From a virus (taxonomy: Duplodnaviria > Caudoviricetes): a stretch of 64,000 bases of DNA. This document shows, one piece after another, positions 1-64,000 of this stretch. The position numbers and the translations under genes were made by a program. Positions within the stretch are counted from its first letter, which is position 1, and every line of letters begins with the position of its first letter. The notes beneath the pieces were generated by a model that was not told where the DNA came from, did not search any database, and saw only the letters and a list, made by a program, of their open reading frames with translations. The stretch is taken from IMG/VR virus record IMGVR_UViG_3300042870_001240. One strand, given 5' to 3'.

Positions 1-380
1 CATATTATTTATTAAATAAAATTATTGGTAAAGAGGCTCGAGAAAAGTTAAAAGAAATTGATGTTATTGAAGTGTTCGCATTGGCTTACATGAGAGGAAT
101 GAATATTGATAATTCAATTCTCATTTTTGAGGAGGGTCAAAACTCATCTCCAAGTCAAATGAAACTATTATTAACTCGAATAGGTTTTAACAGTAAATTT
201 TTTATTTCTGGTGATGTTGAGCAATCTGATAAATACAAAAATAAGACTCAGAGCGGTCTATGGGACGCAATCGAAAAATTTAGAGATGGTAATGACATAT
301 CTGTTTTTGAATTTAAAGATAAGAACGATATTGTTAGAAATAAGTTGATAAGTAAAATTTTAGATAAATACGAAGAATAA
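1..380 (+). CDS. phoH: PhoH-family ATPase (5' partial)
   Basis: Frame is open back to the window start; AYMRG...IFEEGQN...LLLTRIG...GDVEQSD motifs. Confidence 0.9.
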   Translation, partial: YYLLNKIIGKEAREKLKEIDVIEVFALAYMRGMNIDNSILIFEEGQNSSPSQMKLLLTRIGFNSKFFISGDVEQSDKYKNKTQSGLWDAIEKFRDGNDISVFEFKDKNDIVRNKLISKILDKYEE

Positions 381-982
381 TGAGGATTGGTATTGAAATA
401 AATGGGGTTCTAAGGAACACAATTGGTAAGATTGAACAGACATATCAAAAATTTTTAATTGATAAAACAGATGGTATTGAAAATAAGGACTCATTTGAAT
501 ATGGAATGACTTTACCTGTCGATAGTTTGGTTTTAAAAAACCATTTTAAATTCGAAAATGATGAGGAGTTATTTTCATTTTTATATGAAGAATTTCCAAT
601 GGAAATTTTTGGTCACGCTCAATCATCAGAATATTCAACATTTAACGATTTAAATGACGTATATATTAATCTACGAGATAATCACGATTTGATTATTGTT
701 TCGGACGAAATTGGTAAATCTAAACCGGCATCTTTATTTTTCATATCTAAGTTTGGTTGTCAGTTAGAAAAAATAAAATTTTATAGTAATTATACAATTA
801 ATTCTATGTGGGATGAAATTGACCTTTTACTTACATCAAATCCCGCATTATTATTAGAATATCCGTCAGATAAAATACTAATTAAATACGAAACTGACTA
901 TAATAAAAACATAAAAACTTCCCATTGTATTAAATCACTTAAGGAATTGGAAGACAAATTAAAAGAGATTATAACATGTTAA
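380..982 (+). CDS. HAD-fold 5'(3')-nucleotidase-like protein with atypical motif I
   Basis: N-terminal IGIEINGVLRN resembles HAD IGIDIDGV. Confidence 0.6.
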   Translation: MRIGIEINGVLRNTIGKIEQTYQKFLIDKTDGIENKDSFEYGMTLPVDSLVLKNHFKFENDEELFSFLYEEFPMEIFGHAQSSEYSTFNDLNDVYINLRDNHDLIIVSDEIGKSKPASLFFISKFGCQLEKIKFYSNYTINSMWDEIDLLLTSNPALLLEYPSDKILIKYETDYNKNIKTSHCIKSLKELEDKLKEIITC

Positions 983-1245
983 AAATATTAGGAGAACACT
1001 ATTACTTAGATTTGGAAAAAATCGAGGAGTTCACAAATGTAACTCCATCAGAAAGTTTTACGGGTGTTTCTGAAAATCATATAAGCGTTGTTAAGTATGA
1101 TATAATTAAACTACTTATTGAAATTTTAATGAGCGAAAATGAACAGATTGATGAGACATTAGGTATAAAAAGTAAGGAGGTGACCATACCATTTAAACTA
1201 GCATTTAATAGTTTGATAAATAAAAAATTAATAAACAAATACTAA
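976..1245 (+). CDS. hypothetical protein
   Basis: ORF overlapping the upstream gene, operon-like packing. Confidence 0.7.
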   Translation: MLKILGEHYYLDLEKIEEFTNVTPSESFTGVSENHISVVKYDIIKLLIEILMSENEQIDETLGIKSKEVTIPFKLAFNSLINKKLINKY

Positions 1246-1249
1246 AAAT

Positions 1250-2308
1250 ATGAATCAAGAACAAATTAAAAAAGTAGAAAAATCAATTCAGAACATGAAA
1301 GATAAAAAATCAAAAATTTATCTTTTAGTTCAAGACACTAAAGGTCACGCCAAAGCGTCGATTGCCTATAGTTACCGTTTAGGTATGACCCTATCAAAAA
1401 AAGGATATAATATGATTATGTTACATGAAAAATCGGATTATACGGGTGTTTCGGAATGGTTAGGTGGTGAATATATGGAATTACCTCATCAACCAATTGA
1501 AGGTCAAAACTTAGAAGTTTCTCCTGAGGATTTTATAATTATTCCTGAACTTTATGGGTTCGTTATGAGTCAAATCACAAAATTACCTTGTGGTAAAATT
1601 GTTTTGTGTCAATCATATGACCATATGTTAGAAACATTACAACCAGGACAAACTTGGGCACAATTAGGGTTTTATAAATGTATCACAACTTCTGAAGCCC
1701 AAAAAGAATACATCTCAAATGTTATGAGAGGAGTATCTATCGATATTATCCCACCATATATTTCCGAAAATTTTAGATTACAAACATTACCACCAAAACC
1801 GATGATTGCTATTCACTCTAGAGAACAAAGAGACACCGCAAACATTATTAAAAACTTTTATATTAAATTTCCTCAATATAGATGGATAACATTTAGAGAT
1901 ATGAGAGGACTAACCGAAAAACAATTTGCGGACGCACTACAAGACTGTTTTCTATCGGTGTGGGTGGATGAAACAAGTTCTTTTGGTACCTTCCCTCTTG
2001 AGTCAATGAAATCAAATGTTCCTGTATTGGGTTTAGTACCTAATCTTGTACCATCATGGATGAATGAAGACAACGGTCTTTGGATTAATAATAAAAATCA
2101 AATAGTAGACTTTGTTGCGGACTTTTTACAAAATTGGCTTGAGGATAATGTTAATGAAAAAATGTATGAGTCAATGTCATTAACTGTAAACGAATCAAGT
2201 TCAAAAACAGATTTTGAAAATACGGTAACTTCCCTTTTTGACGGATTCCTTCAAACAAGATTAAATTCTTTTGAAGAACAATTAAATAAACTAGAACCAA
2301 CAGAATAA
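1250..2308 (+). CDS. GT-B (GT4-like) glycosyltransferase
   Basis: C-terminal ETSSFGTFPLESMKSNVPV matches the GT-B E-x7-E nucleotide-sugar motif. Confidence 0.7.
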   Translation: MNQEQIKKVEKSIQNMKDKKSKIYLLVQDTKGHAKASIAYSYRLGMTLSKKGYNMIMLHEKSDYTGVSEWLGGEYMELPHQPIEGQNLEVSPEDFIIIPELYGFVMSQITKLPCGKIVLCQSYDHMLETLQPGQTWAQLGFYKCITTSEAQKEYISNVMRGVSIDIIPPYISENFRLQTLPPKPMIAIHSREQRDTANIIKNFYIKFPQYRWITFRDMRGLTEKQFADALQDCFLSVWVDETSSFGTFPLESMKSNVPVLGLVPNLVPSWMNEDNGLWINNKNQIVDFVADFLQNWLEDNVNEKMYESMSLTVNESSSKTDFENTVTSLFDGFLQTRLNSFEEQLNKLEPTE

Positions 2309-2331
2309 AAAAAAAAACAAAAATATATAAT

Positions 2332-3135
2332 ATGGAAAATTTTGATGTATCAGTAATACTACCAATTAAATCGTCTAAAGCAAACGGATTTACGGACTAT
2401 TTTGAAAAAGCAATTACTTCTCTTAAAAACCAAACAAAAAAAATAAATGAACTAATAATTGTTCATACTGATGAAACATCTTTAGTTGAGTTTTTAAATA
2501 GTTTTGATTTTGGGGATTTAAAGGTAAATAAAATTGTTTGGACTAAAGACCCTAATTTCTCAGAACAAGTAAATCATGGTGTTAGGTCATCAGAATCTAA
2601 ATGGGTTTCATTATTCGAGTTTGATGATGAATATTCAAACATTTGGTTTAAAAATGTTGAGAAATATACAATCGCACATCCTGAAGTTGACGCGTTCTTA
2701 CCTATCGTTATTGATACGGACGAAAAAGGTCAATTTGCGGGTTTTACCAACGAAGCAACTTTCGCATTAAATATTGCGGCGGAAATGGGTGTCTTAAGTA
2801 ATGAAACACTTCAAACATACCAAAACTTCCAAATTTCAGGAATGGTTATTAAAAAATCATCGTTTATTGATTTTGGTTTATTAAAACCGTCTTTTAAATT
2901 AACATTTGGTTATGAGTTCTTTTTAAGAATGACAAATAATTCGGTAAAAATCATGTCTATACCTAAAATTGGTTATAAACATATTAATTTACGTGAAGGG
3001 TCAATTTTTTGGAACTATAAGAATGGTGATGACAATCTAACAGATGAAGAAGTTAGATTTTGGGTAGAGTCGGCGAAAAAAGAATATTTCTTTATCAATG
3101 ATAGGTCCATAAAATATGAACCCCAAACAGTTTAA
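2332..3135 (+). CDS. GT-A (GT2-like) glycosyltransferase
   Basis: VSVILPI start, NHGV, EFDD DxD-like motif. Confidence 0.75.
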   Translation: MENFDVSVILPIKSSKANGFTDYFEKAITSLKNQTKKINELIIVHTDETSLVEFLNSFDFGDLKVNKIVWTKDPNFSEQVNHGVRSSESKWVSLFEFDDEYSNIWFKNVEKYTIAHPEVDAFLPIVIDTDEKGQFAGFTNEATFALNIAAEMGVLSNETLQTYQNFQISGMVIKKSSFIDFGLLKPSFKLTFGYEFFLRMTNNSVKIMSIPKIGYKHINLREGSIFWNYKNGDDNLTDEEVRFWVESAKKEYFFINDRSIKYEPQTV

Positions 3136-3884
3136 TGAGCGAAATACTAATTTTATCAGGCTCGACAGATACAGATTTAAAAAAGAAAGGAAGGAAACCA
3201 AAACAAGCAAATTATTTTGATGTCCGAGAAGAAATGGCTGTGGTAAGATTTTTATCAACCGAATCCTCAGAAGAAAAAAATAAAATCTACAATGAGTTTT
3301 TAAGACACCCTTTAGACAAGATGATTTCCTCAATTATTAGGAGATATAAATTGTATCGTAAAGATATGGACTTCATAGAAATCCATACTGACACACATTC
3401 TTTTCTAATGACAAAAATAGATAAGTTTAAACCCGCGAAGGAAAAAAAGGCTTACTCATATTTTGGAACTATTTGTAAGAATTATTTAATGGGTCAAATA
3501 ATTAAAGACCAAAAGGAAACTAATCGAAAAATTTCATATGAAGATATTTCAACAAGTATTGAAAATAGTCCTGAATTTTCATACCTAATGGATAAGGATT
3601 CGGTTAACTCAGAACAAATAATTAAAAATTTCTTAAGGGAATTAGATAAATTTTTAACTGAGCAAACGTTAAATGAAAATGAGATTAAATTAGGACACGC
3701 GTTATACGACCTATTCAATGACTATGAAAACATTTTTGTTGGGGCATCAAATAACAAATTCAATAAAAATATAATACTCTTATCCTTGAGAGAAATGACT
3801 AATCTATCAACAAAAGAGATACGTAGTTCTATGAAAAAATATAGAATCATATATCTTAACTTAGTTGAAAAAATGGCACAATAA
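3135..3884 (+). CDS. RNA polymerase sigma factor, T4 gp55-like (late sigma)
   Basis: Region-2-like KIDKFKP...AYSYFGTICKNYL. Confidence 0.6.
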   Translation: MSEILILSGSTDTDLKKKGRKPKQANYFDVREEMAVVRFLSTESSEEKNKIYNEFLRHPLDKMISSIIRRYKLYRKDMDFIEIHTDTHSFLMTKIDKFKPAKEKKAYSYFGTICKNYLMGQIIKDQKETNRKISYEDISTSIENSPEFSYLMDKDSVNSEQIIKNFLRELDKFLTEQTLNENEIKLGHALYDLFNDYENIFVGASNNKFNKNIILLSLREMTNLSTKEIRSSMKKYRIIYLNLVEKMAQ

Positions 3885-3911
3885 AAAAACAAGGGTCAAA
3901 TATTTATTGTA

Positions 3912-4283
3912 ATGGGAAGACCACAAAAAAAAGAGATTAATTTAACGAAAGAGTCAATTCTTTCTTTATTACAAGAAATTTACAATGAACTTGTAGAACA
4001 ACGTAATACTGCTATAAGAATCCAAAACAAAATGTTAGCGATGATGAAAGAACCTGAGGATATGACTCTTATTGGTCCTGTTATTGAAAAACAACAAAAA
4101 ATAATTAATGACTGTGTCGAGAAAAAATTATCTTTATCTAAATTACAATCATCAATTTGGGAAAAATCAAACTCAACAGTAGAATCATTCTCAATATCAG
4201 ACTTAAATATGGATGATGATATTATCCAAAATTTAATTGAAAAAGATATTGCTAAAAATGACACATATAAAATGAAAAAATAA
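3912..4283 (+). CDS. hypothetical coiled-coil protein
   Basis: ORF preceded by TATTTAT (3901-3907). Confidence 0.7.
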   Translation: MGRPQKKEINLTKESILSLLQEIYNELVEQRNTAIRIQNKMLAMMKEPEDMTLIGPVIEKQQKIINDCVEKKLSLSKLQSSIWEKSNSTVESFSISDLNMDDDIIQNLIEKDIAKNDTYKMKK

Positions 4284-4285
4284 TT

Positions 4286-6211
4286 ATGAGTTTAGACCTT
4301 AATGCCGATTATAAAAAAGTACAAGATAAAGTTTCCGCAACTAAATCGTACACTGAAGCAAAAAAACAATACAACTCGGCAAAAAAAAAGGCAGGAGAAA
4401 GTTTTGATGATAAAAAATCAGATGTTACTCAAAGTATTAATAAGGTAAAAGAACAAACTAAACGTTTTGAAAAACAAATTAAAAACCAATTTGAACAATT
4501 ATTAGATATTAATAATACTACTGGTGGTAAGGGGAGTAATTCAATTAAATACGTTAAAAAATTATTACTACAAACTTTAAAAAATATTGAGCCAAAAATT
4601 TTAGAAATTCTTAATGAAGAGTCGTTAAATGCCGTTGGTTGTGACCAACAACAAATGTTTAATGCACAAAATATATACATAAAGGTATCATCAATTGACC
4701 TTGGAGGACTATTAAAAAAAGACCCAACGGAACCTATTGGTAAAGTATTATATGAAAAAGACCCAATACAAATCCAACAATACCCATTCTCTTTAAATAA
4801 GGAACTTTATAGACGAATTGAAAGTGGTCAACCATACTCGGTTGATAATGGTCAATTATATATAGGACGGTCAGGTCAAAACCTTTTTGACATACAATAT
4901 GTTGAGACGGATAACTTAGGACAAACAGGTCCTTGGTATAAAGTAACACTGGTAAATAGAGTAAATAATATAAATAAGGTGGGGGAATTTATGGTTGACT
5001 ATTATAAGACAATTAAAATAGTTGATTATCATAATATAATGGCGTCAATAATGGAGTCCTTATCAGGCGCAATCTCCATTCAAGCAAATGTTGGTTTAGT
5101 TCAAGCGGAGGACGCAACAAAATTTCAATTAATTCTACAAAGGATATTAGGTCTTTGTTTTGATAATAAAACTGAGATTGATGTTAGTGGTGTTGCAAAA
5201 GTTGCAGAATTAGACGGAGTAGACGATGCGTTTTTTGAATTTACTGAAATAGATTTAAGGAATATTGATTTAAAAGTAAATAACATTAAAAATGGTGTTG
5301 TCGAATATGAAAATTGTGATAACGTTAAATTACCTGTCAATTCTGTTGCGGTATTAAATTCCTTAGAGAATTTATTATACATTCCCGATAATGATTTGGT
5401 AAACGCCGCAGATACGTTAACACAATCTCTTACGGATAATCCTGAGTGGTCAGGATTAGCAATTTCGGGTAATATAAATGCCGCAGTTAACCTTAATTTT
5501 GTAAAATTACTTACACAAGGTTTAGTGACCGCAATTCTATCACCAAAAATTCTTCTCCCAATTTTTACTATGTTAAAATCTTTGGGAAATACTGTTACCG
5601 ACAAAATTAATTCTTTTATAGATTTTGCCAAAAACTTTAAAAGTTTTGTTTTCAATTTAGTTTCTAAAATAGGAGGGTTATTTGTTAAAGAATTATTTGA
5701 ATTAATTAAAAAAGATATTAAAAATTTAATTCAACAAGTCATCATGGATGTTGCTAAAGAAACAAAGGATAAAAGAATTATAATTATTTTAAAGTTAATC
5801 CAGTTATTATTAATCATCACACAATTTATTAGTGATTGGAGGAAATGTAAAAGCGTTGTTGACGAACTATTATGGTTATTAAAAGTCTCCACCTCAGGAT
5901 TTAACGCTGCAGGAGCATTTTCAGCAAAAGGTCTACCTTTACCTTTATTATTTGCATCACAGTTAATGGAAGGGTATTCAGAATCAAGGGCATTTCTTGG
6001 AGCTATTGAGGAAATGCAGAAGTTAGGTATTCCAACAGGACCTATGCCTGATGGTAGTCCTAACTTAGAAGTTTTAAGTAAATTTGCTCAGATGAAAGCC
6101 ATGGCGAATGAAGAAGCCGAAAATGGTAAAGTACAAATTGCCGTTGGTCCATTAAGTATAACACCCGCAGGTTTAACAGTACCCGCAAGCGCTTTCGGTA
6201 AAAAATTATAA
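4286..6211 (+). CDS. large hypothetical protein, probably virion structural
   Basis: 641-aa ORF in the late operon upstream of the baseplate spike gene. Confidence 0.6.
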   Translation: MSLDLNADYKKVQDKVSATKSYTEAKKQYNSAKKKAGESFDDKKSDVTQSINKVKEQTKRFEKQIKNQFEQLLDINNTTGGKGSNSIKYVKKLLLQTLKNIEPKILEILNEESLNAVGCDQQQMFNAQNIYIKVSSIDLGGLLKKDPTEPIGKVLYEKDPIQIQQYPFSLNKELYRRIESGQPYSVDNGQLYIGRSGQNLFDIQYVETDNLGQTGPWYKVTLVNRVNNINKVGEFMVDYYKTIKIVDYHNIMASIMESLSGAISIQANVGLVQAEDATKFQLILQRILGLCFDNKTEIDVSGVAKVAELDGVDDAFFEFTEIDLRNIDLKVNNIKNGVVEYENCDNVKLPVNSVAVLNSLENLLYIPDNDLVNAADTLTQSLTDNPEWSGLAISGNINAAVNLNFVKLLTQGLVTAILSPKILLPIFTMLKSLGNTVTDKINSFIDFAKNFKSFVFNLVSKIGGLFVKELFELIKKDIKNLIQQVIMDVAKETKDKRIIIILKLIQLLLIITQFISDWRKCKSVVDELLWLLKVSTSGFNAAGAFSAKGLPLPLLFASQLMEGYSESRAFLGAIEEMQKLGIPTGPMPDGSPNLEVLSKFAQMKAMANEEAENGKVQIAVGPLSITPAGLTVPASAFGKKL

Positions 6212-6213
6212 TT

Positions 6214-6435
6214 ATGACGAAAAAAGAGACTTCCGAAAAGGCTTTAAACATTATTAAAGAATATAAAACAAAATCAAACAAAGATTTAATATTTGTCATG
6301 GACATTATTCAAAAAGACTTTAATGTGACTAAAGAAACATTACTTAAGTTAACTCATCATATTGATAAGTTAGAATCAACTTACGACTTAATATTAAAAG
6401 AATTCGAATCAAGAACAAAGAATGGACGCAATTAA
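6214..6435 (+). CDS. hypothetical protein
   Basis: Tightly packed ORF. Confidence 0.6.
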
Positions 6436-7993
6436 TAGAGACCAAATAATATTTCCTGGGATTGTCTATGACGACCAAGACCCAATGATGTTGGGTAGAC
6501 TTCGTGTTATACCCGAAACAAAAGACTACGCATCAATTATTAAGGCGGTGCCTAATTGGAATGAAGAAACGGATATATGGTCTAGTAAAGACCCTATCAT
6601 TTTTTTACCGTTATTGCCATTTTATATCAGCCAAACCCCAAAAAAAAATGAATATGTTCATATAATTTACCAAGATAAAAATTTTGTTTTTCAAAACCAA
6701 TTTTATATTCAAGGACCATTCTCATCACCAATGACAACTCCTTTTGAAAATTATCAGGGGGCAAAAAAGTTTCTTTCGGCAGGTGATAGAATCAAACAAG
6801 GTAGAAGTATTAAAAATCTTGATGGGACTTATCGAGACATAAATAGTTACGGTGTTTTTCCTGAACCTGGAGATAATTCTCTTTTAGGTAGAGGAAGTGC
6901 CGATGTTGTTGTAAAAGAGAATGAAGTTTTAATAAGAGCAGGAAAAACTAAAACATTATCTAAAGACGAATTCCCTATTGGAAATCAATTTAGGTCATTT
7001 TTACAATTATCTAACTTTACCCAAACAAAGGTTTTAGGGGAACCTCAAACTGAAACCAAATTACAAGAAATTGTTAAAGTTGTTAAAAAAATGGTCATAT
7101 GGAATATCGATAATCTTGAAAATTCCCAAGACGTTTTTAATGGGACTGTGGGTTTATATAACGTATTACCAACCTCCGATATAGTAAACACTCAAAACTT
7201 TAAACCTAACACCATAACTAAATTAAGTATCGGAACTAACTATACAGGACCATTAGAGGAGTTTAAATTTACTAATGTTTCGTTTGACGATGCGGTTTAT
7301 TTAATCAATAAATTTGTATCAGGGTTGTTTGAGGGTTACTTAGATATAACGGGATATACGATTAATAACCAACAAAACTTTTCTAACGACTCGTTCCCAT
7401 TCATTGTAACCCCATCAAAATTAACGTATGAGACAGGAATTAAATTCTCAAACTCTACAACGGTCGATGATGTTACTGAATTAGGTAATTATGTTAGATT
7501 TTATTCTAAAATAAAATTATCTACGGGTAAAGTGACTAGTGGGTTTTTCTTGGTATCTGAGAATAAAAACGGTAAACCATTAATAGGTCCTCAATCCATG
7601 ATTAAAAAGGAAAGATACACACCAGCAGAATTTACCCCATCATCAATTACTTATGGAGTGTTAGGTGCTCAACGAGTTTATTTATTATCACAAGACTCAA
7701 CGGGACCTAAAGGTCAGATTAGTTTACAACAAACTTTATATGGGATTCCTCAAGACAAATTTATTGGGGACGAAAAAAGTCTGTCAAACATAACATACCC
7801 TTCTGTAAGAGGAGATGTATTAATTAGTTTACTTAGAAAAATAGTTTCATATGTTAAAGGACATGTTCATGCAATTTCGACAGTACCACCTATTCCTGTA
7901 GCCGCAGGTAATGGTCAGACCACAACAGAGATTGACCAAATACTTGCCGACGCTGAAAATTCAATCTTAAATCAAAATATCCGAATTAATTGA
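6422..7993 (+). CDS. baseplate hub/spike protein (gp5/gpV-like OB fold)
   Basis: N-terminal [15 protein letters not shown]-fold motif; C-terminal GHVH typical of spike tips. Confidence 0.65.
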
Positions 7994-8014
7994 TATTTAT
8001 TGATAAAGTATTCA

Positions 8015-9499
8015 ATGTCAATTAACAATTCGTATTTCAGTAAAAATAACACGATAGTATCTAATAGTTTTACCAACACGGGGAGAAACCCTGTGACGGA
8101 ACTATTTTACGGCTCTTTGGCGACATCTCAGTTTCCAAATGGGTATAGTCGTTTCATTTTTGACTTAGACCTTTCATTATTAATGGAAAAGGTCTTTGAT
8201 GGTACTATCAGTACCACTTGTCCCGACACAACTAAACATACGTTAAGAATGACTAACACGTCATGGTTTAATGTTGAATTGTTGAACACTAAAACGTCTC
8301 AGACAAGAATGAGGGCTACTTCATTTGACCTAATCTTATTTAGAATTCCATATATTAATGATGACCCGACAACACCACAAGTGTGGGATGAAGGGGTTGG
8401 TTATGACTTTGCGGACTTAATCTATGAATATAGTAACTTTGATAAGAACTTCTCCGACAGACCATCTAATTGGGTTCAAACAACCACTATTGGAGTATGG
8501 ACTGAGCCTGGAATATATAACAACATGAATACCGCAACAGGTACAGGGGTTAATTATTCGGCAATAACTATTGTTGACACACAACATTTTGAGTTTGGTA
8601 ATGAGAACGTTAGTTTTGATATGACCGATGAAATTAATAATATACTAAATGGTAGTTTAACGAATATTTCAGGATGGGGAATTGCTTATAAACCTCAGGT
8701 TGAAAACTTAATAGGATTAACTGATGCGTATGAAGTACAATTTTTCACAAGACACACTCAAACATTCTACGAACCATTTTTAGAAACTAACTATAATGAC
8801 TTAATTGATGACGATAGAAATTTATTCACATTAGGTCACGTTAATAGACTTTATCTTTATCTATACGATAATGGTCAACCTGTTAATTTGGATTACTTAC
8901 CAAGTGTGGATTTATTAGACTCGTCAGGTAGTAAAATACCCGGACTAACAGGATTAACAACTTGTCAAAAAACTAAAGGGGTTTACGAAGTGGTAATACC
9001 ACCGTTATCTGGTTATAAAACACCTTGTACTTTCTCAGATAAATGGTATGACTTAAGTCTAAACGGATTTCTAATTCCACCAATAACTAATGACTTTACA
9101 TTATACCCATATAAAAATTCTATCCAAATAGGAACAACTTCGGTTGACCCTAAATTATACGGATTTGATTTTTATGGTATTAAACAAGATGAAAAAATCT
9201 TAAATACCGATATTAGAAAAGTTGGTGTGATAATCAAACAAGCTTACTCAACTCAAAAATTATTACAGAAAGTTGATTCTTATTATAGAGTTTATGTTAG
9301 AGAAGGTCAGACTGAAGTGCAAGTACAAGATTGGACAAAAATAAATAGGACTCCAAATGAGTATTATTTCATGTTTGATACAAGAGATAAAATACCGAAC
9401 GAATATTATGTGGATATAAAGGTCATTAGCAGTGGGGAAATAAATACTTACAAAAAACAAATCAAATTTCAGATTGTTAATGTGAAGTATTCAGAATAA
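8015..9499 (+). CDS. putative virion structural protein
   Basis: Beta-rich ~494 aa ORF after TATTTAT (7994-8000); start moved to first ATG. Confidence 0.55.
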   Translation: MSINNSYFSKNNTIVSNSFTNTGRNPVTELFYGSLATSQFPNGYSRFIFDLDLSLLMEKVFDGTISTTCPDTTKHTLRMTNTSWFNVELLNTKTSQTRMRATSFDLILFRIPYINDDPTTPQVWDEGVGYDFADLIYEYSNFDKNFSDRPSNWVQTTTIGVWTEPGIYNNMNTATGTGVNYSAITIVDTQHFEFGNENVSFDMTDEINNILNGSLTNISGWGIAYKPQVENLIGLTDAYEVQFFTRHTQTFYEPFLETNYNDLIDDDRNLFTLGHVNRLYLYLYDNGQPVNLDYLPSVDLLDSSGSKIPGLTGLTTCQKTKGVYEVVIPPLSGYKTPCTFSDKWYDLSLNGFLIPPITNDFTLYPYKNSIQIGTTSVDPKLYGFDFYGIKQDEKILNTDIRKVGVIIKQAYSTQKLLQKVDSYYRVYVREGQTEVQVQDWTKINRTPNEYYFMFDTRDKIPNEYYVDIKVISSGEINTYKKQIKFQIVNVKYSE

Positions 9500-9527
9500 A
9501 TAGATATTTATATAAAAACAAATTAAA

Positions 9528-9893
9528 ATGGCAAATATATATTACTCAGGAACATCTTGCATTGATGGCTCACCAATTGAAATTATTTCGGTTGAGGGTC
9601 TGTTAACTGGAAAAACATATCAAGAATTGAATTTAAATTGTGTTTCATTAACTTATAGTGCATCTACAAGTGGAGAAACTAACACAATATTCTTATATGG
9701 TCCGTTTGACGATTGTTCCGAATGTAACTCCCCATTATCCGCAGGAACCGAATATAATGTATGTATAATAGATTGTAGTGGTGACACTGTGTCTATAATA
9801 CCTCCACACCCTACTTGGACAAACGAACACGGTAAGGCGGTAGTTCTGTTAGATGCAATCGTATTAGGTGGAATGAACGGATTAAACTCGTAA
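9528..9893 (+). CDS. Cys-rich hypothetical protein
   Basis: ORF after TATTTAT (9505-9511). Confidence 0.6.
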   Translation: MANIYYSGTSCIDGSPIEIISVEGLLTGKTYQELNLNCVSLTYSASTSGETNTIFLYGPFDDCSECNSPLSAGTEYNVCIIDCSGDTVSIIPPHPTWTNEHGKAVVLLDAIVLGGMNGLNS

Positions 9894-9898
9894 ACAAT

Positions 9899-10210
9899 AT
9901 GAAAAAAATTGTTAAATTAACCGAATCTGATTTAAACCGACTTGTTAAAAGAATCATTAACGAACAAGAATTCGATGATGAAATTGGTAAACCTGAGTTT
10001 ACCGTAGAACCACATGTTAGAATGACCCCAAGAGAAAAAGATATCGAAGGGTTATTCGGGAAATATAGTGACCAAATTCCCGCAGATATCTTACGTTATA
10101 TGAGAAAAAATCCTCAATTGGTTATGGACAGATTGTCCGTTATCTATGGTAAAGATTTTTTACGATACGCCGATAATGCGTATATGAAAAACAATAAGTT
10201 TGATTTTTAA
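9899..10210 (+). CDS. putative internal head protein
   Basis: N-terminal KLTESDLNRLVKRIINEQ leader motif. Confidence 0.5.
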   Translation: MKKIVKLTESDLNRLVKRIINEQEFDDEIGKPEFTVEPHVRMTPREKDIEGLFGKYSDQIPADILRYMRKNPQLVMDRLSVIYGKDFLRYADNAYMKNNKFDF

Positions 10211-10267
10211 ATATTGGCTTTTATAATTAATATTTTTGTATATCTTTGTTAAAGATAAAAATAAACT

Positions 10268-10708
10268 ATGAAAAAAATATTTAAAAGGTTATATGTTAAA
10301 TGGGTTATTTGGACACGTTATAATGACATTAAAACCTTCGAAAAATTAACTGATAGCCAACGAATTTCTTTAGGGATTTGTCGTTCTTTAATAAATCACC
10401 CAAAATCAAAATTTCTTATAGCACCATTATCAGGTGAACGATTCATTAAAAATTCTCAATTAGGTTTATTCATTGTTCTTGATGATAGACATATTAGCGT
10501 CACTAATCATGTATATCATTATGATGTTACATTATACGAAAGAGAGTGGGATAGACTAACAAAGATGTATGATAATAAAACAGAAATTATTCGTCAACAA
10601 TATAAGGAAGAAATCACCTCTCAAATTAAATATTCTTTACGTACAATTTTAGATAACATTGAATCCTCAGAAAGAGTCTCTCAATACACTCTTGATGAAA
10701 TTTCTTAA
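10268..10708 (+). CDS. hypothetical protein (early-type promoter)
   Basis: TATCTTTG at 10241-10248. Confidence 0.65.
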   Translation: MKKIFKRLYVKWVIWTRYNDIKTFEKLTDSQRISLGICRSLINHPKSKFLIAPLSGERFIKNSQLGLFIVLDDRHISVTNHVYHYDVTLYEREWDRLTKMYDNKTEIIRQQYKEEITSQIKYSLRTILDNIESSERVSQYTLDEIS

Positions 10709-11329
10709 CGGATTTACCTCAACAGGTAGTATTTCAATCCACTCATTAACAGTATGAACATCGTGTTCAGGAGTATTGTAAGACCCATCAGAATTTTTTT
10801 CCCAAACACCAACAACTTTTTTAATATTGTTTTTTAATGTTTTTTGTTTTTTCTTATGGTTAAATTCAGTATCAACAAACTCTTGGAATGGACCTAAATG
10901 TTCTTTCCTCCATTTTTTTAGTCCAATCTCTATAGGCCCATTATACAATCCTGAAGTAATTGTGGAACCAGCCTCTTTAATTGGGACCATTTTAAAACCT
11001 TTACCAGGCGTTTGATTAATATTATTACCATCATCATCACTTGTGGTTAAGTTAGGATGTTTCTTAAGATAGTCAGATTCTTTCTTGGCTTTACGTTCAA
11101 TCTTAGAGATTTGTTTTTTAGGTAAACTCATTTTACCATCATAACTATCATACGCCAACATTGCGTCATTATACTTCGATACAGGGATGTTAAAAGGTTG
11201 TAGGTCAGTCTTACTGAACTCCTTTGTTCCAGGTTGCATTGGACCAACATATGACCCTCTACCACCACCATCACTTGTCGCTTCTTTGATGAGTTCTTGT
11301 TTTAACTTGTTTAAAATATCTATTAACAT
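10667..11329 (-). CDS. hypothetical late protein
   Basis: ORF with sense-strand TATTTAT at 11353-11359; LIKEA motif. Confidence 0.65.
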   Translation of the reverse strand: MLIDILNKLKQELIKEATSDGGGRGSYVGPMQPGTKEFSKTDLQPFNIPVSKYNDAMLAYDSYDGKMSLPKKQISKIERKAKKESDYLKKHPNLTTSDDDGNNINQTPGKGFKMVPIKEAGSTITSGLYNGPIEIGLKKWRKEHLGPFQEFVDTEFNHKKKQKTLKNNIKKVVGVWEKNSDGSYNTPEHDVHTVNEWIEILPVEVNPLRNFIKSVLRDSF

Positions 11330-11374
11330 TCTGAAAATTATTACTTATACTTATAAATATCTTATACTATTAAA

Positions 11375-11608
11375 ATGGAAGAACAAAAACTATTTGGAAA
11401 ATTATTTAACACCATACCTCTATTAAGTGAGGACCATTTGGATGTATTACTACAGACAATGGATAAGGATTCCTCATTATACCTTCTAATTCAGTCAGTT
11501 AAATATGCTCATGAATCGGGCGTATATTCTTTGGGTGAATCAGAAGTAATCTCAAAATGTATTAGAACATTATCAAAAATTGAAGTACCAACTGAAGATA
11601 AGGAATAA
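11375..11608 (+). CDS. hypothetical protein
   Basis: ORF ending at a bidirectional terminator. Confidence 0.55.
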   Translation: MEEQKLFGKLFNTIPLLSEDHLDVLLQTMDKDSSLYLLIQSVKYAHESGVYSLGESEVISKCIRTLSKIEVPTEDKE

Positions 11609-11644
11609 AAAAAATCGATGAAATTTTATCTTCATCGACTTTTT
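11607..11644. terminator. bidirectional intrinsic terminator
   Basis: TCGATGAA/TTCATCGA stem flanked by A and T tracts between convergent genes. Confidence 0.7.
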
Positions 11645-11679
11645 GGAAATTAAACCATATTAATTGATTGTATTGTTTT

Positions 11680-12480
11680 TTAACCTACGTCACTTGGTTC
11701 ACCCTTGTCTCCACCAGCAATATCACCAGCATTTGCTGTTTTTGCGACACTTCCTGGTGAAGTTTTATTTGAACTTAAAGGTGTTTTTCCAACAGGTGTA
11801 GTTCCCGCCTTTGTTGCCGCATCAGGTGTTGTCTGCGATTGAGTTTTTGTTGCGGTTGAAGTCTCCGCACCTAAAGCACTTACAATACCATTAAGGGTTA
11901 TGTTACCCATAACACCATCAACACCATCTTTATTAGGTCCTGAAGTACCCAATTTAAATCCTTTTTGTTTTAATATTTGTTGGATTTGTGTTACAAGTGG
12001 TCCTTTAGTAGCCCTTGAAGCCGCAGCCAATTTATCCGCCACCGCTTTATCCGCCACCGCTTTATCCGCTGCCGCTTTCTCCGCCGCCGCTTTCTCCGCC
12101 GCCGCTTTATTAGGATTATTAGGAATTTGTCCAACACTTCTAACCACCGCTTTACTTCCTGAGGCTTGTAAACCACCATTTCTTAATACCTCATCGCCAC
12201 TATCTCTCCAAAAGTTAGCATAAGTACCCACCCCAAAGTCATTATCAATTGCCTTTTGTTGTAAATCATTTAATAAAGCACCTTGAAATGTCCTTTTCAT
12301 TTCTTTAGAATATTGCATAATTTTATCATACGCATCTTGTGAAATTCCTCCAGGGATTTCTTGTCCACTCTTTTCATCTATAACTTCTTTAAGATATTGT
12401 TTTTTAGTTGCTTCTTTATGAAGATTTAAAATTCTTTTTGACTCTTCTTCATTTAAAAAATATAATTTTTTCATACCCAT
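11680..12480 (-). CDS. peptidoglycan-binding-domain protein, probable virion protein
   Basis: VTQIQQILKQKGF...DGVDGVMGNIT PG-binding motif; AAAEK/AVADK repeats. Confidence 0.65.
   Translation of the reverse strand: MGMKKLYFLNEEESKRILNLHKEATKKQYLKEVIDEKSGQEIPGGISQDAYDKIMQYSKEMKRTFQGALLNDLQQKAIDNDFGVGTYANFWRDSGDEVLRNGGLQASGSKAVVRSVGQIPNNPNKAAAEKAAAEKAAADKAVADKAVADKLAAASRATKGPLVTQIQQILKQKGFKLGTSGPNKDGVDGVMGNITLNGIVSALGAETSTATKTQSQTTPDAATKAGTTPVGKTPLSSNKTSPGSVAKTANAGDIAGGDKGEPSDVG
12031..12105. repeat. 15-bp tandem repeat x5 (AAAEK/AVADK)
   Basis: ttt(a/c)tccgc(c/t)(a/g)ccgc units read directly. Confidence 0.85.
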
Positions 12481-12543
12481 TTCTGTTTAATATATAAATA
12501 TCCGTTTTTCCAAAAAAAAAACGTTTTATTCAAAATTTATTTA

Positions 12544-14253
12544 TTATAAATCTAATTTGTATTTAAATAACCCACAATCCCATATTTTATCGTAACCTAA
12601 TTCTGTGGTCAACTCCTTTTCAGTTTTGGTATAATCTAAATCAGGAAATCTTTTTTTAAGATTGTTTTTACCAAACCCAAATTTATGGAATCTTTTATAT
12701 TTACTAACCTTTGAATTATAATAATAATATGTTGGTTTTGTTATCGACACTAAATTAAATCCCAAGTTAGTATATAGATTATTTTCTGGGTTAATCGTCC
12801 ATCTTCTATCCGCAAAACTAATTATTGATGTTGGGTTATATTCATTGATAAAATGCTTAATAAATTTAGAGGCTAACCCCCTAATTAAGTAATTTTGTTT
12901 TGTAGCATATCTACTTAATTCAAATTCACCATCATTATTTTTAGTCATATTACGTTTATCGTTAAACGTCATGACACCAACCATAACATCTTTATAATAC
13001 GCCCCATAAGAGATGTTAGATTTGTCAGTTCCTTGAATATGATTATTTTTTAAAAAAAACGATTTATCCTCTGTATTGATTTTTTTAATCGTAACATTTC
13101 TACCACCGATTTTAATCCCATCATTAACTTTTAACAAATGTTTTATTTTTGATTTAACCAAATTTTTATTTATCTTCCATTCATCCTCAAAAATATGAAA
13201 TAACCTATATCCAATTTGATTGCAATCAATAGTTTTATTTAAATGATAAGAACTTGTTTTACCCATCTTCTCTGTGTGGTAATATAAACCATTATATTCA
13301 ATACATATGTTTGTTCCCTCGATTACTATGTCAATTTCCTTACCATTTAACATTTTACGATTTTTACTTTTACCAACAATAAATCCAAGACTCTCAATAA
13401 ATTCTTTAATTTCCGTTTCACCCTTTGATGTCCAAGTTGGTACCATGTTAATGTTGGTGGTTTTCGATAAATCACTTAATTTTTTTGATATGGAAGTTGA
13501 TACAATTTTTTCGTTTGGGTATTTTAATTTATATTCTAATGTTGTGATATTATGTTTTTCTTTTAGGTGAGTATTTGTTATACTTTTCATTTTTTCACCA
13601 CAAATTTTACAAATAACATAATTTTTACTTTTAGATAAAAATTTGGTTAATTCTGTTTTTTTTATATAATTTGGGTGATGTTTAACATCTTCAGGGAATT
13701 TTAATAAATAATCATCTAATGTTATTTTATGAGATTTACCTATATGTGTCTCAAAACAACCTGTTTTATTTGAAGTGTCCTCTGTTACCCATTCACATAA
13801 TTTACATTTTCTTGTTGGTAAACTTTCAATCTCAATTATGTTGAAATATTCCTCAAACCATTTTTTGTCGTTAATTAATTCGTATTTTTTTCTTTGGTAA
13901 GTATTAGTTGGAATCCACACATCCCCGTATAATTCAATAATATGTTTGGTTAATTTACCAGATAAATTATTGGGGTCTTTAATTACTACATTAGTTTTTT
14001 TACATTGTGCAATTAATTCGTGGGTATCTGAAGTTGTATATAAGTTAGATTTTACGGTTTCAATTTCAAAACTATTACCCATTTGGATTTGACCACCCTT
14101 TTTATTAATCACAATATTATTTTCTTTTAATATTTGACTGATTTTTTTATGACCAACTTTAAATTTTTCCGCTAATTTATGAGTACTTGGAATTTCAGTT
14201 TGATACAATTCAATAATGTTAACTATATTTTCAGGAGTTAATTTGGTTTTCAT
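12544..14253 (-). CDS. Hef-like/PD-(D/E)XK homing endonuclease with zinc fingers and a GNAT-like C-terminal domain
   Basis: CxxC...H zinc fingers, EIDI...IEYNGLYYH, IFEDEW, IISFADRRW. Confidence 0.7.
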   Translation of the reverse strand: MKTKLTPENIVNIIELYQTEIPSTHKLAEKFKVGHKKISQILKENNIVINKKGGQIQMGNSFEIETVKSNLYTTSDTHELIAQCKKTNVVIKDPNNLSGKLTKHIIELYGDVWIPTNTYQRKKYELINDKKWFEEYFNIIEIESLPTRKCKLCEWVTEDTSNKTGCFETHIGKSHKITLDDYLLKFPEDVKHHPNYIKKTELTKFLSKSKNYVICKICGEKMKSITNTHLKEKHNITTLEYKLKYPNEKIVSTSISKKLSDLSKTTNINMVPTWTSKGETEIKEFIESLGFIVGKSKNRKMLNGKEIDIVIEGTNICIEYNGLYYHTEKMGKTSSYHLNKTIDCNQIGYRLFHIFEDEWKINKNLVKSKIKHLLKVNDGIKIGGRNVTIKKINTEDKSFFLKNNHIQGTDKSNISYGAYYKDVMVGVMTFNDKRNMTKNNDGEFELSRYATKQNYLIRGLASKFIKHFINEYNPTSIISFADRRWTINPENNLYTNLGFNLVSITKPTYYYYNSKVSKYKRFHKFGFGKNNLKKRFPDLDYTKTEKELTTELGYDKIWDCGLFKYKLDL

Positions 14254-14326
14254 ATTTATATAAATATAATATTATTTACGTAAAAGTCAAATTATAACCC
14301 ATTTATTTTTAACCCATTTTATAAAT

Positions 14327-14355
14327 AAAAAAAGAGGACATATAGTCCTCTTTTT
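14327..14355 (-). terminator. intrinsic terminator after the capsid gene
   Basis: GAGGAC-ATATA-GTCCTC with A/T tracts. Confidence 0.75.
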
Positions 14356-14378
14356 GTTAAATATGATAAGATTTTTGA

Positions 14379-16274
14379 TTATCTCAATTCTCTTAAGTCA
14401 AAAGTTCTAACTCCATCAACCGTGATACGACCGTAAAAACGGTTATTTACCATCTTTTTCGCGTATCTTGTCATAATTCCTTTAATTGGTGTGAAATTAA
14501 ATGGATTATACATTGTTGGTGTTAATTGTAATGGTACGTATGGTGCGTAGATGTAACCAGTATCTAACAATGATGTTCCTTTGTGTCCAATCAAAACTTG
14601 GTTTGGTGGAAAGTAAGGGTCACGGTAAACTTGGTAACGACCAGCTAATGTACCAACTCTTTCAATACCCATGTTGTATTGGTCTTGCTCAGGAGACGCG
14701 TTAGATACGTGGAAGTATTCTAAATCATCAAAAATTGCGGAAACTTCAGAAGAAACAACAATCCAGTTAGCTCCACCTCTTAAAGTAGACTTGTGAATTT
14801 GTGCTGACAACTGATTAATCGCAGTGATTAATGTTTGGTTCCAGTCTTTTTGAGTGTAGTTAGTTGTTGAAGAAATTCTTCTCCAACCGTTGTAGTCCCA
14901 ACGTAAGTTCCAAGCCGCACCTTTACGTAAATCTCTTAAGATTTCACGGTCGATTTCAGCCGCAACTTGTTCAGATAATAAAGCTGTTAATTCAGCTTCA
15001 GCATCGATGTTGTGGAAAGCTGCAACGTCTTGAGCTAACTCAGGAGACCATTGTGCTCTTAATTTTCTTTCAGTAACAGAAACTGTAACAGAATCCAATT
15101 CGAAAGAAACCTCACCGATTTTGTCTTCAAATTCTAATTCTTTGTAACGTCTGAATACCGCAGTAAATGCCGTATCGGAAACATTAGCTCCAAGAGTAGT
15201 TCCTGTGTAACCATCTAATGTATCTGAACCACAATCAGCACATGCTGGACATGATAAATCAACTTCTAAATAGATACAACCTGTTGGTGAACAGATGTCA
15301 TTGTATTGACCACCATTACCATTAGTTGGCCATGTAGTTTGTGCCATACTGTTTAATCCTGACACAATTCCTTGACCGTATTGTTGAGTAACAACTCTGA
15401 ACAATAATGATTTTGGATTATGAGCCGCGTCAAATACGTTTTGACATTGTGTTGATGCAGTACTTGCAGACCATGTAGAGTCAGTATAAGTACCGTTAGC
15501 AAAAATTCTTAAATCAGATAAAAAAGTCTCAGAATCATATTCGTTACCATCAGGTCCGATTAATTTTCCTGTACCTACATTTGCAAATCCGCACATAGAA
15601 ACAATTACTTTTCTAACATTTTGATTGTCTAACGTTGTTCCCGTTCCTAAGTCAGTTAAGGCACCATTTTCCCAAACTTGGATATTTGTTCCAACAGTAA
15701 CTGCTGACCATTGTCCTTTAGAGTAATCGAATAAACCTGGAGGGTCTAATTGTCCTTCATTTCCTTCGTAAAATAAATCGTAAAGATTTTTCTTACCGTA
15801 AGTAGATGATGTACCATAACCAAGACCAGCTTGTCCTTGTGCCGCAGTTAAACCATCAACAGCACCAATTGGTCCGTAATGTTCACCTGATTGACCAGCG
15901 TAATCGTTACCTGGTGTTTGAGCGGTTCCGCCATCATACCCTTGAATTTTAGGTACGAAGTAGAACAATTTACCGATTGGTAAGTTCATCGCTTGTACAG
16001 AAACGATTTCATTCGCTAATAATTTAGAGAATACACGTCTAACGATAGGAAAAACAACAGTTTCAAATGAACCTGAAGAACCTTCCGCAGTAGCTTCGTT
16101 TATTAAGTGAGACGCTTGATTCTCATATAACTGAGCTACGTTCTCTTTTAGGTGACCTTTAAGGCCTTCTAGGAATCCTAATTTATCCCATTTGTTGATT
16201 GTATCTTCTTTGATAACTTTAAGGTGTTTTAACCCGATGTTACCTACAAGACCTGATTCTAATAATGCTCCCAT
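14379..16274 (-). CDS. major capsid protein (T4 gp23-like)
   Basis: VQAMNLPIGKLFY, RKLRAQWSPELAQD, YAPYVPL, MTRYA motifs. Confidence 0.95.
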   Translation of the reverse strand: MGALLESGLVGNIGLKHLKVIKEDTINKWDKLGFLEGLKGHLKENVAQLYENQASHLINEATAEGSSGSFETVVFPIVRRVFSKLLANEIVSVQAMNLPIGKLFYFVPKIQGYDGGTAQTPGNDYAGQSGEHYGPIGAVDGLTAAQGQAGLGYGTSSTYGKKNLYDLFYEGNEGQLDPPGLFDYSKGQWSAVTVGTNIQVWENGALTDLGTGTTLDNQNVRKVIVSMCGFANVGTGKLIGPDGNEYDSETFLSDLRIFANGTYTDSTWSASTASTQCQNVFDAAHNPKSLLFRVVTQQYGQGIVSGLNSMAQTTWPTNGNGGQYNDICSPTGCIYLEVDLSCPACADCGSDTLDGYTGTTLGANVSDTAFTAVFRRYKELEFEDKIGEVSFELDSVTVSVTERKLRAQWSPELAQDVAAFHNIDAEAELTALLSEQVAAEIDREILRDLRKGAAWNLRWDYNGWRRISSTTNYTQKDWNQTLITAINQLSAQIHKSTLRGGANWIVVSSEVSAIFDDLEYFHVSNASPEQDQYNMGIERVGTLAGRYQVYRDPYFPPNQVLIGHKGTSLLDTGYIYAPYVPLQLTPTMYNPFNFTPIKGIMTRYAKKMVNNRFYGRITVDGVRTFDLRELR

Positions 16275-16319
16275 TTTAGTTTTTTTTTTGTTTTTTTTTG
16301 TTTAGTTTATTTTTATGTT

Positions 16320-17780
16320 TTATTTCATTTTAGACATTAAGTCTTTCATTCTAAGGAATTGAGGATTTTCATAAGTTTTGTTCTCAATTAAGTTAATCGC
16401 TGAGCCTGTCGTTGGTGCGTTTTCAATTTTACGCTCAAATGATTCATTCATTGATTGACTTGTTGTAGGTGAAAGTTCGTCTTTAATGGTTTTGTACAAA
16501 CCTTTAGATTCTTTGATTGATTCTACACCATCAAATCTTCTTAAAATATTGATTTTTTCTTGTTTTGATGTTGAGTGTTCAGTGAACAAACGTGTAGCGT
16601 ATGCTAAGTTTGAGTTGAATACTGCAACTTCATTCAATTTATTTCTGAAGATGTTTAATGCTTTTCTGTATTCTTCATTCTTTTCTCTAAGAACTTGTAC
16701 TTCTTTTGTGTTACTTTCTTTAAGTGCCATGTTAAATGCTGAGTGAGCTCTTGGTTTTGGTAAACCACCTTTTCTACCCGCAATACTACCTGTACCTAAT
16801 GTCCGTACACCTTCTTTGGTTTCCGCTTTTTTGACCATCTTGTTTTTTCCAAGTTTGTCACCTAAGTTTTCACCTTCCTTATATTCAAATTTTGCTTTAC
16901 CCGTACCAACCGCACTAGGACCTTGTTTCATTTTTGTTTTGAAACCTGTTCCTTGATTTGGATTTTTAGAGTAAACTTTTACGTTAGGACCTTTTCCCAT
17001 TCCAACTCCTTTTGGTTTGATAGTTTTCTTACCTGACTTAGATTCGTACATGTTTTCCATGTCGTCTTCCATCATTTCTTCATCCTCATCATCAAATGAG
17101 ATTTCATAAACGACTTCAGATTCATCCATTTCGTCTTCTTCAGAGTCAAATTCTTCTGAGGTAAAACCCATGTCTTCGTCTTCCATCATATCAGAGTCGT
17201 CCTCGTTAAAAACTTTTTCAATGATGTCATCAATATTAGAATCAGATTCGTATTCTTCTTCATCTTCCATATCATCATCATCGCTAAACATTTCATTAAA
17301 CTCCATGTCATCTTCCATTCCTTCACCAACAATCATATATTCTTTGTTTGCTTGAGTATCCTTAAGATTAATATTACCGCCAGCATCTTTCGTTACTACG
17401 ATATTATCATCAGGTCCCATCAATTGGAATACACGAAGAACTTCTTCGTCTGATTTGTTAGTTAAGTCGATTGGTTCTGCCATGTCATCATCTTCCATGT
17501 CATCTTCCATGTCATCATCTGACATGTCTTCGTCTTCAACGTCTGTATCTTGGTTATCAGCGTCCATATCCATATCCATGTCATCCATGTCCATGTCCAT
17601 ATCCGCATCGTCTTCAACCTCGTCATCTGATTCTTGTTCAAATAGAGATTCTTTTACCAATTCTTTGATTTCTTGCGACATTGTTGAAGCAAGTATTCCT
17701 TTTGCGTTTTCGGCAACCGCTTCTTCCAAATTTTTCATTTGAATGATTGCATCTTCTACTAATGATTTTTCTTTTGCCAT
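16320..17780 (-). CDS. prohead core scaffolding protein (gp22-like), acidic
   Basis: D/E/M-rich protein between protease and capsid gene; coiled-coil C-terminus; ATG at 17780 follows TATTTAT (17803-17809). Confidence 0.7.
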   Translation of the reverse strand: MAKEKSLVEDAIIQMKNLEEAVAENAKGILASTMSQEIKELVKESLFEQESDDEVEDDADMDMDMDDMDMDMDADNQDTDVEDEDMSDDDMEDDMEDDDMAEPIDLTNKSDEEVLRVFQLMGPDDNIVVTKDAGGNINLKDTQANKEYMIVGEGMEDDMEFNEMFSDDDDMEDEEEYESDSNIDDIIEKVFNEDDSDMMEDEDMGFTSEEFDSEEDEMDESEVVYEISFDDEDEEMMEDDMENMYESKSGKKTIKPKGVGMGKGPNVKVYSKNPNQGTGFKTKMKQGPSAVGTGKAKFEYKEGENLGDKLGKNKMVKKAETKEGVRTLGTGSIAGRKGGLPKPRAHSAFNMALKESNTKEVQVLREKNEEYRKALNIFRNKLNEVAVFNSNLAYATRLFTEHSTSKQEKINILRRFDGVESIKESKGLYKTIKDELSPTTSQSMNESFERKIENAPTTGSAINLIENKTYENPQFLRMKDLMSKMK

Positions 17781-17895
17781 TGTGAGTTTTATATTTTTAT
17801 ATATAAATATTACCAATTGTGAAAAAAGTTTAATTTAACTCAATTCCAATCCGTTTATTTATTAATTAATAAATATCACCCATTTGACAAAAAAT

Positions 17896-17924
17896 AAAAA
17901 AGGAGACCTTTTGGGTCTCCTTTT
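17896..17924 (-). terminator. intrinsic terminator
   Basis: GGAGACC/GGTCTCC stem with A/T tracts. Confidence 0.75.
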
Positions 17925-17945
17925 AATTTATTATTGAAATTTAAT

Positions 17946-18161
17946 TTACTCTATTACTTCATTAATTTTACTTTCAACAATTGCCGTAATTCTCCAATCT
18001 TGGGTATACGACCCGAAAATCTTAGTTACTTTTGCCTCAACATCAGTTGGGGTGAATCCGTTCACTAATTTTTCTTCTCTTAATTTTTTAATTTTTCCTG
18101 ATTCAGAATCTACTGAATCAATTGTAACTTTTGCTACGAAATACTTTTCTCCTTGTTCCAT
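17946..18161 (-). CDS. hypothetical protein
   Basis: ORF in the head module. Confidence 0.65.
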   Translation of the reverse strand: MEQGEKYFVAKVTIDSVDSESGKIKKLREEKLVNGFTPTDVEAKVTKIFGSYTQDWRITAIVESKINEVIE

Positions 18162-18177
18162 GTTTAATAATTTTTTT

Positions 18178-18903
18178 TTATCTGTTTCCTAAATAATCGT
18201 TCAATTTTTTCATTAAGTCAAGCGATTTGTTTCCTGAATCCCCAACATGTCTTTCTACCGACATTCTTTTTTCTTCTTCAATGTTCTCTTCAAAATTACC
18301 TTTATCTTCTTTATTTAAGAAAAGATACGCTCCTGGTGTTGATGGAGAAGAAACTAAGTCAAAACAGATTAATTCAAAATCGTCTTGTACTTCATTCTGT
18401 TCACCAATCTTTTTTAAAGACCCAACACCTCTTGATGAGATACCAAGGGTTACACCTTGTCTTAAGTAGTTTGCCGCCATATCTCCTTTAGTCGATACAA
18501 TTCCTCTTTCGTGGAACCCTGGACTTGTCAATAATTTTAGTTTACCCATTAAGGTTGGTCCTTCCCACCAAACATCTGTAATTAAATGAGACACTCGGTC
18601 TAAATCAATTAGTGATGATTCGGGGTGATTTAACTCAGATAAAGAGGTTCCCTTTTGGATTAGTTTTTTATAATTGTCCGCTTCTCTTTTAAGGATACGT
18701 TCAGGATATATTCTACCGTTTCTATTAGGTGTATTATATTTTTGTAAAACCGCATAAAACTCAAATGGTTTAGAATGGTCCAACATATTCGTTGATTCTA
18801 ATATGTAAGAATTTTGTTCGTTTTTTGGTGAAATATATCCAGCATCATACTCGACTAATATCCCCTTACCTGACTCACCAGGTTTTATAATTTTTAGATT
18901 CAT
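18178..18903 (-). CDS. prohead maturation protease (T4 gp21-like)
   Basis: NRNGRIYP, ELNHP, GISSRGVG, FDLVSSPSTPGA. Confidence 0.92.
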   Translation of the reverse strand: MNLKIIKPGESGKGILVEYDAGYISPKNEQNSYILESTNMLDHSKPFEFYAVLQKYNTPNRNGRIYPERILKREADNYKKLIQKGTSLSELNHPESSLIDLDRVSHLITDVWWEGPTLMGKLKLLTSPGFHERGIVSTKGDMAANYLRQGVTLGISSRGVGSLKKIGEQNEVQDDFELICFDLVSSPSTPGAYLFLNKEDKGNFEENIEEEKRMSVERHVGDSGNKSLDLMKKLNDYLGNR

Positions 18904-18915
18904 CTTTAATTTTAA

Positions 18916-19395
18916 TTATAAATATTGAAGATTATCTATTTGTGTCACCAATTCTTTTCTTTTCCCATTTTTAGTTGGGTAAAACTTAAAGTATTCATGT
19001 TCGTTGAAGCTTTGTTGTACAATGTCTTTTGTCATTTTTTTCAGAGAATCTCGTAATCTAATTGATTTAAAATCTGTATCTTGTTCTTTTAGGTAAATGT
19101 TAATTTCTAAATTTAAGAACGATTTTTTTCCTGTTGATAATCCACTTGACCGTAAATCTAAATCAACAATAAAGTTATCGTCAAATAAGTGTCTATCAAT
19201 ACTACCATGTACAATGTGTCTTATTTCCCGACTTAGATTTAAAACAACCCTGTTCCAATTCTCTGTGTCTTTTATTGGTTCTACCCATGTTTGAAGATTT
19301 AAATAAAGTGATTTAAAGTTTATTGAGTCTACCGTGCCATACACGACTTTTGTAGACTTGAATCCTTGGATTTGTGAGGTTTTCCCCTTTTTCAT
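18916..19395 (-). CDS. hypothetical protein
   Basis: ORF in the head module. Confidence 0.65.
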   Translation of the reverse strand: MKKGKTSQIQGFKSTKVVYGTVDSINFKSLYLNLQTWVEPIKDTENWNRVVLNLSREIRHIVHGSIDRHLFDDNFIVDLDLRSSGLSTGKKSFLNLEINIYLKEQDTDFKSIRLRDSLKKMTKDIVQQSFNEHEYFKFYPTKNGKRKELVTQIDNLQYL

Positions 19396-19489
19396 TAATT
19401 TCCATATTTTTATAGTTTATTTTCCAAAAAAATAGGTATTATTGTTCCAATAGTCAAAATAAATTAAAATGGAAAGATATTTGTAATAT

Positions 19490-19681
19490 ATGCTAATAAT
19501 CAAAGTGGAAAAGGGTAATCTCGAAAGAGCCCTAAAAATGTACAAAAGTAAGGTCATTAAAACAAGACAAATGTCTGAATTAAATGGACGTAAAACATTC
19601 GTTAAAAATTCTGTGAAAAATAGAGAAATAATGAAGAAATCAAAATACGTTCAACAAAAGTTTAAATCTAACGAAGATTAA
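19490..19681 (+). CDS. rpsU: 30S ribosomal protein bS21
   Basis: 63-aa basic protein MLIIKV...LERALKMYK...RKTFVKNSVKNR, Bacteroidetes-type. Confidence 0.85.
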   Translation: MLIIKVEKGNLERALKMYKSKVIKTRQMSELNGRKTFVKNSVKNREIMKKSKYVQQKFKSNED

Positions 19682-20394
19682 AGAGTTTCTTTAAGATTTT
19701 TTAATTTAAAATAAGATAGTTTGTCATACTTTTCTGATTCAACTTTTTCAATTGTTTCGGTAATTCTATTTAATGTACCGATATCAGAACCTTCTTGCAA
19801 CGCTTTTAATTTTACAATTACCTCTCCTTTAATCGAATCAAAATTTTCTTTTAATACAGAATCATCTGTAGATAAAAATTTCATTAAATCTTTCTTTTCA
19901 GATTCATTTAATCCATTGATATAACTTGAGATTGTTTTATTTGCGACACTCACCATGGTAGTTAGTGGTAATTGTATAATTTCTTTATTAATTGGTTTGG
20001 GAACCATTAAAGATTCTTTAATCAATTTTTTACTTTTGATTTTAGATTCGATAGTTAATACGTCAGTTGAAAATAATCCATCAACAGTTTCGTATAGGTT
20101 TTCTGATTTAACATTACCAACCCAAGTCTTTAGATTATTTAACTCAGAAGATTTAATTTTGTTAATGGTATTTTCATACATGGTAATACACTCATGTATA
20201 TAATCATTAACCGTATTTTCCTTTAAACCTTTCTTAGAACTTAATTCATCGTATAGATAAAATATCTTACTGATATTTTTATTCTCTAATACTAATTTTT
20301 TAAAATTTTTTAATTCATCTTTAAAAGTATCGTTAGAATATGATTCTAATAAAACTTTTTCTATCTTAGATTTTAATATACCAAACTTAATCAT
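19678..20394 (-). CDS. hypothetical head-module protein
   Basis: ORF with TATTTAT at 20410-20416. Confidence 0.7.
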   Translation of the reverse strand: MIKFGILKSKIEKVLLESYSNDTFKDELKNFKKLVLENKNISKIFYLYDELSSKKGLKENTVNDYIHECITMYENTINKIKSSELNNLKTWVGNVKSENLYETVDGLFSTDVLTIESKIKSKKLIKESLMVPKPINKEIIQLPLTTMVSVANKTISSYINGLNESEKKDLMKFLSTDDSVLKENFDSIKGEVIVKLKALQEGSDIGTLNRITETIEKVESEKYDKLSYFKLKNLKETL

Positions 20395-20416
20395 TTTCGT
20401 TTTTTTATTATAAATA

Positions 20417-22231
20417 TCAATCTTTTAGAAGTTTACTCAGTTGAGCCTCCATTTCTCCTAAAGAATTTTTTCCCTTGGATAAATCAATATATGAATCCTC
20501 ATCCGTTAATGAGTTTGATTCTAATAGAATTTTTAAGTTATCTCGTTTAAAAGATTCTGGTGTCATTCCCGCACCTCCACCTGGCTCAGGTGGGGGTGGT
20601 GGCATTGATTCTCCTCCTCCTTCATCACCTCCTGGAGGTGGTGGAGCTCCTCCCGCATTTGCGGTTGACCCTGATTTATTACCGTATAGTTTGTCAACGT
20701 TATCAAATATTCCTGAATGAGTAATGATTGTTGCGGTGTTTGTTAACTCAGCACCAACCGCTTTCTCAATACGTTGTTGTTGTAAATCAAGTTTAATTTC
20801 TTCATCAGAGAACCCTAACACATGTTTTTTGGCCCATGATACTGATACAGGGGCAATACCTTCGATAGCGGTAACCGCGTCTTTATAAAGTAAAATCTTC
20901 TCTTTCCACAAATCAACTTTTAATAAATCCGCTTGAGATGATGGGTTAGTTAAACCTAATGTAAAGTTTGATAACTCGTCCTCAAACCCTAATAGGAATA
21001 AGTGAATGATTGCAATTTTATTCATTTCAGCAATCATACATTTTTGAATTCTATTAATGGTTCTTGCAAAACGAATATCCATTAACGATAAGTTTTTGCC
21101 GTCACCAACAATTTCCTCAAAACCTAAAAAAGCTTTAGGAACACGTAGTGCGGTTAATAATTTCTTTTGGATGTATTCTATATCAGCGATTTCCGATAAG
21201 TTCTGTGCCCCTGGTAATGTCTCAATTGGTGATGCTTGCGCTGGGTCACGAACAGGAATAAAGTAATCTTGGTCAACCGCCATTTGGTTGAATCGTAAAT
21301 CTACGTTTCCTGTATTTTTATCAACAACTTGGTCTCTTTTAAATTTGTTTGCAACACGTTGTACATATGCCTCAACATCTTTATCATCCATGTTACCAAC
21401 AAATACTTTAAATACTCTTCTTTCAGGGGCTCTTGATGTTCTATAAATTAACATCGCGTCTTCAGATAACAATAACTGTTTCCAAATACGTCTTGCCTTT
21501 TCTAACATTGAAGTACCGTAGGGAAGTTTTCTATCATCACCTAATAATCTAAAGTGAGCAATCTCCCATGAATTAAATTCCATCGCTTTGGCTTTCCAAT
21601 TAAATCTTAAACCTTTGTTTTCAATAGGTTCATCGATGTTTTGTTTTGCCGCTTGAGCTGGCATACCTCTTTCTAATCGTTCAATTTCGATGTTTGGAAG
21701 TTGCATACAACCAACAATACCTTTATCCGAATCTAATTTTAGGTAGACAAAGTTATCACCATATTTACATGTATTTCTTACCCACATAGGTAAGTTTGTA
21801 TTAATATCTAACACATTATTAAATAAATCGGCTAGTATTGATTTGATTCTTTTTGATTCAGAATAGATTTGTAACATATATCCGTTTTCATCAACCGTTG
21901 TTGATTCTTCACCATAAATGTCTAACGCCGCAGAAATTTCAGGAGTATACTCCATAGATTCGTAATCGTAAAATGATGACAATCTTGTTGGTTCATAATA
22001 AATCGATTGGGTATACATGTTACTCTCAATCTTTGTCCATTGATTTGCTAAGTAATATGTTTGTTGAGCTTGTAATAACTCTTTATCGTATTCTTGTTTA
22101 GAAGTAGTCTTTAATAAGTCTTTTCTGTCAAACTTATATGTTGGGTAATCCTGATTTAACAGGGCGTTAGGTCCAAATGCGTGGGATAACCTTTGCCATA
22201 CTGTTAAATTTCCATTGTCGTTATTTTCCAT
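20417..22231 (-). CDS. portal protein (T4 gp20-like)
   Basis: YRTSRAPERRVF...VGNM, DYFIPVR, IETLPG, ALRVPK. Confidence 0.93.
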   Translation of the reverse strand: MENNDNGNLTVWQRLSHAFGPNALLNQDYPTYKFDRKDLLKTTSKQEYDKELLQAQQTYYLANQWTKIESNMYTQSIYYEPTRLSSFYDYESMEYTPEISAALDIYGEESTTVDENGYMLQIYSESKRIKSILADLFNNVLDINTNLPMWVRNTCKYGDNFVYLKLDSDKGIVGCMQLPNIEIERLERGMPAQAAKQNIDEPIENKGLRFNWKAKAMEFNSWEIAHFRLLGDDRKLPYGTSMLEKARRIWKQLLLSEDAMLIYRTSRAPERRVFKVFVGNMDDKDVEAYVQRVANKFKRDQVVDKNTGNVDLRFNQMAVDQDYFIPVRDPAQASPIETLPGAQNLSEIADIEYIQKKLLTALRVPKAFLGFEEIVGDGKNLSLMDIRFARTINRIQKCMIAEMNKIAIIHLFLLGFEDELSNFTLGLTNPSSQADLLKVDLWKEKILLYKDAVTAIEGIAPVSVSWAKKHVLGFSDEEIKLDLQQQRIEKAVGAELTNTATIITHSGIFDNVDKLYGNKSGSTANAGGAPPPPGGDEGGGESMPPPPPEPGGGAGMTPESFKRDNLKILLESNSLTDEDSYIDLSKGKNSLGEMEAQLSKLLKD

Positions 22232-22268
22232 ATTCTAAATTTAATTCTTATTAGGGATAACTAAATAG

Positions 22269-22439
22269 TTATGAATTCCCTTTGTTTTTGGTATTATTAT
22301 TTGCGTTGTTGTCAGACCCCCCCTGTCGATTAATATTGTTATCTCCACCGGGTTTTACTGAACTTATACCTTGACCAGGAACATTCAATTTACTTCCATT
22401 GAATTTTCTGCCTGATTTTTTTCTTCCTACTAATCCCAT
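22269..22439 (-). CDS. small basic Gly/Asn-rich protein (56 aa, not in ORF track)
   Basis: MGLVGRKKSGRKFNGSK...KGNS*; TATTTAT at 22454-22460. Confidence 0.55.
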   Translation of the reverse strand: MGLVGRKKSGRKFNGSKLNVPGQGISSVKPGGDNNINRQGGSDNNANNNTKNKGNS

Positions 22440-22460
22440 TGTTTTGTTTTATTATAAATA

Positions 22461-24227
22461 TTAACGACCACCAAATAACCAACCGTATTTCGCATATTCC
22501 TCACGACCAACATTAGTATTTGAGAATTGGTTAATTCTGTCTCCACCATAAGGCATTACAGGATTGAATTCAATTTGTTTACTGGCGGAGTGGTTATTAT
22601 TAACCGACCAAGAATCTAACATAGCCTTAGTATGTTCAGTTACTTTAGTTAAATTACTAAAAGATGATTCGGCAACATATGTCGCCATAGCAATAGACAT
22701 AATTAAATCATCATGGTGACCCTTTTGGTGGTCAGGTCTACCACTGATATAAATAAACGTATTCATCTCATTATAGAGTCTTGCACTATATATTTTAAAA
22801 TCGTGTCTCATAACCTCTTCAAAAGACGCAATTATTTGAACTCGTTTATTATTAAAATTTATTCCAGGAATTTTTTCTAAGGCTTTAGGGTCGTATTTCC
22901 ATTTGTTTGCACTATCCACACCGTCAACATAAAGATTCTTGTAACCCATTTCCTGCATCTTTCTTGCAGTTGAGACTCCCATACCCCCTGTGATATCTAT
23001 CACAACAAAACAAGAATACATATTAGCCCATTTATAACAAATCTCGGCCATTGTGTCAGGAGGTAATTTACCAACATATTCGGCAACTTGTTCTCTCGTA
23101 TCAAAATCAATTATTTGGAACGAACTAAAATCCTCACTATCTCCACGACTGACATCGACACCCATAACATACTTGTGACCAATAACAGGTTCTTTCCATA
23201 TCCATAAAGCATTCCCCATCATTTTAGTTTGGGGTTCAGTTATCATATTTTCACGAATCTTTTGTAATAATACCGAATCAAATACGTTATCTCCCGAACC
23301 TAAAAAATTACACTCCAACTCTTGTGATACTTTTCTCTTATCGTATTTAAGTTTTTTAACCATCCCCTCAAACCAAGAAGAACAAGGTTTATATCCCTCG
23401 TCCATAATTTCTCTAAGTTTAATGTAGTCTCTGTCATCAAATGAAATATCACCCCAACTTATAATATTATCTTTATCGTATTCTTCTTTGTTTAATAAAT
23501 AATGAATAACATTATCTGTCTTAACAAGATATAAATCTTTAGTATATCTTGGGTCTCTATACCAAAACATTTCAGTGATTTTAAAATCGTTCATGTTTCT
23601 TAATGCTTGGTCATAGATTTCGTAATAAATTGCGTCATAACCATTCGGTGTTGAAACGACAATCACTTTACCTCCTGTTGATAGGGACGCCATACAAGCA
23701 GACCAAAAATCACTGTCGGCTTCGATAAAGGCCGCCTCATCAAATATTAATATTGTCGGTGTAAATCCACGTAAAGCATCCTTTGATGTTGCAACCGCTT
23801 TAACTTCACATCCGTTAGTTAATTTATAATGTTTCTGTGAGTTCTTATCAAGTGAAAACCCTGCATTAGTCCATGACGGCCATTGAGACACAAATGCCTT
23901 AATTTTATTCGCCATCTCAACAGAAGTATCCAACTTATTTGCAATAATTAGAATTTTTTCAGGTCGTTCTTTTTTAGCGAAAACTAATTTTTTTGATGCC
24001 CATCCTGCGGTTACTGTGGTTACTCCAGCCTGTCGGTATTTTAAAGCAATGTTTTCATTATAGTTCTCATAATCCTCTAGCAATGAAATTTGGTCAGGAA
24101 ATAATTCCAATGGGACATATTTTGACACAGTGTTATCATATGTTTGTAAGTATGTTCTTAACGCATAAGGTGTGTCCCTCATACATTTTACATACTCCAT
24201 TAATAACTGTTCTTTTGTTAAAGTCAT
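22461..24227 (-). CDS. terminase large subunit (T4 gp17-like)
   Basis: KYRQAGVTT Walker A, LIFDEAAF Walker B, STPNG, MGVDVSRG, HDDLIM. Confidence 0.95.
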   Translation of the reverse strand: MTLTKEQLLMEYVKCMRDTPYALRTYLQTYDNTVSKYVPLELFPDQISLLEDYENYNENIALKYRQAGVTTVTAGWASKKLVFAKKERPEKILIIANKLDTSVEMANKIKAFVSQWPSWTNAGFSLDKNSQKHYKLTNGCEVKAVATSKDALRGFTPTILIFDEAAFIEADSDFWSACMASLSTGGKVIVVSTPNGYDAIYYEIYDQALRNMNDFKITEMFWYRDPRYTKDLYLVKTDNVIHYLLNKEEYDKDNIISWGDISFDDRDYIKLREIMDEGYKPCSSWFEGMVKKLKYDKRKVSQELECNFLGSGDNVFDSVLLQKIRENMITEPQTKMMGNALWIWKEPVIGHKYVMGVDVSRGDSEDFSSFQIIDFDTREQVAEYVGKLPPDTMAEICYKWANMYSCFVVIDITGGMGVSTARKMQEMGYKNLYVDGVDSANKWKYDPKALEKIPGINFNNKRVQIIASFEEVMRHDFKIYSARLYNEMNTFIYISGRPDHQKGHHDDLIMSIAMATYVAESSFSNLTKVTEHTKAMLDSWSVNNNHSASKQIEFNPVMPYGGDRINQFSNTNVGREEYAKYGWLFGGR

Positions 24228-24303
24228 AAAACCATTTTTATATAAATATCAAAACCCCCATTTAAATTAATAAATGAGGGTTTATATAAATTTAATCTTT
24301 ATT

Positions 24304-25647
24304 TTAAAAACCTAAAGAAGATAAATCAATGTCATCTAAGTCATCATCTTCATCATCGTCATTATTCATACTATCTTCGTAATCTTGTTTCTTCAAATCC
24401 TTAACAATTTCGTCAACCATTCTTTGGATAAATTGAGTTCCCTGTGGGTCACCATTTAAAATCAATTTTGCAACTCTAAAAAATTCTTTAGCATCTAACT
24501 TAGAGAATCTCATGAAAAGATAATGTTGGATATGTTTCATATCATCTTCGAATAATTCCGCAGGATATGTGTCAATAAATTTCTCCCAAAATACAGGACC
24601 TAATCTTGAATCCCAAATCTCAGCAGGTAACGTATCTTCAGCGTTCATAACCAATTCTTGTTGTTTCGGGTCGTCAGGTAAACCATGGGTGCCAAATACC
24701 TCATAAACACCTTTTACTAATTCGTGAATAAGTAATGGGAATGTTGCCGCTCTTGCTTTAACTGTTGGTGGGTCGGTTTGTTCGTCAACTTCACTTTGAC
24801 CCATTTGTCCACCGCCTCCACCAGCCATTCCTTCCATATCAGGATATATCCAATACATATGTTCCATCAATGATTGTGTCACACCATAAAGGTTTAATAA
24901 TTGTGGGTCTAATCTATTTAATTCTTCACCAACCAAAACATACATATGACCACCTTTAAATGCCGCCCCTTGTATTAATGAGTTAATAAATCTTCTTTTT
25001 GCCTTTTCTAAATTGAATTGTTCAAACGCATCTGCAAAATTTAATAAATCTTCAGTGTGTTCTTCCGCCTCTTTAAACGCATCTTCAACTTCTTCTTCTT
25101 CAGGTTCTTGAGGTTCTGTTCTCATACCTTTGGCGGCACTCATACCACCATGAACTAATTTGGCGTCAAATTGTAACGAACCTTTAGGAATTCCAAGTTC
25201 TTTCTTAACCAAATCAATTGCCAAATTTTCAAGATATTCTTTGTTTTGACTTTCTATTCTTGAGATTTGTTGTAAACCTCCCATAGCCATACCCATAAGG
25301 TTCATTAAAGGATTTGCACCTTGTAGTGGAGCCGTATTACCTAAATAACGTCTAACCTTTTCCACAGAGTCTTTAAATCGTTTAGACGAAACCACCTCAA
25401 TAAAATCTCTATCTCCACCTGGCATCGCAGGATGTTCGTGATACGGAGTTTCTTTAGAAGTAATTTTCCTTTCAATCCCTGGCTCCATTCTTTCAGGTCC
25501 TTCGTAATCAATCGGAGCCTCTCTTAAACTTGATTTAATTTCAGTTAAAAGAGAACGTTCTCTATTTGTTAAACCTTCAGATAAAGATTTTTTCTCTAAC
25601 TGTCTTTTAATTCTTAATATTTTTTCCATTTTTAAATTCAAGCTCAT
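24304..25647 (-). CDS. hypothetical protein, probably head-associated
   Basis: 447-aa ORF; LxE motifs; acidic tail. Confidence 0.6.
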   Translation of the reverse strand: MSLNLKMEKILRIKRQLEKKSLSEGLTNRERSLLTEIKSSLREAPIDYEGPERMEPGIERKITSKETPYHEHPAMPGGDRDFIEVVSSKRFKDSVEKVRRYLGNTAPLQGANPLMNLMGMAMGGLQQISRIESQNKEYLENLAIDLVKKELGIPKGSLQFDAKLVHGGMSAAKGMRTEPQEPEEEEVEDAFKEAEEHTEDLLNFADAFEQFNLEKAKRRFINSLIQGAAFKGGHMYVLVGEELNRLDPQLLNLYGVTQSLMEHMYWIYPDMEGMAGGGGGQMGQSEVDEQTDPPTVKARAATFPLLIHELVKGVYEVFGTHGLPDDPKQQELVMNAEDTLPAEIWDSRLGPVFWEKFIDTYPAELFEDDMKHIQHYLFMRFSKLDAKEFFRVAKLILNGDPQGTQFIQRMVDEIVKDLKKQDYEDSMNNDDDEDDDLDDIDLSSLGF

Positions 25648-25648
25648 G

Positions 25649-26596
25649 TTATTTTAATTTAATTCCTATCGATTTAAATGACAACCAACTTGGTAATTTT
25701 CCTTTAGACGCCTTTGGAGCCTTTTTAGGTCCTGGTTTAGGACTATAAGGTGTTGAGGGTTCATTTGGTTTTGTTATTGGTTCTTTAATCTTTGGTTTAG
25801 TTTCTTGTTCATCAAACTCACGTTTGTGTGCCTTTGGAGCCTTTTTAGGACCTGGTTTAGGACTATAAGGTGTTGAAGGTTCATTTGGTTTTGTTATTGG
25901 TTCTTTAATCTTTGGTTTAGTTTCTTGTTCAGATACTAAAGATAAGAAATCTTTTTTAGACATTTTAGGTGTAATGTGTTTTTCGACTAATTTCATGATT
26001 TTTTTTTCAAGTTCACTTTCGCCCATACCTCTAACCCTTGGTGAAACCTTATCTAAGTTCATCAAATTAGCTTTAGTTATGGCTCCACCAACCATATCCA
26101 TATAACCTTCCTTAGTTTCTTTTTTCTTTTCAGGCAATTTTTTAAAATTTGTTTTCTCAGCAAATTCTTCGGCCATTTTACACCATTTTTTTTGTTCTTT
26201 GGTTTTACCATCACCACATTTTGCGAAGAAATACTTTTGTTGTTTTTTTGATTCGAATTTCTCTGCAAGATTTTTATATTCTTGTAATGAATCAGGGTCA
26301 CCGTCACCTGTAGGACCTTTTTGAATAGGGTCCTGAGTATCACCTTTCATTACCCACTCCATTTCAGAATCGGTGTCTTCATAAACTTCAAAGTCATCAG
26401 TTTCGGTTGTAAGTTGAACATTTGCGTTAGGGTCCATTTTATTAAGTTCTAAAGCCTTTTTAGGGTCGTTAGTCGTAATAGACTCAACAAGTCTTTTGTA
26501 TAAAGAGTTTATTTGTCCCTCATTCAAATCAGAAAGAAGTGAACCACTAAATCCGTGGTTAATTAATTGAAGTATTTTTCTATTATTAGTTTTCAT
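25649..26596 (-). CDS. hypothetical protein with a Pro/Lys-rich duplication
   Basis: EQETKPKIKEPITKPNEPSTPYSPKPGPKKAPKA occurs twice. Confidence 0.65.
   Translation of the reverse strand: MKTNNRKILQLINHGFSGSLLSDLNEGQINSLYKRLVESITTNDPKKALELNKMDPNANVQLTTETDDFEVYEDTDSEMEWVMKGDTQDPIQKGPTGDGDPDSLQEYKNLAEKFESKKQQKYFFAKCGDGKTKEQKKWCKMAEEFAEKTNFKKLPEKKKETKEGYMDMVGGAITKANLMNLDKVSPRVRGMGESELEKKIMKLVEKHITPKMSKKDFLSLVSEQETKPKIKEPITKPNEPSTPYSPKPGPKKAPKAHKREFDEQETKPKIKEPITKPNEPSTPYSPKPGPKKAPKASKGKLPSWLSFKSIGIKLK
25710..25931. repeat. 102-bp direct repeat x2 (period 120 bp)
   Basis: 25710-25811 and 25830-25931 near-identical. Confidence 0.9.
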
Positions 26597-26996
26597 AAAC
26601 TACTTTTTTTTCGAATTCAAGAACTATGTCCCTTTCATACAATTTATTTTTAACCGATTCCTCAGTTTCTCCGAATCTAAACACTAATCTTTTGTTTACC
26701 TCAAAATTAGTTGTTTCGGTTTCGTTCTCCCAAGATAAAGCAATTACACCATCAATTGCATCCATCATTGAAAAATAATCAGAATTTTGTATTACCGATA
26801 AAGTTATTTTATCGTTTTTTAAAACCCCAACTTTATTTATGTGTTCCAAATCAGGTGGTGATGGGTATCCGTTAGATGGTTTAGATTCCCAAGAATCTCC
26901 CCAAATACTTTCCAAATCTACAGAGAAAATAAATTCGTAAATGTTATCTCCTTTATAGTTTGGTCCTAATTCGTTTACATAAATTAAATAACTCAT
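26586..26996 (-). CDS. hypothetical protein
   Basis: ORF overlapping both neighbours. Confidence 0.65.
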   Translation of the reverse strand: MSYLIYVNELGPNYKGDNIYEFIFSVDLESIWGDSWESKPSNGYPSPPDLEHINKVGVLKNDKITLSVIQNSDYFSMMDAIDGVIALSWENETETTNFEVNKRLVFRFGETEESVKNKLYERDIVLEFEKKVVYEN

Positions 26997-28606
26997 AGAA
27001 TACTACCTTTAGGTGTTACTCTAAGTGTTTTATTATTATATTCAAATACTAAGTTATTATTTTTATTCTTTCCTAAAAGTTTCGCTTTTGGGTATTTTGT
27101 AATAATTTTTGTTGAAGATATCTCTTGAGAGATACTTTCCGATAAACTTTTAATTCTTTGAGCTGTTTTTTTGTTTTTTTCTGACTCAGTTAATTGTTTT
27201 TTCTTTTTTTGTTCAGTTAAAACTCTTTCTTTTTCGTCAATTTTAAAATATTTTATTAAAATATTATCTACTTTAGATTCTGAGAACATTCCCTCAATCA
27301 TCTCTTCCATGTGACTTGCGTGGTCATCGGATATTCTATGGTCTTTAATTTTTCTAGACCCTCTTGGTCTGTGTCTTGGATACTCTTCAACATCATCATC
27401 AATATCACTTACTTCATTTGTGAATAAACCTCTAACAAATGCTTCAGGGTCAATCTTATCTTTATCTTCACTCATAAAATCTTCACCCATTTCAGATTTT
27501 TTGGTTTTCACTTTAAATGGTCTACCAGTTTTTTCTTTATAGAGATTAAACATTTTTTCTCCGTCATTATTACTAAACCACTTTTGTTTATCTCCGTATT
27601 TATCTTGTAACTTTTGAAAACTATCAAATTCTTCAGTATCAAAATCATCATCATTACCTACACCGTAGATTTCAGAATCTTTAGCCATTCTGTCATTTTC
27701 ATCATAATAGGTGTCACCTTTATAGTCATTTCTTCTCATATTACCGAATGACCCATACATACTTTCACCCATTTCACCTTCAGGTGCCACAGGTGGTTCG
27801 GTTTCCACGCCTTCTTCACCCATACCTTCTTCACCTTCTTCACCCATTCCTTCTTCACCCTCAAATTTAGACATAATTTCTTCTTTATCCTCTTCTTCTA
27901 ATGAATTTAAATCAAGTGCCGATAACACAGAATTAATAACATATTTTGTGTCGTTAGAAGTCATTTCATTTTCTTCATCAGATGAAAAAACTCTTAATTT
28001 TTGTGCTAACTTACCTGTTAGTTTTTGGATAGTCTTTAATGTTACAGGTTCGTCTTCTTGTCCTTCTTCATTACCCATATCATCTTCCATACCCATATCG
28101 TCTTCCATACCCATACTATCTTCAGGTGAAGGTGTTGGTGCGGGAGCAGGTTCAGGGGAGGGTGCTGGTGCGGGTGCAGGAGCGGGAGCAGGTGCGGGGG
28201 CCGCTTGCTCAACCGTTGGTAATTTCAAAGTGTATCTGTTTTCATCAACTTCACTTTCAGTGAATAATGATAAATTTTTAGTATAACCTTCAGAAACATT
28301 AATTTCTTTAATAATTAAATTTAATCTTTTTAACGCTTGAGAGTATGATGAATAATATTTTCTATTTTTCATAGGGTCAAGATACTCTTGAGTCGACTCA
28401 TTAATACCTTTTTTAATTACGTATCCGTTTTTTTCTTTAACGATATTATAGGTGTTGCCGTCAGACAATACTTTTTTAAATTCGTTAGATTTATCTTCAT
28501 TAATAGGTTGAGGAATATTTTCATTATATCTTGATATCTCAATCATACGTTTAATCTTATCCATACCTTGTAGTTTTTCACTACCAATCGGTCTTAAATT
28601 TCCCAT
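26993..28606 (-). CDS. acidic protein with a Pro-Ala linker, probably core/scaffold-like
   Basis: (AP)n tract, E/D-rich; TATTTAT at 28641-28647. Confidence 0.6.
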   Translation of the reverse strand: MGNLRPIGSEKLQGMDKIKRMIEISRYNENIPQPINEDKSNEFKKVLSDGNTYNIVKEKNGYVIKKGINESTQEYLDPMKNRKYYSSYSQALKRLNLIIKEINVSEGYTKNLSLFTESEVDENRYTLKLPTVEQAAPAPAPAPAPAPAPSPEPAPAPTPSPEDSMGMEDDMGMEDDMGNEEGQEDEPVTLKTIQKLTGKLAQKLRVFSSDEENEMTSNDTKYVINSVLSALDLNSLEEEDKEEIMSKFEGEEGMGEEGEEGMGEEGVETEPPVAPEGEMGESMYGSFGNMRRNDYKGDTYYDENDRMAKDSEIYGVGNDDDFDTEEFDSFQKLQDKYGDKQKWFSNNDGEKMFNLYKEKTGRPFKVKTKKSEMGEDFMSEDKDKIDPEAFVRGLFTNEVSDIDDDVEEYPRHRPRGSRKIKDHRISDDHASHMEEMIEGMFSESKVDNILIKYFKIDEKERVLTEQKKKKQLTESEKNKKTAQRIKSLSESISQEISSTKIITKYPKAKLLGKNKNNNLVFEYNNKTLRVTPKGSIL

Positions 28607-28691
28607 TTTAATGTTTTTTGTTTTTTAAATTATTTTATATATAAATATACCGATTAACCCAAATTATCTTTTATTAATTCTAAAAATAAAC

Positions 28692-30635
28692 TTAGGCATA
28701 TATTTTAGGTGGACTCACGTCATCAGTTGATAAAACTTTTGCAACTAAATCCCCTGTTCCCCAAGTTTTTAATGATTCACATTTACTTAATTTGTCTGAA
28801 CCAATATCATTTTTTAACCCATTAGTTATACATGTATAATACGGTAACAATAATGTTTTAACGGTTGCCTCAATACCATAATTAGGTGTTGAATAGTTTT
28901 TAACCCCTACTTTATTGTAATCTGACATTCCTGAATCTTTACTTAATTTAAATGTTGTATTAAATGGGTTGTTAGTAGCCTTACCACCCTCACCCTTTCT
29001 CCAAGCGTAAAAGAATTTTAAATTTTCATCGGTAATTGGAGCACCAACACCCGTTAAAATTGCGGTGTAAAAATCCTTATCGTTACCAACATTAATTTTG
29101 TCAAAATCTGAGGTTGTTTGAATTTTACTCAAATTGGAATCTTTAAATCCTTTTGAGGTTAATAAATCAAACAATTTTGTTAAATCTTCTTCAGATAATT
29201 TACCGTCAGAATTTATACCGTTGTCAGTTTCAAACGATTTTACTGCCATTTCAGTTTCAGGGCCAAATAAACCATCAACCCCCCATTTAGGTAGCGAATA
29301 ACCTAAAAACTGTAATGCGGTTTGTATTTTTTTAACATCCATATCATAAGGGATTTTTGAGTTTGGTTTTTTTAAATTCACAAATTCTTTTCCTGATTTT
29401 GAAATTGTGTTTAAATCTGATAGGAATGTTCCCCCTGTTTCTTTTGAGGGTGTTTGAGCACTCTCTTTTGAACCTGTGAATATTTGTTCAGAATTAACTA
29501 AAAGGTCTTTTAAATGATGACCTCTTGGTAACCCTATGTGTACGTGAGTAATATCTGGATGGTCTAACCATTCAGAGATTGCTCCGATATAGTCACCAAC
29601 TTTAACAATATCACCCTTTTGTAATTTAACGTCTTTTAAATGGGTATAAAAAATATCAGGGAAATCTCCCGAACCTTTAATTGATACTTGAGTACCAAAT
29701 ATTTTACCCGAGTTTTTACCTGTATCCCTAACTTTACTAACCGTTCCGTCAGTATAAGAATTCACCACCGTTCCTGGAGGTGAAAATATATCCCAAGCAT
29801 TATCCGATTCCCAATTACCGAGAGCTCTTCTTCCATGGTTTTTTGGTCCGTTTTCTAAATCAGTTTTAAATGTTCCACCAATATTTGTTGTCGATTCTTT
29901 AATTGATAGTTTTTTATCGGTATACTCATTTTCAAAATCAAATAATTTTTGCATATATCCGTTTCTTCTTAGAACTTTGAACACCAAATTTTCATCTGAA
30001 TATTCCCCATCTTTTTCTAATCCACAAGTCCTATATTTCTTAATTTTATCTTTATATTTTTGAATTAATTTTTTTGCATCATCAAGAGGTTCATCTTGAG
30101 CATTTTCAAGGGCTCCATCAATAATCTCCATCCATTTGGATGCTTTATTTTTAATTAAATTTGTGTCAATCTCAACATTTTCTTTTTTAGATTTATTTAT
30201 CCACTCGTCATGTAATACAGAATAGACACCACTACTAAAATGTGCTTCAGATTCGTTTTGTATGTATAACTCCACCTCATAACCGTATATTGTTATATTA
30301 TGGTTATCATTATACATTGTTTTCTTTAGAGTGAATAACTCAGTATACAACGGTAATTGTGATTCTGGAAATTGGTTGAAGTCAACTAAGATGTGTAAAT
30401 CAATATCTGAAAAGGTTGACCAATTATAATTAGCCAAAGACCCCGTCATAATTATATCTGACACAACAACATCAACTTTTAGGAATTCTATGAACTCATA
30501 AGCAATATCAAGAAGACGAGCTCTAACTTTAGGGTTCATCGTTTTTTCGTCATTTCCTGACGATTTCCATATCTTTGGATTTAATTCATCCTTTAAATGA
30601 AAACTATTTAAAATGTTTTTTAGGTTACTCATCAA
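28692..30635 (-). CDS. nucleotidyltransferase fused to M23 peptidase, PG-binding and putative glycan-hydrolase domains
   Basis: TGSLANYNWSTFSDIDLH; AWDIF...YTHL...HVHIG; IQTALQFLGY...VDGLFGPET; EGGKATNNPFNTT. Confidence 0.75.
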   Translation of the reverse strand: MMSNLKNILNSFHLKDELNPKIWKSSGNDEKTMNPKVRARLLDIAYEFIEFLKVDVVVSDIIMTGSLANYNWSTFSDIDLHILVDFNQFPESQLPLYTELFTLKKTMYNDNHNITIYGYEVELYIQNESEAHFSSGVYSVLHDEWINKSKKENVEIDTNLIKNKASKWMEIIDGALENAQDEPLDDAKKLIQKYKDKIKKYRTCGLEKDGEYSDENLVFKVLRRNGYMQKLFDFENEYTDKKLSIKESTTNIGGTFKTDLENGPKNHGRRALGNWESDNAWDIFSPPGTVVNSYTDGTVSKVRDTGKNSGKIFGTQVSIKGSGDFPDIFYTHLKDVKLQKGDIVKVGDYIGAISEWLDHPDITHVHIGLPRGHHLKDLLVNSEQIFTGSKESAQTPSKETGGTFLSDLNTISKSGKEFVNLKKPNSKIPYDMDVKKIQTALQFLGYSLPKWGVDGLFGPETEMAVKSFETDNGINSDGKLSEEDLTKLFDLLTSKGFKDSNLSKIQTTSDFDKINVGNDKDFYTAILTGVGAPITDENLKFFYAWRKGEGGKATNNPFNTTFKLSKDSGMSDYNKVGVKNYSTPNYGIEATVKTLLLPYYTCITNGLKNDIGSDKLSKCESLKTWGTGDLVAKVLSTDDVSPPKIYA

Positions 30636-30662
30636 AAATAAATATTTGAGTAATTCAATTTG

Positions 30663-30905
30663 TTACAATTTTTTATATTTAAATGTTTTTGCAATCTTAG
30701 TGCTGAAAAACTTTCCTTGAGATTCGGACATTCTAAACTGAGTGTATAATTGATGAGGGACTTCATCATATTCGTATTTCATACCGTTTTTAAACTCAAT
30801 TATTAGTTTTTTACTTTCGGTATCATATTCTGTTTTTGTTAGATTACTTGAATCTATTTCATTAATAATCTTCGTTCCGATTATCTGTTCTTTTTTTATC
30901 GCCAT
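30663..30905 (-). CDS. KTSC-domain protein
   Basis: SSNL...YD....L.IEFKNG..YEY..VP...Y..F..SESQGKFF. Confidence 0.85.
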   Translation of the reverse strand: MAIKKEQIIGTKIINEIDSSNLTKTEYDTESKKLIIEFKNGMKYEYDEVPHQLYTQFRMSESQGKFFSTKIAKTFKYKKL

Positions 30906-31203
30906 TTTTTAAAGGTATTTCTAAATCAATTAATGCCATTTTATTTTTAAGATACTCAACAAATTCATTATGGTCAATATCTGGAAAGAAACCTTTTAAT
31001 TCTTCAAATAATTTTGAATGTAAAGAACTAAATTTTTGAAAATTTTTCATAATATCATTTGGGTAGTAAGGTGGTTTCTCCAAGTCTTTTTCAGTCCATC
31101 CTTCTCTTCGGAACGCTCGTCTTAATTCTCTATATGTTTCTAAAATATCTTCATCGGCCTTTAAAGTTGTGATATATTTTGTATAATGTTTTATCATATC
31201 CAT
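30862..31203 (-). CDS. hypothetical protein
   Basis: TATTTAT at 31208-31214. Confidence 0.6.
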   Translation of the reverse strand: MDMIKHYTKYITTLKADEDILETYRELRRAFRREGWTEKDLEKPPYYPNDIMKNFQKFSSLHSKLFEELKGFFPDIDHNEFVEYLKNKMALIDLEIPLKNGDKKRTDNRNEDY

Positions 31204-31272
31204 ACTTATAAATATAACGTTGTTTGAGTTGAAATTACCAAATTAAAGATTATATTTAAAAAAAACACTTAC

Positions 31273-33312
31273 ATGATAGAATCAAAAGATGGTAACGGAC
31301 CTATTAAAGATAAAGGAAGTAGTGGTGATTCTGCCACACCTGTTTTAGACAACTTTAGTAGAGACCTAATTAAATTAGCCGAAGAAGGTAAATTAGACCC
31401 TGTAATAGGTCGAGAGAGAGAAATAACGAGAATCGCTCAAATCCTTTCAAGACGCAAGAAAAACAACCCAATCATTATCGGTGAACCAGGTTGTGGTAAA
31501 ACCGCAATTGCCGAAGGATTGGCGATTAAAATTTTTAACGGAGATTGTCCAAGAAATTTAATGGATAAACGAATATTATCTTTAGATATGACTTCAATAG
31601 TTGCTGGGACAAAATATCGTGGACAATTTGAGGAACGTATGAAGGTAATCATTGAAGAACTTCAAAACGCACCAAGTATTATTATTTTTATCGATGAAAT
31701 ACACACAATTGTTGGTGCAGGTAATTCATCTGGTTCAATGGACGCATCAAATATCTTTAAACCCGCACTTGCAAGGGGAGAAATCCAATGTATTGGGGCA
31801 ACAACTTTAGATGAGTATCGTAAGAATTTTGAAAAAGACGGAGCCTTAGAAAGACGATTCCAAAAGGTAATTGTCGATTCCGCAACAAAAGAGGAAACAA
31901 TCCAAATCCTACAACACAGTAAAGAGAGATACGAAAATTATCATAAAGTAAAATATTCTGACGAAATCTTATCACTATGTGTTGATTTAGCTGAACGATA
32001 TATCACAGATAGAGAATTTCCAGATAAGGCGTTCGATATTATTGATGAGGTTGGAGCTAGAAGTCAAGTTGAGGTGAAGATGCCCGAAATTATTGAGAAG
32101 TTAAAAGAACAGGCTCAGGACATTAAACAAGAAAAACTTAATGTTGTTAAAAAACAAAACTATGAAGAAGCCGCAAGTCTAAGAGATAAGGAAAGACGAA
32201 TTTTAGATAAGTTAGATTCAGAAAAGAAAAAATTTGAGTCTGAATTACAAACACAAAAGAAAGAGGTTACTGTCGAATTAGTATACGAAGTTGTTTCAAA
32301 TATGACTAAGATTCCACTATCTAAATTAAATGCTAATGAGACTCAATTATTGGCCAAATTAGACGAAAGATTAGGTAGTAAAGTTATTGGTCAATCTGAA
32401 GCGGTGTCAAGAATTGCAAAGTCTATTAGAAGAAATAGATTGGGTATTAAAGACCCTAACAAACCAATTGGGTCTTTTATTTTCTTGGGGTCAACAGGTG
32501 TTGGTAAAACACATTTGGCAAAACAATTGGCTAAAGAAATGTTTGGTAGTGAGGAGAATTTGATTAGAATGGATATGTCAGAATTCCAAGAAAAACATAC
32601 CATATCTCGTTTAATTGGCGCTCCTCCAGGATATGTTGGTTATGATGAAGGAGGACAATTAACCGAACAGGTTAAAAACAAACCTTATTCTGTAATCTTA
32701 TTTGATGAGATTGAAAAAGCAAACAAAGACATCTTTTCAACATTGTTACAAGTATTAGACGATGGTCATATTACTGACGGATTAGGTAGAAAAATTAACT
32801 TTAAAAATTGTGTCATCATTATGACTTCAAATATTGGAGTTAAAAAACTACAGGATTTTGGGACAGGAGTTGGTTTTAAAACTTCATCAAACACTTACGT
32901 TAAGGAAGAACATAAACGAGACATGTTGAAAAAAGAACTTCAAAAATTCTTTGCTCCTGAATTTTTAAACAGAATTGACGAGGTCGTTATTTTTAACACA
33001 TTAAAACGAGATGAAGTTAAACAAATCGTTAAATTAGAAATGGATAAACTTTGTGAAAGATTAGTTAAATTAAAATATAACATAACTTATGATGAATCCG
33101 TATTGGATTTAATTTCAGAAGTTGGTTTTGATGAAACCTATGGTGCAAGACCATTAAAGAGAGCTATCCAAGACAAAGTTGAGGATTTTATTTCTGAAGA
33201 AGTTTTAAAAGGAGTTATTCTTGAGGACGTTAGTTATATTCTATATGTCGATAACACCGATGTTAAACTAAAGATAGTTAAAAAGACTAAAAAGAAAAAA
33301 GGGGAAAATTAA
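31273..33312 (+). CDS. clpC: ClpC-like AAA+ chaperone/protease ATPase lacking the N-terminal Clp-repeat domain
   Basis: GEPGCGKT and GSTGVGKT Walker A, FIDEIH and FDEIEK Walker B, GARPL, UVR-like KQNYEEAASLRD. Confidence 0.9.
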   Translation: MIESKDGNGPIKDKGSSGDSATPVLDNFSRDLIKLAEEGKLDPVIGREREITRIAQILSRRKKNNPIIIGEPGCGKTAIAEGLAIKIFNGDCPRNLMDKRILSLDMTSIVAGTKYRGQFEERMKVIIEELQNAPSIIIFIDEIHTIVGAGNSSGSMDASNIFKPALARGEIQCIGATTLDEYRKNFEKDGALERRFQKVIVDSATKEETIQILQHSKERYENYHKVKYSDEILSLCVDLAERYITDREFPDKAFDIIDEVGARSQVEVKMPEIIEKLKEQAQDIKQEKLNVVKKQNYEEAASLRDKERRILDKLDSEKKKFESELQTQKKEVTVELVYEVVSNMTKIPLSKLNANETQLLAKLDERLGSKVIGQSEAVSRIAKSIRRNRLGIKDPNKPIGSFIFLGSTGVGKTHLAKQLAKEMFGSEENLIRMDMSEFQEKHTISRLIGAPPGYVGYDEGGQLTEQVKNKPYSVILFDEIEKANKDIFSTLLQVLDDGHITDGLGRKINFKNCVIIMTSNIGVKKLQDFGTGVGFKTSSNTYVKEEHKRDMLKKELQKFFAPEFLNRIDEVVIFNTLKRDEVKQIVKLEMDKLCERLVKLKYNITYDESVLDLISEVGFDETYGARPLKRAIQDKVEDFISEEVLKGVILEDVSYILYVDNTDVKLKIVKKTKKKKGEN

Positions 33313-33325
33313 TTCCCTTTTTTTT

Positions 33326-34153
33326 TTAATCAAATAGTATGTAATTATTTTTTGGTTTAGGAGTAAAGGAATGTTTTGTATACCCCAATTTCTCAATCAT
33401 TTTTTTACCTATTTCGATTCCACTGTAAACATCTTCAATTACAACATATTCGTTTGGTGTGTGATAATTGTAATACCCGATTGCAAAATTAATACATGAA
33501 AAATCAAAAAGTTGTTTTAACGCATATACGTCAGTATAGGGGTGAGATTGGTATTTTTGTCTTTTCTCAAATCCCTCTGTCAACACCTCATCACAAGATG
33601 TAAAAAATTCAGTATCTCTATCAAATAATTGAACCCCCATACAAAATTCTGAAACCATCCAATTACCAGGAGCATCAAATTGAATCGCATATCCCACATT
33701 TGTGAAGAATATTTTATCCGCCTTTCTTGACCCATGACAACCTGTTTCTTCAGATACAAAGAACGCGGCCTTTAAGTTAGGAAGTTCTTTTAATAACTCC
33801 AAACAAGCATAAATTCCACATTTATCGTCACCACCAATACCTGTTGGGTTACCCTTATCATTATACGCCTTTAAGGACGGCTTCAATTCATTCTGAGCGT
33901 TTGGTAATAATCCCTCACGAATATTGATTGTGTCAATATTGTGTACGGTATCGGTGTGAGCAACAACACATGGAAAATATTCAATATTTTCATCGGTTTG
34001 TTTTGTTGCGTAAATGTTAGACATTCCATCAACAAAAAACGGGATATTGTTTTCAGATAACCAATTGGTGATGAACTCAACCATTTGTTCTTCTTGGTAC
34101 GTTTTGGATGGAACGGACAAAACACTCTTTAAAAGTTCGTAGTCTCTTTGCAT
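33326..34153 (-). CDS. M20/M28-family metallopeptidase
   Basis: AHTDTV, GGDDKCG, EETG, GYYNYHT. Confidence 0.8.
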   Translation of the reverse strand: MQRDYELLKSVLSVPSKTYQEEQMVEFITNWLSENNIPFFVDGMSNIYATKQTDENIEYFPCVVAHTDTVHNIDTINIREGLLPNAQNELKPSLKAYNDKGNPTGIGGDDKCGIYACLELLKELPNLKAAFFVSEETGCHGSRKADKIFFTNVGYAIQFDAPGNWMVSEFCMGVQLFDRDTEFFTSCDEVLTEGFEKRQKYQSHPYTDVYALKQLFDFSCINFAIGYYNYHTPNEYVVIEDVYSGIEIGKKMIEKLGYTKHSFTPKPKNNYILFD

Positions 34154-34162
34154 AACACAAAG

Positions 34163-35566
34163 TTAAACCCTTTTTCGGAAATTCAAGATTTTATTTTCAA
34201 ATAATTCAGGATTATGTAGGAAGTCTTGGAATTCCTCAAGAGTATAACTTCTTGGTTCACCCATTGTCCCACCTGATTTGTAATATGTTAAAAATATTTT
34301 ATTAGTTTTTGGGTCTATTTTTTGAATTCTAAAACTTTCGGATGGATTCCCTCTAGTTAATTTATAAGCTCTATTTAAATCGTATTGTGATAAAACTTTA
34401 TCAATTATTTCTCTAAATTTAGTTAGATTTGGATACTTATTACTATCCTCAATTTCTTCTAATATTTTTTCTAACTCATACTTTGCGTTTCTATTAACAG
34501 AATCGATATCTAAATTTCCACTACCATAGTCGTACATAGAGTCCTCATATGGTCCAACCGACATTGTATGACCAATCTTTGATAACATCTCTGTTAAGTC
34601 CACATGTCTTTCTTTCTCAATATTATACATCGCCAATAAGACATTAACAGTTGTTACATATGAGTAAAAACATCCTGACTTAGCAAATAACCCGTAATTT
34701 TGAAATGCGTCACATAATTCATTTGTTACATACTCTTCAGCGGCTTCTTGCATTGCAGAATTTTTTTCATTTGAAAAATCATCAATAATGTTGTCAATTT
34801 GTCGGCTAAAAGTGTCTCTCAATAATTCTGAAGCATCCTTATATGGTTCGTCATCCTTAAGTTCCGCAATTTCAGGTTTAACATAAATTAAAATTTGTTT
34901 AATTAACGCAATGTTTTCTTCATTAAGCTCACTCATTAAATAACCCTCATCCCAATCATGATATCCCGTATCACTTGAGTAAAACATTGAGTCGTAATGG
35001 TATGATGAACTAAATAAAGTTTTTAAAAACCATATATCCCCCTCACCTAAATCAAATAAATTAAAATAATCCTCATTATCGGTAAATTTAAGTGTAACCA
35101 TACTTTTACCAGGGGTGTTCTTGTTAAATTTGAATCCTCCTATTAATCCATCAATATCGGATAACTTATATACATCAATTTCTTCCCCACCACTAATTCT
35201 CTTTAATGCCCCATAAATGTTACTAACACCAATGGCCTCATAAAGTTTATCTCTAATTACAGGAAATTTCTCAAGAATATCAGTAATTGTTAAACTATTG
35301 TTGTCATAACCAATGTATTCAATTACTCCTTTATGTGGTTTGTGAATTAAATACGATAATGTCGGAGTAAGATAATCACCTTCTTTATCGACAATAATAT
35401 AATTATCCCCATCACGATATCTATTATAATATTTAGAAAAAAATGGAGGCCCAAAATATTTTGCGGACTCCAAAGTGTTACATTTTAATAACATAACCTT
35501 ATCATCTTCATAGAAGATTTGACTACCGTCATAAGCTTCGTTTTTGTTTTCCTCTGTCTCTGTCAT
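34163..35566 (-). CDS. hypothetical protein
   Basis: Long ORF; ATG at 35566 follows TATTTAT (35578-35584). Confidence 0.65.
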   Translation of the reverse strand: MTETEENKNEAYDGSQIFYEDDKVMLLKCNTLESAKYFGPPFFSKYYNRYRDGDNYIIVDKEGDYLTPTLSYLIHKPHKGVIEYIGYDNNSLTITDILEKFPVIRDKLYEAIGVSNIYGALKRISGGEEIDVYKLSDIDGLIGGFKFNKNTPGKSMVTLKFTDNEDYFNLFDLGEGDIWFLKTLFSSSYHYDSMFYSSDTGYHDWDEGYLMSELNEENIALIKQILIYVKPEIAELKDDEPYKDASELLRDTFSRQIDNIIDDFSNEKNSAMQEAAEEYVTNELCDAFQNYGLFAKSGCFYSYVTTVNVLLAMYNIEKERHVDLTEMLSKIGHTMSVGPYEDSMYDYGSGNLDIDSVNRNAKYELEKILEEIEDSNKYPNLTKFREIIDKVLSQYDLNRAYKLTRGNPSESFRIQKIDPKTNKIFLTYYKSGGTMGEPRSYTLEEFQDFLHNPELFENKILNFRKRV

Positions 35567-35593
35567 ATTTATATCAAATAAATACTTTGAAAA

Positions 35594-35645
35594 TTTGTTA
35601 TCGTCAGATTTATTCGTATATTTGTAAAACAATAGTTCTTTAACA
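35594..35645 (+). promoter_or_regulatory. Bacteroidetes-type promoter plus boxA-like element for tmRNA
   Basis: TTTG(35594)-N19-TATATTTG(35617), then AGTTCTTTAACA (35634-35645). Confidence 0.7.
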
Positions 35646-35649
35646 TCAT

Positions 35650-36063
35650 GGGGGTAAATTGGAATTGACTGACATAGTTGGTTGTTCGGGGCATGTCAAG
35701 GCTGAGCTAACCTTGTAAAACTGGTTTAAATCGATATACGGCAACGTTATCAACAAACTTTCTGCAGTAGGATTAATCCGCACTGAAGAAAATGTTTCAG
35801 TAGCCTAAGGCGAAAAAAACAACGGGTAGATAGACTTATACCTAGGAACAGAACAGTCTTCATGGTGTGACATCTACCATAAAAGGTGTAAACTCTAACC
35901 AATCAGAGGATAATCAGATGGCAGAGGATAAGTTCTCAGTAAACCGAACTGTATAATAAGGGAACTGTGGGATTTCGGATTGTTAGATTAAACAATGACC
36001 TAAACATGTAGTCCTTAATAATCGTTATGGACAACTACGAGGGTTCGAGTCCCTCTATCTCCA
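35650..36063 (+). ncRNA. ssrA: tmRNA
   Basis: 5' GGGGGTA pairs with 3' TATCTCC-A including G3:U70; T arm GAGGG-TTCGAGT-CCCTC; 5' GGAATTGAC; tag ORF 35740-35808 GNVINKLSAVGLIRTEENVSVA*. Confidence 0.9.
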
Positions 36064-36120
36064 CATTTAACATTTTTGTTCTTTTACTATATTTTGAAAT
36101 ATTTATAGTGAAAGAACAAA

Positions 36121-36801
36121 ATGCCAAGAAAAAAACCTAATTTCCACTATATCTATAAAACCATTTGTAATTTTAATCAAAAATACTATATCGGAATGCA
36201 CAGCACATCTAATTTAGAGGATGGGTATATGGGTAGTGGTAAAAGATTAAGATATTCAATAAGAAAGTATGGTAAGGATAACCACACTAAAATTATTATA
36301 GAGTTTTTACCTAACAGAGAATCATTAAAAGAACGTGAAATTGAAATTGTTAATTCGGATTTATTATTAGATGAAAATTGTATAAATCTTAAAACAGGTG
36401 GTTATGGTGGAGGGAAATTTTATTCTGAAGAACATAAATTAAAATGTTCTAAATCCGGTAATGAAATGTTTTTAAAAAAAATGCAAGATGAGGAGTATCG
36501 GAAAGAGTTTTCGAAAAAATTAAGTAATGCTTATAAAAAACAAGTTCTTGAAGGTAAACGAGAAAAAAAATATTTTTACCATTGGAATGGGAAAACTCAC
36601 ACAGATGAATCTAAACAAAAAATGAGTGAAGTGAAGAAAGGGACTGGTATTGGTATTAAAAATTCACAATACGGGACTTGTTGGATAACTAAAAATAACG
36701 AAAATAAAAAAATTAAAAAGACTGACATTAATCTGTATTTAGATGATGGATGGGTTAGAGGTAGAAATACAGGTATAACCAAAAAGATAACTAAAGTATA
36801 A
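36121..36801 (+). CDS. GIY-YIG (Seg-like) homing endonuclease with a NUMOD3-like motif
   Basis: YIY...YYIGMH...YMGSG; HTDESKQKMSE. Confidence 0.85.
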   Translation: MPRKKPNFHYIYKTICNFNQKYYIGMHSTSNLEDGYMGSGKRLRYSIRKYGKDNHTKIIIEFLPNRESLKEREIEIVNSDLLLDENCINLKTGGYGGGKFYSEEHKLKCSKSGNEMFLKKMQDEEYRKEFSKKLSNAYKKQVLEGKREKKYFYHWNGKTHTDESKQKMSEVKKGTGIGIKNSQYGTCWITKNNENKKIKKTDINLYLDDGWVRGRNTGITKKITKV

Positions 36802-36802
36802 T

Positions 36803-36836
36803 AAAAAACCCCACCTGTTTAGGATGGGGTTTTTTT
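36803..36836. terminator. bidirectional terminator
   Basis: AAAAAACCCCA...TGGGGTTTTTT between convergent genes. Confidence 0.8.
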
Positions 36837-36837
36837 G

Positions 36838-37137
36838 TTAGGATTTAAATCCCTCAATGATTTGTAATAGTTTGTCAGCTCGTTTGTCAGTATGACTTTT
36901 AGATTCTTGATGAAGTTCATCGATACGTCTATAGATGTGGTCAACAGTAACGTCTAACTCACGTTTATTTTCGTCTAAAATTCTTTGGTCGTAATCAACA
37001 TCTCTTTCATAAGATATTCTGAAATCTTCCAAATCTTTTTTTGTTCTAACAACCTTAACTAACCCCCAAACAAGAGCAACAATAAAAATTATTGCAATAA
37101 TCGAAAGGACACCTAAAGTAAAATAAAATGTTTCCAT
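36838..37137 (-). CDS. small membrane-anchored coiled-coil protein
   Basis: N-terminal TM helix FTLGVLSIIAIIFIVALVWGLV. Confidence 0.65.
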   Translation of the reverse strand: METFYFTLGVLSIIAIIFIVALVWGLVKVVRTKKDLEDFRISYERDVDYDQRILDENKRELDVTVDHIYRRIDELHQESKSHTDKRADKLLQIIEGFKS

Positions 37138-37206
37138 TATTTTAAGATTTTGTTTTTTATACCTCAAGGGTAATAAAATATAATGGAGAGTGTAGAAAAA
37201 GGAAAT

Positions 37207-37250
37207 AAAAAAAAGGGAGATAATGATGGCTAGTCAAAATCTCCCTTTTA
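37207..37250 (-). terminator. terminator closing the RNA-gene transcript
   Basis: Minus strand AAGGGAGAT...ATCTCCCTTTTTTTT. Confidence 0.7.
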
Positions 37251-37632
37251 GCCTAAACATTGTCACTCGGTAAGTTCAACCCGAGGTAGTGATTAGTGAA
37301 ACCTCTACCTAACTTCTATCGTGAGTTGTGATTGGTGTACGACCTAAACGTTTGTATGTTTATTACCCTTTATTAATTTTAAGACTTAAAGGGAACGTGG
37401 TTATAACAAAATCCACATCCTATAAAAAAAGTCCTGACAATTTTTACCACTATATCACCTCAGGTTGTCGTGTCAAAGACAGATTGGTACTTATTACTTT
37501 TTATATTTTCTATGAGGTAGAATCGTGAAGTCACAAGATAAAACAAACACGCAAAGACCCAAATCATTATGTTTTCCTTCAGTTTAAACTCGTGGTGGGT
37601 GTTATGATTTAAAAAAACACGTACGGAGTCAC
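37250..37632 (-). ncRNA. candidate ~380-nt structured RNA (unassigned)
   Basis: No credible ORF; multiple inverted repeats; lies between tRNA-Met and a terminator. Confidence 0.45.
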
Positions 37633-37636
37633 TTAG

Positions 37637-37709
37637 TTGCGGGAGAAGGATTCGAACCTCCGACCTAAAGGTTATGAGCCTTTCGAGCTACCAACTGCTC
37701 TATCCCACT
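37637..37709 (-). tRNA. tRNA-Met(CAT), initiator-like, no encoded CCA
   Basis: Cloverleaf; loop CTCATAA; unpaired 1:72 (A:A); TTCGAAT T loop. Confidence 0.9.
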
Positions 37710-37727
37710 ATATTTGGCTATAAATAA

Positions 37728-38590
37728 GGCTGAGATTACACCTGTTTATGAGAAACTTTAGTAGGATTATTGATTCCCCACATATCCACTTCCTTTTGAG
37801 AAGTATTCCTCAGTGACGATTGGTTAGACCAATCACTTCTTGAGATATCAGTTACTCTCTTATTACTTAACTCTCTTCAAAGATGCCTCTCCGACTCTTC
37901 CTTATGGGAATAGAGGTTTTTGGTAAGAATACAGTCAGACTTGCGGTCTTCATGTGCAATGAACGGCTCATTACTATGTAGTCACCTTTCACTGATACCT
38001 AACGGACACTTTTGCTTATTTTTAGTTAATTTTACTTAATTTAGTATAAGTTACGTGTTGTGGATGAATCAAAGTAGCGGTCCGTTGAAGGATTCGTTCT
38101 CTTTTGGAAAACGAAATACCAAACTACTCCGTGAGATGTCCCCATCTCCATATTTTAAGATTACTTCGTACCAAGACTTTGGTAAGTCTTTGATAAGGAC
38201 AGTAGCGACACCACTCGTTCTCTATCTTACCTTTCGGTTTTAAGTCCCCTCTTATATTGGTAACCGCAATCATGTAGTTGGAGACCACATTTTTTGCTTG
38301 ATACCTATGGGTTATTCTTATTGGAGTTCCCTCCTCAGACTGACAATCCACATTGCCGTTCCACCCAACCACTTTCCCTAAAGCGTTGCCCTCAGTACTA
38401 AAGGTCGGATGATATCCCACTTGTGTACTCGACCTCGGTTTCCCAAGACGCGAACCTACTAACACTTGAAGATTCACTTTATCCCACTTTCGTGGTTTAT
38501 TTAACGACCATACACGGCCGATTATCTTTTTTCAGTTATCTCAGAATCAACCCGAAGGTCTCATCATAAACATCCTGATGGATAATACAA
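37728..38590 (-). ncRNA. ~860-nt large ornate RNA, GOLLD-like
   Basis: No credible ORF; many GNRA/UUCG-capped hairpins; directly upstream of a tRNA in a phage; own promoter and boxA. Confidence 0.65.
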
Positions 38591-38593
38591 TAA

Positions 38594-38661
38594 TTCAAAG
38601 AACATATCGGACGTTTCCGATTTTGTTTTACAAAGATAGTAAACTTTTTTGATTTACCAAA
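38594..38661 (-). promoter_or_regulatory. promoter + hairpin + boxA-like leader, copy 1
   Basis: TTTG-N19-TATCTTTG (38661-38631), hairpin ATCGGA-AACG-TCCGAT, TGTTCTTTGAA. Confidence 0.7.
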
Positions 38662-38737
38662 TCTTTTTTTGTTTTTTTTTGAGATTAGGAAACCACGATT
38701 TTACAACTAACTGTCAACCCATTCTCATTTTGTTTTA

Positions 38738-38769
38738 CAAAGATAAGACATTTTTTTCAATCTGTCAAA
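38738..38769 (-). promoter_or_regulatory. Bacteroidetes-type promoter
   Basis: TTTG-N20-TATCTTTG. Confidence 0.6.
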
Positions 38770-38778
38770 TCTTTTTAT

Positions 38779-38895
38779 GGTTATTATAACTGATGCGGTA
38801 ACATATTTCATTTACACTTTAAATGCGAAGGAGTCCCGTAGTCACTTTCCTCACATACAACAGTAGCCCTACGGACCTAGACTGTTTCTATAACC
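38779..38895 (-). ncRNA. candidate ~115-nt structured RNA
   Basis: Terminal GGTTAT/ATAACC pairing plus crossed ACAGT/ACTGT and CCGTAG/CTACGG helices. Confidence 0.4.
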
Positions 38896-38901
38896 AATTT
38901 C

Positions 38902-38969
38902 TTCAAAGAACTAAATCAGACGTTCCCGATTTGTTTTACAAAGATAGTAAACTTTTTTGATTTACCAAA
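38902..38969 (-). promoter_or_regulatory. promoter + hairpin + boxA-like leader, copy 2
   Basis: TTTG-N19-TATCTTTG (38969-38939), hairpin ATCGGG-AACG-TCTGAT, GTTCTTTGAA. Confidence 0.7.
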
Positions 38970-39194
38970 TTTTTTTTTGTTTTTTTTTAAAAGAACTTTT
39001 TTAAATAAAAAAGGTATTGTATAAATATCACCACTTCTTTCAAATGTTTTACAAAGGTAATAAAAAAATTTTATCTGACAAGACCTGTAGGTTATTTTTT
39101 TATAAAAAATAAATTTAAAAAGAAAAAGTGACGAATAAGTCGACTTATCGTAAATAAACACGTATTTATTTATACAAATAAAAACAACAAATTT

Positions 39195-39347
39195 ATGAAA
39201 AAAGTAATTTTCGCAATAGTAATTGCAGGTAGCGTAATGTTATCATCATGCGGTGGTTCAACCACAAAATGTGAAGTCTCATCGACTGATACAACAACAG
39301 TTGATTCTGTGGTAACTCAAACAGTCGACACCGTTAAAACAAAGTAA
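39195..39347 (+). CDS. small lipoprotein (50 aa, not in ORF track)
   Basis: MKKVIFAIVIAGSVMLSS-C lipobox; Thr/Ser/Asp-rich tail; TATTTAT at 39163; terminator follows. Confidence 0.75.
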   Translation: MKKVIFAIVIAGSVMLSSCGGSTTKCEVSSTDTTTVDSVVTQTVDTVKTK

Positions 39348-39356
39348 TTAGTTTAG

Positions 39357-39384
39357 TCCCCTTAGAAATAAGGGGATTTTTTTT
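39357..39384. terminator. terminator between convergent genes
   Basis: TCCCCTT/AAGGGGA stem with T tract. Confidence 0.7.
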
Positions 39385-39952
39385 AATGGTTAATTAATTT
39401 TTTTATTTTATTAATTTCCTCTTTAATAAGTGGGTTACCATTTATAATATTTTCCTTAAAAAACGCATTACCAACAACACCAAATGGTAACGCAATTAAA
39501 TCAATGAATGGATTTCGGGTTTTACCTGTTCTATAAGTGGATGTAGATTTAGTTTCCTTTTCCTTTTTATTCTCAACGTCTTTTTCTCCACCGTTAGATG
39601 TTACAATATTTCCTGATAAAAATTTATTGGCATCAATCTTATCATTATTCTTATCCGTCACCGCATACTCAATTGGAGAATCTCCAACAGTCCCAATAAT
39701 ACTCCCTTGTTTAACTTTATCCCCAACAAATGACATTATTCGATTAACCTTACAAAAATTAGAGAAATAAGTATTACCATTAATATTATGAGCAATTTTA
39801 ATATTACCGTCACATTTAAATTTATCTGAAGATACAACAACACCTTCTGATGGGTTACGTATTACGTCAGAATTATATGAAGAGAACTCAATTGTTTTTG
39901 AAAACATCGGAGAACTTATTCTGGCATTTGGTAATGGATTTAAAATCTTCAT
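39383..39952 (-). CDS. M23-fold protein with degenerate Zn ligands
   Basis: EGVV...IKIAH...VGDKVKQGSIIG; HxxxD and HxH motifs absent. Confidence 0.6.
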   Translation of the reverse strand: MKILNPLPNARISSPMFSKTIEFSSYNSDVIRNPSEGVVVSSDKFKCDGNIKIAHNINGNTYFSNFCKVNRIMSFVGDKVKQGSIIGTVGDSPIEYAVTDKNNDKIDANKFLSGNIVTSNGGEKDVENKKEKETKSTSTYRTGKTRNPFIDLIALPFGVVGNAFFKENIINGNPLIKEEINKIKKLINH

Positions 39953-48705: not shown

Positions 48706-48763
48706 ATAAATTAAAATAGTAGTCCCGACAGGACTCAAACCTGTGACCTACGGAACTGTTTGA

Positions 48764-48940
48764 CTAAATTTTCTTAACCTCGTATTTGTAACCCGAATCA
48801 GAGTTTTGTTCAAATAGTACTCTCATAGATTCCGCTTCCTCAAGAGTGTCAAACTCCCAAATTTCCGAATCACCATTAATTAAAATTACAGGAACGTTAA
48901 TACCTGATTTATTTTTTACGTGTTTAATAATAACAAACAT
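48764..48940 (-). CDS. small hypothetical protein (58 aa, not in ORF track)
   Basis: MFVIIKHVKNK...WEFDTLEEAE...YEVKKI*. Confidence 0.6.
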   Translation of the reverse strand: MFVIIKHVKNKSGINVPVILINGDSEIWEFDTLEEAESMRVLFEQNSDSGYKYEVKKI

Positions 48941-48994
48941 ATCTTTTATTTTTTGTAAATGTAAGAATATTTTTTTAAAAAATCAAAGTTAATC

Positions 48995-50809
48995 TCAACC
49001 TTTTCTTCTGTTATTACTACTAAAAATATTTGGAGGAGAACTTTTTTTATTTTTTTTAACGTCACCAAACTCTCTTGATTGATAGACTAATGAATCTTTT
49101 TTAATTTCGGTTATCTTCATTCTGTCAACAGGTTTATTTTCTCTAATAGGTTTTATATGATTTACAGGGATATAAACTCCTTTTTGTTGGGTAATTTTAT
49201 TTATTAAATCATAATCAACCTTTGTTTTAGGTAATTTGGGGTTAGTTAGAATATTACTCAACACCTCATTAACAACCATCTTTTTATGTTTAATTTCATC
49301 GAACCCTTCAATAGGGTTAAAATGATTGACAAAAACTTCGTAGAATTGAGATATCTGTAACATAGGTAAAGGTCCAAATGTTTTTTTATTTTCAATGAGG
49401 TTATTATATTTAGTCCTCACTATTGACCCATAACCTGTCTGTCTTGATTGTGTTAAACTATTTTGATGTAGTCTTCTATAAAATAAAACTGTTGGGCTAT
49501 TAATTGATTTACAATTATTTTTATATAACCTACCCATAAAATCTGTATCAGCCGATGTTCTCCAACCTTCAAACCCATTCATAGATAAGAATAACTCTTT
49601 TTTTATACTAAAAACCCCTTCACCCCAAAAGTTTTCTTTACTTACAAAATTATTGTTAGGTGTTTCTCCTGTAAAATTTAAATATTTAGGTCTTACGAAA
49701 TCAATAAACATTTGTAATCTAAGAATTTCTTTAATCATATTTTCCCCCATAACATCATCGGAATCAAAAAATAGAATTATATTTGAATTAGAATTTTTAA
49801 CTAATGTGTTTTTAACAATGTATGGTCCAACATTTTGTTGGAAATAGAAAAATCGTATCCTATCATCAAAAATATTATGTTTAATAAACTCTAAAGTTTT
49901 TTCACAATTATCGATACCCACTAAAATTTCACAATTCAACGACTTTACCGACTCAATAACTGACGATAAACATTGTATTATAAATTCGGTATTATTAAAC
50001 GTAGGTATTATTATTGAAATCTCTTTGTTTGTCAGTATGTTAATTTGAGGTCGGTTAATATATTTTAATTTAATATCATTAAAAGACTCACCATTAACTT
50101 CAATAAAAGGAGCAATCTTTAACACATTTAAAGGTCCATGTTGGTTTTTTATTTGTTTTATTTTCTTTTTTTCGTGATATTTTTTTCTTAAAGGAGAATT
50201 CATACCAGTAATACCACCACCCGTTAAATTCGACTCATGTCTTCTATAAAAAAGACCCACCGTATTTAAAGTTTTTATTTTTTTTCCACTGGACAACATC
50301 CTCCAATAAAACTCACCATCCGAAGCACAAACCCACGGCTCAAACCCATTTGAGTCAGTAAAAACTTTTTTAATTATTCCAAAAGTACCTGAATGGTAGT
50401 TGGAATCAGTCATAACCAATTCTATATTAGTAGGTAATGTAAGTTTTCCTTGGAATGTCCTATACCCATATCTAACATAATCATAAGATTTTAAAGAGTC
50501 GATAACCTTAGTTACTAACGTAGTTAACATAACATCATCAGAATCAAAAAATAATAGTTTATCATATTTTGAAATTGATACCAAAGTATTACGAATAATA
50601 TACGTCCCGACTTTTTCGGTAAAAAAAAGAATTTTAATATTTGGGGGGAATGTTTTCTTAATTAAATTAAGATATGTTAAGGTTTTTTCACAGTTATCAA
50701 TACCAACAAGTAACTCATATTCAGTATTTCCACAAGACTTTACTATAGAATCTAAAGCCTCTTTAATATAAAGAGTGTTATTGTGTGCGGTTACAATTAT
50801 TGATATCAT
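48995..50809 (-). CDS. tandem double GT2 glycosyltransferase
   Basis: Two ISIIV/IIP...GIDNC...FFDSDD domains. Confidence 0.85.
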   Translation of the reverse strand: MISIIVTAHNNTLYIKEALDSIVKSCGNTEYELLVGIDNCEKTLTYLNLIKKTFPPNIKILFFTEKVGTYIIRNTLVSISKYDKLLFFDSDDVMLTTLVTKVIDSLKSYDYVRYGYRTFQGKLTLPTNIELVMTDSNYHSGTFGIIKKVFTDSNGFEPWVCASDGEFYWRMLSSGKKIKTLNTVGLFYRRHESNLTGGGITGMNSPLRKKYHEKKKIKQIKNQHGPLNVLKIAPFIEVNGESFNDIKLKYINRPQINILTNKEISIIIPTFNNTEFIIQCLSSVIESVKSLNCEILVGIDNCEKTLEFIKHNIFDDRIRFFYFQQNVGPYIVKNTLVKNSNSNIILFFDSDDVMGENMIKEILRLQMFIDFVRPKYLNFTGETPNNNFVSKENFWGEGVFSIKKELFLSMNGFEGWRTSADTDFMGRLYKNNCKSINSPTVLFYRRLHQNSLTQSRQTGYGSIVRTKYNNLIENKKTFGPLPMLQISQFYEVFVNHFNPIEGFDEIKHKKMVVNEVLSNILTNPKLPKTKVDYDLINKITQQKGVYIPVNHIKPIRENKPVDRMKITEIKKDSLVYQSREFGDVKKNKKSSPPNIFSSNNRRKG

Positions 50810-51420
50810 TTCACGGGTTTTTCTCCTTCGTTTAATTTTGATAATGTATTATTATCATGAATAACTAATTTTACATCACCAATTGCTGGAATGTAAATAA
50901 TATTTCTAGTTATTCTAGGTAACAAGTCGTGTACTTGGTCAAAAATCCCATTTTTTACTTTTTTCTGTATTAAAGTTGAAAACATAGAACATACTTTACT
51001 ATAATCCCTACTATGAAAATAATCTTTTCCTGTTAAATCATCATGTTTATAGGGGTGAAAGTTTAAAATAAAATCATCATATTTAGATTTATTATTTTCA
51101 TACAATTGATGTATTTTTTCTATATAATTAGGTGACATATAATCATCACAATCATGTCTTGTTTGGATTGTAATATCATTATTTATCGCATATTCTCGAT
51201 AATCGTTTTTAACGTCCCCAAACATTAAAATCTCAATATTTTTATCAATAGAATCTCTTATTGTTTGATAATGTAATGGGTTCACTATTAAAGCAATTTT
51301 AAAATTTTTATCTGTTTGAGAATTTATTGAGGGTATATAATATTTTTTTATTGCTGAAAAATACTTATTAAACCTTTCATCATCTTTAAAATTACATCTG
51401 GTTACTATTAAATGTTTCAT
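50806..51420 (-). CDS. putative GT-A glycosyltransferase
   Basis: LIVTRCN...IPSINSQT...TRHDCDD. Confidence 0.6.
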   Translation of the reverse strand: MKHLIVTRCNFKDDERFNKYFSAIKKYYIPSINSQTDKNFKIALIVNPLHYQTIRDSIDKNIEILMFGDVKNDYREYAINNDITIQTRHDCDDYMSPNYIEKIHQLYENNKSKYDDFILNFHPYKHDDLTGKDYFHSRDYSKVCSMFSTLIQKKVKNGIFDQVHDLLPRITRNIIYIPAIGDVKLVIHDNNTLSKLNEGEKPVK

Positions 51421-51429
51421 ATTGTTAAT

Positions 51430-52110
51430 TTAACTATTAAAAAATTTATTTCTTACATTATACAATTGAGCTTTATTCCCTAATTTTTGGAATTTTAATA
51501 CAGGACTATACGTTAAAATATCTTTTTTAGTTGAGTTCTCTTTCCCAATCCATCGTTCCCAATAATACCTATGACTTGTTGGTTCAGGGGGAGTAAGATG
51601 TTCTTTAACATACCTTGACCTAATCCAAAAAAAATTATACCAAATAAACCCAAATTCACTAGGAAAAATTCCACCAATGTCTAAAGTTTTATTTTTTAAA
51701 AATTCGTTTAAATATTCTTCATAATTTTCAATTGTGTATTTAAATAATTGTCCTCTTAAAATATTCCTTTCAGGATATTTTACATTAGAAAACATACCTT
51801 TAGTATGAAAATATAAAATTATTGAATCCTCTTTTTGGGATAAGTCGTAGATTGATTTAATTCCTGGATATTCATACATATTTTTTTCAACTCTATTGAA
51901 TATTTGAATCTTCTTAAACTTACTCCATAAATGTTGTTTTATTCGTTTTAACTGTTGGTCATTACACTGTAGACTAATATAAATTTCATCGGCATCATCA
52001 TATATCTTAGAATTTTTTAATGACCATAATTGTTCTAAAACAATTTCCTCCCATTTATCCTCTAATAAGGATGCGAAATATACTATTTTTACTTTTTCGT
52101 CACCAATCAT
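51430..52110 (-). CDS. putative glycosyltransferase/polysaccharide-modifying protein
   Basis: YEYPGI, ILYFHTKG, NFFW, YYWERWIG; adjacent to GTs. Confidence 0.5.
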   Translation of the reverse strand: MIGDEKVKIVYFASLLEDKWEEIVLEQLWSLKNSKIYDDADEIYISLQCNDQQLKRIKQHLWSKFKKIQIFNRVEKNMYEYPGIKSIYDLSQKEDSIILYFHTKGMFSNVKYPERNILRGQLFKYTIENYEEYLNEFLKNKTLDIGGIFPSEFGFIWYNFFWIRSRYVKEHLTPPEPTSHRYYWERWIGKENSTKKDILTYSPVLKFQKLGNKAQLYNVRNKFFNS

Positions 52111-52192
52111 AATATCAATCTCTTTATATCAATTAAATATACTTTCGTTTCGAATCTTGTAAATTATTACTCGGTGGAGTTATATAAAACAC

Positions 52193-52219
52193 AAAAGGGT
52201 GTCTTTCAACACCCTATTT
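52193..52219 (-). terminator. intrinsic terminator
   Basis: AGGGTGT-TGAAAG-ACACCCT then T tract on minus strand. Confidence 0.7.
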
Positions 52220-52286
52220 GCTTGATTTGGATACCCCCTTTCTTTAATTTGGTTTATCCCGTGTGAGTAATTACCTCACAGGTATT

Positions 52287-54008
52287 TTAAGAAGTTGCTA
52301 ACGCTTTTTGTTTTAACGTGTCGGTAGCAACATTCATCTTATTTTTAACTCCTCCAAGTAACGGACAGATAAAACTTCCTAACGCTTCTTCGATTTTAGA
52401 ACCCAAAGAAGTTTCGTCTAACATATCAACAATTGAGTTTCTAAGTATATCGTAGAACGGACCTTCAAGACCTTTTTCGTGAGTTAATTTTCTAACCGTC
52501 CCTTCAGCAACTGACTTTGAAATTAATTTTGTTAAGAAATTACAATCAGTTAATTTAGGAATGTCCCCAATCGGTAAGTTACCAATAGCGGTGATAACAA
52601 TACTTCCTAACCATCCGTTAGAATCCATAGGAGTTAAATGTTCAACTAACCATTTAGCAATGTATTCTTTAAAATATTCCATAATACCATCAGGTGCATG
52701 ACCAAATAAACCTTTCAATGTATCCCAAAATCCTTCGTTAATAATTTTTTTGTCAAATCCTTGTGAGTTTAAATAAGTCATTTCAGATAACAATTCATCA
52801 AAAAACTTATCTTTTTGTTTTTTAGTTTTAAGACTAACATTTTCTGAAATAATTGATAATCTAGCCTTAACTATTTTACCCTCACTTAACACATTTCTTT
52901 CTTTAGTTTTTTTAGTTTCAATTAAACTTTCTCTAATTAGATTTTTTAATTGTTTTTCTTTACTTTCTCTTTGAACTGTTGACCCTGCATTAACATTTAA
53001 ACTATAGTCAGTTAGACCACCTGTTTGTGTTTGTACGGGATTCGCAAATTGTAATCTTTCCGCCGATTTTGCAAATTTAGGGTAATTATTTATACAATTT
53101 CTAATTACAGGTTTCATCATTTTAAGTCTTTCGGGACTTAACTCTAATTTTTTATCATACGCATTACCGTAAAGTTCAATCGCATTTTTACAAGAAACTT
53201 TTCTTGTTTTTTCATCACCTGATTTAGCACTGTTCACCGCTACATCTAATTTTTTAATAACGTCCGCATCAGCTAAAATATTAGGATTGTAGTACATGTA
53301 ATACGTTGTTTGAAAATCCTTATAAGTTTCAGGATTATCCGATTCAAGTGATAAGTCAGCAACGATATAACCAAAAGAACTTCCTTCAGGTAAATCTTTT
53401 TTCTCAATCCAACCTAATGTTTTCCTTCTTTCAACAGTTTTAGTTGATAAGTCTAAATCGTATTGTTGCGCCCCTTTTTTAACCCAAACTTTTGCGACAC
53501 CAATATTATTTCCTAAGATTTTAACAAGTTCCTCAGCATAAGGTGAATTCTTATTTTCAATAGTTGTAATTGCATCGGATAGTTTAACTAATGTCCAACC
53601 TTCACCTACAGGTTTTTCAACACCCTCGTTCCAAGCAACAACTTGATTTGATGTAAATTCAGCTAAACGGCCTAAAGCTTTTTGTTGGTCAGGAGTTAAA
53701 ATAGAATCTTGAGTTTTATTTAATTTTTCGCAATACCATTTTGTTGTTCTAACAATTTTACCTGCTTTATCTCCTGTGGTTCTCCACTCTCTTTTTCCAT
53801 CAGGGAAGTCAAATACGTGAGGATTAGCTTTATTATCGGGGTTTGTTGATTGTTGGTAAACAACCTCTCCACCCCCCTTTGGGTCAATAAATGGTCCGGT
53901 GACTTTAGGCCAACATCCTGCGGTAAACGCTTTTTGAAGTTTTTCTTCTTTGAATTGAGCTGCCCCTGGATTAAGTACGTCTTCTTTTATAAATCTTTTA
54001 TTTTTCAT
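52287..54008 (-). CDS. large putative virion/internal protein
   Basis: Multiple (I/L)xE motifs; amphipathic C-terminus. Confidence 0.55.
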   Translation of the reverse strand: MKNKRFIKEDVLNPGAAQFKEEKLQKAFTAGCWPKVTGPFIDPKGGGEVVYQQSTNPDNKANPHVFDFPDGKREWRTTGDKAGKIVRTTKWYCEKLNKTQDSILTPDQQKALGRLAEFTSNQVVAWNEGVEKPVGEGWTLVKLSDAITTIENKNSPYAEELVKILGNNIGVAKVWVKKGAQQYDLDLSTKTVERRKTLGWIEKKDLPEGSSFGYIVADLSLESDNPETYKDFQTTYYMYYNPNILADADVIKKLDVAVNSAKSGDEKTRKVSCKNAIELYGNAYDKKLELSPERLKMMKPVIRNCINNYPKFAKSAERLQFANPVQTQTGGLTDYSLNVNAGSTVQRESKEKQLKNLIRESLIETKKTKERNVLSEGKIVKARLSIISENVSLKTKKQKDKFFDELLSEMTYLNSQGFDKKIINEGFWDTLKGLFGHAPDGIMEYFKEYIAKWLVEHLTPMDSNGWLGSIVITAIGNLPIGDIPKLTDCNFLTKLISKSVAEGTVRKLTHEKGLEGPFYDILRNSIVDMLDETSLGSKIEEALGSFICPLLGGVKNKMNVATDTLKQKALATS

Positions 54009-54030
54009 ATTTCTTATGTTGTTTTTAATT

Positions 54031-55404
54031 TTAATCTACGTTAGTATATTCCGTTTCTCTATCGGGACCTGGTGACGTTGTAGTAGTAGTTCCACCACAA
54101 TTAGCCATAATTTTATCATAAATTTCTTGAGTGATTATCACATCATATCCTTTACTCTTAAGGGCTTTTTCTGTGTCAGAACCAAATTTACCGTCAGACG
54201 TTATTCCTAAACAATCTTGGATTTTTTTGATGTCATCATTTTTACATCCTTTTTTGTATGGGAATGATGTACAGTTAGTCCATGTGGTTCCACCTCCGTT
54301 TGAAACACATTTTTCACCATCCCAAGTTTGACCTTCGGGACATTTATCAACATCAGAGACTAACCCTTCACAAGACATCGCATAATCAGTTCCATTAACA
54401 GTTATAACTATACCACTATCCGTTTCGTCCCATTTTCCTGTATATTTGTCATTTCCTGTGACAAATTTTTTATCATCAAAAAATTTACCACCACCATTTG
54501 TATCAATAGCCTTATTACCCGTATCAGTTATTAACACATAGTCCAAACCTTCTTCACCCATTTTTTGTAAATCCTCTTCTGGAATATTTTTACTAATACA
54601 GTCAGGGAATGGTTTTGAGCCTTCGTCCATCCACCATCTATATAAAAGATATAGTCCACCTGCGGCTAACAGATATTTAAATATTTTACCTCTTGTCATA
54701 CCAACAATTTTAGTTTTGAAACTTTGCCACATTGTTGGTTTTCCTGGTATCGGTTTTAAGTTTTTAGGTCTTTGTTTTACAGGTAGTTTTGTATTTTTTA
54801 CAGGAGGGGTTTTACCACCTTTGACAGGAGGGGTTTTACCACCTTTGACAGGGGATATTTTACTAAGACCTTTTTTATTTGCAAATTTTGCAGCAATTTC
54901 GTCCGCGATTGCTGGGTCGTATCCTTTTTTAACTAAACTCTTACTAACTTGGGTCTGAGTCATGTTCGCATATCTAACGTCTTTAACCGCCATGTCCGCG
55001 GCTTTATTAGTAAGTGTAGTTCTTAAACTACCTGTGGCCTTACCTGTTTTCATAAGTCCTTTTGCTAATTCACTTAATTGGGCTTTATTTAACGTATTTT
55101 TGATTAACGCGGTCATAACTTCATCACCACTACTTAAACCTATTTTTCCGTATATTTTAACATCATTAAATAACGTAACACCAGCCGTATATTTAAGGTT
55201 TCTTGTTGTTTTTAAAGCTAAAGCCGCCGCTTCATCACTAGTTCCCAAAATCGATTTAAGCAAGGCTTTACCCGTTTGTTCGGAAATTATTTTTTTGGAC
55301 TCAACCAATTTAATTATCTCTATGTTTTCACTTAACGTGTTTTTACTATCATAACTCATTAATAGTTTTACTCTGTTAAGTTCTTCTAATACTATGTTTT
55401 TCAT
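54031..55404 (-). CDS. putative virion/ejection protein with a C-terminal PG-binding domain
   Basis: IKKIQDCLGITSDGKFGSDTEKAL; hydrophobic YLLAAGGLYLLYRWW; PVKGGKTP repeats. Confidence 0.6.
   Translation of the reverse strand: MKNIVLEELNRVKLLMSYDSKNTLSENIEIIKLVESKKIISEQTGKALLKSILGTSDEAAALALKTTRNLKYTAGVTLFNDVKIYGKIGLSSGDEVMTALIKNTLNKAQLSELAKGLMKTGKATGSLRTTLTNKAADMAVKDVRYANMTQTQVSKSLVKKGYDPAIADEIAAKFANKKGLSKISPVKGGKTPPVKGGKTPPVKNTKLPVKQRPKNLKPIPGKPTMWQSFKTKIVGMTRGKIFKYLLAAGGLYLLYRWWMDEGSKPFPDCISKNIPEEDLQKMGEEGLDYVLITDTGNKAIDTNGGGKFFDDKKFVTGNDKYTGKWDETDSGIVITVNGTDYAMSCEGLVSDVDKCPEGQTWDGEKCVSNGGGTTWTNCTSFPYKKGCKNDDIKKIQDCLGITSDGKFGSDTEKALKSKGYDVIITQEIYDKIMANCGGTTTTTSPGPDRETEYTNVD
54800..54852. 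repeat. 24-bp tandem repeat (PVKGGKTP)
   Basis: acaggaggggttttaccacctttg x2 plus a partial unit. Confidence 0.85.
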
Positions 55405-55424
55405 ATCTATTTTGTTTTATTTTT

Positions 55425-56867
55425 TTAAAGTTCGAATTCTAAATCATCCACATTTATATTTTGTTGTAATTGGTCTTGTATTTCTTTTTCCGCTTGTTTA
55501 ATTTGTTCAGGTGTAACTTCACCATTTTCTATTTTTTCAGTACATGTTGCCCCATTTAATCCTAACGCCGCACAAAGTGCCGTTGTGACTAAAAATGCGT
55601 TACCCGCTGATTTAACAATAACACCTTTAGCAGGAATTACCTTACCTAAATCAGGTCTATAGGATTTATTTAAAAAGTCCTTAGCTTTTTGTCCAGTACT
55701 AACAGGTTTAATTTTGGTTGACGCCTTTGTGGCGATTTTGCCTCCACTACCCGCAACCATATCGTCAGTTATTTTACTTAATTGAGCGGTAGCTCTTGAC
55801 CCCCAACTTTTTAATGTTGTCATTCCTAATTTTTCACCAAGCCAAGTAGCGGCTTGGGTTATATAACCACCCAATTTAACTATTCCACCTTTAATGGCGT
55901 TAAATACTTTTAATAATACTCCTCCTTTAGAAACCGCAGCTTTACCTAAACTAGCAAAACTTTTAATCCCCATGGTTGCCGCTTTAACAACTTTACCCAA
56001 GGCAGGTAATAATAATGAAATAGCGTCAATCACAATATCCATAACAGACCATTGATATTCACCCGATTCATATTTACCACTCATCATTTTATATAAATCC
56101 CAAAGAAGTAATGCTCCAAAAATAATAACTGTTGGTATTTGACCGATTGCAGGAATCATAGATATTCCTGTTAATACAGCAACACCACCTGCAGACATAA
56201 CTGCTCCTCTAATACCCTCCATTAAACACTCAACAAAATTATTTGATAAACATTTATATGCGGATTTAACGGCATTTTTAACGGTGTCCCAAAGAGCGGC
56301 ACCTTTTTCTTTAGCGTAATTCCAAATACCTTTTTGTTGTATTTGATTTATTTGTGATGCTCCCCATTTTGCAAATTGTTGGGTTTTTTCTTTACCATAA
56401 TTGTAAACATTTTTAGCTCCTTTGACAACTGCCCTACCCCAATCCGCAGGATTATACCATTGTTCTAAAAGGACCTTAAACGATTCCCATGACTCAGTAA
56501 TTCTTGATTCAATAATAAGTCTATCGACAGATTCGTTAATTAATAATAAATCACCACCAAATATATTCTCCCATTCTTTAATTAAGGTTATGGAATTTTT
56601 GGGTCTGTATATTTCAATAATATTGGCTAAAAATTTTCTTGGTGCTGCGGCGTACTCGACAAGGTCTAATTGACCTGTCTTAAATTTAAAATCAAAATTT
56701 TCTTTCATAATGTCTATAGCGACATTTAAATTATTATAGGTATATGAAAGGTAATTTTTACCATTTAAGTCGTTTAACTGTTCAGAAAGTTTTACAACGC
56801 CTCTATTTGTAAAAACATATTGTAAATTATGTGACACTCCTTCAAAGGATAGTTTTGTTTTTTTCAT
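55425..56867 (-). CDS. putative virion/ejection protein with Gly/Ala-rich hydrophobic helices
   Basis: AGGVAVLTGISMIPAIGQIPTVIIFGALLLW; TATTTAT at 56875-56881. Confidence 0.55.
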   Translation of the reverse strand: MKKTKLSFEGVSHNLQYVFTNRGVVKLSEQLNDLNGKNYLSYTYNNLNVAIDIMKENFDFKFKTGQLDLVEYAAAPRKFLANIIEIYRPKNSITLIKEWENIFGGDLLLINESVDRLIIESRITESWESFKVLLEQWYNPADWGRAVVKGAKNVYNYGKEKTQQFAKWGASQINQIQQKGIWNYAKEKGAALWDTVKNAVKSAYKCLSNNFVECLMEGIRGAVMSAGGVAVLTGISMIPAIGQIPTVIIFGALLLWDLYKMMSGKYESGEYQWSVMDIVIDAISLLLPALGKVVKAATMGIKSFASLGKAAVSKGGVLLKVFNAIKGGIVKLGGYITQAATWLGEKLGMTTLKSWGSRATAQLSKITDDMVAGSGGKIATKASTKIKPVSTGQKAKDFLNKSYRPDLGKVIPAKGVIVKSAGNAFLVTTALCAALGLNGATCTEKIENGEVTPEQIKQAEKEIQDQLQQNINVDDLEFEL

Positions 56868-56888
56868 CTATTTTATAAATATCGTGGT

Positions 56889-57137
56889 TTACAATAAAGT
56901 GTTGGCTTTTCCTCGGTTAACTTTAACAATATCCGACCATTTAGTTTTTGTCACTTGATTTGCCGGTCCTGTTCTTGCAACACCTGTCTCCCATTTGGTC
57001 ACAGTAGGATATTTTGCACCACCTCCACCACCACCACTTGGTGATGCCGCAGCATCTTGTTCTCCAAGTTCCCCCTCATTTTCTTTTAGGGTATATTCCT
57101 TCATTAAGGAAATTATATAGTCAACATCATTTATCAT
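56889..57137 (-). CDS. small putative internal head protein
   Basis: LKENE...ELGEQ motifs; TATTTAT at 57142-57148. Confidence 0.55.
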   Translation of the reverse strand: MINDVDYIISLMKEYTLKENEGELGEQDAAASPSGGGGGGAKYPTVTKWETGVARTGPANQVTKTKWSDIVKVNRGKANTLL

Positions 57138-57197
57138 ACTAATAAATATTTTGTTTTGAAAAAAATACGTATATTTGTAGAAATATAAATTATAACT

Positions 57198-57704
57198 ATG
57201 AAAAGACTAATATTTGTTTCTCTATGTGTGATGTTTTTAACGTCTTGTTTAAAATATTCTGAACCAACATTATTAAGTTTAAGTGGTGAATATGTTGTAG
57301 ATAGGATTACTTACTCAAAAGTTGAAAACTCAACTTCACATGGAGATTCCACATATCTTCCAGGAACAACATATATTAACCCTAATGATGTTTTTCCTAT
57401 GGATAGTGTTAGTGTTGGGTTTACCAAATGGCATTTGGATTATAGTGTTATTTCATTTTGTCCAACAACATTACTATCGGGCCAAGTAATTTGGGGTAAA
57501 CAATATTTTTATAAGACTATCGGGAACCATACTATATACGACTTAGGATACATTCAATTCGATGTTAACTCAAGTTCAAGAACGTTTAAAATTATTAGTG
57601 ATGATGTTGAAAGTTTAACATTACGTACAACAGGGTTATGGTCGAGCGGTAGTTCGGGTCCTGAAGAGTCCGTTACAATACACTTAACGAGAATCGGTCC
57701 TTAA
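57198..57704 (+). CDS. lipoprotein
   Basis: MKRLIFVSLCVMFLTS-C lipobox; TATATTTG at 57170-57177. Confidence 0.75.
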   Translation: MKRLIFVSLCVMFLTSCLKYSEPTLLSLSGEYVVDRITYSKVENSTSHGDSTYLPGTTYINPNDVFPMDSVSVGFTKWHLDYSVISFCPTTLLSGQVIWGKQYFYKTIGNHTIYDLGYIQFDVNSSSRTFKIISDDVESLTLRTTGLWSSGSSGPEESVTIHLTRIGP

Positions 57705-58012
57705 AATAAATCTGAGTTAGGTAGTTTAGTCGGGTAGATTAAATAGTATTCATTTAAGAATGATGTGATTTCTTGGTCGTCAACAACTTTATTGTCTTCT
57801 TCATAATTGTCATCCTCATAATCTTCATCGAGTAATGTTCTGTAGTTATCTGTTATGTCTGAAACAAAGTCATAACCAAAATCGGTTATTTCGTCAAAGT
57901 CAATTTTATCTTCTCTAATTTCATCCTCTCCATCTAAAGTGGTTCTAAATGTAACATCAAGAGTTTTTGATGAATCATTTAAGTAATATGATACTAATTC
58001 TTTAATTTCCAT
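57701..58012 (-). CDS. acidic hypothetical protein
   Basis: ORF. Confidence 0.65.
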   Translation of the reverse strand: MEIKELVSYYLNDSSKTLDVTFRTTLDGEDEIREDKIDFDEITDFGYDFVSDITDNYRTLLDEDYEDDNYEEDNKVVDDQEITSFLNEYYLIYPTKLPNSDLF

Positions 58013-58071
58013 GTTTTTTTAATTTAAATAATTTAATTATACATAAGAAATATCTCAAAAATATTGAAAAG

Positions 58072-58626
58072 TTATAGATTTTTAAATCTTCTGAACATAT
58101 CTAATGATTTGTTAACTTGTTCTTGTAGAGAACTAATGATTTCATCATCCTCCTCATCATCGTTAGATAAACCTAAAACATCTTCAATATCCATATCCTC
58201 AAATTCAGGTTCTTCATCATCACCGTAATATGGGTTATACATACTTAAATCTTTATAATCGTCTTCCTCGTTGTCACCATAATCTGTTCCTGGCCAAGTA
58301 CTTGCGTCATCATCTTCAAACGTTCCATGTTCTAAATCATCGTCACCATCACCAATCATATCCAATTGTTCTCCAACACTCACCATGTAAGATTCTTCCT
58401 CCTCACTTTCAAGGACACTTTCGTTAATTCCCATATTTTTATATGTGGTAACCTGACCTTTATTATTAATAGTTATACCCTTTTTATCATTCGCAAAATC
58501 TTGAGTATATAACGGTTGTTCATTTGGTTTGGCGTAGTTTGTTACATATCCGTCATAGACATGTTTATGTTGGTCAAGAATACTAGTTTTTTCCTCATTT
58601 GTCATTTTAAAAAAATATTGGTTCAT
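58072..58626 (-). CDS. acidic putative internal head protein
   Basis: MTNEEKTSILDQH leader; TATTTAT at 58644-58650. Confidence 0.6.
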   Translation of the reverse strand: MNQYFFKMTNEEKTSILDQHKHVYDGYVTNYAKPNEQPLYTQDFANDKKGITINNKGQVTTYKNMGINESVLESEEEESYMVSVGEQLDMIGDGDDDLEHGTFEDDDASTWPGTDYGDNEEDDYKDLSMYNPYYGDDEEPEFEDMDIEDVLGLSNDDEEDDEIISSLQEQVNKSLDMFRRFKNL

Positions 58627-58687
58627 AATGATTTGTTTTAAATATAAATATGTTGATTTGATGGAATATTTTTTTTATCCTTAAACT

Positions 58688-58978
58688 ATGAAAGTAGATA
58701 TAGACGAATACGCAGAAGGAGCAATCTTATTAGACGGTTTAGAGGAAGCAATTATTGGTATTGTTGAGGAATTTGGTAATGGTAGACGAATACTTTATTC
58801 AAAATCTAAGATTTTATCTATATTACAAATTAGAGACGGAATGACTGAACAAGAGTCCGAAGAATTCTACGATTATAATATTTTAGGACTCTACGCTGGT
58901 GAACAGAACGCTGTCTTTTTAGACTTAAATGTTACCCCAACAAAAAAGAACGATGTATGGGATTTTATTTTAGAATAG
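58688..58978 (+). CDS. hypothetical phage protein
   Basis: DGLEEAIIG...YS...M...E..EF.DYNI.G.YAGE. Confidence 0.7.
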   Translation: MKVDIDEYAEGAILLDGLEEAIIGIVEEFGNGRRILYSKSKILSILQIRDGMTEQESEEFYDYNILGLYAGEQNAVFLDLNVTPTKKNDVWDFILE

Positions 58979-59587
58979 GTGAAAATAAGTCTCAACTACC
59001 ATAGTAGCGTATCTTGAGATGTATCTATTAATATTCTCAAGACTCTCTTCTTTACCTTGAGCTTCTAACGCTTTAATTGTTCCATTAATCATTTCTGATT
59101 GAGATTGGTCAGCTCTCTCTAAAACCTTTTCAGATACGTCCTCATCAATATCTTTGTATTTGAATTCGTGTTCAATTCTATCCTTACCCATATATAAGTA
59201 TGGTGCCGCTCCAAACATATTTGTAATACCTGATTCTCTAATGTCCATTAAATAACTTTTTAAAAACCTCATATTAAAGTGTTTAAAAATATCAATATTT
59301 TTTAAGAATACTCTATTTTGGTCGTCAATTTCTGTAATACTTTTTTTAGTAATTACTCTCTCCTTAACAGGATTAGATTTTTTTTTATCTTTAGGAGTGT
59401 CCCATAAATCAATACTTGATATTAACGCTAATTTACTACCACCATCCCAAGATACAGTATATTGGTCATCACCGAATACTTCTGAATGGGCAATTACGGT
59501 TCCTTGTTCTCCTGGTGATACGGAAGTTTCTCCATCCATATGAAGTAATACTACTCTATCACCGACATTTAATTTAGGGTTTATCAT
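58970..59587 (-). CDS. hypothetical protein with an SH3-like N-terminus
   Basis: GDRVVL...GEQGTV...V.WDGGS.LAL. Confidence 0.6.
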   Translation of the reverse strand: MINPKLNVGDRVVLLHMDGETSVSPGEQGTVIAHSEVFGDDQYTVSWDGGSKLALISSIDLWDTPKDKKKSNPVKERVITKKSITEIDDQNRVFLKNIDIFKHFNMRFLKSYLMDIRESGITNMFGAAPYLYMGKDRIEHEFKYKDIDEDVSEKVLERADQSQSEMINGTIKALEAQGKEESLENINRYISRYATMVVETYFHLF

Positions 59588-59637
59588 TTTTTCACTATTG
59601 TTATGACAATAAATATAAACAAAGTATTTATTATCAT

Positions 59638-60270
59638 ATGAGTGTTACCATTTTAATTACCGAAGAACAAAAAAGAAAATTATTATCCGAATCATCTGGT
59701 GATGGTCTTGGGGACATTATTAAACAAAATTACAAATTTGCGGAAAAAATTATTAAAGATTCTTCACAACAAATTGGTATTAATCTAGAATTTTTAATTA
59801 CTTGGGGAGCAACTATTGGTGGTTTTGTTGGCCCGTTGGAAGATTTTCTTGCAAATAGACATCCTGAACTTTCAGACCTTGAGATTAGTTTAATCTTGAT
59901 GGGCGTTATTGCGACCTACTATATTGATAATAAAATATTTGTAACTAAAATACACAATAAAATAAAAGAAGAAGGGTTAATAAAACCGTTTAAAACAGTT
60001 CTAACAAAAAGTGAAGAACTAAAAGAAGTTTTTTTAGATTTTATTAGTAGTTTAGGGATTACTCTTCATAAGGTGACTAACATCATGAGTTACACTTTTA
60101 TTATTCCACTAATCCCAATGATTTATAATTTATCCAAAGGGTCTCCTGATTCGGTTGAGCCATCACATATTGCACAACGATTATTTGGTTTTGGACTTCT
60201 AACTATTTCAGGAATAATTTTAAAAGAATTAATCAATAAGTTGATTAAACGGTTCCGAAGTAAAAGTTAA
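59638..60270 (+). CDS. putative membrane-associated virion protein
   Basis: ITEEQKRKLLSES leader plus hydrophobic helices; TATTTAT at 59625-59631. Confidence 0.55.
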   Translation: MSVTILITEEQKRKLLSESSGDGLGDIIKQNYKFAEKIIKDSSQQIGINLEFLITWGATIGGFVGPLEDFLANRHPELSDLEISLILMGVIATYYIDNKIFVTKIHNKIKEEGLIKPFKTVLTKSEELKEVFLDFISSLGITLHKVTNIMSYTFIIPLIPMIYNLSKGSPDSVEPSHIAQRLFGFGLLTISGIILKELINKLIKRFRSKS

Positions 60271-61241
60271 GGTTTTTTATACTTCAACAATTTATTAATA
60301 ACGATTTTTTGTTCCTTATCATTTAACTGGTGAATTTCTCCATGAGTTTTAAACCAATTTCTAACAACCGTTTCAAACGGCACTTTTCGTAGTCTTGAAA
60401 GTCGTTTAAAACCTGCGACTTGGGCAGGAATCTCATGAGCCTGTAAGTAATATTTTAATGGGACAGTTTCTTCTTCATCATCATCATCAAATTCTCCACG
60501 ATATTCTTGTAATGAATGTTCCAACTCATGAGCCAACACCTCATTCAATTCACCAATTATCTCATATAATGACGTTTTTAAATCTGATGGATTATACACA
60601 ATACTAATTTCAATAGTGTCGTCCTCTGGCGAATATTCAGCATTTAATTTATATCCATCAAAACTATCGTCATGACTAACATATAGGTCAACAGAAAATT
60701 CAACAGGGAACCTATCGAATTCATACCCACCACCATAATCATTGTCGGGTAAGGTGTAATCACCTTCCTCTTCGGTTTTTAAAATCTTTACAATGTCTTT
60801 AACAACATTTCTAATCGCATATCTTGTCATTTTTTGTTCTTGTATATTTTCTTTTTCAGGTAATTCTATATTAATTTTACCAATATGAATTTTAATATTA
60901 GGGTCAAAGTTAATCAAAATATTTCTAATATCTCCAAGTATTTGTTGTTTAAAGAAAAATAAATTATTGTCAAAAAAACTCTTCCAAAACTCTTGTTCTT
61001 TCGTATCATTAGAACTAAATATTAGTTGACTTAACTTATCTCTAAAATTAAATATTGTTAAGGAGATGTTGATATAATCATAATACTGTCCAACACTAAT
61101 CCTTTTTGTATACCCAATGATTTCAAATTTATAATCTAAATCCACAATTGTTATGGTGTTAAAAATCATAAGTCCTTGGTAGTTAAAGGTCTTATTCTCT
61201 AAAAACTTATTAAGTCTATTAATCTCTTGGTTGGTTAACAT
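60267..61241 (-). CDS. HExxH zinc-metallopeptidase-like protein
   Basis: LAHELEHSLQ...YYLQAHEIPA. Confidence 0.55.
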   Translation of the reverse strand: MLTNQEINRLNKFLENKTFNYQGLMIFNTITIVDLDYKFEIIGYTKRISVGQYYDYINISLTIFNFRDKLSQLIFSSNDTKEQEFWKSFFDNNLFFFKQQILGDIRNILINFDPNIKIHIGKINIELPEKENIQEQKMTRYAIRNVVKDIVKILKTEEEGDYTLPDNDYGGGYEFDRFPVEFSVDLYVSHDDSFDGYKLNAEYSPEDDTIEISIVYNPSDLKTSLYEIIGELNEVLAHELEHSLQEYRGEFDDDDEEETVPLKYYLQAHEIPAQVAGFKRLSRLRKVPFETVVRNWFKTHGEIHQLNDKEQKIVINKLLKYKKP

Positions 61242-61294
61242 TATTATAAATATATTTAGTTGTCTTTAATGTTCGTTTTTACTATACTTTAATT

Positions 61295-61714
61295 ATGGAA
61301 TTATTAAACACTCACCCAATCAAAAAATCCGACTTAGGGTTTCATGGTAACCTATTTGGGGGTAAGTTATTAGCTTGGATTGATGCTGCTGCGGCAGGAT
61401 ACTCAATGCAACTATGTGATTCGCCAAGAATGGTTACCGTCTCAATTGATAAATGTAACTTTGAGAAACCCGCAAGGGAAAGTCAATTATTAAAAATTTA
61501 TGGGTTCCCAACGGAAGTTGGTAATACATCAGTTACCCTTTATATGGAGGCACGAGCTCACAATGTGTATACAGGTAAACAAATATTAGTTCTAAAAACA
61601 CATATTAAATTTGTCCATATTGATGAAGAAGGTAACCCAATTCCAATCGGAGAAAAAGGTAAAAATAGAATTAATCAATTAATTGAATTAAATACAATAA
61701 AAAATGATGAATAA
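61295..61714 (+). CDS. acyl-CoA thioesterase (hotdog fold)
   Basis: DLGFHGNLFGGKLLAWID...VTVSIDKCNFEKP. Confidence 0.85.
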   Translation: MELLNTHPIKKSDLGFHGNLFGGKLLAWIDAAAAGYSMQLCDSPRMVTVSIDKCNFEKPARESQLLKIYGFPTEVGNTSVTLYMEARAHNVYTGKQILVLKTHIKFVHIDEEGNPIPIGEKGKNRINQLIELNTIKNDE

Positions 61715-62729
61715 AAAATTTGACTTCAAAGACATTACGTTAGTTCCTGAAACTATCTCCTCAATCAATAGTCGTTCACAAATTGACATTTTTACCGAGG
61801 ACAATAAATTACCAATTTTTGTATCCCCGATGGACACTGTAGTTGATGATGAAAATTACAATTTATTCTTAGATAAAAAATTGGAGGTCTGTTTACCTAG
61901 ATTTCAACACGGTAATAATACATTTTCGTCAATTTCATTAGATGAATTTGAATATGTGCTTGAATGGTATGGTAACGATGAATCAGACGAGGAGATTAAT
62001 ATTCTCGTAGATATCGCAAATGGTCATATGGTAAAATTATATGACCTATGTAAAAAGTTTTGTGAAATTAGAACAAATCCAAAACATAGACTAATTGTTG
62101 GTAATATCGCAAACCCAAAAACCTATGAAAAGTTTGCAAAACTTGGTGTTGATTTTATTCGTGTGGGTATTGGTGGTGGTAGTGGTTGTTTAACATCAGC
62201 AAATACAGGTGTTCATTACCCAATGGCGTCATTAATTAACGAGTGTTATCAAATCAAAAAAAACGGTGGATATACGACTAAGATTATTGCTGATGGTGGG
62301 TTCAGAAATTATGACGATATTATTAAAGCGTTAGCTCTTGGTGCGGATTATGTTATGTTAGGTGGAGTATTAAACAAAACATTAGAGTCTTGTTCTCCAA
62401 CTAAATTATTCAAATTGATTACATTGTCTGATGAGCGTTCTTCATATCTTTGGAAAACCTTCCCAAAAACTAGGAAGTATTTTTATAAAGAATTTAGAGG
62501 AATGAGCACTAAGGAAGTCCAAAGAAAATGGGGTAAAAAGAACCTAACAACGTCTGAAGGAATTGTTAAATATAATCAGGTGGAATATACTTTAGGGTCT
62601 TGGATTGACAACTTTAAGGATTATTTAAAGTCAGCAATGTCCTACACAAATTCATCTACTCTTGAGGAGTTTAAAGACTCTGAATTTATTTTCATAACTG
62701 AGAACGCATTAAAAAGATTTAATAAATAA
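61704..62729 (+). CDS. guaC: GMP reductase (IMPDH/GMPR family)
   Basis: VSPMDTV, VDIANGH, VGNIA, GIGGGSGCLT, IIADGG, GADYVMLG, FRGMS. Confidence 0.75.
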   Translation: MMNKKFDFKDITLVPETISSINSRSQIDIFTEDNKLPIFVSPMDTVVDDENYNLFLDKKLEVCLPRFQHGNNTFSSISLDEFEYVLEWYGNDESDEEINILVDIANGHMVKLYDLCKKFCEIRTNPKHRLIVGNIANPKTYEKFAKLGVDFIRVGIGGGSGCLTSANTGVHYPMASLINECYQIKKNGGYTTKIIADGGFRNYDDIIKALALGADYVMLGGVLNKTLESCSPTKLFKLITLSDERSSYLWKTFPKTRKYFYKEFRGMSTKEVQRKWGKKNLTTSEGIVKYNQVEYTLGSWIDNFKDYLKSAMSYTNSSTLEEFKDSEFIFITENALKRFNK

Positions 62730-62879
62730 CTAACATATTTAATCTTGTGAAAAATTATTCTAAAATATTATATGACATATATGTCAGAGTCTATTTAACT
62801 ACAATTAAAGTTACCGAAATACTTAAAATTTTCCTATAATTCACTATCTATTACCATTATAATCCCTTATCTTTGTTGT

Positions 62880-63299
62880 ATGAAAAAAATACTGTATATT
62901 GTTAGAGGGATTCCGGGTTCAGGAAAATCAACTTTTGCCGAAAAATTAGTTGGTGAAGACTTTTTAGTTTGTGAGGCGGACAAATATTTTATTGATAAAG
63001 AAACGGGTGAATATAAATTTGACGTTTCTAAAATCAAAAATGCTCATAAATTCTGTCAAGATAGGGTGGAAACCTATATGAAAGATTCATTATTGAATGA
63101 CCAATTTTATCGAGAAATCGCGGTATCTAATACGTTCACACAAGAGTGGGAAATGGAAATCTATTTCAAATTAGCGAAACAATATGATTATACTGTTTTT
63201 ACGGTGATTGTCGAAAATCGTCATGGTGGGGTAAATCAACACGGAGTTCCTGAAGATAAGATTCAATTAATGAAAGATAGGTTTGAAATAAAATTATAA
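62880..63299 (+). CDS. P-loop kinase (polynucleotide-kinase-like)
   Basis: RGIPGSGKST, EAD.YF, VSNTF..WE, HGVP. Confidence 0.8.
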   Translation: MKKILYIVRGIPGSGKSTFAEKLVGEDFLVCEADKYFIDKETGEYKFDVSKIKNAHKFCQDRVETYMKDSLLNDQFYREIAVSNTFTQEWEMEIYFKLAKQYDYTVFTVIVENRHGGVNQHGVPEDKIQLMKDRFEIKL

Positions 63300-63303
63300 A
63301 GAC

Positions 63304-63510
63304 ATGGAAAAATCATCAAAAATATTATGGTTGATACTATTAGTGTCAAGAATCTATATTACATATAAATTAATTACTTTATTGTATTTAACCCAATTAA
63401 ATCCTGTTGAATATCCGATGGATAAATTAACTTGGTGGGGTTATTTATTGTTATTTGATATTTGGTTACAACTCGTGTTACCACCAATGGAAAAGAATAA
63501 AGAAGATTAA
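63304..63510 (+). CDS. small membrane protein
   Basis: Two hydrophobic segments. Confidence 0.55.
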   Translation: MEKSSKILWLILLVSRIYITYKLITLLYLTQLNPVEYPMDKLTWWGYLLLFDIWLQLVLPPMEKNKED

Positions 63511-63622
63511 TTTTTTTTATAACCCCATCGAAAAACCCACAAATCTTTACTTTATGGGATGTAAGATAAATTCAGATGAATAATTCAGAATAAATGAATA
63601 TTTATAAATAAAGAAATTTCAA

Positions 63623-64000
63623 ATGAAAAAAATTACTATAGACGAGCAAAAACTTCGTAAAATAATTAGACAACATATTTTAGAAGAACAACGCATCGAA
63701 CCTAAAAAAGACGGTGAACAAAAACAAAGATGTGTTCCTGAGAATGTTATCCCATTAGACCATATTGTTGGTCCTTCTAAGAACTTTAAAAACTACACTT
63801 CAAGTCTCTATAAAAGAGACGGTGGAATTAACGGTATGGTCGATACTTTAGATATGTTAAAAACATTAAGACTTCATGACGTTAATGATGGTGGAGAACA
63901 TTTATCATATAACCTAATGAACCATATCAACGGTTTTAGAAATAAGAATTATCATGATGAGACAAACAACGAATGTATTAAAGCAATGGATAAGGTAATT
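63623..64000 (+). CDS. putative internal head protein (3' partial, not in ORF track)
   Basis: MKKITIDEQKLRKIIRQHILEEQ...; open to the window end; TATTTAT at 63599-63605. Confidence 0.7.
   Translation, partial: MKKITIDEQKLRKIIRQHILEEQRIEPKKDGEQKQRCVPENVIPLDHIVGPSKNFKNYTSSLYKRDGGINGMVDTLDMLKTLRLHDVNDGGEHLSYNLMNHINGFRNKNYHDETNNECIKAMDKVI

Follow-up and report, generated by a model that had tools for sequence, protein, structure and literature searches.

Large, highly structured RNAs of bacteria and their phages are few, and three of them, GOLLD, ROOL and OLE, have recently been shown to form RNA-only assemblies. The ROOL RNA averages 581 nt and is organized around six multistem junctions (PMC5737381), and its nanocage has been described (PMC12286853). 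Two further groups of phage RNA bear on the locus considered here: theta (HDV-like) ribozymes, which are pseudoknotted and lie at most 5 nt from the 3' end of tRNAs in phages of Bacteroidota (PMC10879173), and the viral candidate structured RNAs of Fremin et al. 2023, which were identified by covariation in IMG/VR intergenic regions and have models of 29-151 nt (PMC10690425). Our literature search found no description of an RNA located behind GOLLD. Such an RNA, here called the element, occupies minus-strand positions 37207..37633 of the 64,000-nt stretch of phage DNA that we analysed (the window).

The window contains the major head, portal and terminase genes of a T4-like phage whose close relatives are freshwater metagenome records, one related record being 292 kb long and an estimated 99% complete. 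Matches to promoters of the Bacteroidota type suggest that the host probably belongs to that phylum. Upstream of GOLLD, pattern scans place three such promoter matches (38969, 38769 and 38661, within 38594..38969) and two boxA-like motifs (38911 and 38603) on the minus strand; these calls are consensus matches, and six similar promoter-pattern matches occur elsewhere on that strand. GOLLD follows at 37727..38620, comprising an Rfam RF02032 match (38131-37727, 319 bits) and a 5' domain and leader reaching to ~38620, and this region aligns full-length with 10 relatives. Next comes a tRNA-Met(CAT) gene at 37637..37709, called by both ARAGORN and Rfam, with no encoded CCA and likely to serve as processing punctuation, and then the element. 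Between GOLLD and the element, no site resembling a terminator was called, and the three apparently share one transcription unit. Strand assignment of the element rests on this operon context, the test of strand by fold alone being a tie; a tally of G-U versus A-C pairs was set aside, since hand curation biases it. A separate tmRNA (35650-36066, Rfam) converges on the operon.

Several other features of the window were recorded along the way. A ~120-nt minus-strand segment upstream of GOLLD (38778-38897), behind its own promoter match and boxA, is near-identical in one divergent relative (L298), while in three others (L008, L011 and L127) an insertion of 31 nt interrupts it at one point. The segment has no match in Rfam and is able to fold so that its ends pair; it is possibly another small RNA of the GOLLD operon. 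Directly after the tmRNA, a plus-strand homing-endonuclease gene with a NUMOD3 motif (36121-36801) is missing from a 97%-identical relative (L001) and from L012. A weak tRNA match at 47065-47152 (minus strand, 32.5 bits) has enlarged D and anticodon regions and is not called by ARAGORN.

The original prediction had proposed a large structured RNA at 37250-37632, between tRNA-Met and the terminator. A distinct RNA does lie there, as the comparison of six lineages and the swap and hold-out tests described below indicate, but its limits were misplaced: read on the minus strand it extends through the terminator to ~37207, giving ~425 nt including terminator and U-tract, an extent reproduced by full-length profile matches in all six lineages. 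The statistics of the single sequence are unremarkable. Every inverted repeat listed in that prediction is present at its plus-strand coordinates, and repeats of 5, 6 and 7 bp number 124, 29 and 8, against shuffled means of 119, 33 and 9. Folding energy no better than shuffled controls had been named in advance as grounds for abandoning the idea, and this is what was found (z = +1.54 for the plus and +0.77 for the minus strand of 37250-37632); across lineages without the terminator z runs from +0.85 to -1.83, all of these being scores from nested MFE folding, which cannot score pseudoknots. We nonetheless have little doubt that the element is a real structured RNA, because the comparison between lineages demonstrates structure. 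No open reading frame is common to the lineages, and none of the six has an Rfam match at E up to 10, consistent with an uncatalogued RNA. Sequence words of 36700-38800 occur in 22 freshwater metatranscriptome runs (shares up to 0.38), which is not evidence for the element, because GOLLD alone makes up ~40% of that interval.

Homologues were sought with profile HMMs. Lineages A-C were found through patterns from neighbouring proteins, the GOLLD end and the tRNA end, and lineages D-F with a pattern of two short 5' motifs only, after the helices had been written down. Lineage A consists of window-like copies (86-99% identical), B of six loci (L019, L107, L108, L110, L128 and L129), C of L027, D of L298, E of L309 and F of L294 and L296. 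The lineage A profile matches B at E = 5e-10 and C matches A at 5e-5 (in 2.2 Mb), while profile E-values for D-F range from 6e-36 to 4e-19. Pairwise identity between the six lineages is 42-63% and their lengths are 396-444 nt; in total there are 23 distinct element sequences, plus four more loci. We found no homologue in cultured-phage records and, by pattern search, none in bacterial genomes; BLAST, which is insensitive at such divergence, returned no distant second copy in 29 records.

The fold was evaluated by a swap test, in which each helix is scored by how well the two strands native to one lineage pair (duplex energy), relative to strands exchanged between lineages, using a sequence-only alignment. 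Summed over 14 helices, the native strand assignment was the best of 720 permutations (mean -67.6 versus -40.0 kcal/mol). A blind scan of 9453 window pairs placed hand-picked helices at ranks 1-6, 8 and 10, under a calibrated null in which only 0.9% of random window pairs reach p<=0.01. In each of the held-out lineages D, E and F, the ten helices noted beforehand beat 1000 of 1000 shuffles as well as every swap. Within lineage B, six pairs are altered on both sides, including pairs of PK1 and P3; lineage A varies too little to contribute much covariation. These p-values derive from six independent lineages only, and helices of 3-4 bp are individually weak. The covariation search that the original prediction had called for thus shows helices kept at 42-63% identity, and by sequence comparison a conserved, multiply pseudoknotted fold with fixed ends and constant position is shown.

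The 5' end forms a predicted double-pseudoknot domain (37561..37633). Its outer pairing, PK0 (37629-37626 with 37591-37588, p = 0.17), encloses hairpin P2 (37620-37616 with 37603-37599, p = 0.0014), shows a double compensatory change (ACTC/GAGT to GTTC/GAAC) in lineage C only, and is followed by a near-invariant TAAACT. From the P2 loop, P3 (37610-37604 with 37567-37561, p = 0.0097) forms a pseudoknot that corresponds to one of the repeats first noticed (37561/37604). Two hairpins follow with weak support, P4 (37551-37548 with 37527-37524, p = 0.13) and P4b (37522-37519 with 37511-37508, p = 0.08). The central domain (37366..37481) begins with P6 (37481-37478 with 37469-37466, p = 0.06), whose loop engages in PK1 (37476-37471 with 37439-37434, p = 0.09; p = 0.003 in the blind scan), where a compensatory A-U to G-C change occurs inside lineage B. 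P6b (37465-37463 with 37448-37446, p = 0.024) is followed by PK2 (37433-37429 with 37387-37383, p = 0.008), which reaches into the P8 loop across the nearly invariant hairpin P7 (37416-37413 with 37400-37397, p = 0.075); P8 itself pairs 37393-37388 with 37371-37366 (p = 0.0014). P7 and P8 account for two more of the predicted repeats (37397/37413 and 37366/37387), both conserved across lineages.

Three hairpins lead to the terminator: P9 (37327-37324 with 37314-37311, p = 0.008), P10 (37309-37305 with 37289-37285, p = 0.0014) and P11 (37284-37281 with 37270-37267, p = 0.006), the last being the conserved repeat 37266/37281. P10, with a conserved TCAC loop (37299-37296), ranks first of the 9453 window pairs and is the best-supported helix; it is also the local partner (at 37284) of the CTACCT that had been assigned two possible partners. 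The intrinsic-terminator-like hairpin (37245-37239 with 37221-37215, within 37207..37253; stem p = 0.003) carries an 8-nt U-tract; in four of six lineages its loop (37232-37228) is complementary to 37253-37249, with a compensatory change from GGCTA/TAGCC to GGTTA/TAACC. Pseudoknots had been anticipated, and this comparison supports P3 and PK2 well and leaves PK1, PK0 and pairing of the terminator loop as plausible. A further predicted repeat, 37457/37513, is kept in 10 of 10 close relatives (lineage A), but the comparison between lineages gives it no significance (p = 0.10). In all six lineages the 5' GTGA could pair with the P10 loop, both sides being nearly invariant (p = 0.17). Two candidates were dropped after the swap test, a closing helix (37632-37627 with 37333-37328, p = 0.47) and a CGT/ACG pairing (p = 1.0).

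All 23 distinct element sequences and the four additional loci lie directly 3' of GOLLD, even though two of the searches did not demand GOLLD, which was confirmed by Rfam in L107 and L108. The spacer between them varies. It is tRNA-Met in lineages A, B, D and E, and in four lineages the conserved 5' motif of the element begins 2-3 nt past the tRNA discriminator base. In lineage C a mini tRNA-like hairpin replaces tRNA-Met (L027 11087-11139), a 53-nt spacer that folds like an acceptor stem plus T-arm and may be a minimal processing signal; lineage F has no tRNA, its gap being 21-25 plain nt. In one lineage B subgroup, GOLLD and the element are separated by a homing-endonuclease gene of 178 aa that runs into a 5'-truncated tRNA (L019 1522-2058, minus strand; likewise L028, L030 and L032), its stop codon sitting in the anticodon loop of a tRNA-Met without its 5' acceptor strand. 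The suggestion that the tRNA acts as punctuation, releasing the RNA from a common precursor, is plausible, but the tRNA is optional: because the spacers of C, F and the B subgroup vary, the element does not need a tRNA, though a tRNA can punctuate. Separately, tRNA-Met (37709-37637) is exchanged for a quite different tRNA-Met in L007 (2463-2537), where the flanking GOLLD and element remain ~94% or more identical. A short TAGCC motif (window ~37717-37713, minus strand) comes after the 3' end of GOLLD in most loci that carry the element and is absent from those GOLLD-only loci that were read.

GOLLD also occurs without the element, in at least two lineages, and ~10 element-free GOLLD loci close with a terminator-like hairpin shortly after GOLLD. 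In a close, syntenic relative (L348 6042-7075), GOLLD (279 bits, with a divergent 3' domain) is followed by a tRNA-Met-like gene, missed by ARAGORN and Rfam, and then by a terminator; L348 is a natural allele without the element. In a 635-kb phage (LR745206.1; L277 3836-4117), the place of the element after GOLLD is taken by two tRNA-like units whose D-arm region contains inserts. The notion that the element is confined to one GOLLD subclade was dropped once L348 and an outgroup were added. The GOLLD tree, whose root is unsure, requires three changes of element presence, probably one gain and two losses. Between the same lineages the element diverges faster than GOLLD (42-63% versus 70-85% identity).

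We tentatively favour, with somewhat less than even confidence, a stable and abundant RNA that folds separately, closes an rRNA-style phage operon and acts in trans as a scaffold or decoy in infection. Transcription would run through tandem promoters, boxA, GOLLD, tRNA-Met, element and terminator; the tRNA would be excised by RNase P of the host together with a 3' endonuclease, for instance RNase Z, freeing GOLLD and the element at equal copy number, and the 5' pseudoknot and the terminator hairpin would shield the two ends of the latter. The final steps are the least certain: the RNA would fold compactly and perhaps multimerise, acting in trans as scaffold or decoy while its short near-invariant patches might bind a factor of host translation, RNA decay or defence. 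The element would then be co-expressed with GOLLD without being a required part of the GOLLD cage. Such a separate RNA is favoured because GOLLD, even GOLLD with a tRNA-Met-like gene, occurs without the element, and it is weakened because the element was never seen without GOLLD in the loci examined; lineage F counts against the release step because it has no tRNA.

That constant company suits an accessory of the GOLLD cage, whether cargo, a lid or a second subunit docking by tertiary contacts, or an attached 3' domain where no tRNA intervenes, as the gap of only 21-25 nt in lineage F would allow; the cages formed by GOLLD are hollow, and it has been proposed that other molecules are held inside (PMC12286853). 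We consider this rather unlikely. Neither the element-free GOLLD lineages nor the endonuclease gene that separates the two RNAs in one subgroup fits it well, and a scan of 23415 window pairs found no covarying Watson-Crick pairing between GOLLD and element (best score -2.9), whereas the same swap scan did recover helices inside GOLLD, reaching -5.1 there and -4.9 inside the element. A more specific version, in which the element docks on or inside the cage through tertiary contacts as a second structural RNA of a natural hetero-RNA machine, encoded by a phage operon that mimics the host rRNA operon with the tRNA as spacer, we regard as doubtful.

Chains of pseudoknots can block nucleases, and the pseudoknot chain of the element could be such a block; it might belong to its precursor in cis, as an exonuclease roadblock stabilising the transcript or as a processing ribozyme releasing either the tRNA or the 3' end of GOLLD. 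The conserved 5' double pseudoknot lies 2-3 nt after the tRNA, a location in which theta ribozymes are found (PMC10879173), but no lineage has an HDV-like fold at its 5' end: seven of eight sequences have no match even to a loose HDV descriptor, and the one match, in lineage F, is mid-molecule. No ribozyme family in Rfam matches, the element is retained in loci with a lost or broken tRNA, and ~420 nt far exceeds what a roadblock needs, all of which makes a cis-acting module improbable.

A riboswitch or attenuator that decides whether transcription passes the terminator and enters the next gene is very improbable, even though the terminator stands just ahead of a gene in five lineages and upstream sequence can pair with its loop in four. 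The conformational switch once suggested by the two CTACCT partners finds no support in the comparison, the long-range helix (37304/37515) not being conserved (p = 0.23), and the downstream context varies: genes differ between lineages, lineage F has no same-strand gene but only a convergent tmRNA, and the element is usually missing beside homologues of the 99-109 aa gene. The view of the region as spacer or promoter DNA without function, its repeats due to chance, to which the shuffle-like repeat counts and folding energy and a sigma70-like promoter match at 37476-37449 would be congenial, is largely refuted and barely credible given covariation across six lineages and a -35-like hexamer that coincides with the PK1 loop and gives way to other sequence in the other lineages. 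A separate 190-nt 6S-like RNA starting from that same match was likewise rejected, the hexamer being the PK1 loop and not conserved; the sub-region behind the match has a folding z of -2.26 with the terminator included, and a pattern scan detected no Bacteroidota-type promoter inside the element.

With its secondary structure already tested, this ~420-nt RNA family lends itself to probing and cryo-EM. Since every copy found shares the GOLLD operon and yet GOLLD can do without the element, pairs of loci with and without the element, such as L296 and L348, also offer a handle on the function of GOLLD and the content of its cage.

Compared with described families, the element has neither a T-arm motif nor a shared ORF, as would suggest a tmRNA; it has neither an Rfam match nor the CR-V of RNase P RNA in any lineage, CR-I-like words appearing in two lineages at unrelated positions; and it has no R/S pattern (P7 core) and no Rfam match of a group I intron. 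Like theta ribozymes it is a pseudoknotted RNA that starts near a phage tRNA 3' end (PMC10879173), but it is far longer than these and departs from HDV in helix order, its crossing strand starting inside the hairpin loop. The models of Fremin et al. 2023, compared by length only, are too short to cover it, though a fragment of it may be among those candidates (PMC10690425). With GOLLD (RF02032) it shares an operon, occurrence in the same phages, and a structured, non-coding nature, but the RF02032 model matches the neighbour at 38131-37727 and not the element region; the complete GOLLD model (1-416) does not include the element, which is usually found past a tRNA and is absent from many GOLLD loci. 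It resembles ROOL as a large, multiply pseudoknotted phage RNA located by tRNAs, with few invariant nucleotides and no assigned function (PMC5737381), and differs in that no lineage (396-444 nt) matches the Rfam ROOL models at E up to 10, in being ~420 nt rather than 581 nt on average, and in forming a chain of local pseudoknot domains instead of six multistem junctions. Long, non-coding, tRNA-adjacent and built of covarying helices and pseudoknots, the element apparently represents an unpublished family of large pseudoknotted phage RNA, of the same ornate kind as GOLLD and ROOL.

Follow-up and report, generated by a model that had tools for sequence, protein, structure and literature searches.

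Very few natural RNAs are known to assemble into a cage without protein, and GOLLD is among them. ROOL, a large ornate phage RNA found near tRNA islands, forms an RNA-only cage, and in bacterial rRNA operons the leader (promoter, boxB hairpin and boxA) assembles an antitermination complex of NusB, NusE, NusA, NusG, SuhB and S4. GOLLD has already been described as phage-borne, tRNA-associated, lake-derived and cage-forming, with a less conserved 5' region, and its representative env-38 was resolved by cryo-EM as a homo-14-mer RNA-only cage (PDB 9MEE; PMC12286853). Here, we describe a GOLLD locus of a lake phage together with the sequences that surround it, and compare both with these systems.

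Identity and extent of the RNA

The window (i.e. the whole 64,000-nt stretch of viral DNA analysed here, IMG/VR record IMGVR_UViG_3300042870_001240) carries on its minus strand a full-length GOLLD RNA that extends from approximately 38626 to 37727. Its conserved core measures about 877 nt (5' start at 38603; 3' end at 37727, where the Rfam match ends), and transcription likely starts near 38626-38623. The features of the locus, in the direction of transcription, are as follows:

38631-38661, minus strand: promoter of the Bacteroidota sigma-A type, with the -33 element TTTG (38661-38658), a 19-nt spacer and the -7 element TATCTTTG (38638-38631)
38606-38621, minus strand: leader hairpin AUCGGA-AACG-UCCGAU, at the position of a boxB-like stem, with compensatory changes
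38594-38603, minus strand: boxA-like element GUUCUUUGAA, which forms the 5' motif of this GOLLD clade and hardly varies
38522-38593, minus strand: variable 5' hairpin region, which includes ACC-UUCG-GGU and varies in length among homologs
38132-38521, minus strand: GOLLD 5' domain (nhmmer, covarying helices and homology to env-38); by homology, the cap domain of the cage
37727-38131, minus strand: GOLLD 3' domain (RF02032); by homology, the ring domain of the cage
37943-38015, minus strand: kissing pair (G38015:C37943 and C38014:G37944) of the linker flank GCAAAAG with a CGCAA loop
37884-37906, minus strand: two adjacent hairpin loops, CAUAA (37906-37902) and GGCA (37887-37884), whose inner dinucleotides are self-complementary
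37710-37726, minus strand: spacer of 17 nt between GOLLD and the tRNA, with no terminator within
37636-37709, minus strand: tRNA-Met (CAU), called by ARAGORN and Rfam
36803-36835, minus strand: first strong intrinsic terminator downstream (13-bp stem and T-run)

The 3' half (37727-38131, minus strand) matched the Rfam GOLLD family RF02032 with 319.1 bits (E = 1.4e-90; gathering score 150) over model positions 1-416 of 416, a model limited to the 3' region that is conserved throughout GOLLD. Rfam ROOL gave no match at its gathering score or at E up to 1, and no other Rfam family matched the GOLLD region at E up to 1. Homologs were searched for in IMG/VR with two short motifs, one of 22 nt taken around the CCAC-GAAA-GUGG hairpin and one of 15 nt from the 3' domain, and more than 116 contigs matched in either case; nhmmer, with the whole 877-nt RNA as query, produced end-to-end alignments with more than 150 viral contigs. 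The collection comprised 118 unique homologs, of which 67 fell under 90% identity (these being 61-81% identical to the window copy).

The RNAalifold consensus of the 5' half (38132-38603) contained about 20 covarying helices in which 87-100% of the pairs were canonical and compensatory changes on both sides were numerous, as opposed to 20-60% canonical pairs in controls for which the 3' partner was moved by one or two columns. A second MAFFT/RNAalifold run, on 30 diverse 5' domains, recovered 100 pairs (73 with two-sided changes). Moreover, the 5' half was found to share successive sequence blocks with GOLLD env-38 (both domains, from about position 82 onward), a comparison made as visible shared blocks against the printed construct sequence.

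These results bear on a sequence-only reading of the same stretch, which had proposed a GOLLD member or a new family at 37728-38590 (~860 nt). The region was right and its limits slightly too narrow (see the extent given above); the elevated G+C content was borne out (40.2% over 37727-38590 vs 31.6% for the whole window), and the five minus-strand tetraloop hairpins it had listed are all present, position and sequence alike. Four of the five fall within the covarying consensus, and the fifth, ACC-UUCG-GGU (38559-38550), caps the stem of variable length, which in homologs usually ends in a (C)UUCG(G) loop and whose 38559/38550 closing pair is 87% canonical and covarying. Two of the checks it had suggested, the Rfam comparison of GOLLD with ROOL (the former well above gathering, the latter unmatched) and the collection of homologs for covariation (helices that covary relative to the shifted controls), came out in favour of GOLLD.

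The stretch is a complete GOLLD RNA with both domains, and neither a new family nor ROOL. A new ornate-RNA family, similar to GOLLD only in size and context, could be argued for from the fact that Rfam covers just the 3' half, the 5' half being without a database match of its own. Yet the 3' half fits the GOLLD model along its full length with a score more than double the gathering value, the 5' half shares blocks with the published env-38 construct and the published tertiary pairs were recovered (see below); the Rfam match and the shared blocks leave this alternative practically no probability. Much the same applies to the idea that the region encodes a protein: the only sizeable ORF (38124-38477, minus strand, 117 aa, GTG start) is open in the window copy and in three homologs, but its product has no Pfam match, the aligned frame is interrupted by stops in all 66 non-redundant homologs, its columns are those of covarying RNA helices and its three codon positions vary to the same extent (0.197, 0.222 and 0.204, with no third-position wobble). 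Considering that the ORF is not conserved and carries no codon-position signal, the interval is non-coding, and we give scarcely any credence to a protein product. The sequence-only reading had described the region as ORF-free and had named a conserved coding frame as speaking against an RNA; one frame is open in the window copy, and it is not conserved.

Tertiary contacts and loops

Contacts outside the nested structure were inspected through a mutual-information scan of the homolog alignment. The strongest non-nested covariation signal was registered for C38014:G37944 (q590:q660), which is CG in 56 sequences, GC in 52 and AU in 7, and the adjacent G38015:C37943 (q589:q661) is GC in 116 of the 118 sequences. 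Matched by position and sequence, this kissing pair presumably represents J13/15-L20, a contact first seen by covariation and later recognized by cryo-EM as the intermolecular bridge B7 (PMC12286853). Covariation was also found for three pseudoknot helices: 38086-38080 with 38007-38001 (q518-524/597-603), 37985-37981 with 37817-37813 (q619-623/787-791) and 37786-37784 with 37736-37734 (q818-820/868-870). In the window copy, the helices, the three pseudoknots and the kissing pair are intact.

The 3' domain contains an A/U-rich variable linker (~38069-38016), a segment of low alignment confidence in the Rfam alignment, that is closed by the covarying helix q518-524/597-603. The GOLLD linker was reported to harbour tRNAs in some cases (PMC12286853), and the Caulobacter phage phiCbK agrees with this, its annotated tRNA-Gly (105107-105179) being located in the linker, within the GOLLD 3' domain (105042-105528).

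Across homologs, the first of the two adjacent hairpin loops reads CGCAA (92 sequences), GUCGA (18), CGGCA (3) or CAUAA (4), and the second reads GGCA or CGCA. The CAUAA form is found only in the window lineage, namely in the window itself, a near-identical 22.6-kb fragment and two contigs that are 93% identical. In the published structure, the symmetric kissing loop L21a (bridge B8, residues 656-657) shows a GC/CG switch (PMC12286853); these residues land in our first loop at a 44-nt length offset and the switch agrees, which suggests that the first loop is the L21a equivalent. Since AU is also a palindrome, a contact of the L21a type can be kept in the window lineage, though it would be weaker.

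A leader resembling that of rRNA operons

The sequence upstream of the conserved helices is organized as promoter, hairpin and boxA-like motif, which are kept at fixed spacing in about 80% of the homolog leaders. TTTG and TATCTTTG conform to the -33/-7 consensus of Bacteroidota sigma-A promoters. The pattern TAnnTTTG was present in 82 of 102 unique homolog leaders (vs 3% of shuffles) and ended 24-28 nt before GUUCUUUGAA in 60 of the homolog leaders, with TTG at -33 in 79. The leader hairpin recurs in homologs in the form AUCAGG-AAAAG-UCCUGA. For the first 130 nt, in which hairpin length varies, RNAalifold produced no consensus and the alignment was read by eye; as GUUCUUUGAA is almost invariant, covariation is uninformative on whether it is single-stranded.

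When compared with the published boxA consensus GYTCTTTAANA, which is gamma-proteobacterial (PMC5725501), GUUCUUUGAA agrees at 9 of the 10 specified positions. A counterpart was found in the 5' ends of 97 Bacteroidota 16S rRNA genes (each with at least 400 nt of leader), whose consensus GTTCTTTGAAanatTg is matched by the consensus GTTCTTTGAAAtAtT of the GOLLD leaders. The motif G[CT]TCTTT[AG]A occurred in 50 of these 97 leaders (vs 0.8% of shuffles), in most cases between 85 and 200 nt ahead of the 16S start (range 47-276), and its density reached 1.29 per kb in the leaders vs 0.038 elsewhere in the same loci (a ~34-fold difference). The first 16 nt of the RNA (GTTCTTTGAATTATTG) are identical to several Bacteroidota 16S leaders, and a hairpin-prone segment precedes the motif in both GOLLD and 16S leaders. 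Within the window, the phage tmRNA gene (35600-36066, plus strand, Rfam 78.6 bits) shows the same layout as the GOLLD leader, with the promoter element TATATTTG followed by GTTCTTTAACA directly before the tmRNA start, GTTCTTTAACA being in full agreement with the published boxA consensus.

Judged by sequence, the GOLLD genes of this clade use an rRNA-operon-like leader. No boxA was found upstream of GOLLD in the Caulobacter phage phiCbK and the Acinetobacter phage AM24, so the leader is specific to this clade and not general to GOLLD. In the 635-kb phage LR745206 it occurs twice (before the tRNAs and before the GOLLD of this phage), with an AACG-looped hairpin. Moreover, the published ROOL alignment (PMC12286853, supplement file 5) includes a few sequences that begin with UUCUUUGA, and a boxA-like leader may thus also precede some ROOL RNAs. 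Our literature search found no link of GOLLD or ROOL to boxA or Nus factors.

The motif and the hairpin could instead be structural or processing elements of GOLLD (e.g., an RNase site or a cage contact) that have nothing to do with Nus loading, their likeness to the rRNA boxA being incidental or due to shared processing enzymes. Such a role would sit well with a motif that is transcribed and opens the conserved RNA in more than 100 homologs, with its absence from the GOLLDs of other phyla, and with LR745206, where hairpin and motif are kept even though a tRNA, and not a promoter, lies directly upstream. It is at odds with env-38, which assembles cages without these ~80 nt, meaning that the cage fold does not include the leader; it also leaves aside that the motif precedes the unrelated tmRNA of the same phage at the same promoter distance, and that motif and flanking consensus precede the 16S rRNA in roughly half of the Bacteroidota genomes sampled. 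Because the tmRNA and 16S pattern fits a transcription signal of stable RNAs better than a GOLLD-specific contact, we regard a purely structural or processing role as rather unlikely, and proceed with the leader as a candidate site of Nus loading.

Further upstream, a near-duplicate of the GOLLD promoter and hairpin with GTTCTTTGA was observed at 38946-38903 (minus strand), followed by ~120 nt without an ORF, and a second TATCTTTG promoter at 38769-38738 (minus strand). These upstream promoter units (38738-39060) may represent separate small RNAs or tandem GOLLD promoters.

The 3' end and the tRNA-Met

The tRNA-Met is adjacent to the RNA, as had been noted before, with a spacer of 17 nt in place of the earlier ~18 nt. 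No terminator was found between GOLLD and the tRNA-Met or directly after the latter, and the transcription unit possibly ends at the terminator at 36803-36835. GOLLD and tRNA-Met are probably co-transcribed, and co-transcription with release by RNase P would be the simplest reading of the arrangement. Among homologs, a tRNA lies at most 60 nt downstream in 9 of 111 (tRNA-Met in 8 of the 9) and at most 150 nt upstream in 14 of 114 (tRNA-Met in 8 of the 14). Given that only 9 of 111 homologs have a downstream tRNA, tRNA-linked processing is not the general way of 3'-end formation.

Genomic setting and putative host

The window encodes genes of tailed phages (major head protein, portal, large terminase and endolysin), its terminase sharing 26-29% identity with those of huge uncultured phages, a Microcystis phage and Flavobacterium myoviruses. 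Thus, of the Bacteroidetes large phage proposed from the sequence alone, the phage is well founded, while a Bacteroidota host is only probable, as suggested by the promoters of the homolog leaders (TTTG/TAnnTTTG, 80%) and the weak terminase similarity to Flavobacterium phages. The 5'-domain motif had zero matches across ~185,000 prokaryote species genomes, giving no prophage or host link, and hence this type of GOLLD seems confined to free phage genomes.

The GOLLD neighbourhood is rich in RNA genes and in genes resembling those of RNA repair, with a tmRNA, the tRNA-Met, a tRNA-Leu and a weaker third tRNA match (47065-47152, minus strand) that was detected by Rfam only (32.5 bits, barely over gathering) and not called by ARAGORN. 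Beside the RNA genes lie a T4-type RNA ligase 1 (41345-42376, minus strand), a calcineurin-like phosphoesterase (42420-43070, minus strand) and a cyclic-phosphate processing receiver-domain protein (44625-45047, minus strand). Two ORF-poor stretches (37250-37632 and 45095-45552, both on the minus strand) adjoin tRNA genes; neither had a meaningful Rfam match at E up to 1, and their only weak, sub-gathering hits overlap the edge of a terminator at 45059-45129. A ClpB/ClpC-like double AAA+ ATPase (679 aa) and an adjacent M20-family peptidase (31273-34153) are located within 2.5 kb of the tmRNA, and a GIY-YIG/NUMOD3 homing endonuclease gene (36121-36801) follows it. The window also holds an adenylosuccinate synthetase homolog that is short (336 aa; 43121-44131, minus strand; Pfam 1.4e-81) and also matches a PurZ-type PHROG family, which suggests that the phage may make 2-aminoadenine DNA.

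Habitat and expression

The stretch 37600-38700 was found in 20 public runs. In 14 lake/freshwater runs (type not recorded as RNA, guessed to be DNA), 0.89-0.94 of its sampled words were present. In six lake metatranscriptome runs (five studies, six samples) the fraction was 0.45-0.64, and the same runs contained 0.11-0.25 of the words of the 6-kb region 35000-41000, shares too small to count as evidence that most of the matching words lie inside GOLLD. The habitat of the phage is the freshwater lake.

We consider it very probable that the locus encodes a full-length, expressed GOLLD RNA. An inactive relic, no longer expressed or functional, might be suspected on account of the rare AU variant in the L21a-type loop. 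This variant is, however, retained by relatives at 93-99.9% identity; the helices, pseudoknots, kissing pair, promoter and leader are all intact and the six metatranscriptome runs contain about half of the sampled words, which makes decay of the locus highly improbable.

A model for the synthesis and assembly of GOLLD

We reason that the host RNA polymerase would start at the TTTG/TATCTTTG promoter, after which the hairpin and GUUCUUUGAA would act like the boxB-boxA leader of rRNA and recruit NusB/NusE and their partners, so that GOLLD and tRNA-Met could escape Rho termination and fold co-transcriptionally; we would give this step about an even chance of being right. RNase P cleavage at the 5' end of the tRNA, which we find somewhat more probable than its opposite, would then free GOLLD with a 17-nt tail. 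By homology with env-38, and in view of the conserved bridge nucleotides, it is quite likely that the RNA would assemble into a D7 14-mer cage, with the 5' domains as caps and the 3' domains as rings.

Taken as a whole, we tentatively suggest (with a confidence that falls a little short of even) that this clade of lake phages makes GOLLD as its host makes rRNA: the leader of promoter, hairpin and boxA, which the constructs examined to date lack, would load the Nus antitermination complex, which would protect the 0.9-kb RNA and help it to fold before cage assembly, and AU in place of GC/CG in the equatorial kissing loop could ease the opening of the cage. As for function, GOLLD is constantly accompanied by phage tRNAs, tmRNA and RNA-repair genes, which suggests a role tied to translation or RNA during infection.

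As one more family member the locus is of small value, and its use lies in helping to define the natural transcript. Compared with the published construct, the natural unit would start ~80-100 nt further upstream, opening with a promoter of the host type, a hairpin and a boxA like that of rRNA, and would run into the tRNA-Met. GOLLD would thereby join the stable RNAs whose expression by the phage resembles that of host rRNA. Additionally, the rare AU variant of the palindromic kissing loop is a naturally occurring case on which the proposed inter-shell contact can be tested.

Comparison with known systems

The window copy and env-38 have in common the 3' domain, the blocks and helices of the 5' domain, the A/U-rich linker, the pseudoknots, J13/15-L20 and the palindromic loop dinucleotides, and both are phage-encoded, derived from environmental water and located next to a tRNA-Met. 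They differ in origin (a marine metagenomic sample for env-38, PMC12286853; freshwater lakes for the window copy), in the order of the genes (env-38 is reported downstream of its tRNA-Met, whereas the window copy has the tRNA-Met downstream) and at the L21a dinucleotide, reported as GC or CG and here AU. The env-38 construct also lacks ~80 conserved 5' nt of the window copy, comprising the boxA-like motif and the UUCG-capped hairpin. ROOL, by contrast, is unrelated to GOLLD in sequence and fold.

With respect to the rRNA operon leader, the product here is a phage RNA, and the likeness is one known from sequence, with Nus-factor binding putative. Within these bounds the two correspond in the order of their elements (promoter, short hairpin, boxA), in GUUCUUUGAA and its flanks, which equal the Bacteroidota 16S-leader consensus, and in what comes next: a long, untranslated and highly structured product, followed by a tRNA.

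Follow-up and report, generated by a model that had tools for sequence, protein, structure and literature searches.

Three non-coding RNAs (GOLLD, the small unit-2 RNA and tmRNA) encoded in a 64,000-nucleotide stretch of DNA from a lake phage of Bacteroidota, hereafter the window, are preceded by leaders carrying the boxA word GTTCTTTGA(A), whose sequence, position, orientation and conservation, as well as identity with elements of the rRNA (rrn) operons of the host phylum, the Bacteroidota, are established. We propose, with a probability of about 0.7, that this word acts as an rrn-type loading site for NusB/NusE, which would shield an untranslated operon of about 1.85 kb from Rho and may also aid the folding of its RNAs. 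An earlier note on this DNA had suggested that the phage co-opts the host rrn machinery to produce its large RNAs, and this reading gains support from both the host rrn match and the conservation of the signal.

The RNA island and its leaders

The window is phage DNA encoding a major head protein, a portal and a large terminase, together with a ClpC-like ATPase, a T4-type RNA ligase and M23 peptidases, and IMG/VR contains a fragment 98% identical to it. Its RNA island (35.6-39.1 kb) comprises a tmRNA on the plus strand and a GOLLD RNA with a tRNA-Met on the minus strand, and the leader region with its promoters occupies 470 nt upstream of GOLLD on the minus strand. Word shares in RNA runs indicated that lake metatranscriptome assemblies contain parts of the stretch. 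The RNAs and the end of the unit are as follows.

35650-36066 (+): phage tmRNA (RF00023, 78.6 bits)
37207-37249 (-): intrinsic terminator, an 11-bp stem followed by a T run (-17.2 kcal/mol, z -3.9)
37250-37635 (-): ORF-free stretch of 380 nt, from tRNA-Met to the terminator
37636-37709 (-): tRNA-Met (CAT), 17 nt after GOLLD
37727-38586 (-): GOLLD RNA, with the Rfam 3' domain at 37727-38131 (RF02032) and the 5' domain reaching to about 38586
38778-38897 (-): unit-2 RNA, structured, about 120 nt, behind the P2 leader

The division of GOLLD into 5' and 3' domains has been described (bioRxiv preprint 10.1101/2024.12.08.627333). The copy in the window scored 319.1 bits with RF02032, above the gathering threshold of 150, and its 5' end was set from conservation among the leaders of its relatives. 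For unit-2 RNA, RNAalifold analysis of five phage variants predicted 37 pairs, with compensatory changes in 4; the predicted closing helix, which has 2 compensatory pairs, begins 4 nt past boxA and recalls the rrn leader-trailer helix. Unit-2 RNA is common to loci L156, L157, L160 and L398, and a 31-nt insert is present in two variants. Neither the leader nor unit-2 RNA nor the 380-nt tail could be assigned to a family in an Rfam search of 36800-39400 at a permissive E-value; the tail (37250-37635, minus strand) may represent an additional non-coding RNA of this operon, of which the terminator at 37207-37249 is likely the end. No convincing intrinsic terminator was found on the minus strand from P1 to tRNA-Met in a terminator scan, the only flags being the 6-bp leader hairpin and a 5-bp stem within unit-2 RNA, neither of which is followed by a clean T run. 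From P1 to the terminator the unit extends over about 1.85 kb without a reading frame, which makes it a natural Rho target.

Directly 3' of the tmRNA, an ORF of 226 aa (36121-36801, plus strand) contains a NUMOD3 motif and is homing-endonuclease-like; another of 50 aa (39195-39378, plus strand), which is divergent from P1 and has its own terminator (39355-39378), encodes a lipoprotein-type signal (…VMLSSC…).

Promoters, hairpins and boxA words are arranged as listed below.

39052-39082 (-): P1, promoter-like, with TACCTTTG at 39052-39059 and CTTG (not TTTG) 19 nt upstream, then TAAAACA
38988-38996 (-): boxA-like variant GTTCTTTTA in the P1 leader
38939-38969 (-): P2, TTTG-N19-TATCTTTG, conserved in L156, L160 and L398
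38915-38930 (-): leader hairpin 2, ATCGGG-AACG-TCTGAT, 6 bp with two G:U pairs
38901-38911 (-): boxA copy 2, GTTCTTTGAAG, with GTTCTTTGA at 38903-38911, preceding unit-2 RNA
38738-38769 (-): P3, TTTG-N20-TATCTTTG, followed by a hairpin region of about 50 nt
38631-38661 (-): P4, TTTG-N19-TATCTTTG, a near-duplicate of P2
38606-38621 (-): leader hairpin 1, ATCGGA-AACG-TCCGAT, 6 bp
38593-38603 (-): boxA copy 1, GTTCTTTGAAT, with GTTCTTTGA at 38595-38603, 6 nt before the conserved GOLLD 5' end (ATTATCC...)
35594-35624 (+): tmRNA promoter, TTTG-N19-TATATTTG, then TAAAACA
35634-35645 (+): tmRNA-leader boxA, AGTTCTTTAACA, 4 nt before the tmRNA 5' end

The earlier note had described four minus-strand TAnnTTTG elements, three of them with TTTG at a spacing of 19-20 nt. 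All four are where it placed them, within 450 nt, and the three spaced pairs were found at 38631-38661, 38738-38769 and 38939-38969. Sites of the form TTTG-N19/20-TAnnTTTG number 10 in the window versus 2.75 expected, a count reached by 0 shuffles, and the 11-mer TTTGTAAAACA has exactly five copies in the 64 kb, namely the four leader promoters and the tmRNA promoter only. We take these promoters to be of the Bacteroidota -33/-7 type. When genome contigs were scanned with TTTGTAAAACA...GTTCTTTRA, almost all matches were chance or coding. Elsewhere in the window, a GC-richer ORF-free stretch (45500-45700, minus strand) was seen after a tRNA-Leu (45696-45780); a promoter past this tRNA (TTTG-N20-TACATTTG, 45563-45594, minus strand) has TAGAACA, not TAAAACA, and no boxA.

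The two near-duplicate leader units reported in the same note proved to be a 66-nt repeat with 94% identity, comprising the P2 and P4 copies, and both stems that it had placed ahead of boxA, as well as its AGTTCTTTAACA behind the tmRNA promoter, are present as described; the variant in the P1 leader was absent from it. Both boxA copies of the repeat read GTTCTTTGAA(T/G), and the signal is thus doubled, one copy preceding unit-2 RNA and the other, at a distance of 308 nt, preceding GOLLD. The variant element of the P1 leader is also found behind a P1-like promoter in L156, and as GTTCTTTAA in L442, while no boxA lies downstream of P3. The word of the tmRNA leader, AGTTCTTTAACA, is an exact fit to GYTCTTTAANA. 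Overall, boxA is placed 5-27 nt past the TAnnTTTG of predicted promoters and 4-15 nt before RNA 5' ends. The short word alone is not significant (7 occurrences of GTTCTTTRA in the whole window versus 3.1 expected); its significance derives from where and in which orientation it lies and from its conservation in relatives.

The leader word in related phages and before other RNA genes

The same leader stands ahead of GOLLD in about 100 related phage contigs. A 19-nt word from the GOLLD core, free of leader sequence, was used as the search word and gave 118 viral loci, 104 of which had at least 1 kb upstream and were usable. The motif GTTC[AT]TT[GA]A occurred at -720 to -480 from the GOLLD core in 102/104 loci; antisense occurrences within these limits were found in 0/104. 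Recurrence of the motif upstream of homologous RNAs, on which the earlier note had made its reading depend, is thus seen before GOLLD, and it extends to diverged phage tmRNA leaders. Among 70 distinct leaders, boxA positions 1-7 are invariant and the flanks vary freely; the positions left free by the search are also fixed (T5 in 70/70, G8 in 68/70, A10 in 67/70 and A11 in 57/70). Judging from these alignments, the boxA word of GOLLD leaders is under strong purifying selection. A chance motif was ruled out by the sense and antisense counts together with the invariance over the 70 leaders. We also rejected the possibility that the motif is a piece of GOLLD's own fold, the same word being found in front of tmRNA, tRNAs, unit-2 RNA, an mRNA and host rRNA.

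A leader-only pattern, devoid of GOLLD sequence, recovered 13 viral contigs, 11 of which have GOLLD 430-820 nt downstream. When BLASTN was run against the phage collection, LR745206.1 (a 634-kb uncultured phage) was the only relative, tRNA matches aside. Its interval between tRNA-Met and GOLLD contains the hairpin GTTACTC-AACG-GAGTAAC followed by TAGTTCTTTGAA, and one of its tRNA leaders consists of a promoter, the hairpin AACCA-GAAA-TGGTT and AAGTTCTTTGAA. In L122, boxA comes after a tRNA and before GOLLD, with no adjoining promoter. In the relatives L398, L447, L394, L400 and L377, a conserved protein gene (MSNETQV/MSDETQV start) lies upstream of the GOLLD core at a distance of about 800-1080 nt, and its 5' untranslated region has a promoter and GTTCTTTGA, GTTCATTAA or GTTCTTTAA; the word is therefore not specific to RNA genes.

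Within the window the motif is always near a promoter, and the conserved TAAAACA past the -7 element denotes selection on promoter-proximal bases, as would be expected if the motif were a DNA-level element such as an extended promoter, an initially transcribed region or the operator of a regulator. However, it lies anywhere from 5 to 27 nt from the -7 element, promoterless copies exist in L122 and in host spacers, and it is strictly confined to one strand. A DNA-level element appears very unlikely, and the variable promoter distance and the promoterless L122 copy fit a signal acting at the RNA level.

Scans of genome contigs with the GOLLD-core word gave mostly chance matches, true GOLLD being limited to L482, L537 and L567, with a partial one in L576. 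The mycobacterial GOLLD loci L567 and L537 (8-kb loci) have neither the host-type boxA (TGTTGTTTGAGAA) nor GTTCTTTGA upstream; the boxA of mycobacterial rrn leaders (rrn operons L594 and L595) is TGTTGTTTGAGAAC. These two loci indicate that GOLLD does not need boxA everywhere, and that the leader is a trait of an aquatic, mostly Bacteroidota-type GOLLD clade.

The hairpin that precedes boxA is also recurrent in the relatives. The 28 nt before boxA have a mean folding energy of -4.3 kcal/mol, versus -0.9 for shuffles, and 34 of 54 distinct hairpin segments beat 95% of their own shuffles. The stem occurs in several versions (ATCGGA/TCCGAT, ATCAGA/TCTGAT, TCAGGA/TCCTGA, TTCGGA/TCCGAA, ATCG/CGAT and GTTACTC/GAGTAAC), with A-rich loops throughout and a gap of 1-4 nt to boxA. 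In a 16-nt hairpin alignment of 12 members, changes on both sides were found in 5 of 6 pairs; the members were chosen for pairing ability and pair at 100% by construction, so that only the covariation carries weight. Alignment of 12 whole leaders with MAFFT and RNAalifold misaligned the 3' arms and gave no structure. About a dozen leader variants have a different upstream sequence and no such hairpin, which is also absent from the short tmRNA and tRNA leaders.

A hairpin followed by a T-rich sequence could be read as a weak intrinsic terminator or attenuator limiting RNA output, and a simple scan does flag 38621-38606 as terminator-like. The stems are only 4-7 bp long, though, and the T run is interrupted and lies 1-4 nt from the stem; conservation covers the whole 9-mer rather than the T tract, and the short leaders have no hairpin at all. 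We consider attenuation barely plausible.

The word is also found in front of other stable RNA genes. Three diverged phage tmRNAs share the order promoter, boxA, about 5 nt and GGGG, their words being AGTTCTTTAACA, AGTTCTTTAAAA and AGTTCATTAACA. In L161, a 286-kb phage contig, GATCTTTGAAA, directly past a -7 element, heads an array of about 11 tRNAs, and a lone tRNA is preceded by TATCTTTGTAAAA-GTTCTTTAA. The tRNA regions of this contig are at 2165-3350 and 5503-5600, and a second array promoter (4303) has no boxA. Among ssrA genes of the host phylum, 19 of 50 have a boxA-like word within 30 nt upstream, 12 of them exact, while 1 of 30 RNase P RNA genes taken as a control (L498-L527) has one within 80 nt upstream. 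Where host ssrA genes (loci L293-L312 and L327-L336) have GTTCTTTGA or GTTCTTTAA, it lies 5-8 nt before the mature 5' end, and no boxA-like word was found at Flavobacteriia-type ssrA genes. In L030, a Saccharofermentanales MAG (Firmicutes), a tmRNA-like GGGGGTGAC start has GTTCTTTAA 5 nt upstream of it, and boxA before ssrA may thus occur outside Bacteroidota. The literature searched contained no paper on boxA with tmRNA genes.

Match to the rRNA operons of the host phylum

E. coli rrn operons have boxB, boxA and boxC downstream of P2 and a second time ahead of 23S, and boxA is both required and enough for the antitermination complex (PMC10250234). The functional boxA consensus GYTCTTTAANA is gammaproteobacterial (PMC5725501); in B. 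subtilis rrn a small 5' hairpin is directly followed by AUGAUCUUUGAAA, which is bound by NusB, as shown by NMR (PMC13753749). We found nothing on boxA in Bacteroidetes in the literature searched. The earlier note had called for a comparison with the boxA of host rrn leaders. It was made at the level of the host phylum, with an unbiased rrn sample from the Bacteroidota (GTDB phylum), in which the boxA word, with at most 1 mismatch and mostly as exact GTTCTTTGA, was present in 24/24 16S leaders and 29/29 16S-23S spacers; Flavobacteriaceae have a variant, GTTCAT(T/A)GA (GTTCATTGA), one letter off the phage word. Since the phage word is found in the leader as well as in the spacer of host rrn operons, both classic boxA positions are matched. 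With an exact-pattern scan, GTTCTTTGAnATATTG was recovered before 16S and between tRNA and 23S in Prevotella, Chitinophagaceae, Saprospiraceae, Cytophagales and Sphingobacteriales. In 33 Flavobacteriaceae 16S leaders, a TATATTTGCACCCGC promoter is followed by a hairpin, an A-rich spacer and then a boxA-type word, which reads AGTTCAT(T/A)GAnATATTGAA(A)TTGACAGCG and lies 115-185 nt before 16S. The order promoter, hairpin, boxA of the phage leaders is thus the order found in host rrn leaders.

These data bear on two further explanations. Several features would suit a Nus-independent module for 5' stability or processing, in which the hairpin protects the transcript and the U-rich word is an endonuclease site releasing the mature RNAs: the predicted 5' end is only a few nt from the hairpin, mature 5' ends (the RNase P site of tmRNA, the conserved start of GOLLD) come 4-15 nt after the motif, and rrn leaders are likewise removed by processing. 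Yet the 9-mer is identical to the rrn boxA, also to the one within the 16S-23S spacer, a place without a 5' end to protect, and its nine-base invariance goes beyond that known for RNase E-type sites. Moreover, RNase P makes tRNA and tmRNA 5' ends independently of upstream sequence, and we know of no upstream sequence requirement for these ends. Such a module is an unlikely explanation of the leader.

The second is that hairpin and boxA form a nut-like site, at which a phage factor, N-like or other, would act with host Nus proteins in a phage-specific antitermination. Conserved A-rich loops (AACG, AAAG, AATG, GAAA) over many stems might be recognized by such a factor, lambda N being known to bind a boxB hairpin adjoining boxA (PMC10250234). 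This is difficult to reconcile with host rrn leaders, which share the promoter-hairpin-boxA layout in the absence of any phage, with the short tmRNA and tRNA leaders, which lack the hairpin, and with the order boxB then boxA, which is that of rrn and not of nut. No N-like family was detected among the 10 neighbouring proteins scanned, which represent part of the genome. A nut-like site seems improbable, still more so than a stability module. Taken together, the variable promoter distance, the promoterless copies, the one-strand signal and the same layout in host rrn make these four alternatives fit the data less well than an rrn-type boxA.

Proposed mechanism and likeness to known systems

If the leader word is an rrn-type boxA, the following sequence of events can be proposed. 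Host sigma-A RNA polymerase would start 4-8 nt past TAnnTTTG, and the first transcribed bases would fold into a small 5' hairpin, the equivalent of rrn boxB, which may also protect the 5' end. Emerging 1-4 nt after the hairpin, boxA would be bound by host NusB-NusE(S10), and, given its identity with the host rrn signal, this pair would be expected to nucleate a Nus-factor antitermination complex on the polymerase. The modified polymerase would then be Rho-resistant over the ribosome-free stretch of about 1.85 kb comprising unit-2 RNA, GOLLD, tRNA-Met and the 380-nt tail, and the antiterminated transcript would end at the terminator at 37207-37249. The complex may in addition keep the 5' leader at the RNA exit and thereby promote the correct closure of long-range helices, as proposed for rRNA; 3' of the GOLLD-leader boxA, neither a leader-trailer-type helix around GOLLD nor a GU-rich boxC word was found. 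A short form of the leader, consisting of promoter, boxA and RNase P site, would serve tmRNA and some phage tRNAs. In the papers searched, we found no measurements of binding, start sites or read-through for a Bacteroidota boxA.

GOLLD is among the largest bacterial and phage non-coding RNAs and forms a 14-mer nanocage, and to our knowledge its production in the cell has not been addressed so far. The conserved rrn-type boxA leader provides a testable hypothesis for its biogenesis, and it suggests that phages borrow the transcription mode of host rRNA, which is Rho-resistant, fast and folding-assisting, for their large RNAs. A more far-reaching idea, possible but doubtful at present, is that the rRNA antitermination complex is a required co-transcriptional chaperone of nanocage RNAs, with boxA anchoring the leader while the 860-nt GOLLD loops out and folds, and that the cassette marks a wider 'stable-RNA regulon' of Bacteroidota including ssrA, which jumbo and lake phages would have copied for tRNA, tmRNA and GOLLD operons. 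The use of boxA by lambdoid phages is already known. In bacteria, boxA had been reported before suhB and CRISPR arrays (PMC5725501, and cited in PMC13753749); no paper tying it to GOLLD or to phage RNA operons was found in the literature searched. The set of genes likely controlled by boxA would be widened to non-coding RNAs, which were explicitly excluded from the main survey (PMC5725501), and to the tmRNA genes of many Bacteroidota. In addition, the 40-nt promoter-hairpin-boxA cassette is a candidate part for the expression of long untranslated RNAs in Bacteroidota.

One close likeness is to the rrn antiterminator of E. coli (boxB, boxA and boxC; rrnTAC with NusA/B/E/G, SuhB and S4). The phage signal likewise lies just past tandem promoters, a hairpin comes first and boxA next, a second boxA is found ahead of the next large RNA, and long untranslated stable RNAs with a tRNA stand behind the signal; the word of the phage tmRNA leader is one base off UGCUCUUUAACA in the 11-nt core. 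Unlike in E. coli, the phage leaders carry GTTCTTTGA, a word of the Bacteroidota and Bacillus type, with no more than 1-4 nt separating it from the hairpin; a GU-rich boxC word is not recognisable, and the RNAs concerned are those of a phage. The B. subtilis rrn leader shares the small 5'-terminal hairpin directly followed by (G)NUCUUUGAAA, and L161 has GATCTTTGAAA at the head of its tRNA array, but phylum and promoter type are different and the context here is a phage.

With the lambda nut sites (boxA and boxB, with the N protein) the leader shares a boxA RNA beside a hairpin and, as we propose here, the use of host Nus factors. In contrast to nut, the hairpin of the phage leader precedes boxA, no N-like protein is evident, and the leader drives RNA genes and not early mRNAs. 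The lambda boxA is weaker, whereas that of the phage leader is the full rrn consensus. Finally, the boxA elements of suhB and CRISPR arrays (PMC5725501, PMC13753749) are gammaproteobacterial chromosomal loci, as opposed to a Bacteroidota phage RNA operon and host ssrA; in common with the phage leader, they represent a use outside rrn operons, ahead of long transcripts that are not translated and would be open to Rho without boxA.
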